Below are positions 1 through 64,000 of a stretch of DNA of 64,000 bases, one piece after another. Numbering within the stretch: position 1 is the first letter of the stretch; each line of letters begins with the position of its first letter. Origin of the DNA: Macrostomum lignano (taxonomy: Eukaryota); contig NIVC01002497.1 in the NCBI GenBank assembly GCA_002269645.1, forward strand, positions 104,282 through 168,281, in the 5' to 3' direction. The position numbers and the translations under genes were made by a program. The notes under the pieces are model-generated. The model saw nothing but the letters and a program-made list of their open reading frames with translations, was not told where the DNA came from and did no database searches.

Positions 1-250
1 ACATCACCGCATTAGAGATGCTGTTGTACTCAGCAGTCTGTGTGCCCCACGAGTTGAACTGCTTCTGCTGCACTTGAATCACGTCGCCAGAGTGCGGCAT
101 GATGAATGAGACTCGCCGCTGCGGGGATCAAGGACTGGACTTGAGTACTTACTGATAGTGTCCACCTGACATGAAGTGTATGTGCTGAGCCGAAAATATA
201 GTTACAATGTAATATGGTACATTTTGCTATACCATAATCCCAATCCCTGT

Positions 251-915
251 CCTGGCTATCCCACTCCCTATCCTGACTATCCCACTCCCTATCCTGACTA
301 TCCCACTCGGTCTCCTGACTATCCCACTCCCTATCCTGACTATCCCACCCCCTCTCCTGACTATCCCACTCCCTATCCTGACTATCCCACTCCCTATCCT
401 GACTATCCCACTCGGTCTCCTGACTATCCCACTCCCTATCCTGACTATCCCACTCCCTCTCCTGACTATCCCACTCCCTATCCTGACTATCCCACTCCCT
501 ATCCTGACTATCCCACTCGGTCTCCTGACTATCCCACTCCCTATCCTGACTATCCCACTCCCTCTCCTGACTATCCCACTCCCTATCCTGACTATCCCAT
601 TCCCTCTCCTGACTATCCCTCTCCCTCTCCTGACTATCCTACTCCCTATCCTGACTATCCTACTCCCTATCCTGACTATCCCACTCCCTATTCTGACTAT
701 CCCACTCCCTATCCTGACTATCCCACTCCCTCTCCTGACTATCCCACTCCCTCTCCTGACTATCCCACTCCCTATCCTGACTATCCCACTCCCTATCCTG
801 ACTATCCCACTCCCTATCCTGACTATCCCACTCGGTCTCCTGACTATCCCACTCCCTCTCCTGACTATCCAACTCGGTCTCCTGGCTATCCAACTCGGTC
901 TCCTGGCTATCCCTA
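251..915. repeat. 21-bp minisatellite (CCTGACTATCCCACTCCCTAT)n
   Basis: Tandem units read directly; the array produces the PDYPTPY and QDREWDS pseudo-ORFs. Confidence 0.95.
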
Positions 916-1510
916 TAGGAAGTGGGATAGTCAGGATGGGGACAAATCAAGTAGTCTCATCCTCCTTGGGAAAACTGCACCTTTCTGATAGGCGCAGGTT
1001 TCTCTACAGTCTGCTGCGGTTCCTCCTCCTCCAATACCAGCGCGAGCTGACCCGGCCGTCCACCGCCGCCGCCTCCTCGGCTGTCCGATCGGCTGTCGTG
1101 ACTGGCAGGGACGGCCCGCCGGCGCGAACGGAGCTGACTGAGCGACTCGGCTCGAAAGTCGAACGCGCTGTATTTCCGAGTCTTTAATAGCATTGCTTTA
1201 ATAGCAGCAACTGGCTGGATACCGCTGTGCTGCAAATCTTCAATTAATAATTTATTGATACTTCCTCTGCTTCTCCAAGCAGAGTTGCTGCTTCCAGTCA
1301 GGAAGATTCTTTTGCAAGCTCTCAATGCTTTTGTTACGCATTTGCTGCAACGATTTTTCTTTATTGGGGTGCCCAGGTGCAGCTGATAACAAATCTCGGG
1401 GGGGGGGGGGTGAGGCAGCGCTGCGGAATTCTGCCGCAGCTGTTGCCTTTCTCAGCCAGCCCTTTGAAAGCCCTTTGCCAGCTGGCCTTGAAACAGAGTG
1501 TGCGCTTCAT

Positions 1511-1910
<400 letters not shown>

Positions 1911-2404
1911 CGCAGTCATAGACCACTGCAAGACTCAATGTAGAGGTAAAGAACGACCGGTGGTGATCTTTGTGACTTTATCAGGGGTTATCATTAAATA
2001 TTGAACAATCATGCCAAAAAGAGTGGACTTGACTTGTTGTCAAGCACTGGCTTCGAATTTATTTAAATGAACATGGAATGAAACAGGTTAGCTGTTGAAT
2101 TCAATATTGAACTTGAAAAATGTAAGCATTGGGTTCGCTTCAGCTTTGGTAGTTCGGAATAGGTGTTCAAATTTTTAAAAAATAATCGAGAAAGCTTTTA
2201 TACTTTCTCTATAGAAATACTCCTTCAGAAGAAACTTCTTTATAATCTAACTCGCTTGTTAATTTAGTATTATAGTATTCCTTGGTAGATCTACTTCAGT
2301 ATATTCAATATATTTCTTTGCTGTCCTTTTACATCCGCAGATGCAACCCTAACCCTAACCCTAACTCTAGCAAAAACATCTCTCCTATACCCGAACACCG
2401 ATCC

Positions 2405-4460
2405 TCATTCCACACCGAAGCTGCTGAGCATCTCCTCGGACTCGTCAGACAGCGGATCGTGATCACCGACCTTCCGTTTGAAAACCGCTTCGTCGCCGCC
2501 CTCATCAAGCAGAAAGTCGGGCAGTTGGCTCTCCAGAGCGGAAAACTGAAGCGACTTCTTCGAGGGCTTCAAATTGGGAAGGAGCAAGATAAGAGATTAG
2601 TAGAGGCTTTTATGAAGAGATATTTCAAACAAAAACTTACAGGCTTCTTAGACTTTTCCGGCTTTCCGGCCTTTTCCGGCTTTCCGGCCTTCTTCGGCTT
2701 TCCGGTCTTTTCCGGCTTTCCGGCCTTCTTTGGCTTTCCGGCCTTTGGCTTTCCAGCCTTTGACTTTCCGGCTTTTGGCTTTCCGGCTTTTGGCTTTCCG
2801 GCCTTTGGCTTTCCAGCCTTTGACTTTCCGGCTTTTGGCTTTCCGGCTTTTGGCTTTCCGGCCTTTGGCTTTCCAGCCTTTGACTTTCCGGCTTTTGGCT
2901 TTCCGGCTTTTGGCTTTCCGGCCTTTGGCTTTCCAGCTTTTGGCTTTCCAGCTTTTGGCTTTCCGGCTTTTGACTTTCCGGCTTTTGGCTTTCCGGCTTT
3001 TGGCTTTCCGGCCTTTGGCTTTCCGGCCTTTGGCTTTCCGGCCTTTGGCTTTCCGGCCTTTGGCTTTCCGGCTTTTGGCTTTCCGGCTTTTGAATTTTTG
3101 GGCAGGCCGGGCAACAGGATGACGCCGCAGACGCACTTCGGGCACATCGCCTTGCAGGCGGACTTCAGGCTGCGCAATCCGCTGCTGCTGGTGCGCGACT
3201 GAATCTCCTCGATGAGGTCTGCGGCCTCCTCGTTGCGGTCTGCCTTCTCTGTCAGCTCGGCGATCCATGACCGCTTCGTGGCCTCGACTTGCAGCTCGGG
3301 CTCTTCTTTGGAGGCATCGTCGGAATCAAAGGCCTCACCGCTGGATGCTCTCAGCCGGTCAGCTAGGCCGCGAGCCCAGCCTGAGACTTTGGGGCGTCAG
3401 ACAGGGACTTTTGGATTAGCGTCTCAATTGATTTTCCTAATCTGTTTGTGTCCAAAAAATCTGAATCATCTAATACAAGCTGTCTCAGTCTCATTCCATT
3501 ATTGAGATCTAACAGTAGTCTCACAGTTGTCTCACTGCATTAGTGAGATCTCACAGCAGTCTCACTCGATTAATGAGATCTCACACTAGTCTCATATCAT
3601 TATCAAGATCTCACAGTAGTTTCACATCATGGGTGAAATCTCAAAGTAGTCTCACTGCATCAGGGAGATCTCACAGTAGTCTTATTCCATTAGTGAGATC
3701 TCACAGTAGTCTCACTGCAGTAGTGAGATCTCACAGTAGTCTCACTTCATCAGTGAGATCTCACAGTAGTATCACTCCATTAGTGAGATCTCACAGTAGT
3801 CTCACTGCATTAATGAGATCTCACAGTAGTCTTATTCCATTAGTGAGATCTCACAGTAGTCTCACTCCATCAGTGAAATCTCACAGTAGTCTCACTGCAG
3901 TAGTGAGATCTCACAGTAGTCTCACTTCATCAGTGAGATCTCACAGTAGTATCACTCCATTAGTGAGATCTCACAGTAGTCTCACTTCATTAGTGAGATC
4001 TCACAGTAGTCTCACTGCATTAGTGAGATCTTTCATTCTTTCATACTCCTACATTACTAATGTGTAACTACATTACTAATGTAATGTAGTCTCACTACAT
4101 TAGTGAGATCTCACAGTAGTCTCACTTCATCAGTGAAATCTCAAAGTAGTCTCACTGCATCAGGGAGATCTCACATTAGTCTCACTCCATTAGTGAGATC
4201 TAACAGTAGTCTCACTGCAGTAGTGAGATCTCACAGTAGTCTCACTGCATTAATGAGATCTCACAGTAGTCTCACTACATTAATGAGATCTCAAAAGTTC
4301 TGGCTCTACTCCAGCCACCAGATCTCACCTCCCGGCGGCACTTCATGCATTGCATACCTGATTCATCATCTGGACTGTCAAAGTCATCCTCATGCAGCCG
4401 GCTGGGCCTCCCGGCAGCGCAGCCGAGGCTGGCCAGCAGCACCAGAAGCGCCAGGAGCAT
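2405..4460 (-). CDS. Predicted 3-exon secreted protein, about 334 aa: signal peptide, acidic region, Cys motif, Lys-rich (KAGKP)n tract, acidic tail
   Basis: Exons 4460-4358, 3380-2641 and 2566 (or 2545)-2405. GT-AG sites are phase-compatible (TCAG|GTATGC...TCTCAG|GC phase 1; CCT|GTAAGT...AG phase 0). N-terminus is MLLALLVLLASLGCAAG; the spliced frame is open to TGA. Confidence 0.75.
2653..3091 (-). repeat. 15-bp coding repeat, about 29 copies, encoding KAGKP and variants
   Basis: (GGCTTTCCGGCTTTT)n on plus; lies inside exon 2 of the gene above. Confidence 0.9.
3505..4295. repeat. 30-bp minisatellite (GAGATCTCACAGTAGTCTCACTGCATTAGT)n in intron 1 of the secreted-protein gene
   Basis: Tandem units, most containing the GAGATCTC palindrome. 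Confidence 0.93.
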
Positions 4461-5335
4461 TCCAGTATGTCGTCGCAGCTTCCCCGCTGCATCATATCTA
4501 ATGGCGTCTTTGAGCATGAGCTATAGATATTTGCTGAGAGAAATAAAAATATTATTTTCAGAGAATTGAATAACCTCAGAATGGCCGTCTAACTCGGTGA
4601 ATAAAAAGTCTCCGCAAGCAAATATCCAGGTTTAATAGAGGCAGCAGTGCTCAGTTCTGCCCTACCCCACATGGTGTGCGAATGCGAGTCTACACTGAGC
4701 TGTTTAGACTTGAGCATTCCAAGCCTGACACGAGCATGGAGCCTCACGTGTATCGTTGCATTTTCTGCCTTTGCCATTGTGCCTGAGAGATGAGGCTCTG
4801 ACCCTGCTCAGCAGCTGTGCGAGCTGCACTGCCTGGCTATCACTGGGCGGGGGGTTGAGGCAGAGAAAATAACAAAAATATTTCTGCTCTGCGTTCACTG
4901 AGTCAGTCGCCAAGTAGCAGAGAGTAGCTCACTTAAAAGCTGGGCTGCAGTGGCCACTGATATAAGCGGGGCTGCTATAGCAATGCGCTGCGTCTCTGCG
5001 CGAGTCCTTCTTATACTACTTGTTGTATTGTTTCAGTAGAAAGTCATGTTTTCCAAGTTATTTTGCGACAGATTCTTGAGAATACTCAAAAATGTATGAT
5101 TGACGGGGTGGTTCGACTGAGAAAGTTGCTCATGATTACTTAATCTTGTTCAAAGCGGAGATTTTATACATTTGGTGTCGAATATTGCCACGTCAACGTG
5201 AAATGCTTTGCTAGGTATGGTGAAAAGTTGATAGAGGCACAGATAAAGACGGCTTGTGAGAAAAGAGAAGGGTGAACTAAGAGAGTAGGATGAAGGTGGG
5301 AATGACTCAGAAACGAGGGTAGCTCAAAGTGCATG

Positions 5336-5623
5336 AGCGTGTAGATGGAGGGCAACAGAGGGTAGATGGAGGGCAACAGAGGGTAGATGAAAGGCAAAAG
5401 AGGATAGATGAAAGGCAACAGAGGGTAGATGAGGGGCAACAGAGGATAGATGAAAGGCAACAGAGGATAGATGAAAGGCAACAGAGGATAGATGAAAGGC
5501 AACAGAGGGTAGATGAGGGCAACAGAGGGTAGATGAAGGCAACAGAGGGTAGATGAGGGGCAACAGAGGGTAGATGAGGGGCAACAGAGGGTAGATGAGG
5601 ACAACAGAGGGTAGATGAAAGGC
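5336..5623. repeat. About 21-bp minisatellite (GGCAACAGAGGGTAGATGARR)n, left part
   Basis: Tandem units; the same array resumes at 8543. Confidence 0.93.
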
Positions 5624-8542
5624 TTCTTAGACTTAGCTGCAGGGCTGTCCCGAAGGGGACACAGCGGGAAGGCTCGGGCGCCCATTCCGCTAGTCCCTGA
5701 ACGGCCGACGCGTCGCTATGGACGGAGGGTTGGCGCCGCCCAGGGAGGTCCCCCAGTGTCGCCAGCAGCTATGGTGCTCTCTGGAAAGGAGAGTTCAGCC
5801 CTGCGGGTGGCCCGAAGGTAGCGCATGAGCTGATTAAAGTTTTCGGGTTTGCACGCTTCAGTAATAGATGTGTGTGGCCCGAGGTAAGTGAGTCTGGCCC
5901 GCGTGAAGGCGAGACAGATGCTGACGAAATGCTCAGCGGTTTCGTCACCTGAGTTGCAGAAACTACAGGTGGCGTTGGTGGCGTTGCCCTGCAGGTACTG
6001 GTGCCTGGAGAAGCAGCCGTGACCAGAGAGGGTCATGGTGGCAGCCCGGATGTCTCTGCGCGAGAGGCGCAAGAGGAGCTTCCGGAGCTGGTGAGAGGGC
6101 TGAGGGACAGCGCCTCTGGATTGCCTGCAGTTCGTGCGGTTCGCCCAAGTCGAGCGGTGCTGAGTCCTGATCCACGCTTTGATGCGCGAGTCGATGACAC
6201 AGCCAGGAATCGGGACAAGAGGTTCGGGGCCGAGAGAGGAGCCGGAGGCACCAACTTTTGCAAGGGTGTCAGCCAACTCATTTCCTCGGATCCCCACATG
6301 CCCCGGAACCCACTTAAGGGTAATTTTGTTGGCGGAACCCAACATGTTGAGGAGTTTGATACAGTCGAGGACTGTAGCAGAGTTGGTGCTGCAGCCACTG
6401 ATGGCGTGCAAGGCAGCTTGGCTGTCCGAATGGAAAATGATGTTCTTACCAGTAACGCCAGTGGCGAGAAGCTCTGCAGTGCAGGAGCTGATGGCCAGAA
6501 CTTCATTTTGGAAAACACTGGAGTTGACCCCAGTGTATTGAGCGTGGGTAGCGATGACCCTCCCGTTCAGAAAGATTCCAACACCAAAGCCGGTGTTGGC
6601 TGACTGCTTAGAACCGTCGGTGTAGCAATGAAGCTCACCAGGGTTCCATTGGTCATTGATTTTATCGCGCGAGTCGATAGCTACGGAGTAGCGCTGTCTC
6701 AGGTTGAGCGTTGAGGCAATGCCATCGGTGAAGACGCGATTGGCCTGACACTCGTTGAGAAAGTTGAGGCACAGATCGCTATGCGGGACAAGGTTCCGCT
6801 TAGCAGGTGCTCTCATGTAAATGAATTTGACGCCGGCATCAATTAGACGCCGCGTCGTTCTAGCCGCCTCACCCCTGATGAAGAGGTCAAGAGGCGGAAG
6901 ATTAAGGAAGGCCCCCATGCCAGCAAAGGGCGTGGACCTGGTGGCGTTGCAGATGAGCCTACACGCTCTGCCTTGGATCGTGTTGAGCAGGTCTGCATGG
7001 CTTTTGACCTGGGTAGCGCTAACCCAGACAACAGAGGCGTACGTAATGGCAGGTCTAACTACGGAAGTATAGATCCACCAAAGCCGCTTTGGGGATAGAC
7101 CCCAAGAAGTGCCAAGTGCTCGTCGGAGCTGGGCCAGGATGGCTGAGGCACGCTTGGCTTTTGCTTTCACGTGGGAGGACCAGTTGAGCCGGTGGTCAAG
7201 TATGACCCCGAGACATCTGGTCTGGTGCGCGAAGGCAATATCTCTGCCGTAGAGCTGCAGAGGACGTATGTTCCAGCGTAGTCTGCTGGTAAACATAATG
7301 GCAACGGTTTTGGGCTCAGAGAGTTCCAGACCATTGTCATTGGCCCAGGATTCTGCTTTGCGGATAAAGCTCTGCATCAGATCCCTGAGCGTGCTGGGAG
7401 ACGGTCCTGCCACAATGGCCGTGACGTCATCAGCATACCCGACTTTGAAGACGGGGTCGGGTCGGGAGTCACTCAAAAGAGCGTCCATGACCAGGTTCCA
7501 GAGCGTCGGGGTGAGGACTCCGCCTTGGGGTCCACCCTTACAGACTCTGGTGGAGGCAGTTTGCCCAAGAAGTTGGGCAGTGACCGTACGGTTGGAGATC
7601 ATGTACATGATCCACCGTATGAGGGTAGCATGAGCTTTGCGATTTTGAAGGGCCCTCTGAAACGCTTCAAAGATAACGTTGTCGAAGGCGCCAACAATGT
7701 CAAGAAAGAGAGCCAGAGCGTAACCGTCACCCAGTACCGCCCTTTCAATCTTCTCGACAATCGCATGCAAGGCGCTGTCAGTCGACCTCCCGGTACGGAA
7801 GGCGTGCTGATTATTGCTGAGGGGCATCGCTGTCAGCTCGCAGGACAGCAGCCGCCAGAGAATAAGCCTCTCAGTGAGCTTAAGCATTGCTGACGTTAAG
7901 CTAATAGGCCGGAAGGCCTTGACGCTTTGGTAGTCACCCTTCCCAGGTTTGGGAATAAAGACTACCCGAGCTTCAGTCCAGCATTTGGGAACGTATCCCA
8001 GCTGGATAGAGGCCCGCATAAGATTGCGGGTGAGTCTCAGGAACGAGGGTATCTTGGCTGCTTCACGAAGGAGAACAGGGTAGATACCATCAGGTCCAGG
8101 AGATTTGAAGGGTTTGAAGGTTCTGACCGCACGAGCGATTAGGTCTTCAGTGACAATGCCCGCCGCTAGGGTGGCTCCATCCATCGAATGGTTGGGCTCC
8201 GGTCTAGCAGTAGGTACCCTCGGGAAGAATGTGCTAAGCATATGCTGAAGCACTTCTTCAGGGTCTTTAGTAAGAGAGCCATCATCTTTTTTGATCATGG
8301 CTAATTTGGACATTTTGTCCATTGTAAGGGCCTTGACAAGCCTAGAAATAGGTCTGTCTTGATCCAATTCATTGCAGAATTGGCGCCACTTACATTCCTT
8401 GGCCTTGCGCACTTCAGATTTGAAATTGCGGGAGGCTTGCCGGAAAAGCTCCATGTCCTCCGGGTTTCCGGTCTTCATGGCACGGCGATGAAGGCTTTTG
8501 GCCTTCCGCCTGAGTTTCCCCAGCTCCGGGTTCCACCACGGC
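5624..8542 (-). mobile_element. 5'-truncated non-LTR retrotransposon, I-group/LOA-like (RT, RNase H, C-terminal Cys/His knuckle)
   Basis: Open ORF with KSPGPDGIYP, FRPISL, FLDIVGAFD, PQGGVLTP, GYADD, YTDGSK, SDSQAA, WVPGHVGIRGNELAD and CSFC...EHFVSIC. No APE domain. Candidate 11-bp TSD AGATGAAAGGC at 5613-5623 and 8543-8553. Clade assignment is from motif resemblance only. Confidence 0.9.
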
Positions 8543-8762
8543 AGATGAAAGGCAACAGAGGATAGATGAGGGGCAAAAGAGGGTAGATGAAAGGCAACAG
8601 AGGGTAGATGAAAGGCAACAGAGGGTAGATGAGGGGCAACAGAGGGTAGATGAGGGGCAACAGAGGGTAGATTAGGGGCAACAGAGGGTAGATGAGGGGC
8701 AACAGAGGGTAGATTAGGGGCAACAGAGGGTAGATGAGGGGCAACAGAGGGTAGGTGAGGGC
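8543..8762. repeat. About 21-bp minisatellite, right part of the array split by the LINE
   Basis: Same unit and orientation as 5336-5623. Confidence 0.93.
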
Positions 8763-9340
8763 ACATTCAATCAGTCAATAATCAATAATCACTAGTCAAC
8801 AATCAGAAGTCTCCAGCATTGAGAGGGCTGCAGCGCATACAGCAAGCTTAATTTTAAAGCAGCGGTTGCTAAGCATAAAAAGTACGATCGTTTATTAATT
8901 AAATCATCAGAGATTTTATAGAATTACCAACCAATTTCAAAGTTCCGAAATATGACTTTCTATTTACACTGCATCATTGAGTCAATCGCTCATAAGGAAG
9001 ATATTCAAAGCGGGTGAAGCCATTATTGTACATCGAACTATAGTCAGTTGCCAGGTGCAGTCAGAGCTACTCGACCCTATTGGCGCCGTTGCCGTGGTCG
9101 TCCTTTCCTATAAAATCGAAGTCAGGTGGGCGGAGGCCACAGGGTAGCCGGTTGGAAATTTTCAAAAAAAACACGCAATTGGTTTCAAATTAAAATTGGA
9201 TAGACATTGGCGATAGAATTTAAATAAAAATAGGTAGCTAGCGACTTCTGATAGAACATACTGTACTTTTGGACCTGCACGGCTTGCGAGTGTACTGCGT
9301 GTCCTTCATGTTCCAGCTGTCCATGACTGACTGTATCAAA

Positions 9341-9776
9341 TAGAAGAATGGGAAACCCCGCTTCTTGGAGAATTTTAGGAGGCCGGTTTTTTCCGATAAA
9401 AAATACACTACACGATAGGAATTTTTCATTTTTCAGCACAAAAATTGTGATTGCTTTCGATAGGAGGCAGACCCAATGTTTATCTTTTGATATGTTCTGC
9501 CATTCTTATAGCTGTATTGATTTTCATAAAGCTTTTCATTTGGTAAATTAGGATTCTATTTTAATTTTTTATTCTACGTACAATGGCACAGGTTGTGTCT
9601 AAAAAACCATTAAAATGACACGGCTCGGCTCGTTGGTTTTATGAATCTATTTTGTCATTCTTAGCGACTGTGTAACAGTGTGTAATAGAGACAAAACTTC
9701 CCATCTCCGCAGTGCATTCTTTCGGTAAAAGCTGCCTCCTAAAATTTTCCAAGAAACGGGGTTTCCCGTCCTTCTA
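9341..9776. mobile_element. Degenerate non-autonomous element with imperfect ~55-bp inverted repeats; dispersed family
   Basis: 9341-9396 is the approximate reverse complement of 9722-9776. Related sequence occurs at about 51720-51998 and 53542-53610. Confidence 0.55.
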
Positions 9777-10340
9777 CTACTTGAGTAGTCCATGACTGTA
9801 CTTTAATTGAGTGCAAGTTGTGCCCCAACAGAAGCTGCTGTCAGTGCTGCCAGTATGTATCGCATTAATCCGCTGAAATGATTCAATATCCTTCAAGCTT
9901 GGAAAGATTTAAGCGCTGACTATGTGGAATCTTTGATTTAATGATTCCTGTTTGCTTGCTACACAGATATAATCAAAGCCTTTAGTTGTTTTCACCACTA
10001 GCTAAATTAATAAGCTCTAAAAGGAATTTTCAATTTTAGAACCAAGCGAAACTACTTGTAGTAAATCATTGATTTGTGTGAAATTTTCATTCTATGTCTG
10101 TGGCCAAAGCTGGGACATCTTTGTTCAACGCTTGGATGTTAGTTTTCCCGCAGAGGAATTGCCCTACAAGAAAAATAAGCATTTTATGTAAATAATAAAC
10201 GCCGTTTAATTCACACTCTGTGGTTAGAATGTCCAGGTTGCATTTAATGGTCCCGAGGCGAGCGAAGCGAGATATTATGATATTATGATATTATATGATA
10301 TATCATATTATGATATTATGATATTATATTATGATATAAT

Positions 10341-10532
10341 GGGCCGTATGCAGAAAGCTTAGTCCAGACTAGCTAGTCCGGACTTGGGTAGTTCAGTCTA
10401 TAGTCTATGGTCCAGCTACCCAGTTCTGCTATAGTATACCGGTCTAACTTTGTGTTTCTGCATACCAAATCCAAGTCCAGACTAGCTTTTCAAGACCGGA
10501 CTACCCTAGACAGAGCTTTCTGCATACGGCCC
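10341..10532. mobile_element. 192-bp MITE, PIF/Harbinger-like
   Basis: Perfect 19-bp TIRs GGGCCGTATGCAGAAAGCT / AGCTTTCTGCATACGGCCC; 3-bp AAT on both sides. Confidence 0.8.
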
Positions 10533-11303
10533 AATATCCTAGTTTTTGTCAAAATTAACATAGACAACACATTCCCGGCTCAGAATAGTACAATTTTTTA
10601 ACGATTAAATAAGCAATCGTATTTTATATGCAGTTACTTAAGTCACCTGTACCTTCCGATAGAGGAGAGAATGCGGCGGAAAAACCGTCTGGATGCTTTT
10701 CACTTGAAAATTGGGGCTTAGAATCAATTTTCATTCCACAGCTTACTCGCAAAATAAGGAGTGACACATCTTAGGTTTAACTAATCTTAGTAGAATTCCC
10801 TAGACTAAGAAATCCCTGTTTAGAAAATTCGAACCCATGAGTTATGGAATTGCGGTAGTTCCACTCCCCAAGAGTTGTTAGTAATGCAGTAATTAGAGCC
10901 GGCTAACTCAAGCTTGGAGCATTTTGAGGAAAATAATGTGTACACAATAATAATTAGTGATGCAAAAGTTCCACCTTGAACTGTTGTTGCCACGGGGACC
11001 ATTGAGTCCTCAATATTGCGGTAAAGATCAAAGGTGTCAGGCCGGTCAAGGCGGTGAGTCAGTGAAGGGACTTGATGAGTACGTACGTGGCATTTCTGCG
11101 GTGCGACCCTCCGTGGTCTGCCACTGGATCGGCGCAGTGGTCAGCGGATTCGGGTGGGAAGGGGGTGGTTAGCAAATTGCCTGTTTGCTGCCAGCTGAGT
11201 AATTGGGACTCAATTCTAATCAATAACGATAAATAATTAGTGAAACAGAAGCAGATCTGCGGAGCCGTATGCTGCCGCGCGAGACTGGCGCTCCGGTCTG
11301 ACC

Positions 11304-12726
<1,423 letters not shown>

Positions 12727-13350
12727 TTAGGGCTGGAATTCGGTCAGACCACTGCCAGAGCCAGTTAAATCTGAAGTGCGCCACTCGAAAGCTTTAGACA
12801 AAACCGACTCGCATCAAAACAAAAAGAACTGAACGATAAAACAATTTTGAAGCTTTTGAATAAGCAGGAAGCTGATAGGCATCGGCCAGAATGAGAGGGC
12901 TGAATATAATAGGGGGAATGGGGTGGGGGAAAGTGACGAATGAGGACGGAATAGGATAGGCTGGGCGGAATAGGGGGTGGAATAAGGGGACTGGGGCAGA
13001 ATAAGAGGCGGAATAGGGGGGACTGGGGCGGATTGGGTGGAATATGGCGGAATAGGATGATAAGTTTAATCTCGAATTGAAGCCACGATTGTCAGACTGC
13101 CATGCAGCCTTTCACATTTACTTAAGTCGATATTGCCTAGTTATAGTTGAGGCGCACTTCAAGCTGACACGAATTGCTATGAAGTCACAAAGTATGAAAT
13201 CATATGAAATGCAAAATTGCACCACAGCCAATCGAAGTAGGTGAATGAGACTCACATCGAGTTAATTGCACTCAACAGGCAAGGAACAACAGGTAGATTA
13301 AAATTGAATCGTGTTACTAACTCAGCGCTAGCAGGCAATAAAGAGCTCAC

Positions 13351-14941
13351 CGATATTTGTGTAGATGATCACCACGATGACTCCCAGCAGGAAAACAACT
13401 CCTAGCGTGATGAAGATAACGTTGAGTATTTTTCGAAGAAGTGGCAACTGCAGATCCTGAATTAAATCTTGATGATCGTCATCCACCTGCTTGTCCTGCG
13501 AGTGAAATGGGTTGCGGATGCGACTGTCTTGCGAGTGACGAGCTGGTGGAGTGACAGGCTGGTAGAGTGACAGGCTGGTAGAGTGACAGGCTGGTAGAGT
13601 GACAGGCTGGTAGAGTGACAGGCTGGTAGAGTGACAGGCTGGTAGAGTGACAGGCTGGTAGAGTGACAGGCTGGTAGAGTGACAGACTGGTAGAGTGACA
13701 GGCTGGTAGAGTGACAGGCTGGTAAAGGGATTAGAGAGTAGAGTGACAGCAGTGACGGAGAGTAGAGTGACAACAGTGACGGAGAGTGGAGTGACAAAAG
13801 TGACGGAGAGTGGAGTGACAAGAGTGACGGAGAGTAGAGTGACAGCAGTGACGGAGAGTAGAGTGACAACAGTGACGGAGAGTAGAATGACAAGAGTGGC
13901 AGACTGATAGGAGAGTGATAAGGGATAAGAGAGTGGCAAGATGGACAGAGTGACGCAGTGACGGAAATGTGGCCAGCCGGCAAAGCAAACCTGCAGGAAG
14001 GTGATGATCCGGTCCACAGTCGGGTGCTTCCTAGCCTGGCGAATGATCTTCTTTCGTCCCTTTAAATTGCTGCCTCCGTCGCCGCCGTCGTCTCGCTGCC
14101 GCTGCTGCCGCTGCTGCTCCTGAGGCAAATCCGCGGCCGCTCCGTCGTCGATCGCCTCAGTCGGTCTGGGCAGCAGCGGCTCCTTGGCCTCGCAGCACTG
14201 GCCTCGGCTGGCCGAGCCGTTGGTGTTGGGCGGCCGGCGGCCGGCGGGTGCAGATGAGTCCCCCGCCTGCGACTGCGTGAACCGCATGGCGTCGCCTCGG
14301 CTTCCTGTGAGGATGACGGAGAAGCGGATGCTGGAGTTCATCGGGATTGCTATGGCGGAATGAGAGAGGAATGGGGCGGATCGGGGGAATCGGGGCGGAA
14401 TCGGGGCGGAATCGGGGCGGATTTGGGGCCGAATCGGAGCGGAATCAGGGCGGAATGGGGGCGGAATAAGGAATGGGGGTGGAATCGAGGCGGAATTGGA
14501 GCGGAATAGGGGAGGAATCGGGGCGGAATCGGAGCGGAATAGGGGAGGAATCGGGGCGGAATCGGAGCGGAATAGGGGAGGAATTGGGGCGGAATCGGAG
14601 CGGAATAGGGGCGGAATCGGAGCGGAATCGGAGCGGAATCGGAGCGGAATCGGAGCGGAATCGGAGCGGAATCGGAGCGGAATCGGGGCGGAATCGGAGC
14701 AGAATAGGGGAGGAATCGGGGCGGAATCGGAGCGGAATAGGGGCGGAATCGGGGCGGAATCGGGGTGGAATCGGGGCGGAATCGGAGCGGAATAGGGGAG
14801 GAATCGGGGCGGAATCTCACCTCGGATCTGCTTAATCGTTGGCGGCAGGGCGAACGCAGCCTCCGCAGTGGAGATATTGTGCCGATCCAGCAGATCGTTT
14901 GCTGACCTGCCTGCCATGACCGAACGGATCGGAGGGGGCAA
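13351..14941 (-). CDS. Partial multi-exon gene for a disordered protein with a hydrophobic, probably transmembrane, segment
   Basis: Exons ending at 14821, 14349-13991 and 13495-13351 with phase-consistent GT-AG sites (CGAG|GTGAGA...CATAG|CA; CTGCAG|GTTTGC...TCGCAG|GAC; ATCG|GTGAGC). Segment VIFITLGVVFLLGVIVVIIY. Start and last exon not determined. Confidence 0.6.
13550..13905. repeat. Adjacent 16-bp (GTAGAGTGACAGGCTG) and 24-bp (AGAGTGACAGCAGTGACGGAGAGT) minisatellites, intronic
   Basis: Tandem units inside predicted intron 13496-13990. Confidence 0.9.
14378..14815. repeat. About 11-bp (CGGAATCGGAG)-type minisatellite, intronic
   Basis: Tandem units inside predicted intron 14350-14820; a degenerate version lies at about 12940-13055. 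Confidence 0.9.
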
Positions 14942-15138
14942 GGGGGCGCGAACTTGGGACTCTAGCAGCGAAATCGAAGAGGAGCTGCCGCAAGCGATGT
15001 CGGGAGCAGAGCGGGTGGGGATTTTAGCTGGCTAAAAAATCCAGCTCTATCCGGATAGAACACTGATGAGGAATAGGAGCTGGGGTGGGGAGGCTGAAGA
15101 GAGGTTGAGCAGACCACCCGCCTGCCGGAGTACTCGTG

Positions 15139-15359
15139 ACCTGGGGAACCGGGATCTGAACGCTGGGAGAGGAGGCTGCACGGCTGGCTACATCAGATTT
15201 TCTCCCCCCTCTAGCCAAATAGTAAAGTAAGGTAGCGATTGGTTGCGAGCCTGGGCAAAAAAGGGGAAGAAAAAGAGAGAGAAAGAGGGGTCAGGAAAAA
15301 CCTCTGTGAGCTTGCGTCGGGATAAGAGAGGCTTTGGTGTCTCTCTCTCCTCGTAAGTG

Positions 15360-15422
<63 letters not shown>

Positions 15423-16647
15423 GAGAGAGGAGGGCGCCTCCAATCTCAGGCACGGACGCGGTACATGTAAAAAGGACAAACAAGTCAAGATGATAGCGAC
15501 AAGTGGTGTTGTAAAAGTTATTAAATAGGCGGGTTAGAGGGGAGAGAGAGTAGGCAGGTAGATAGAGAGCGTACGGTATGTACACTTGGTGTGAGTCGAC
15601 AAAACACTATTAGAGTTGAAAATGAAAAATAAAAAACAGTGCACAAATAAAGTGAACCGCACGTGGGCTGCAGCGATCCTACACACGAAATAAATAATGG
15701 AATAGTGCGACTGCACCGGTGTCTAAAAAGGGGAAAGAGTGACTCTAAGCACTTTACAAAATTGACCTCAATAAATAAATAAGCAGTAAATCAATAAATA
15801 AATAAATAAGGTGAAAGGCCCTCAAAAACTTAAAAAAGAGCAATTGTACGATAAGCAAAAGAGTAAAAGTAAAAAGTGTAATAAAAAGTACAGGGTGTCA
15901 AGAAACAATAGAAATGTTGATGCAGAATAAATGCTGAGAATATACAAAAGCTGTGCTTGGGCTAGCGATGAGAATAAAAAAATTTCTAAGAAAGGAGCAA
16001 TAAAGGCTTGGTAGGTATCGGCACGGTCTGACAAAGGTAAGTAGTAGGGAAAGTGAAGTAAAAAATCAAAAGGAAAAAATAAAAAAATTCAATCAGTGGT
16101 GGACTCCAGTCGACTGGGACAGAGCAGCTGCCGGAGGTTCCGCCCTTTGGTGTAGGCGGGCAGCACCGGCGCCTCGCAGCACCGGGCCACGCGGTCCTTC
16201 ACCGCGGCCACCAGGGCGTCCGACCTCGCACAATGGGGCAGGATCAGCGGGATGGCCGGGTTGTGCAGCGTGCCGGCAAGCTCGTTGACGCCGTGCGGGG
16301 TTTGAGTCTTTAACACCTCGATGAGCTTGGCCTCGTGGCGCTGCCGCCGCTCGTTCGCTCTGGGTCCCGTGCCGTCACGAGACCAGATGCCGGTGAAGGC
16401 GAAGTCCGCCAGACTGTGGCCATCACCTGGGGAACCGGGATCTGAACACTGGGAGAGGAGGCTGCACGGCTGGCTACATCAGATTTTCTCCCCCCTCTAG
16501 CCAAATAGTAAAGTAAGGTAGCGATTGGTTGCGAGCCTGGGCAAAAAAGGGGAAGAAAAAGAGAGAGAAAGAGGGGTCAGGAAAAACCTCTGTGAGCTTG
16601 CGTCGGGATGGGAGAGGCTTTGGTGTCTCTCTCTCCTCGTAAGTGCA

Positions 16648-16720
<73 letters not shown>

Positions 16721-16733
16721 GGAGAGAGAGGGA

Positions 16734-16778
<45 letters not shown>

Positions 16779-16860
16779 TGAGAGAGAGAGAGAGAGGGAG
16801 AGAGAGAGAGAGAGAGTGAGAGAGAGAGAGAGAGAGGGAGAGAGCGAGAGAGAGAGAGAA
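15139..16860 (-). mobile_element. Penelope-like element fragment with a direct-repeat (pseudo-LTR-like) arrangement
   Basis: A ~222-bp segment plus (GA)n is duplicated at 15139 and 16425. Between the copies the minus frame reads GHSLADFAFTGIW...RHEAKLIEVLKTQTPHGVNE, resembling a GIY-YIG C-terminus, and stops at 16089. Confidence 0.65.
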
Positions 16861-17691
16861 GAAGAGAGCAGTGTGGGATGAAGCTGAAAGAGCCAAGGGG
16901 ATTTTGGATTCTGCTTTCGGCTTTTCTTGTCTTAGCCCGCCGTGCTCAGCCGAAACTGAAACTGGCGAGAGCTGTAGAGAGGAGAGAACTTTTGAGACTC
17001 TCCCACAAATCCATTGGCTCTGCTGGCAGCCCGGCGTTAGGAGAAGGATTAGTATAGGATGGGATGGGAGAGAGTCCCCTCTGTGAGCGTGGTCGCTGGG
17101 ATCTGGGCTATGTGGGGACCCGGCAATTCAAAATGGGGATCGCATTTCAGCCCGAACAGAGCAGCTCAGCTCGACATGCACGGCTTCGGGTCAGGCGGTT
17201 CGATGATTTCAGTAATTGATTTTTGCTAGCTGGGTTCGCCCGCCCTGTCTACACAGACTGAGCAGTTTGCCAATGCACTTTTAAATTAGTTCGCTTAGAA
17301 CCACAAAAAAGGCGAGAGCGGTTGAGCCATTCTATCCCTTAAGTTCTTAAGTTAAGCTTCATGGAGAGTGGGAGTGGTCGATGTCAAGCGTCTGTTTACA
17401 TAGTAGAACATTCTGGAATGTCCACGAGGTGTCTGCGTGGTTCCATGACTTTGCAAATTTCTTAGAAAGTGACATTTGAAAAAAATACACTACTCAATTT
17501 ATTGAAAGTTTTCCCGTGTTGCTTCTCTCTCTCGCTCTCTCTGTTAGAACATGCCCCAGCAACAAAGGCTGCCCATAGACACAGAAGCTCCCATCCGCTA
17601 ACACGGATGCAAACGCGTTAGTGCATCGTTGCAGACGAAGCGCTGGTTGAGTCGCATTACCGCTGGTTATTTCGTGACCGACCAATCGAGG

Positions 17692-20536
<2,845 letters not shown>

Positions 20537-20772
20537 GTGAACAGGGGAATTTTTTCTCACATTGGATGAAACAAGAATTTGTTGCGACTAAGGCGGCGGC
20601 GCTGGGCGACATTATTTTGTTTGTTGGCATGCAAGCATTTTATTGAGAAAAAATTTCTAAATATAGAAGATTTTCGATTTGCTTTTTCTATCAAAATTGA
20701 ATGAAGATTGGTAGGTGTGCCGAACAGTAATGGATCCTGCTCCAGATGCGTGGGCATCGATCAAGCTGCTAC

Positions 20773-21490
20773 AAAGTGGTTGCAGTCACAACTGAGCCAA
20801 AGTGGTTACAGTCACAACTGAGTCAAAGTGGTTGCAGTCACAACTGAGCCAAAGTGGTCACAACTGAGTCAAAGTGGTTGCAGTCACAACTGAGTCAAAG
20901 TGGTTACAGTCACAACTGAGCCAAAGTGGTTGCAGTCACAACTGAGTCAAAGTGGTTGCAGTCACAACTGAGTCAAAGTGGTTACAGTCACAACTGAGCC
21001 AAAGTGGTTGCAGTCACAACTGAGCCAAAGTGGTTACAGTCACAACTGAGCCAAAGTGGTTGCAGTCACAATTGAGCCAAAGTGGTCACAACTGAGTCAA
21101 AGTGGTTGCAGTCACAATTGAGCCAAAGTGGTCACAACTGAGTCAAAGTGGTTGCAGTCACAACTGAGTCAAAGTGGTTGCAGTCACAACTGAGCCAAAG
21201 TGGTTGCAGTCACAATTGAGCCAAAGTGGTCACAACTGAGCCAAAGTGGTTGCAGTCACAATTGAGTCAAAGTGGTTGCAGTCACAATTGAGCCAAAGTG
21301 GTCACAACTGAGTCAAAGTGGTTGCAGTCACAATTGAGTCAAAGTGGTTGCAGTCACAACTGAGTCAAAGTGGTTGCAGTCACAACTGAGCCAAAGTGGT
21401 TGCAGTCACAATTGAGCCAAAGTGGTCACAACTGAGCCAAAGTGGTTGCAGTCACAATTGAGTCAAAGTGGTTGCAGTCACAATTGAGCC
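20773..21490. repeat. 26-bp minisatellite (CAAAGTGGTTGCAGTCACAACTGAGY)n with interspersed 20-bp deletion variants
   Basis: Tandem units read directly. Confidence 0.95.
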
Positions 21491-22190
21491 TGCAATGAGG
21501 CCCCATGTCCTTCTCCTCATCTCTGTGGAGTCCAGCAGGTGCTCAATCGTCTCATCCTTCTCTCCCCACATCTGGCACCTTCCCTCATTCTGCAGACCGA
21601 TTCTCCTTCTATACGCAGCCAGCTCCAGCGAGTGCCCCGTTCTGTCCCTCCTGAAGCTGACCTCTTCCGCCCGGCTATCGAACCCCAGATCCCGGCTTCC
21701 ATGCTTTGTGTTCCCATACGTCTTCTGCATCCCCTCATGCCTCCATTCTTTCTCCAGACGAGTACATCGTCTCGATTTTTTAGCTACCAGGCTGGCCAGT
21801 ATTCCAACCTCCTCCACCCTCCGAAGCCGCCGTGTCGTTCGCCACCTCATCCGCCAACTCGTTCCTCCAGGCTCGGGATCCAGAGCATGGTGACCGAACC
21901 CTAGTCTTCGAGCGCATGCAGCTCTCTCCAGATCCGGACCGCCAGCGGGTTGCCTCCACAGCTCTGGATAGACTGCAGCCTATCAGTCGGAGGTTCCTTC
22001 TGCAACCTGGTGATGTCCAGCTCTCACTTCCTGAGCAGCTCCCATGCCATCTGATTCCAGTAACTCCTATGAAGCCTTTAACGTCCACCATCCTTAGCCA
22101 CCTTCCATCGGAGCGAGCCGGCTTCACTGCGGAGTATGCCATCAAGTTTCTTCACCGCCCTCCACTGTTGTCATCAGATTCTAGCGGTTG
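21490..22190 (-). mobile_element. Decayed 3' fragment of an RNase H-bearing LINE (Ingi/I-like)
   Basis: Frameshifted VTMLWIPS...NELADEVA (RNase H end) and RTGHSLELAAYRRRIG...RCQMWGEKDETIEHLL (knuckle remnant). Confidence 0.65.
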
Positions 22191-22769
22191 TTCTAAAAAT
22201 AAATTTGTTGTCTATGGTCCAAAATATGCTAATACGCTCGTAGTAACGAGGATGAAAGATTGATGTGACATTTCTGCCCGATAAGTCGGGTTTATCAATT
22301 ATTCGCTTAATTTATAGTATATACAATATACATCCTCTTGCCCGTGCAACATATGCTGAATTGGCTGCGTAGCTATCCAACGCAATCAGCCCAGTTGAAA
22401 TTGCAGCTGCAGGTGGCATATGAAACCCACAGTAGTGCCTAAATTGTAAAGTACTTCACCGTGCAATTGGAAATTAATGGCCACCCCAGCTCCACTCCAA
22501 CTTGTTCGGACGTGTACCAAAGTGAGTGAGTGGGCTGGGCCTTTATGCACTGCCCAGTGCATATTGGTGTGGTAAGTAGTTAAAAAAAATCGCATCAAGA
22601 TTTGAACTGACAAGCATGCCGATTTTCTGCATCTGCTTTCGCGGTCAGTTATAAGACATTTATCTAAGCGCTTGACTAAGTTGTTGGCGTCATCTGACTT
22701 GGACTTTTACCTGTTGCAATACAGATTTGAGCCTCTAGTGCAAACACTGCTGTCGCTTTGCTCGAGAAG

Positions 22770-23087
22770 ATGAAGAAGATGAAAGAGCTGGTGCTAATCG
22801 TTGGCGGCTTTGTCATGTTCCTGCTCTTCATTTGCGTCTATTGCTGCAAAAAGGCGGCTGCTGGATGCGGACGGCAGCGGACTGGCAGCAATCCAAATCG
22901 CGTCAACGTTCAGGTGCACCCGCCAGTGGCTGCGATCGCGGCTGGGGAGGGCTGGCCGACATCGTCCATGCTGCCACCACCGCAGTCGATGCAACAGCAG
23001 CACCAGCAGCAGTACCAGCACCAGCAGCAGCGGCAGTTCCAGCCGCCGCCGCCGTCATACGAAGAAGCGACGCGAAACGGCTGCTGA
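22770..23087 (+). CDS. Small single-pass membrane protein with a juxtamembrane Cys cluster and C-terminal PPxY motif
   Basis: LVLIVGGFVMFLLFICVYCC then a Gln/Pro-rich tail ending PPPPSYEEATRNGC. Confidence 0.7.
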   Translation: MKKMKELVLIVGGFVMFLLFICVYCCKKAAAGCGRQRTGSNPNRVNVQVHPPVAAIAAGEGWPTSSMLPPPQSMQQQHQQQYQHQQQRQFQPPPPSYEEATRNGC

Positions 23088-23552
23088 GGTCCCGGTGGGT
23101 GCAGACTGAAAAATTTTACCAAATGTGTCGCGTCAGGATTCAGTTAATTGATTGTACTAAGTTTTACGTTTTATTTACATTTGACCGTCTTGTATAGTTG
23201 AAACCTAATCCTTGTCAAGAGCCCTTCAAGTATCTCAGATATGTGCTCAAGGCTAGCAGTATTCATTATTTTATTCATCCATAATTGAAAAACTAATTCT
23301 AAGTTCCGCAATGTGACCTGTTGAGAGGCGAATCTCTGTGTCGTGGCGGACATTGCAACGTCTATTAGGGGACATTGACCCACTACTATTAGTAATTAAC
23401 GTAAAACAGCTCAATAGTCAATCAATTGGACTTTTTATCAAACTTTTTAACTCAGATTTCCCATCAGGATACCCATGAAATAGCCTCTGATCTGGTGACT
23501 GGCGCTTTTGTTTTGAATTTTCCGTGACGAGACATTTCTACGATGTGTCTTT

Positions 23553-24250
23553 TCCAGGATGTGAATTTTCCAGGACATGAACTCTCCAGGATGTTAATTT
23601 TCCAGGATGTGAATTCTCCAGGATGTGAACTCTCCAGGATGTGAATTTTCCAGGATATGAATTCTCCAGGATGTGAATTTTCCAGGATGTGAACTCTCCA
23701 GGATGTGAACTCTCCAGGATGTGAACTCTCCAGGATGTGAACTCTCCAGGATGTGAACTCTCCAGGGTGTTAATTTTCCAGGATGTGAATTTTCCAGGAT
23801 GTGAATTTTCCAGGATGTGAACTCTCCAGGATGTAAATTCTCCAGGATGTGAATTTTCCAGGATGTGAATTTTCCAGGATGTGAACTCTCCAGGATGTGA
23901 GTTTTCCAGGATGTGAACTCTCCAGGATGTGAATTCTCCAGGATGTGAATTTTCCAGGATGTGAATTTTCCAGGATGTGAATTTTCCAGGATGTGAACTC
24001 TCCAGGATGTGAATTTTCCAGGATGTGAACTCTCCAGGATGTGAATTCTCCAGGATGTGAATTTTCAGGATGCGGATTTTCCAGGATGTGAATTCTCCAG
24101 GATGTGAACTCTCCAGGATGTGAATTCTCTAGGATGTGAATTCTCCAGGATGTGAATTCTCTAGGATGTGAATTCTCCAGGATGTGATTCACATCATGTA
24201 CAAAATTCACATCATGTGAATTTTCAGGATGTGGATTTTCCAGGATGTGA
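23553..24250. repeat. 16-bp minisatellite (CCAGGATGTGAAYTYT)n
   Basis: Tandem units read directly. Confidence 0.95.
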
Positions 24251-24977
24251 ATTCTCGAGAATGTGAGATTCAAAGTAAAATACGAGCCATAGAAACGCTC
24301 ATTGCTCAAGAAAGAAAAGGAATTTTATCAAGCACCTTTAAGATTCATATTTCCAGTCAAATATTGCGTCGAAACTAGAAAATTAGTCCGAATGAATAGG
24401 TTTAATTTTAGTTCTATTACAACATAAACTTGCATATTTAATAACATTTAAAATTTTGAGCATCCTAAAAGAAAATTAACTACTGAATGCCATCTCAGAT
24501 TTTGTTGTACTTTTGTAGCTCAGTTAATTGTTAGTGATACATGTAAATGACACTAGAAGAACACACGCACGGTATCTGCTTGGCGAACGCAGGGTGCGAA
24601 TTCGTTAAAAAGGTTTCACCTTAATTACAATGTACACAGTTTGTGCACGCATAACTATATACTTATATTAATATTTAAATGCGTCAGTTTCCAGCTGGTA
24701 CAGGCTATTCCAGCCATGTCTGACTCAGACTTTTGGCTCAGCACAGACTTATTTGGCTTGAGTTATCGTTAGCTCACGTGCTTACATTCGCGCTTGATTT
24801 CACTGGTGCCCACTGCCAATGCTGCATGAGAATGGCTGCCATCTTATCAGTAGGCTTCGGCAGCCAACCTCGAGAGAATTAGATAAATATGAATACCTCA
24901 TGCGGCTCAAATTGTATTCGAACGCCTGGGTCGAAATTAAAGCAGAGATATACAATTATAAAAAGCAGAGAGAACAC

Positions 24978-25271
24978 ATGAGCTCACAATTCTATTGGAT
25001 CATATCGGCCCCCATAGCCATTTCATTGCTACTGGCCTTCTGCTTCTGCATTTGCCGGTGCAACCAGAACAAAAGAACGAACAGAACTGGCCAGACTGAA
25101 AGTCAGCGGCCTCAGCGGCGGCAGCGGCCTCAGCGGCCGCAGCGGCCTCAGCGGCCACAGCGACAGCAGCCGGTGCACACTCAGCCAACGGACTTTGCCA
25201 TCTCAGTCATCTCCCACTCTCCGCCGCCTTCCTATGAAGAAGCGATGCGTCAAGCCCGTGCAGAGATGTGA
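24978..25271 (+). CDS. Second small single-pass membrane protein with a Cys cluster and PPxY motif
   Basis: FYWIISAPIAISLLLAFCFCICRC...(RPQ)n...SPPPSYEEAMRQ. The frame is also open upstream to 24819. Confidence 0.7.
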   Translation: MSSQFYWIISAPIAISLLLAFCFCICRCNQNKRTNRTGQTESQRPQRRQRPQRPQRPQRPQRQQPVHTQPTDFAISVISHSPPPSYEEAMRQARAEM

Positions 25272-26359
25272 CATCCGTCACCAGTAATAATTCTACTTTA
25301 AGTAGCTTGATTGATTTTTAAAGACAATATTCCACATATGTATATCGTTACTTTCTATAAACAATGAAAATTGCTAATCTTCAGTGACTTCAGTTATTTT
25401 CAGGTGCATGCAGTTTATCTTAGAAGTATTATGTATAATATACAGTAAGTGTAAAAGATTTTATACATATTTTCAGTATAAAAAGAAATATAAAATATTT
25501 CTGTTGCCTTTTGATCGTTTAATTATAACTTCTCTTCTAAGAGCTGAAGGGATAGACAGTCAGGAAACTCAGAAATATATGTGCTTGTACAGTGTCAAAG
25601 TCAAGTATACTCATATTGATGCATTGTCTGAAGTCTGATTGTGATCAGCAAAATTCTAGTTTTGACTTTTAATAATGATTTCTAGACTAAAAAGCCAAAT
25701 AGTAGTTGAATAAATGATTGACAGTTTGCATCCCTATCTGGCAGTGCAGGGTACAAATTGTCACTGATCACATGTTGAACTGATCGAACGTTTCCACGAA
25801 CATAGCACCCCATGCCAGTCGCATTTCTCATAGTGATAATAATGTACCTTGGATTGCTAAAGGAACCCTCTTTATTGTATCTAGTGTCATGGCGATCATC
25901 TCAATAGGCTGTGTGAGCAATATCAATATCCTTCTCAATAATCTTCAAGTATTCTGCTTTCAGTGCATCTTCGGCTCAATGGTTTCAAGATACAGTTCCA
26001 CACCAGCAAGTTTAATCTCCATTGTTGTATAGTCAAAGTCCAAATTTCTCATTTCGATCATCTCTATATACCGGTAGTCAACCTAAATGTGTAGCTAAAG
26101 TTGCTTGTCAACGCAGAAACCACCCAAACATCTCTAAGGTAACGAGTAGAAAAATATCAACAGACCTAAACAGTGGATTCTTAGCAGCATCGGTTGCACC
26201 CGCAAGCTCATAATCATAATTTGTTTTCTTTTCATATAACCGGGGTCATCAACATCCCCTTTCTGCTCATTGGGGATGAAGCCAGCTCCACTCCCAACAA
26301 CAACAGCAACAACAACAACACCCGCTGTGCTTTACGCGCAGCCTGCGGCCCGCCCGCAG

Positions 26360-26429
26360 CTCCTACCCGGCGCCGCGTCTTCGTCGCGGAGGGGAGCCCC
26401 TCTCTTGGAAAGGGGTCGAAGAGCGCCGG
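26360..26429 (+). ncRNA. Candidate HDV-like self-cleaving ribozyme in the LINE leader
   Basis: Manual fold gives P1, P1.1, P2, P3, P4, L3 UCUUCGU and J4/2 UCGAA in canonical order (details in findings). Confidence 0.65.
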
Positions 26430-28975
26430 AAAACGGACACTCCGTCCCTCGTGCTTTTGGTTACTTGGATTGTTATCTTTCTCTGCAGCGCGTACCTGGA
26501 CCACGGGAAGTTCGGCAGCGAGGCCCGCCACCTTCCCACGCTGCTGCTCAGGGCCGGTGATATCGAGCTTAACCCGGGACCCACTCTCTGCGGGCAACGT
26601 GAGTGCGGACGCCCGCTCAGAGGGAAGTCCCTCCACTGCCGCATCTGTGATAAGTACTACCACCTCCAACGCGACTGCTCCGGGCTGAGCAGATGGGCGG
26701 CTAACAAAGCCATCGGCTCCACCGAATGGCGCTGCTTTAGCTGCACGAACCGAGGCAGCAACGCCGTTAATCCCCCTAATTCCTCCGACTCGGACAGCCA
26801 GCCAGAGGTGGCCCCTACAGAAGTCGCTGATGAAGTCAGCCGGCGACAAGAACTGCTCCAACGCATCCAACGAGACAAGCCGAACTGTACCCACTGCCGC
26901 AAACCCATCCGAATCAGCACCGTTATTGCCTGCTGTAACACCTGCCAAGGTTTCTTCCATAATGCTTGCACCCAGGCCACCCGGGATCAGATTAAACGCG
27001 AAGTCAGCAGGGGAATGTGGCGCTGCCCTCCTTGCTCGAAAGCAGCCAGCCTTAGTCCACCCTCCCCCTCGGGCTCGGACCCGACCATCCCGAGGCGCGG
27101 CCGCTCGGCTCCCGGATGGGACAGCTCGAAACCGACCTTAACCATTCTGCAATGGAATGCCGACGGGATCGGCAACAAGCTAGGGGAGCTGGAGGAACTA
27201 GCTCAGAGACTTCAGGTCGATATCATCACCGTCCAGGAGTCCAAGCTCACGTCGCTCAATCGAACCCCTAAGCTGTCAGGCTATACCACTGTTCGCAAGG
27301 ATCGCAAAGTAGCTAGGCTCGACCCCAGCATCAAAGGAGGAGGACTGTTGCTCTTCGTCCGCCAAGGCATTCCGTATCGTAAAATCCAGGGCTGGAACGG
27401 CGGCACCACTGAAGGGAGCCGTATCGTCGTGAACACGTCCGCCCGCGACAGACTTATCATCACCAATATTTATCGCCCCCGATCCGGCGTATCGAAGGCG
27501 AGGACCACCGCTGTCGACCTGGCTACCACCGCGAGATCATCACGGGTGACTTTAACCTGCACCACCCATCCTGGGGGAGCGACGCCGACCAGGGCCGGGA
27601 CAGCCTGCCTCAATCCCGTTGCCTTATCAACTGGTGTTCCTCTACAACTACCGGATACTTAACTCCGGAACTCACACCTGCATCGACCGTCACTCAGGGC
27701 GCTCCAGCGCTCCCGACCTCTCCATTGCCAGCCAGGAGATCGCCCCCCGCTGCACCTGGTCCACTCTTAACGAACTTGGATCGGATCACAAACCTATCCT
27801 GATCTCTATCAGCACTGCGCGGACACTCTTCGAGCGACACCCAGATTCCACTGGGCTTGGAAAAAAGCCGACTGGTCTCAGTTCAGGTCCATTCTTGAGG
27901 AAGACTGTGTACACCTCAACCGAGGTTCCATCAAAAAACAGGTCAGCCGGCTTACCAAAGGTATGCTCAAAGCGGCAGAGCTGGCCATCCGCGAAAAAGG
28001 TCTCCATCAAAAATAAACCGTACTGGGATGACGAGCTGAGCAAACTGCGTAATCATCGCAACGCTCTCCGTGAAGCCGCCGCCCCGCCCGAGGAATGGCG
28101 CGCTAAAAGCCAGGAGCTTATCAAGCGCTGCGGCGAAAAGAAACATGAATTCTGGAAGGACTGGATCCTGGCCGAATCCGAGGACCCCAAAAAGGTCTGG
28201 AACACCATCAAATGCCTTAGCAACGGCAAACAAGCGGCCCACCCTAACGAGAGCCTGGTCGTAGACGGAAAGGAACTCTGTACCGACAAGGACAAAGCCA
28301 ACGCCTTCGGCAGATATTATGAAGACATTAGCACTCTGAAGCACGACGCCACCCACCGCAAATTCAAGGTGCAAACGGCTACTGCCTAGCCTCCTATGAG
28401 GCGGACGACGACAACTATCGCCGTGACTTCACCGAGGGTGAACTGCTCAGAGCTATCCACAGACTTGATCCCAGCAAGAAATGCGGCCCCGATGGCATTG
28501 AAGCAGCGTTCTTTCTGCACCTGCCCGACCGCTGGAGAGCCGCGTGGCTCAAGGTCTTCAACCGCTGCTGGCGCACTGGACACTGCCCTGGCCCCTGGAA
28601 GCAAGCTATCATCATTCCTCTGCTCAAGGAGGGCAAGGACCCAAGGACCGAAGCAGTTACAGACCAGTTAGCCTCACTTCCATCTGCTGCAAAATACTCG
28701 AAAGACTCATTCTGGACGCGCTTTACTACTGGCTGGAGCGACATAGAAAGATTCAATTATGGCAAGCAGGCTTCCAACGAGGTCGGGGCTGCGAAGAACA
28801 GGTCGCCCGCCTGGTCCAGGCCATTCAAGACGGTTAGGAGCGTAACCCGCATCTCAAAACCCTTGCCGTGCTCATAGACTGCTCCAGAGCGTTTGACAGA
28901 GTCTGGAGGGCCCGACTCCTCGCCCGGATGATGGACGAGGGCCTTCCCGCCTGTATGGTCAAATGTTTGACAGTT

Positions 28976-29387
28976 NNNNNNNNNNNNNNNNNNNNNNNNN
29001 NNNNNNNNNNNNNNNNNNNNNNNNNNNNNNNNNNNNNNNNNNNNNNNNNNNNNNNNNNNNNNNNNNNNNNNNNNNNNNNNNNNNNNNNNNNNNNNNNNNN
29101 NNNNNNNNNNNNNNNNNNNNNNNNNNNNNNNNNNNNNNNNNNNNNNNNNNNNNNNNNNNNNNNNNNNNNNNNNNNNNNNNNNNNNNNNNNNNNNNNNNNN
29201 NNNNNNNNNNNNNNNNNNNNNNNNNNNNNNNNNNNNNNNNNNNNNNNNNNNNNNNNNNNNNNNNNNNNNNNNNNNNNNNNNNNNNNNNNNNNNNNNNNNN
29301 NNNNNNNNNNNNNNNNNNNNNNNNNNNNNNNNNNNNNNNNNNNNNNNNNNNNNNNNNNNNNNNNNNNNNNNNNNNNNNNNNNNNNNN
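28976..29387. other. Assembly gap (412 N) flanked by a duplicated ~365-bp overlap
   Basis: 28611-28975 is repeated at 29388-29754, differing by a few single-base indels and substitutions. Confidence 0.92.
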
Positions 29388-31639
29388 ATCATTCCTCTGC
29401 TCAAGGAGGGCAAGGACCCCAAGGACCGAAGCAGTTACAGACCAGTTAGCCTCACTTCCATCTGCTGCAAAATACTCGAAAGACTCATTCTGGACCGCCT
29501 TTACTACTGGCTGGAGCGACATAGAAAGATTCAATTATGGCAAGCAGGCTTCCAACGAGGTCGGGGCTGCGAAGAACAGGTCGCCCGCCTGGTCCAGGCC
29601 ATTCAAGACGGTTAGGAGCGTAACCCGCATCTCAAAACCCTTGCCGTGCTCATAGACTGCTCCAGAGCGTTTGACAGAGTCTGGAGGGCCCGACTCCTCG
29701 CCCGGATGATGGACGAGGGCCTTCCCGCCTGTATGGTCAAATGGTTTGACAGTTTCCTTGAGGGCCGCCAAATTGCCGTTAGAATCGGCGCGACCACTGG
29801 AAAATGGCGCCGGCTCCGTGAGGGAGTCCCGCAAGGGGCTGTCAGCTCGCCGGCCCTCTTCCTTCTCTACGTTAACGCCTGGTCCGACTACATGACGGCG
29901 AATGTCGAATATAGCGGCTACGCTGACGACATCGCACTCTGGACGACGGGCCACGACATCCGAGAGCTCCTCGCTCGCACTCAAGATGCGCTCCAGAAGA
30001 TCGAACAGTGGGCAGATCACCTGCGCATTGACCTAAATCCATCCAAGACCGAGTGCTGCCTCTACAGCAGGGACCGCGCCGACTGCGACCGCGCTCTTCA
30101 CCTCTCGCTGAACGGCCACTCGATCCCCTCCAAGAAAGAACTGAAGTTCCTCGGGGTGTGGATAGACCATGGCCTCCTTTTCGATAAGCACTCCAACTCG
30201 GCCAAAGAGAAGATGACACGGAGAACCGCCATCATCCGCGCGCTCGCCCATCGCGAATGGGGCTGGGACCGCGCCCTGCTCCTCCGGGTTTATCGAGCAC
30301 TCGTCGAATCGGTGGTCTGGCACGCTGCTGCTGCCTGGACTCCATGGCTGTCCAGTACCCGCCTCGACGACCTGGACCGCGCTCAAAGAGAATCCCTCAG
30401 AGCCATCACGGGATTGCCACGCTCGACACCGGTGGAAGCCATCTATATGGAAACCAACGTCAGCCCGATCAGCCTCGAAGCCGGCCGTAGGGCCCTGATG
30501 GCCTACGAGAAAGCCAACCGCCGCCCGGCCGACGATCCGTTCCGGCAGATCTGTGACAGGCAACTCAACACCCGGCTAGCGGCCAACAAAGGGCTACGAG
30601 AGCAAGCCAGAGCCATCTGCAACGCTATGATCCCTCTCCCGCGTCTGCCTATACCTACGACCCGCAACCCCCATGGGACTCGCTGGTTGATTGCGGGGTG
30701 CAGATGTTCACCAAACTCCCCGAGCATGAAGGATCTGCGACCGAGGCAGTGCTCTCCGCGATTGAGCAGCGTTGTCCCGACGCAGCCCTCTACTTCACTG
30801 ACGGTTCAGTCTCAGGAGGCACCACCAACGCGGGATCGGCCTGGATCCTCCTCCGCAAAGAAGACGGCACTATCATCCGCAGAGGGCACGCGGCAGCAGG
30901 CCGATGGTGCAATTCCTACGAGGCCGAGCTTAATGCTATCACTCTCGCGCTCCAGGACATCATTGATTCCGCTCCCGCCTGCGCCGCCATCCTCACGGAC
31001 AGTCAAAGTGCCATTACCGCCATCCAAGCCGACCGGCCCACACTGAACGCGAGGCTCGAACTAGCGAAGGCCCTCCTCGTGACCGTGGCCCATAGGACCA
31101 AACTTACGCTGCTCTGGGTTCCCGGACATTCGGGGGTGCACGGCAATGAACTCGTCGACACAGAAGCTAAAGTCGCAGCGACTCTCTGTCAAGATCAGGT
31201 GCTCATCTCGCTCCCCGCCTCCAAGGAGCGGATCTACCATCACATTAGGTACCAGCCCGACCTGCCAGGACACCTGGAGGTATACCGCACCCGGTGTCCC
31301 CAGGAACGGGCACTCGTCGGCAGCAGACGCTTATATCCCAAGTCAGATCCGGCCATTGTCCAGAATCATCCTACTATCGTCACCGAACAGGCATCGCCGA
31401 AGGAGGGCCATGCCGGCTTTGCAATCAACCGACTGAGCAGTTCCATATTCTCCATTGTCCTAAGCTCGAACTTACTCGACGCACCATCGGCGTCACTAGC
31501 ATTGGTGGCCTTGCACGAGGAGATGTAGTGGCGCAGCTCCTGGGGGCCATCGACTGGCGGCCCCTCTGAGCTCATCTCCGCAAACAACAACAACAACAAC
31601 AACAAAGTACGCAGCCCCCAATGCAAGGTCACAGTTAGA

Positions 31640-32925
31640 GCAGGGTGCGTCAGATGGCGCGCCGCAGAGCCTGAGAGCGGACGAAGTCCGCCCGTTTGGC
31701 AGTGTCACACAGCAGACAGTCCACGTATCGACGGGTTTGGGCCTGACCCCGTCTGAACAGGCCCTGCAAGATGAGCAGCAGGACGTTCTGAACAGGTTGG
31801 GGGCAGTAGCCCTCGGGCCGGATCACGTGGCCCGCCAGTTGAAGTCGCCACCGGCGCAGGATGATGGACGGGCGCTGCAGTTTGGCCGATCGTACATCGT
31901 CAGCTCGAAAGGCCGCACGGAGCAGCCCTGTGTGCGCCGAGTCCAGCTGCCGCTCTAGCGTAGCCGTCAGCGTCCACGTCTCAGCGTTGTAGAGCAGTCG
32001 GGCAGCGCTTCGGACTGGACGACGGCCCGATCAAGCGAAGGGCCGCCCAGGCAAGTCCTCTGCACCGCCGGAGGTCTTGCTCCACGTGGGGCACCAGACC
32101 GCCGAGGTAGGTGAACCGTTGGCAGCGTGCGAGCCTGGTCATCTGCCCGTCTGCGCCGCGGCGCGTCAGGTCCGCTGGGATGTCGGCCGGCACAGTCAGC
32201 ATCTCGGTCTTTAGCGTGTTGACAACCAGACCGACTCTCGATGCAACCTCAACCAGCCTGTCGATCTGGCGCTGGGCGTCTTCAACGGACGAGTACAGGA
32301 CGGCGAGATCGTCGGCGTAGCCAAGCACGCTTAGGCGCTTTTCGCCGTGGCGGTGACCGATGCGTCTGCGCAGCAGGAAGCCGTCGTCAGCCGAGGGGAG
32401 TGCGGTCCAAAGCACCCTGTTCAGGAGCAGCACGAAGAGAAGCGGCGCCAGCGTGTCGCCCTGTAGAACTCCTGACGAAGTATCGAACAGGTCAGACAGG
32501 CCGTCCGCCGTCACCACAACAGCTCGAGTGTCGCGATACAGCGCCATTACAGCGTCGGTTAGCTGCTGGGGTACCCGGTAGGCTCAAAGGACAAAGGGGA
32601 GCGCGGCTCTTAACACCGAGTCAAACGCCTTTCGAAAGTCAACGAAGACAATGATCAGCGTAGACTGGCGGATGCGCGCCTCCTCGATGACACGGCGGAG
32701 TGCGAGGATCTGTGTCACTGTGCCGCGTTGCGGCCGGAATCCGTTCTGCTCGTACCGCAGACGATCGAGCAGCAGCCGGTTGAAGAGCTTCGCGGTGCAG
32801 GACATCAGCGAGATCCCGCTGTGGTCTTCTTTCCGCGTTGCCCCTGCCTTCTTCGGGATCAGCACGATGTGCGCGACGGTCCACTCGGAGGGCGCAGGAG
32901 CGCCGACGAGCACGCGGTTCATGAC
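31640..32925 (-). mobile_element. Truncated, decayed RTE-clade LINE (RT domain), tail-to-tail with the Ingi-like element
   Basis: IVLIPKK, GISLMSCTAKLFNRLLLDRL, QNGFRPQRGT, FVDFRKAFDSV, GVLQGDTLAPLLF, GYADDLA; in-frame stop near 32584. Confidence 0.85.
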
Positions 32926-33043
32926 ACCTGCTGCCGCTCATCTAGAAGACGCCGGTTTCTGCGGAGTCGCTCGATGTTGAGCCGCGCCTGCCTGATGACT
33001 CTACTAGATAGGCAGCGATTTCTGCGCTGGCTGCATCAGCGGG

Positions 33044-33084
33044 ACCCGGATTTCATCCACTTCCCAACTGGATGAAATCCGGGT
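33044..33084. repeat. Perfect 16-bp inverted repeat with a 9-nt loop
   Basis: ACCCGGATTTCATCCA-CTTCCCAAC-TGGATGAAATCCGGGT. Confidence 0.9.
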
Positions 33085-34669
33085 TCTCAATCAAACAATG
33101 GGTGTCATAGACCGCACCAAAGTTGGCTATTCTCCCCAACTCTGTGCTTCCATTCGACAACACTAAACTCTTTGAACATGTACGCCCAGAAGTTACTGAT
33201 CAGTGCCACATCTGTATTGTGCTTATCATTATCGGCATGAGCAGCATCGGCTCTTAAATTGGAAAAGTCATATAGAAGCCACTTCTTACACTGTGGAAAC
33301 TGACCAATGACGAGCAACCGTTGTACTCGAATGTGAAATTCTGCGTTTGACCTGGACTAAAATTAGTTTCATTCTGGTTCTCATGACTAGGAACTCTAAC
33401 TTGTGTCGCTTTGATGGTGCTGTCGTCGCTCAAAATTGGTTTGTTAATCATGCAGAAAAATGGTGTCAAAGGATCGTTCATTTTTAAACAGTTAAATATA
33501 TATACATATAAATATATATATATAAATACTATTACTATACTATAATACTATTACTATATATAAATACTATATATATATAAACTATTTTATATATATATAT
33601 ATTTAAAGAAAACTATAAATCATATTTCTGAACTGGATAAGCTAGCACAGGCGGAGAAACGGGTCGACAACTTTAATCAACAAAGAAAAAAAATTGTACA
33701 ATGAGTTCATTTAAGAGCCCACCGAGTTTCACAAACCCGGATACACAGAAGCGAAGAGAATCATTGACACCGTGAAGGAAACTATTGATGATATTCAAGA
33801 GAGCCAGTTGGAAAAAGTTTTGTCTAAAATTCCAACTTCACAGCACGACAGCCATCCCAGCGACTAAAAGGGGTGGCGGTTAGGGTTGTTGATGTATCGA
33901 AAAATTTGTCTTTGGAGTTAGTGGATGGCGATAACAGTACTAAACAACCAGCGGACTATCTCCTAGTAGTCACGGGGGCAAAGTATATCAGTCATTAAAG
34001 GTCGAAATTCTACACGAATCCGATTTACTCAAACTTTACTCGACTACATGACTAGAAATCAGGAAAAATATCTGACGTTAAAGAAATACAGAGATCTGGA
34101 ATATAAAAGTGAAAGTCAACATAAATTAACTTCTTTCGACGCGTTTCGGTCCAACAAGGGCCATCTTCAGGGTCTGATGTATTTTTATACTCACTCACAA
34201 CAACTTTTACTGTACAGTCCAAAGGGCGTATCAGGGGCAGAGTTTTTTCAAAAGTAAGTGAGCAAAGATTATGAGTACACTGATCAGGTTAGTGCCTTCA
34301 CTTAGAACACCTTTGAGCAAATGGCCCGCACCACTATGGGAAAGCTGAATATTAAGATTTGGTTTTTAGTTTTTAATGTACATGGATTCGAGTATATTGA
34401 GCCTAAAGTCAGTCCTACACCGATCAATAATTTTGAACTGCTGAGTTTCCTCAATTTCGCAACAGCTGTTGCAACAGAGCAGGTGGTCTTGGATAGCCGA
34501 CCTTTTCAACTAATGCTCTCTGACTCTGGTGTACAAGTGCCTTTTAGTTTTACCTATATAGGAAATGTTCTGGTCAACAGAATAAGAGAATTTGTACACA
34601 ACACCTGCCACCAGAGCAAGAGGAACGTGAGAACCTAAATTTGTGTGATTCAAAACTCCGGAATCAACG

Positions 34670-35345
34670 GTGTTTGACAATGTCAGTGAAGTTCACGAAG
34701 CTCTCATCCGAAGACAACTCAAGCTCAATGCCCAGAAAGCAAGAAAACTGCAAATGCAAACTCGAGGCTTCAAGCTAAGACTCAAAGACAAGTTGAGCTT
34801 GCTGACCTACGCCGTGCTCTCTCAACTCGTCTCACGAGCTGTGAATGTCCAAGCCAAACAAGACCATACGAGACTGGAGGCAAAATTGGGTAGACTATGG
34901 CTCGAAAGCAGACTAAGAGTCATGCCCCGAACCCAGTCACCAATCTATCGAAGCACAAACTCTCTCCGGAAGAACACCAATGTCTACAACGAGGACTAGG
35001 CATCGGGTCTTACCATCCAAGCTCAACAAATTACATATAGCTGCTGAAATCGAGAGCACCGTGGGTAAGTACCTCTCGCTTGGTAATGCTGGAGACAATG
35101 GGCCGCACCAACTTGATGAAAGATTTAGAAACAGAATTATTGCTGATTTTGAACAATTTGTGACTTTTGCAAGCAATTTTATTGCTAGCAAGAAAAATAG
35201 GCTTACTCATAAGACCATGAAAGGCCTTAGGGAGAACAAAGAGATAAAAATCATTAGCTATGACAAAGGATATGGCGTTGCCATCATGGACACCAATGAT
35301 TTCAACATGAAAATGATTTTGTTCAATACCAATCCAAATTCCACT
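34670..35345 (+). mobile_element. Decayed Penelope-like RT N-terminal remnant
   Basis: LRENKEIKIISYDKGYGVAIMDTNDFNMKM matches the DKG motif preceding PLE RT; upstream frames are broken. Confidence 0.6.
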
Positions 35346-35849
35346 GTCTGGGAGCTATTACTGAAGTTTCCACAGCGCATCCTGTTCTGAAAGCGGAGAG
35401 ATCCTTGCAGAGTTTCCTGTGCAACCATGTGAAACAACACACAGAAGACGAAATTTTCAAACGCATCATGCCAAATGGTAGCCAGCCTGGTCAACTCTTG
35501 TGGCGTTTGCAACGGGTCAACGTTTGAACCCAGAATCTTTGGAATTTTTACACGACAACGGAGTTTTCTTGATCATGTATAAAAATATAAACACTAAACA
35601 ATTGGTCTAATTTGCCAGATTAAGAAGAAGCCAAAAAGCAACTGAAACAAGCAAAGAAAAGCGATACAAAACTGTCAGAAGTAAACTTTATAATAGATTT
35701 TAGATTGATGAACTGCATAATTTGTATAAATTTTGTTTTCGAACTTTCATACATGCGAATAACCGCCAAAAAGTTGGACTAAAAAACGGTTTTATTAAAC
35801 CGCTACTGCGAATATTTCAGTATCAAATTTTTCACGCACTGACTTAATG

Positions 35850-36072
35850 TTGGCTGGCAAACGTCGGCTGGCAAACGTAGGCTGGCAAACGTCGGCTGGC
35901 AAACGTAGGCTGGCAAACGTAGGCTGGCAAGCGTCGGCTGGCAAACGTCGGCTGCAAACGTAGGCTGGCAAACGTCCCACAGGCAAACGTCGGCTGGCAA
36001 ACGTCGGCTGGCAAACGTCCCGCAGGCAAACGTCGGCTGGCAAACGTCCCGCTGGCAAACGTCGGCTGGCAA
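35850..36072. repeat. 14-bp minisatellite (GGCTGGCAAACGTM)n
   Basis: Tandem units read directly. Confidence 0.93.
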
Positions 36073-37789
36073 AAGTCGCTATCCCAAGTTTTGTCAGCCA
36101 CGCCCTGGCTGTACGACATTAAGCCCTCTAAACTCTGCCACCCCAAGTCGAGCAGTCTGTTAGCTTTGCAGTCTATTGATCTTATATCAAAATCAGAAAG
36201 AAAAACACCCCGACTCATTTTCACTAATCGGCTGGGCTCTCTGCTCTTCCGCGCTCTGTCCCGCTCCGTCGTCTCCATCCTTTCTTGCTGCTTACTCCAG
36301 TCGCTCAACACACCAGTGAATTTCTTCACTCCGACTTCACTTTAAAGTCGAGTTGCTGCTCAAGGGGATCCCCAAGCATGTATAGTTTAGAATGAGTTAA
36401 ATGAATTCTCAAAACTGCAGTCCGAGAACCACATTATTTATACAAACAAAAAATAAGATATAAGCCTGTCAGGTGCAGATACACTCGTAATACGAGCTAT
36501 TTGACCACTGGAGATTGTAAAGAATAGGTTTTTTAATTTAAAAAAATTCTTCAAAGATGACAACAAACTTTTACTCAAGATTTAGACAATAAACTAGAAA
36601 TCCAAACTTCCGGGGGACTGCATTAGAAATACACTACCCAAGTAACCAACCCCACCAACCCACACACACCAAAAAAGTAATGCGGTATTATGAACTTTGA
36701 CACCGTTGAAAAACCGGGTCCTTATTGAGTTTGCTGGGTGATCGATCCGGATGGCAAGCATAAATACTACTATTCTGATAGCTAAGAAACGGCTGACCAA
36801 ACGATGATGAAAACCCGAAAGAGCTACAAATTATTCTAGTTTTCAGGGTTCATAGGTTTCTCTGCGGGAGTTCCACTTGGGACCAGGACTTTGGATGTTA
36901 CCGATTGTATTCCTTCTTGCACTGGCATTTAGATTTGTATTGTGCAATGGGTGAGGTTGGATGTAGTAGCAGCCTGGTGAGACAACTGCAGGGAAAATAA
37001 TTTTAGTCCAAATTGTAAGCTTTTTTTCTTCCTGGCTCAAGCGGTAGTTTTAGTAGCGTATTACGCTGTTACTTTCGAGAGCTTACAAACTAGGTGTTGA
37101 ACAAATGACTCGAGGAAGTCGCAGACACGTCTCTACCCTAGCGCCTAGAATAAAACTCGTGGGCTGAGACCGTCCCCTGCCGTTGTCGGGGTGGATGGCA
37201 CGTTTTCCGGTTATAAGCACTAGACTAGCAGGTTACTACATGACTGGGTTAGTTGCTCAGGCTAGATTGTTTTGCCAGAGTTGCGTTAGAGGGGTGCGAC
37301 CTCGAATCTTTTTGCTAGTCTTGAACTCGTCATTCGTCAAGTCACTCGTGCACCTCTCGCTCGCCACGCCCAGAGTTGGGCGTGCCCAATGCCCCTCCCC
37401 GCCGTCGGTCTCCGGCTCAGACACCTGCCCGCGCTCATCTCGCTACGAGTTGTGCTTGATCTGAAATGGTCTGCTGGTTGCTGCGGTTTTCATATAACTA
37501 GATAAGCCACCCAGCTCATTTACGTGTTAACTACTTTTAGTTCAGTAGTAAGTTAAACAGAAGCATTTTAATGTATTTTTAAAGCCAAGGCTTTTTTATT
37601 GGCTCTTAGCCCCAGCTTAAACCTTCCAACCGCTCCTTTCCACAAGCCCGACCCCAATCACGCCTGCAAGCTTGACTTCTAAACTAATCAGTCATTTCAG
37701 CCGCCTTTATTTTTATAAAATAGCTTATGTATTCTTCTTTGCTACTGAACTGAAAGTAGAAAGCTGTTTTACTAAGTACGACACTACTT

Positions 37790-40408
37790 CTTGCATATAA
37801 AAAACGAAAACATTTAGGCGTATACTCAAAATGCTATGGGCGATATAAAATATTGAGATGTTTTATAATTGTGATTCCATTTTCACCTTTCTGTCTTTGA
37901 TAACTCTATCTCTACATATATATTTTTCCCTCTCGGGTAGAGCGCTTCTCCTTTCTAGAGATCTTCCTTTGGGAAGGGGTGTCAGCCGAAGGGATGGGCC
38001 CTTGGGCGGCCCCCTACCCCCTCTACATGTATCTAGTGCAAGCTACGCTCGTAACTTTATGCTGCCGGTACGAGTAGAAATTCTGCAAGCAGCTTTCGGC
38101 AAGCAAACTTCCTGCCAATAAAATTCGTAGTCCCCTATCAGCGCCCAGTTGCTAACGGGAGCTAAACAGAAGAATTGACAAAAACCAAGCGAGAAAAGTG
38201 TTTAGCAAAAATTTTAGAAACACTGAAAAACTGCAAAAACGAAGAATAGAGCTGAACACCGTATTTGCGTATGTATTACTTGGAAACAAATTAACTCAAA
38301 ACCGTAGTAGACAACTAACAAAAACTTAAGTATGAGTTATAAAAAGTTAAGCTAATTGAGACAAATGCGTTACATTAAAAGCTTGTTTTTAGAAGCCCCA
38401 GAACTAAGTTTTATTACAACTACATAATTATGGATTAATGAATAAAAAGAACGCAGAGTATGAACAGCTTATTAAGACCGCACCGGTCAAAGTATTGGTA
38501 AAAGTAATGAGTGGAGAATTACAAAAAAACAAAATAAACGAGAGAAAACGCTGGTACAACACAATGCAAATCGACCAGACTTAAAAAAGTACTTAAAGAA
38601 CTCTCAAAGAAATCGACTATATGTAGCTTATGTGTATGAAAACTGCAAAAACAAATGTAATAGAGCTGAGCACCGTTTTTGAGCAATGCAAAGTTGCGTA
38701 TGTATTACTTAAATTTGAAAACAGTAGTAGAAAACTAACAAAAAGTTAAACAGAGTAAAAGGTAAGAAAAGTTAAACAAAATGAAACAAATGCGTCACAT
38801 TAAAAGCTTAATTTCAAGAGCCACCGAACTGAAGGTTTATTAAAACTAAAAAAACATTATAACACCGCACCAGTCAAAGCATTGGTACTAGAATAAAAGT
38901 AATGAGTGGAGAATTACAAAGATTACCGGTTTCATAATGACTTGGAGGTTGCTAAATCAATGAAAAACCGGATGAAAACGAGAAAACGCTGGCACAACAC
39001 AACGCAAATCGAACTGACTTAAAAAGTACTTTAAGAACCTTTCAAAGAACTCAAGCGGCGTACATCGGTAGTACAGCTAAAGAACTCAAAATGTCCAATC
39101 AAATATCTTTGCAGCAGTTCCGCTTGTGCTCCTGATAGCCCTGACAAAAATGTTCCTCCACCAAAAACTCTCCAAAACTTTATCAGTCAATCCAACTGAT
39201 TTCAATCATTCAATCAACTCAAAGCACTCAACTGTCGCGATTGGCTCAGAGGAAGAACAGCCGGTCGCAAATCTGCGGACTCGGCTCCTCCATCAGGTTC
39301 TGGCCGACCAGGTACGCTAGCCTATGAGCGTAGTGACACGGCGCTGGCACGCGAATCGTGCCGGGCCAGTTAAAGTACAGGTGGGTCAGCTTGTACGTCA
39401 GCTGCTGCACCTGGTCAGGCTTGATGTTGGCGTCATTCACGTCCTCAATCATGTTGTAGTGAGTCGGCGTGACCGTGCCCTGGTTCACGTACTGCGACAC
39501 CAGGAAGAAGTCCACGAAGTTCGGCATTGTGATCACGTCGTCCAGCACGGTGCCGGGGGCCGGGTTCCTCAGCTGGCTGCCCTGCTTGCGGAACATGCGA
39601 GAGCTGACCAGCTTCTTCACCACAATGGCCTTGAAGCCGAGGCTGCTCATGCGCTCGCCGTAGATTTTCGACAGCGACTGCTTCAGCTGGAGCAGCTCCG
39701 AGTTCTTCACCTGCAAACGGGAATAACAACATAAATTATAATTTCAATTTCAATCAACTAATTGAGCCAAAACTCACCTCCTCCAGCATAGAGTCGCCCA
39801 CACCGTCGCGGTACAGGATGATCCGGGTAGGCAGGTCGCCGTTCTTCTCTCTGAATTTCTGCAGGGCCAAGTTGAAGCCGACCTCCAGCCTGTTGTGCAG
39901 CTCGGCTTTGCCTCCCTTCACGATGGGCGAGTACGAGTAGTACTGGGTGAAGGTCTCGTTCAGCGAGAACACAATGCCTTGCACCGAGACGCTCTGCCGC
40001 TTGTCGTGATAAGTGTCCATCCCGACGATCATCGTGCGCTTCATCGGGATGCTCACAGCCCAGGCAACGCCGCCCAGCTTGCAGGAGATCTGCAGGGCCA
40101 CCTTTGTGGCAACCGACATCACCTTGGCCGGGTTGCGGATGGTCTTGGTCAGAACGCACTGGCTGGGGACCGGCTTGTTCACGTAGCACAATCGCTTGAT
40201 GGAGTCGTAGCGCTGCTTCTTGTTGCTAGGCAGCAGGCAGAACACCAGGTCCAGGCCTTGGTCGATGTTTTCCTCAATCGTCTTCACCCACAGCTGGTCT
40301 CGGTCCTGCGCCACTGCCAGCACGTAGGGCTCGCCGAACGACATGCCGAGTGACTGCGAAGCCCGACTCAGCTTCTGGCAGAAGTCGGCGGCCGCCTGCT
40401 CGTCTCGC
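37790..40408. repeat. Left arm of a large inverted duplication (partner 59067-61250)
   Basis: The reverse complement aligns by eye to 59067-61250 across piwi exons, one intron, the 3' UTR and the downstream flank. Confidence 0.92.
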
Positions 40409-42112
40409 TGGGAGTACACGAAGATCCAGTTCTTGCAGTTCACCGGCTGAAACATGCCGTTGCCCTTGAGAGCATTGTCCCAGTCAGCGCGCTCAGGGTC
40501 CACCCTGATGGGTTTAGTCATCTGGACAGTCTCCGGAGCCAGCTGGCGGGCGGTGGCCTCCACAGCGTTGGGCGCTACCGCCAGGCCGAACTCTCCCAGC
40601 ACCCGCTGGCACTCCCGGTTTTGGGCCATTGTGCTTGCAAATTTCACCAGCTTGCCGCACCGAGTTGACGGGTCAATCCGAGTGAAGGTGGCCAGGTCCT
40701 TCATCAGGTTTCGGTCGGCCCGCATCTCATCAGTCAGACCGGTCATAAAGCAAACCTCTGGCGGCAGAAGAACGTTCTCAGCCTGCTCTCGGCGGCCTCC
40801 CTTAGTCGGCGGCAGATCTCGCTTGCGCGGCTTCGACATCAGAATCGGCTGCTCACTGTCCGACAAATTGACATTGTACGTCTGGGCGAAGTACTGGGCC
40901 AGCGAAATCTCCTCGCTCTGGCGAGTGCTCTTATTGTACCTGGGGAAGGTCTCAGTTACTCGCTTATCCCATTCGATTGCGTCAATACGGTACGTCTTGT
41001 TGTTGTGCCGCGTGAGCACTATCTGCCCCACCAAGGCGTCGGTGGCTGCGGCTTGGAAATTGCCGGGATTGCGATTGTACATGTCGTACATCACATCCAG
41101 AACCGTGCTCATGTGGATGATCTTGTGCGACACGTCAACATGCAGCATCAGAGGTCCGTCAGACGGCTTGATGGCCATCTCGAAGCCGGGCCACACCTGG
41201 TAAAGGCGATCGAAGAATATTGAGTGGGATTGACAGCTTGAGAACAAATTTCAATTGCAACTAAAGTTAACTGCAACAGCAGAGCAAACCGCTTACCTCC
41301 ATGCGATGCTGTGGAAGCTTCGTCGCTTGGTCGGGGTAATAAAAGTTTCTGCCGACCATTTGCATGTTGAGGTGGCTCTGGGTTTTTCCAAGCACTACGT
41401 TCATCAAGTGCAACCACTGAGGTGTGTTCTTTTCGATGACGCCAACCTGTCTGATGGCCACTTCTCCGCTCCACGACTTGATGCTGGCAGCAAACTTTAC
41501 TCCCTCGGCAGGCGCCAGGGGCTGCTTGGTGTACAGGCAGCCGCCATCGTAAACAAACGGCTTTGGCACCTGCTGGGCATCGTTCAGCAGCTTCTCGCGC
41601 AGCGGCTTCGCGCCCAGCATCGGGCGAAAGTCGGCGGCCAGCTGGTAGGCGCACCATTTGTCCTCGGTGTTGATCCGAACGAAATTCGTCATCACCTGTA
41701 CCGGGGCTCCGCTGCTGCCCTTCTTGCCCGCAGCTCCCTCCGGCCGAACATTCGCCAGCTGGAAGCGCAGCAGCTTTCGTTGTAGGCCGCCTCGGTCGCC
41801 GCTGGCTTCGCCGCCAACTCGCAAGCCGGCCATGCGCTCAGACAGCTGGCCCGGATCTCCGGCCTGCTGCGCAGCACCGCCACGTTCGACAGCGCGGCCA
41901 ACACCGCGTCCAGTATTCTGCTGGTCCCCAGGTGGACCAGCAACACCAGCTTGAGCACTCAGGCCTGGTGGTGGAGCTGGACGAGCAGCAGCGACTGGGG
42001 CAGGGGCTGGAGCTGCTGGAGCTGGGGCGAAGCTGGCGCCAGACGAAACCTCCTCAGGGCGTGGGCCTGAGCGACCTCGGGCACGACCGCGGCCTTTAGG
42101 CTGTTGAGACAT
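39246..42112 (-). CDS. piwi: Piwi-clade Argonaute, 3 coding exons, 899 aa
   Basis: Exons 42112-41297, 41196-39778 and 39710-39246 with phase-0 GT-AG introns. N-terminal GRGRARGRSG (sDMA-type RG motif); PAZ (TYRIDAIEW...FLPPE-like LLPPEVC); MID (RYDSIK, PSQC, CKLGG); catalytic D (VGMD), E, D (YRDG), H (YAHRLA). Confidence 0.96.
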
Positions 42113-45100
42113 GCTGAGTAACTTGGATTGTTGAATAGCATGCAGTAGTGCAAGAAGCATTATAGTGACAACAGAGAAAGCAATTTAAATGACGTCCTAA
42201 ATAGATCTCAGACAAACTCTGGTTTTGGTCGAAAATGATACTTGTCAAGTCAAGTTCATGCCAGTCTCTAATCCCAAAGCTTTTGTTAGATAATTCTCTA
42301 CATGCTACATGCTAAAATTATATACAAAATCTCTATTTATGTAATAGAGGTAGTGATGCTAGCATATAGATTTTTAATGCATTTATAAAATCAATTTTTA
42401 GTGCAAAAATGGTAACATTAATCTATTAATCAGACAAGAATTAATAAAATTAAAAAAGAAATTACTAATGGTTGAAAGATTTATTAAATAAAATAGTTAG
42501 CTATAGTCATAGATGCTAATTATAGCCTTTTTACTGTACTAAGCCATTACTTTCTTGCTGGACTCTGGAAGGTTAAATGTATGCCAGAATTTTTTCAAAC
42601 TTTCAAACCTCTTTCAAACTTTCCATGCACATTTTTGCATACAAATTCATGTCATTTTTTGACATAAATATAAGTATATTAATGTAAAGTTTAGAAAACT
42701 GTGTATACTCTAAAAAAGTCAAAGATATTCTCTTTGTTTTTTATTATTAAAATTATATAAAATCAGTGAAATTATTGCTAAAAACTACAATTATTCATAA
42801 TTGTTTTTTGAGGCATAATTTTATTTTATTTTAAAATGAGAATGTTCATACTTCTAAGAAGACTTTTCTTACAAAAAATTCTTTAAAAAACTCACAAAGA
42901 TAAATTACCTTTTTAAAAGAAATTTTGGTAAACATTTTTGAGAAATTTCTATTTTGGTATATACTAGCATACATTTAGCTAAGATAGGATTCTTATTCTA
43001 CCATACACTATTACACAATCTGGACCCTGGCTTTCTTCCTTTTTGCCATATTGCTACCAAGTTGGAAGGGCCAATGCTAGTTCACATTGGTCAGAGATTT
43101 ATAGCTAATCAAAGAAAAGCATGAAGACAGAGGGGGGCATACATTGTAGAGGTTTATTTGAAAAGTGCAGCAATAAGCCAATCACAAAAAGTGGCATTTT
43201 CCAATAGGGTTGGTATATACTTTGGTATATATATACAATATTGGTATACATAGGCCCAGCATACTATGAACTATGAACATAGATAAATTTAAAAGTGGCA
43301 TATATTTTGGCATAAAATATTAACTATGGCTATGTTTAGCCTAGTTTTTAGGTCTTAAATAATGATCATAAATTATTATAAATGACTGCTTAAATGAAAA
43401 GTATAATTTTATAGAAATATAAAATATAAGTAAATAGACTTAGTCAATATATAGTCAGTTAGTAGGCATGGGGTAGATGCAGATCCAGCAGACCTAGATA
43501 ACTTAAGCAGTCATACAGACTATATCCTATATACTAAAAATGAGTTGTCTGTGGGTATGCGATAGATTTCAGAAAAATTGGCTCAACCGATTTTCTTCAA
43601 ATATAAACTATATAGAAACTTACAATTGTTTATATATATATAATATATAATTGTAAATTTCATATTCTCATATATTTACATATGTATAATTGATTTAAAA
43701 ATATTTTTATCAAGTATACAACATTTTAGTAGGTTATTGAACAACCTAACATTATACTTTAAAAAATATATTAATATAGTGAAATGCTTGTATAAAGAGA
43801 AAATGCTAACATTTGGATAGAATTGTTAAAATACACTGCCAATATATATTTTAGATCTAGATAAAAACAATTGAACACTTTCATTTGGCCAAGATATTAC
43901 TTTACTGAAAAGCACTTTTTTAACAATTCATTTATTAACATGGCTACTTTCCAATGTGAGATGCATTGCAGCATTCTATATTATATAGAATATAATATAG
44001 GACATAGCTGCTAGGTATATGAAATTTGCTTTCCAAAGTCTGATTGCCAAACTTGCTTTGTTGAACTTTTATTTATAGAATTTTGCTTGTGGAAATTTGC
44101 CTGCTTAAGTTTGCTTATTGATCTTTGCTTGTCAAACTTACAAGCAAATGTTGTACTCCCATAGCTGCCATAAGCTCTAATATTATAGGCATAATAGTTT
44201 GGCTGTCTATAAAAATAGCTATTGAATTGAGACTACATTGTACATGGGATAAAACAAGCAATAAATTATTAAATAAGTTTAGTGAGTAGCAATATCCCCT
44301 CTATCTCCTAAGGAGATAAAGCAAAAGCAAGACAAAAACTAAAGGACAGAGTAGAAATAAGTAGGCCTAGGTCATAGATAAGAGCTAGGCTAGGGAATAG
44401 CAAAGTAATCAATTGACATGCTAAAAAAGCCCAGCTAGGCTAGTTATTTGTTGGCCAATATTGCAATATAGATCTAGATAAAATCCCTATTGGAATAAGT
44501 GGTATTTTCGCGGACGGCGTCCGGCGCACTTTTTCTTTTTCCTCATAGTCATGGCGCATGGCGCGCTACGCGCGCCATGCGCCATGACGCACAGCAGCTC
44601 ACAGGTAAGATGCAAGGAGGACATCACGCGCTACATACAGCGCTGCTGAACAAGGATGAGAAGCATGCACAGGAGAAAGTCAGCAGCACGGTGGAAATTC
44701 AGCAAACTGTAAGTAAAACTTGTAAACTTGTAAACGCGCACTGGCGCACAGTGGCGCACAACGGCGCATACCAGAGGACACCGGCGCATGGCGGCGCGGC
44801 GCGGCGGGTGCCGCGCCACATGCAGCGTTACCCTTGTGGCGATCCCATGTAACGATGTAAGTCGTTACTTGTTACAGTACACTATTCACTGTTCTATCTA
44901 ATGTAACACTGCATTCTACCAAAAAATAAAAAATAAAATAAAATATTTTCCTTTTCCTTTTTACCTTTGTTTTTGCCATTTGCTTACTTTTTATGTTTGT
45001 TTTGTTTTAAAAATTAGAAATTTAATTAAAAATCTCAATTTCTCATAATATAATATAGATAGCCCGTAACCGTCCCGTATATTGGCGCACAAAAATTTTT

Positions 45101-45326
45101 GCTATGTTGTAAAAAAAGGTCTTTTATTGTCGCAAGGCAGGTAGTGGCGGGCGCACAACGGCGCACACGAGGGTTTTTGTGTCGGCGCACGGCGCACAAT
45201 TTTGGGAGAGGCCAAAATTTGTTCCGGCGCACACTCTGCCACCTTCCTGACTATGGCGTCCATACCACCTTAGGATTTGAAGATTGTCATGACGCACCGT
45301 CCAGGCCACTTTATGATTGCCATGGC

Positions 45327-48300
45327 CAGGGGCGTAGCGAGGGGGGTATCGGTGTATCGGCCGATACCCCCAAATTTCCAAAGCAAAAATTTTTTTATTT
45401 ACTTTTTTTAGTTGCAAGTGACCGTTAAGGAAGAGAAAGGTATCCGAATTGATAGAATAACAATTAACAAACGAATAGAGTGATTATATGTAATAGTATC
45501 ATTAATAGCTTGTATGCATTAGAAATACATTAAGGCCTAAGGGGATGTGTGGATCTCAAGTCATTTCATTGCTTTCTTTGTACTCGTATAACTTGGTCCT
45601 TGGACAACTATCAACTATCAACTCATTCTCCCAACCGACCAACCAACTATTAAGGGGTGAGGGGGGTGAGTGGATAACCGAGGGGTGGCCGGGTGGGACT
45701 GGGGCGTGGCCCGTGGGCAGTCTGCCAGCTGAGCCAGTGGAATCAGTGATGAACGATGGGGTGGGTTGCCTGGCCAGTTTTCGCTGCAAAATGCATTAGC
45801 TTCTGAATTGTTTGAAAGAAGTCTGTCTTGAATTAACTAGAAATTAAAATTCAGGGGCCAGGGGGTGAAGGGTATATTATGTACAGAGGAGAGAACTAGA
45901 ACTAGAAGGAAAGAAGGAGGAACTAAATAGGCATGTACATTAAGAAAGACTAAGATGAGCATCTACGTCTGCCTGCTGACCCCACCATCCTGAGAAGACT
46001 ATAAAAAGGGGAAGGAATAAGGAAAGAATTAACTATAACCTCGCCTCCTCCAAGCCGTTTATTCTAAGGCCGTAAAGCCGTTTATTCTAAATCTAAGGCA
46101 GATTTTTTTATTTCTGGACTGCTACTAAAGTCTGCAAAAGAGTTCATGTGGAATTCAAAATGAGCAAGCGAAAATCTCATGGTCATGATATCCGCTCATT
46201 ATTTGAGAACTTAAAGCGGTCCCGCCCTAACCCTGATCCTGCGCTACTGTCTACGCCTAGTTCTAGCACTACACAGCCAGATTCATCTATTGTGTCTTGT
46301 GACACTGCTACTGGCAGTTTGCCCGACTTGGCTACTCCGAATTCAGTTCCAACAGCTCCCGAGCAACAACTGCAAGCTACTATTACTTCTTCAAGTCAGT
46401 TTGACGAGTCTGATCTCCAACATCAAGCAGATGAAGCAGCTGCTGAGACTGAGATCAATGTCAATGACATCGGCTATGCTGTTGAGCTTCGTCGCGATGG
46501 AAAGCTGGATACAGCTACTCGACTGCGATTCCTTAAGGACTGTTGGGTGCCCCCACAAGGGTACTCATTCCCGTTCACGCTTAAATCTGATAAGGGCAAT
46601 GTCCACAAGCGCTACTTGTCTCACCAACATCTAACTGGTCGCAACGCATGCTTTGCGTATTCTGCTAAGCTCGGCGGCGTATTTTGCAAGTAAGTTAGAA
46701 GTTAATGTGAGTTTATTGATGTATTGCTAAATTGTACTCTTGACATCTGGATCTGGTCTTGAGGTACATGTATGGACCACAGATACTAGAACAACTCTAG
46801 TATCTAGTATCTAGTATCTAGTGTTCTAGTATCTGTGGTATGGACTTAATGCTCACTCCTACCATTCTAACCATTTCTTTCTCCTTTAGGTATTGCGTTT
46901 TATTTCTTCCGACCAACTTTGCCATCCATGGACAAACAGTCGATGCCTTTGTGGGAACTCCATGCACTAAGTTCGATGTCATCACAACAAAGCTGAAGAA
47001 ACATTTGCAATGTGACTACCACAGAAGTGACTCTGTGATCAAAGCCGATGCCCTGCTATCTGGAACGAATGTTGGCCACATGCTGGATGTCAGTCGCGCA
47101 AAGCTAGTGAAGGAAAATAGGGAAAGACTAAAACATGTAATTGAACCAATTGAATTTCTCGCTCGCTGTGGTCTGGCTTTTCGAGGACATCGTGACTGTG
47201 GACCTATAAAAGTTCATCCAGATGGAACTATTGACTATGATAAAGGGAACTTCGTCGCGCTTCTGCAGCTTCTCGCAAAACATGATCCTATTCTACGTGA
47301 ACACATTTGCACTGGACCATCAAATGCCAAATACACTTCCAGTGAATCACAGAATGAAATAATTCAGGCTCTGTCTGATGTTATCACCCAAGATTTAGTA
47401 AAAAAAATCAACAAAGCAGGCTACTTTGCGCTGCTTGCAGATGAGACTACGGATTCTTCGCACAAAGAACAGATGTCCATCTGTGTTAGGTACCTCGACA
47501 TCAGTGATGGAAGTGTAGCTATTCACAAAGAGTTCATATACTTTGTTCACGTTGAAGATTTGACTGGTATCGGGCTTGCAACAAAGCTTCTCGAGACGCT
47601 CGATTCTCTCCATATTACAGCACAACTTGTTGCTCAAGGCTATGATGGAGCTTCAGCCATGTCTGGCAAGTTCAATGGCGTTCAGGCAGTGATTCGCGAG
47701 CAGCTGGGAAGAAAACTAGCAATCTATGTGCACTGTGCTGCGCATAATCTAAACCTGTCCCTGCAGGATGCTTGTAAGCTAGATTCAGTTCGTGCCGCTA
47801 TTACTGCTGTTAATACAGTCACAGTCTTCATTCGTTCATCACCGCAAAGAACAGCTCTGCTTGAAAAAAAAATGAAAGAGCTGGTTCCGGAGTCATCTGT
47901 GCATCAACTTCTACAGCACTGCAAGACCAGATGGGTTGAGAAGCAGGAGGCTTTCATCCGATTCAACCTGCTCTTCCCAGCAATCATTGAAACTCTAGAG
48001 AAGATCAGCACATGGGGAGGAGAGGCAGGCAGCAATGCTCGAAACAACCTCAAACTTTTGCTAGACAGCGAATATGTTATTGCAGGCCACATCATCGATG
48101 CCGTTCTCACCATCACCAAGCCATTATCAGAGAAATTGCAGTGTGTAGATCTCGATCTTGTTGATTGTGTCAATGAAATTAAGGCTGTCATCGATGTTCT
48201 TCGAGATCTCCGCTCTGATGATGGCCATGTCCGTTACAATAAGATATTCGATTCTGCTGAGAAAGCACTCGGCGAGCCACTACAAAAGCCTCGAACCAGT

Positions 48301-49432
48301 GCCAGGTGTCGACAGAAGCATCGTGCCAACCCCGATGTCTCCACGGCACGTGATTACTTCCGCATAGCAATGTACAATCCATTCCTGGATGGGATAATTG
48401 CTACTCTTGAGGAGCGCTTCAGTTCTCATGCGCAGCTTGCATTCCAGATGGCACGACTGCTTCCTCAGAGTGTTGTTGACGAAAGTTTTGACAGCGTGAA
48501 GAAATCGATAGAAATTTACATCGGACAGTTACGAGGATTAAGCTTTGTGGACGACATCGAGGCTGAATTCTTGCTATGGAAAAAGCGCTGGCAGAATGTC
48601 GATCAAAAGGACAGACCGCGAAGTGTGCTCGAGACGTTGGTAAATTCAGCTGTTAGCCTCCAGAGCTTTCCTAACATCCGGCTTCTACTACAAGTTCTGG
48701 CGACGATTCCCGTCACCACTGCAACTGCTGAGCGATCATTCAGTCAGCTTCGTCCACTGAAGTCGTACCTACGTTCTACAATGGGACAGGAGCGACTGAC
48801 AGGATTGGCCCAGCTTCTAATCCACAAGGACATGAAGCTGGACATTGATAAAGTTATCGATCAGTTCGTACAGAATGGGTCTCGTAGAATTGATCTGTAA
48901 GTACAAAGTTAAACTTTTAGACAGCAAGTTTTGATAGGCCTAGATTGAGTATGCGTAACATACATAACTAATCACAATACGAGTAGAAGATTACATGTAC
49001 ATTAAATGTAATAATATAGGAACAAAAACCAAACTAATACAATAAGAGCTTGCGCATACTATTATATTCTCTATTAATCAAAATGCTATAAGTGAGCTAT
49101 ACTTAGTATTCTACATTTCTACTTCTTGTATTGTCCCATATGATGTAAATGTGAAATTTGCTCTTTGATATTGAATAAATAAAATCAATATGGAAGGTTG
49201 GTCACTGCGTTATTTGCTTGGAAAAGTGTTGGTGATTTGATAGAAGTTGAAATAATTTCGTTTTTTCTTGCTTTACGAATATGAATTACGAGTATATACG
49301 CATATACAAATATGTACACTAAAAGTCGTTTCATGAATTAAGCCAAGCCGGAAAAATGCACATGTAATGAGTGAAAGTAGACTGATAACAGCTAACCGAT
49401 ACCCCCAAAAAAAAATCCTGGCTACGCCCCTG
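45327..49432 (+). mobile_element. hAT DNA transposon, 4106 bp, apparently complete
   Basis: TIRs CAGGGGCGTAGCSAGG; perfect 8-bp TSD GCCATGGC at 45319-45326 and 49433-49440; internal transposase gene. Confidence 0.95.
46160..48900 (+). CDS. hAT transposase, 2 exons, 846 aa (TTF-type Zn finger, DDE core, C-terminal dimerisation domain; ZMYM1/THAP12-like)
   Basis: Exons 46160-46689 and 46890-48900 join as GVFCK|YCVLF. Motifs LADETTD, GYDGAS, CAAHNLNL, TRW, AERSFS. No stops or frameshifts. Confidence 0.9.
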
Positions 49433-51998
49433 GCCATGGCGTACTAGATGCACTGTCCACAGTGTCTGAAAACTTATTCCAATAGGGGATAAAATGATTG
49501 AATTAAGGGTCAAACAGGATCTTAGCAATCTTTCAATTTCCTAGGTCTACTCTAAATTATTTAAACCCTTTTTTGAACTTTTTAGAGTCCAACAAACTCA
49601 TAGAGTTCTTGCAAAAATTCACAGAGTTCTATATAGGGTAGGCCTAGTAGTATGTTATCTAGTAGAGAATATAACCAAAATGCTAATGGGGATGGGGGAA
49701 AGCTTGATACCACATAAACTTTTATAAGTATGTTTTAAACAAATTATCACTGGTTCTGTGCATAGCTTAAAAGTGGCTTTGCAGTTGCCCCACATTCCCT
49801 CTATAGTATTTGTATAAGCTGCTAGGTTGTTGGGGTCTCGAATTATGCAATGAATAGTTGACTAATGTGTTATAGGTAGCCTATTGGTCTAGGGTTCAAA
49901 TAATTTAGAGTGGGAAACCAAATGATTGCCTAAGATCTCAATCTTGATCTCAAGTATTAAGATCTTAGCACTTTTCTAAATCTCAATCTTTAAGATCTAA
50001 AAGTTTTAAGATCAAGTTACTCAATATTATATAATTGTTTTTCACCTATTATTAGATCTATCATTGACATTATATATATATATATAACAGATTTAACAAA
50101 TAACAATATTAGCACTATTAGGCCCTTATTAGATAGAATAGTAGGCCTTTAAATACTAAATAGGCTATTCAGTGCTAATTAGACTAGGCTTATCTTGAAT
50201 CACAAAAGTATAATCTTGAGTCTTGAAAATCTTGAAAATGTGATATTGTCCAACCCAACCCAGGCTGCCAGGCAACCCCTAGACTCAAGTCTAAATGACT
50301 AGGTCTAAGTTTGGATCTTAGAGCAAAAATTGGGACTAGGCGGCTAGGCCTAGGGCATTGGGATAGATTTTGAGTCTGAGTTTTAGGGAATCAGGGCATC
50401 GGGGTATTTTTGGTCTTAAATGGGCCTATATTCTGGGGCATGCATCTGCATGCTATGATCCTAACTATGGGCCATGGGGCATATCTGCATATATAATCTT
50501 ATATTCTTTATCTGTAGATATTATAGGCCTAATGGATTACGAGTATAATATAGCACTGTACATTTCTTAGGGCCTATACGCCGTATGGATTTTAAGTGTA
50601 TAAATATACTCAACAATTAGTCACGTGCTGCTAGTGCCATGCCATCCAGCATTCTCTAGGCCTACTTTATGCAAGTCGACATTTTTTGCACTCAAGATTA
50701 TTAAAAATCGATGCATTTTTCTACGCAAGGCATGCGCGGGGACGGGTGGTACTTTTGACAGTTGTACTAGGTGTAGATAATTGCATAACTCGACGAGCCA
50801 ATTAGGGCTTATACAACACAAGTACAACATTGTCATTGGGTTCATAAACGAGAGACGTCCGAGTGCGTGCCAAACGATTTCCGATAAAATAGTCAGAACA
50901 TTTTGCATTAAATACTTAAAACAAATATATCGTTACTTAGTAAAAGGAAGAATCAATTAAGGAATTTAGATTCCACTACTGTTTTTTTATTGTTTTATAC
51001 AAGCATTTACGAAGTTCATAATTAGGGCAATCACAATGAATTTTGATTCTCTTTTTCAATGATTGATGCCTACTAGAAGTAGTAGTTAGGGTGGATACGG
51101 GGATGTATCCCCCATTTTGATTATTTATTGAAAACGAAAATGAGGTTTTCTTGAAAAAAGCAAAATAAAACGGCTTAGACTTAGCAAAATTGCCAAAAAT
51201 TAAATTACTCGTAAATTACTAATAAAAAGTTTTAAACGATATTTCCGCAAACCCCTATAGTTCCTAAAATGCCCTAGAGGCTCTTCATATTGCTTGTTCT
51301 GGTTCTAGAACCAGAACCATTTTGTAAAGTATAACTTTTTGTCTCATAAACTAGAGGGATATTAGTGCTTCAAAATTGTGATTATTGAATGGCAAAAGCC
51401 AAGAAGAAAGTGAAAAATTCTGCAAAGTGAGGCTGTTAAGGCATTTAAACATTCAACAAAGTTAAATAGTTATACTGTTTTTTTCTTGGAAATCCGAACC
51501 GATTCTGGTTCTCGAATCGATTGCCGTGAAGAGGCTCCTAGTCAGGACGTCTGCCAGCTTTATTCTGATTTTAACAAAGTAAAGTGTTTTTAGCCTAATA
51601 AACATGATTTTGATACTTTTTAAATGCATATTGTAAGCAAAAATTGAAAAAAAAACTATTTTATTAGTCTATAAAACCATGCTTTAGTGCCAGTCTGACA
51701 ATCCAGTTGTTTTATATTATATATCATCATTGGCTCGGCGCATTGGTCTTATGAATCTATTTTTATCATTCGATCTTAGCTGACTGTGTAACAAATTTGT
51801 GTAGCAGATATGATAAAATAGATTCATAATTATAAAACCTAAGAGCAAGCTGTACCACGAATTTTTATGATTTGTACGCACAAGGAAAGTCACGTAGAAT
51901 AAAAAATAACATACAATGTAGGATTCAAATTTTCTGAACGAAAAGCTTTATGAATATCAATGCAGAATTTTAGTGCAGAAAAAAATTAAAACTTCCTA

Positions 51999-64000: not shown

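Follow-up and report, generated by a model that had tools for sequence, protein, structure and literature searches.

Trypanosome retroelements of the L1Tc/ingi type contain a single ORF for APE endonuclease, reverse transcriptase (RT) as well as RNase H with an N-terminal 2A, and have short derivatives with internal deletions (PMC3185411, PMC3383444, PMC4035085). Their HDV-like ribozyme cuts before the first C and has a P1.1 helix of 1-2 bp (PMC3185411). A 5′ ribozyme and bipartite non-autonomous derivatives are also listed for Ingi elements (PMC5786205). In animals, the 2A of Ingi-1_AC from Aplysia shows >97% skipping, and 2As have been reported in Ingi, CR1, Crack, L2 and Rex1 elements; some members of CR1 and Crack carry PHD fingers after the 2A and ahead of APE (PMC3708506). 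Ingi-1_AC and other 2A-bearing APE LINEs have no ORF1 and carry the 2A 40-80 residues from the N-terminus (PMC3708506, PMC3894237). Down-regulation has been argued as the role of the LINE 2A (PMC3894237); the accessible portions of both papers propose down-regulation or separation of upstream functions rather than release from a host fusion, and ribozymes and target phase go unmentioned there. R2 elements also bear an HDV-like ribozyme, which releases the element from a transcript shared with the host and is believed to serve as an IRES (PMC6765202), but they insert into non-coding rRNA, have no 2A and have no host ORF to feed them. Two questions stand open in this literature, namely why LINE 2As lie near the start of the ORF and how uncapped, ribozyme-headed RNAs are translated.

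Here we describe a LINE of the flatworm Macrostomum lignano, found in a 64,000-nt stretch of contig NIVC01002497.1 (hereafter the window), together with its relatives in the genome. Judged from its sequence, it shares with L1Tc/ingi the features given above, and with the other 2A-bearing animal LINEs the lack of an ORF1 and the position of the 2A. It differs from L1Tc/ingi in that its ribozyme has a helix P1 interrupted by two hairpins, a pair of PHD fingers comes after the 2A, one subfamily is AUG-less, the target is a CAA/CAG repeat and the reading frame crosses the ribozyme in the phase that reads this repeat as polyglutamine (polyQ). A first-pass annotation of the window had drawn the trypanosome parallel, and we do find a subfamily without AUG, A1, within a design of the L1Tc/Ingi type, with a 5′ HDV-like ribozyme and a single ORF that has an N-terminal 2A and RNase H. 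The combination of ribozyme and 2A is already published for Ingi elements, an animal one included. The new part is the phase lock and the in-frame SINEs: these retrotransposons and their short derivatives sit in CAA/CAG repeats and are stop-free in the polyQ frame. A search of the literature outside subscription journals and Repbase reports found no paper on a Macrostomum Ingi ribozyme, and none on retroelements in polyQ phase or on a 2A that releases a protein from fusion to a host.

Architecture of the element

The LINE (∼4.5 kb) lies at 26321-31605 of the window with CAA repeats on both sides, and encodes APE (27141..27830), RT (28430..30560) and RNase H (30787..31180; PF00075, E 4e-13) on the + strand, the ends of these regions being approximate. 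They form a single ORF, without ORF1, whose majority reading frame is open for 1,464 codons in subfamily A1 and 1,468 in family A2. The stop codon, a 15-nt 3′-UTR and a (CAA)7 tail occupy 31567..31605 (+). Upstream, the target repeat (26295..26320, +) consists of 8 CAA/CAG units plus CA and reads as polyQ in the 2A/ORF frame. With its single ORF, ribozyme-headed 5′ end and bipartite non-autonomous derivatives, the element is, judged by these features, an Ingi-like LINE with a predicted L1Tc-type HDV-like ribozyme. The RT shares 96% identity with a UniRef protein that bears the label Macrostomum lignano and, by eye only, most resembles Ingi-1_AC among the RTclass1 sequences of a paper supplement. 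No named Ingi protein was among the 135 protein matches and the RT tree therefore has no Ingi reference; a PDB search gave distant matches only. Possession of both RNase H and a 2A argues against a Vingi assignment, since Vingi elements, to our knowledge, are without RNase H. For the 2A, the sections available of one survey report none in Vingi elements (PMC3708506).

Searching the genome at the protein level yielded 87 matches. Seventy loci were examined, a set that was selected by a regular expression and includes allelic contigs and three refetched places; 65 of them carry the 2A motif and represent 19 families. Three further loci (family K) carry a canonical core that the pattern missed, and a tight pattern search returned four loci already known and nothing further. 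Judged by their flanks, the six 5′ loci of subfamily A1 represent three independent insertions.

The window copy itself is a dead end. An in-frame TGA at 26277-26279 precedes its target repeat, and thus no host ORF feeds the element; the RT stop TAG at 29613-15 is common to all three contigs of the insertion, so that the copy is dead. Most of its 1-nt frameshifts do not recur in the other two contigs, the 1-nt gaps in the APE region, present in this contig alone, are likely assembly errors, and the N gap at 28977-29388 arose in assembly, the sequences on either side of it overlapping by ∼365 nt.

The 2A/StopGo motif, LLLRAGDIELNPG followed by Pro, is encoded at 26541-26582 (+) inside the open frame 26280..27662, with the predicted skip between 26579 and 26580. 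Its core, DIELNPGP (26559-82), fits D(V/I)ExNPGP and is the sole [DGCN][VI]ExNPGP in the six frames of the window, against a chance expectation of ∼1e-4. The context upstream is Leu-rich (LLLRAG), resembling the LLLLSG-like group of 2As (PMC12846837), and the 15 upstream codons show a dN/dS of 0.26 (p=0.049). Poor conservation among copies would have spoken against the motif; it is canonical in 58 of the 65 motif-bearing loci. The motif also occurs in 10 of the 135 database RT proteins. By itself, a 2A motif is no guarantee of skipping activity (PMC3708506).

The statement that the motif lies directly before two PHD fingers holds for the first one, a C4HC3 finger at 26589..26744 (+; Pfam PHD E 0.0025, sub-cut-off; dN/dS 0.19), which adjoins the motif; the second C4HC3 finger (26886..27035, +) lies ∼100 codons farther on. 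Both are PHD-like, their Pfam scores of 18.2 and 23.8 bits being slightly below the cut-off of 24. Four database proteins from other organisms (P0004, P0031, P0041, P0056) combine 2A, PHD, APE, RT and RNase H, and this predicted protein layout is widespread.

The presumed ribozyme at the 5′ end gained the backing of covariation. It is predicted as an L1Tc-type HDV-like ribozyme at 26321..26429 (+), with P1 formed by 26321-23 plus 26360-63 with 26388-94 and split by hairpins 26324-42 and 26343-59, P2 by 26367-74/26421-29, P3 by 26375-77/26385-87 (L3, 26378-84), P1.1 involving 26395-96, P4 at 26396-26416 and J4/2 (CGAA) at 26417-20. Sixteen distinct 5′ ends fit this HDV-type double pseudoknot of nested P2, P3, P1.1 and P4 with a C in J4/2, P4 having been folded separately for each copy. 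In them 94.7% of cells are paired and both sides have changed in 19 of 33 pairs; slid controls gave 39-53%, and 0 of 500 shuffles scored as high, a control inflated by the relatedness of the 16 sequences. Covariation extends to P1.1 (U-A/A-U, C-G/U-A), which, like that of L1Tc, is 1-2 bp long. Instead of being contiguous, the 7 bp of P1 are split 3+4, and its three terminal pairs show no covariation within group A. The split recurs with different letters in families E and J, and an uninterrupted P1 in K keeps to this register, predicted structures that support it; the 5′ ends of families E, F, H and J were set by eye from helix pairing. Rfam gave no match to the region at the gathering score nor at E up to 10, because P1 is split. 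A literature search of incomplete coverage found no paper describing such a P1, which would extend the HDV family. Plain folding of 26321-26582 gave a z of -0.11 and a minimum-energy fold other than the pseudoknot. The ribozyme would cut just 5′ of 26321, at the 5′ end common to copies, an indirect sign of self-cleavage.

Two other observations concern the ribozyme region. Two A2 insertions (L009, L010, L011) lack the same 16 nt, a deletion that takes away the 3′ half of P4 together with the catalytic J4/2, and nonetheless keep the normal 5′ end. At four loci (L096 and L098 of family H, L090 and L061 of family D) the L3 position appears to be just a 3-nt loop, possibly a reduced ribozyme variant.

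Reading phase of LINEs and SINE-like derivatives in the CAA/CAG target

The first-pass annotation had placed the start of the ORF after the ribozyme. We found the 2A frame open back through the whole ribozyme and in phase with the target, whose CAA/CAG run it reads as polyQ, which points to an entry route other than the one proposed there. Under a fixed rule applied to all fetched loci, which are not independent of one another, a CAR run lies upstream of 35 2A loci; 23 of these are in polyQ phase, with 7 and 5 in the other phases. Counted by family, 13 of 16 are in phase, or 10 of 13 when close relatives are merged (p=0.0016). The in-phase families are A1-A6, D, E, F, H, J, K and the family in L183, with A2, A4, A5 and K in phase solely in indel-free copies and scored on those; phase is broken in A7, D2 and I (one copy each). 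The tally excludes G, with a two-unit run, and B, C, L052 and L100, with no CAR flank.

By their RTs, the phase-tested families are deeply separated lineages (30-72% identity), and their 5′ regions measure 175-244 nt. Among them the predicted cut site takes different phases, being 1 in A, D and K, 2 in E and J and 0 in F and H, and families E, J, F and H rule out a constant phase relative to the cut. As the cut-site phase varies while the repeat phase holds, entry from upstream is favoured over a start fixed to the 5′ end. The 5′ regions of 16 representatives contain 2 stops in the ORF frame, against 9 and 16 in the remaining two (p=0.002). The frame is likewise open from the second base in families B and C, although these have no CAR flank. 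With 5 of 8 families in phase (p=0.09), the 3′ ends make a weak negative control. A metagenome scan with P0004 found no locus.

The same frame is kept by four ribozyme-headed SINE-like families, S1 (247 nt), S2 (241/244 nt), S3 (226 nt) and S5 (462 nt). All return to the polyQ frame (3n) and have 0 stops in it and 14 in the other frames; for four families, phase alone gives p=0.012. At 17 of the 21 S1 sites the insert is 247 nt and stop-free, and four sites lie in open frames with >250 non-repeat codons. A stop or an indel interrupts some copies (4 of the 21 S1 sites, L168, L183, L170/171/174 and the S1-related copy in L004). Short elements derived from family B, which have no CAR flank, show no return to the polyQ frame at four loci. 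On S5, no selection at the peptide level was seen.

Several insertions lie inside identifiable ORFs. In a homeobox ORF (L260, G000:C106), S5 and S1 are nested in the polyQ tract and add ∼258 residues in frame, with the native stop kept; contigs L261 and L262 hold the empty site. S5 also lies in frame upstream of another homeodomain (L224, G000:C1375), which we take to be NK-like, and S1 lies in frame within the ORF of a CD20-like membrane protein (L247, G000:C619). Full-length LINEs are fused in frame to foreign ORFs too: E (C711) within a multicopy 304-aa ORF and J within a multicopy ORF, both with empty copies seen, and K (G000:C221) with 113 open codons before it and >550 after. In the homeobox flank of L158, 154 codons proved to be another SINE instead of host sequence.

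Initiation in the AUG-less subfamily

The annotation's remark that no in-frame ATG lies between the ribozyme and the motif was correct, and in fact 26321-26692 holds no ATG whatever the frame. Met first occurs in frame at 27015, inside PHD finger 2, and four ATGs, none in frame, lie upstream of it. Because contigs of two other sequencing runs show 0 differences over 26329-26700, the missing ATG is no assembly error. The proposed GTG start at 26451 found no support: it is simply the first ATG/GTG/TTG downstream of the stop at 26277, and other near-cognates lie ahead of it in frame (CTG 26325, ACG 26334, CTG 26343, ACG 26433). In sister family A2, moreover, an ATG stands in frame three codons ahead of the GTG, which argues against a start there. 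The A2 ATG corresponds to CCG 26442-44 in the window copy, within a GGAC...GTCC hairpin (26435..26447, +) found downstream of the ribozyme in families A1-A7. This codon is CCG in two A1 insertions, ACG in the third and GCG/GTG in A3, and families A3, A5 and A7 have an in-frame ATG within the P4 loop. Overall, 11 of 19 family representatives keep an in-frame ATG 11-60 codons ahead of the 2A core, so that the AUG-less state of A1 is a minority one. Leaders contain 12 ATGs in frame and 7 out of frame, compared with 5 and 26 downstream (p=0.0016); this enrichment implies that scanning-type starts matter in many families.

The GTG and the U-rich stretch after it code for LLVTWIVIFLCSAYL (26451..26498, +). 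The hydrophobic stretch seen in the first pass is present (26454-26498; 13-residue hydropathy 3.1); its function as a leader found no support, as only 3 of 19 families (A1, A2 and the distant F) are hydrophobic here, and its dN/dS of 0.52 (p=0.38) is not distinct from neutral, compared with 0.11-0.26 elsewhere. Sea-urchin NLR 2A signal sequences also place hydrophobic residues ahead of the 2A (PMC4981915), there in 26-aa N-terminal peptides, whereas the stretch described here ends 19 codons before the core and is unconserved; with no AUG and hydrophobicity in 3 of 19 families, a signal peptide of the SpNLR2A type does not fit A1. Families F (L080, L099) and G (L095), with an AUG and then a hydrophobic helix leading into the 2A, are more like those signal peptides than A1 is.

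The pattern of substitutions indicates that AUG-less A1 was still translated, since across its three independent insertions changes are skewed towards synonymous ones (68N:91S, against a neutral expectation of 71-74% N). The skew extends to the region upstream of the first Met (13N:15S, p=0.002-0.006), and is borderline there on the CCG-bearing branches alone (7N:7S, p=0.05-0.15).

The motif, the missing AUG, the open frame, the family-wide phase lock, the purifying selection on AUG-less copies and the in-frame insertions can be read directly from the DNA. They suggest that the AUG-less LINE may be translated from the start codon of a host polyQ ORF, the 2A then releasing the LINE protein, a proposal we judge evenly poised between right and wrong. 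Source copies would land in polyQ-coding exons, and the host start codon would drive translation through the CAA/CAG repeat into the frame of the element. Ribosomes would have to pass through the ribozyme before cleavage, a skip at the 2A would free the PHD-APE-RT-RNase H protein at its Pro from the host N-terminus, and later cleavage before 26321 would liberate the template. Families that keep an AUG probably use a second route. The model calls for slow or partial cutting, as a fast cut would take the host start away; the efficient co-transcriptional cleavage shown for the L1Tc ribozyme counts against such reading (PMC3185411). The model also requires source copies to be rare, because the in-frame ORFs around the three full-length A1 insertions are all short (14, 27 and 9 open codons, the stop of the window copy lying 14 codons up) and just 14 of 57 junctions have the polyQ frame as their longest upstream frame, a count that rules out most insertions lying in coding polyQ. 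Reading as a host extension would explain both why LINE 2As are N-terminal and why an AUG can be dispensed with, and to the questions left by the cited papers the phase lock offers a simple answer, a borrowed host start codon followed by a skip out of the fusion.

Alternatively, ribosomes may start internally at a near-cognate codon on the self-cleaved, uncapped RNA, aided by the ribozyme, the 2A trimming a short leader and throttling output. We hold this to be possible but less probable than entry from the host start, alongside which it may operate. If initiation is near-cognate, the best candidate would be ACG 26433 (26433..26435, +), more likely than GTG 26451: it has a strong context (A at -3, G at +4), occurs in A1 only (relatives have TCG/CCG) and is present in all six A1 5′ loci. 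Retrotransposon HDV-like ribozymes are reported to aid IRES-like initiation (PMC6765202, PMC13725137), and Leu-rich 2As to reduce protein abundance (preprint PMC13405545). No special insertion site is needed, families B and C are open from base 2 without a repeat target, and the 11 families with an in-frame ATG have it in or just past the ribozyme. However, a near-cognate start predicts neither the phase lock to the repeat, nor the avoidance of stops inside the ribozyme, nor SINEs that are 3n and stop-free, and no near-cognate codon is common to the AUG-less families.

That the phase lock reflects chance, shared ancestry or host tolerance of in-frame SINEs, and says nothing about LINE translation, appears unlikely to us. 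The families are not fully independent, representatives were partly chosen as indel-free copies in an assembly with many 1-nt errors, and the phase of the four SINE families by itself gives only p=0.012; but the unselected count remains 23 of 35, and 5′ lengths vary widely across deep lineages. Host tolerance fails to explain the phase of the LINEs, because a LINE truncates the host protein in any frame.

A cap and start codon could also come from a spliced upstream exon or from the flatworm spliced leader, which ends in ATG, and this we consider very improbable. M. lignano trans-splices ∼30% of its genes at [T/C]TNCAG (PMC8629364), and an acceptor-like CTGCAG at 26483-88 fits this motif, with a matching word in A2. 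Such a word is expected ∼0.2 times per 120 nt (hand estimate), A3-A6 have no U-rich tract, and a junction at CTGCAG leaves the leader AUG out of frame, closing at TGA 26558-60. Contigs of four runs, of low depth and only guessed to be RNA, span 26488 without a joint or a spliced-leader end and carry no weight either way. Least probable of all is a loss of the start in A1 with mobilisation in trans, or initiation at Met 27015, which would leave out the 2A and PHD1: all sampled copies have lesions and only out-of-frame ATGs precede 27015, but substitutions on the A1 branch are strongly synonymous across the ORF, upstream of this Met too.

Extended to the derivatives, the host-start proposal becomes a joint reading that we put forward tentatively, at a little under even confidence. 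A LINE clade and its SINEs would be adapted to polyQ-coding repeats, the LINEs being read through their own ribozyme and freed by StopGo, the SINEs acting as frame-preserving inserts of 75-154 residues in host proteins, homeodomain factors included, and the ribozyme having a four-way-junction P1. Retroelements would have a route by which whole peptide cassettes enter polyQ tracts in developmental regulators and leave them unbroken. Among mobile sequences, inteins and Rickettsia palindromic elements also keep the host reading frame open; here, in contrast, the inserts are ribozyme-headed SINE-like retroelements aimed at animal polyQ repeats.

Inverted copies and neighbouring elements

Some copies are 5′-inverted (L013-L016, L018 and L025 of A2, L175-L177 of A4 and L180 of A5). 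In these three families the break lies at almost one position, 134-138 nt from the 5′ end and just past the GGAC hairpin. From there the copies continue into the target repeat on its opposite strand, a pattern resembling twin priming at a fixed position.

Members of the LINE family often insert into one another's tails. In the window, a second, broken RT element, RTE-like by eye, lies at 31606-33080 (-) inside the CAA tail of the LINE described here. A Polinton identity for the window flanks was considered and dropped, as Pfam gave it no support. The window also contains a further RT plus RNase H frame of 1,016 codons without 2A motif (5716-8766, -), a PAZ-Piwi ORF (39754-41250, -), a hAT transposase (46822-48900, +), pieces of an LTR-type RT-RNase H-integrase (54684-56268, -) and an actin-like ORF (62750-63877, +).
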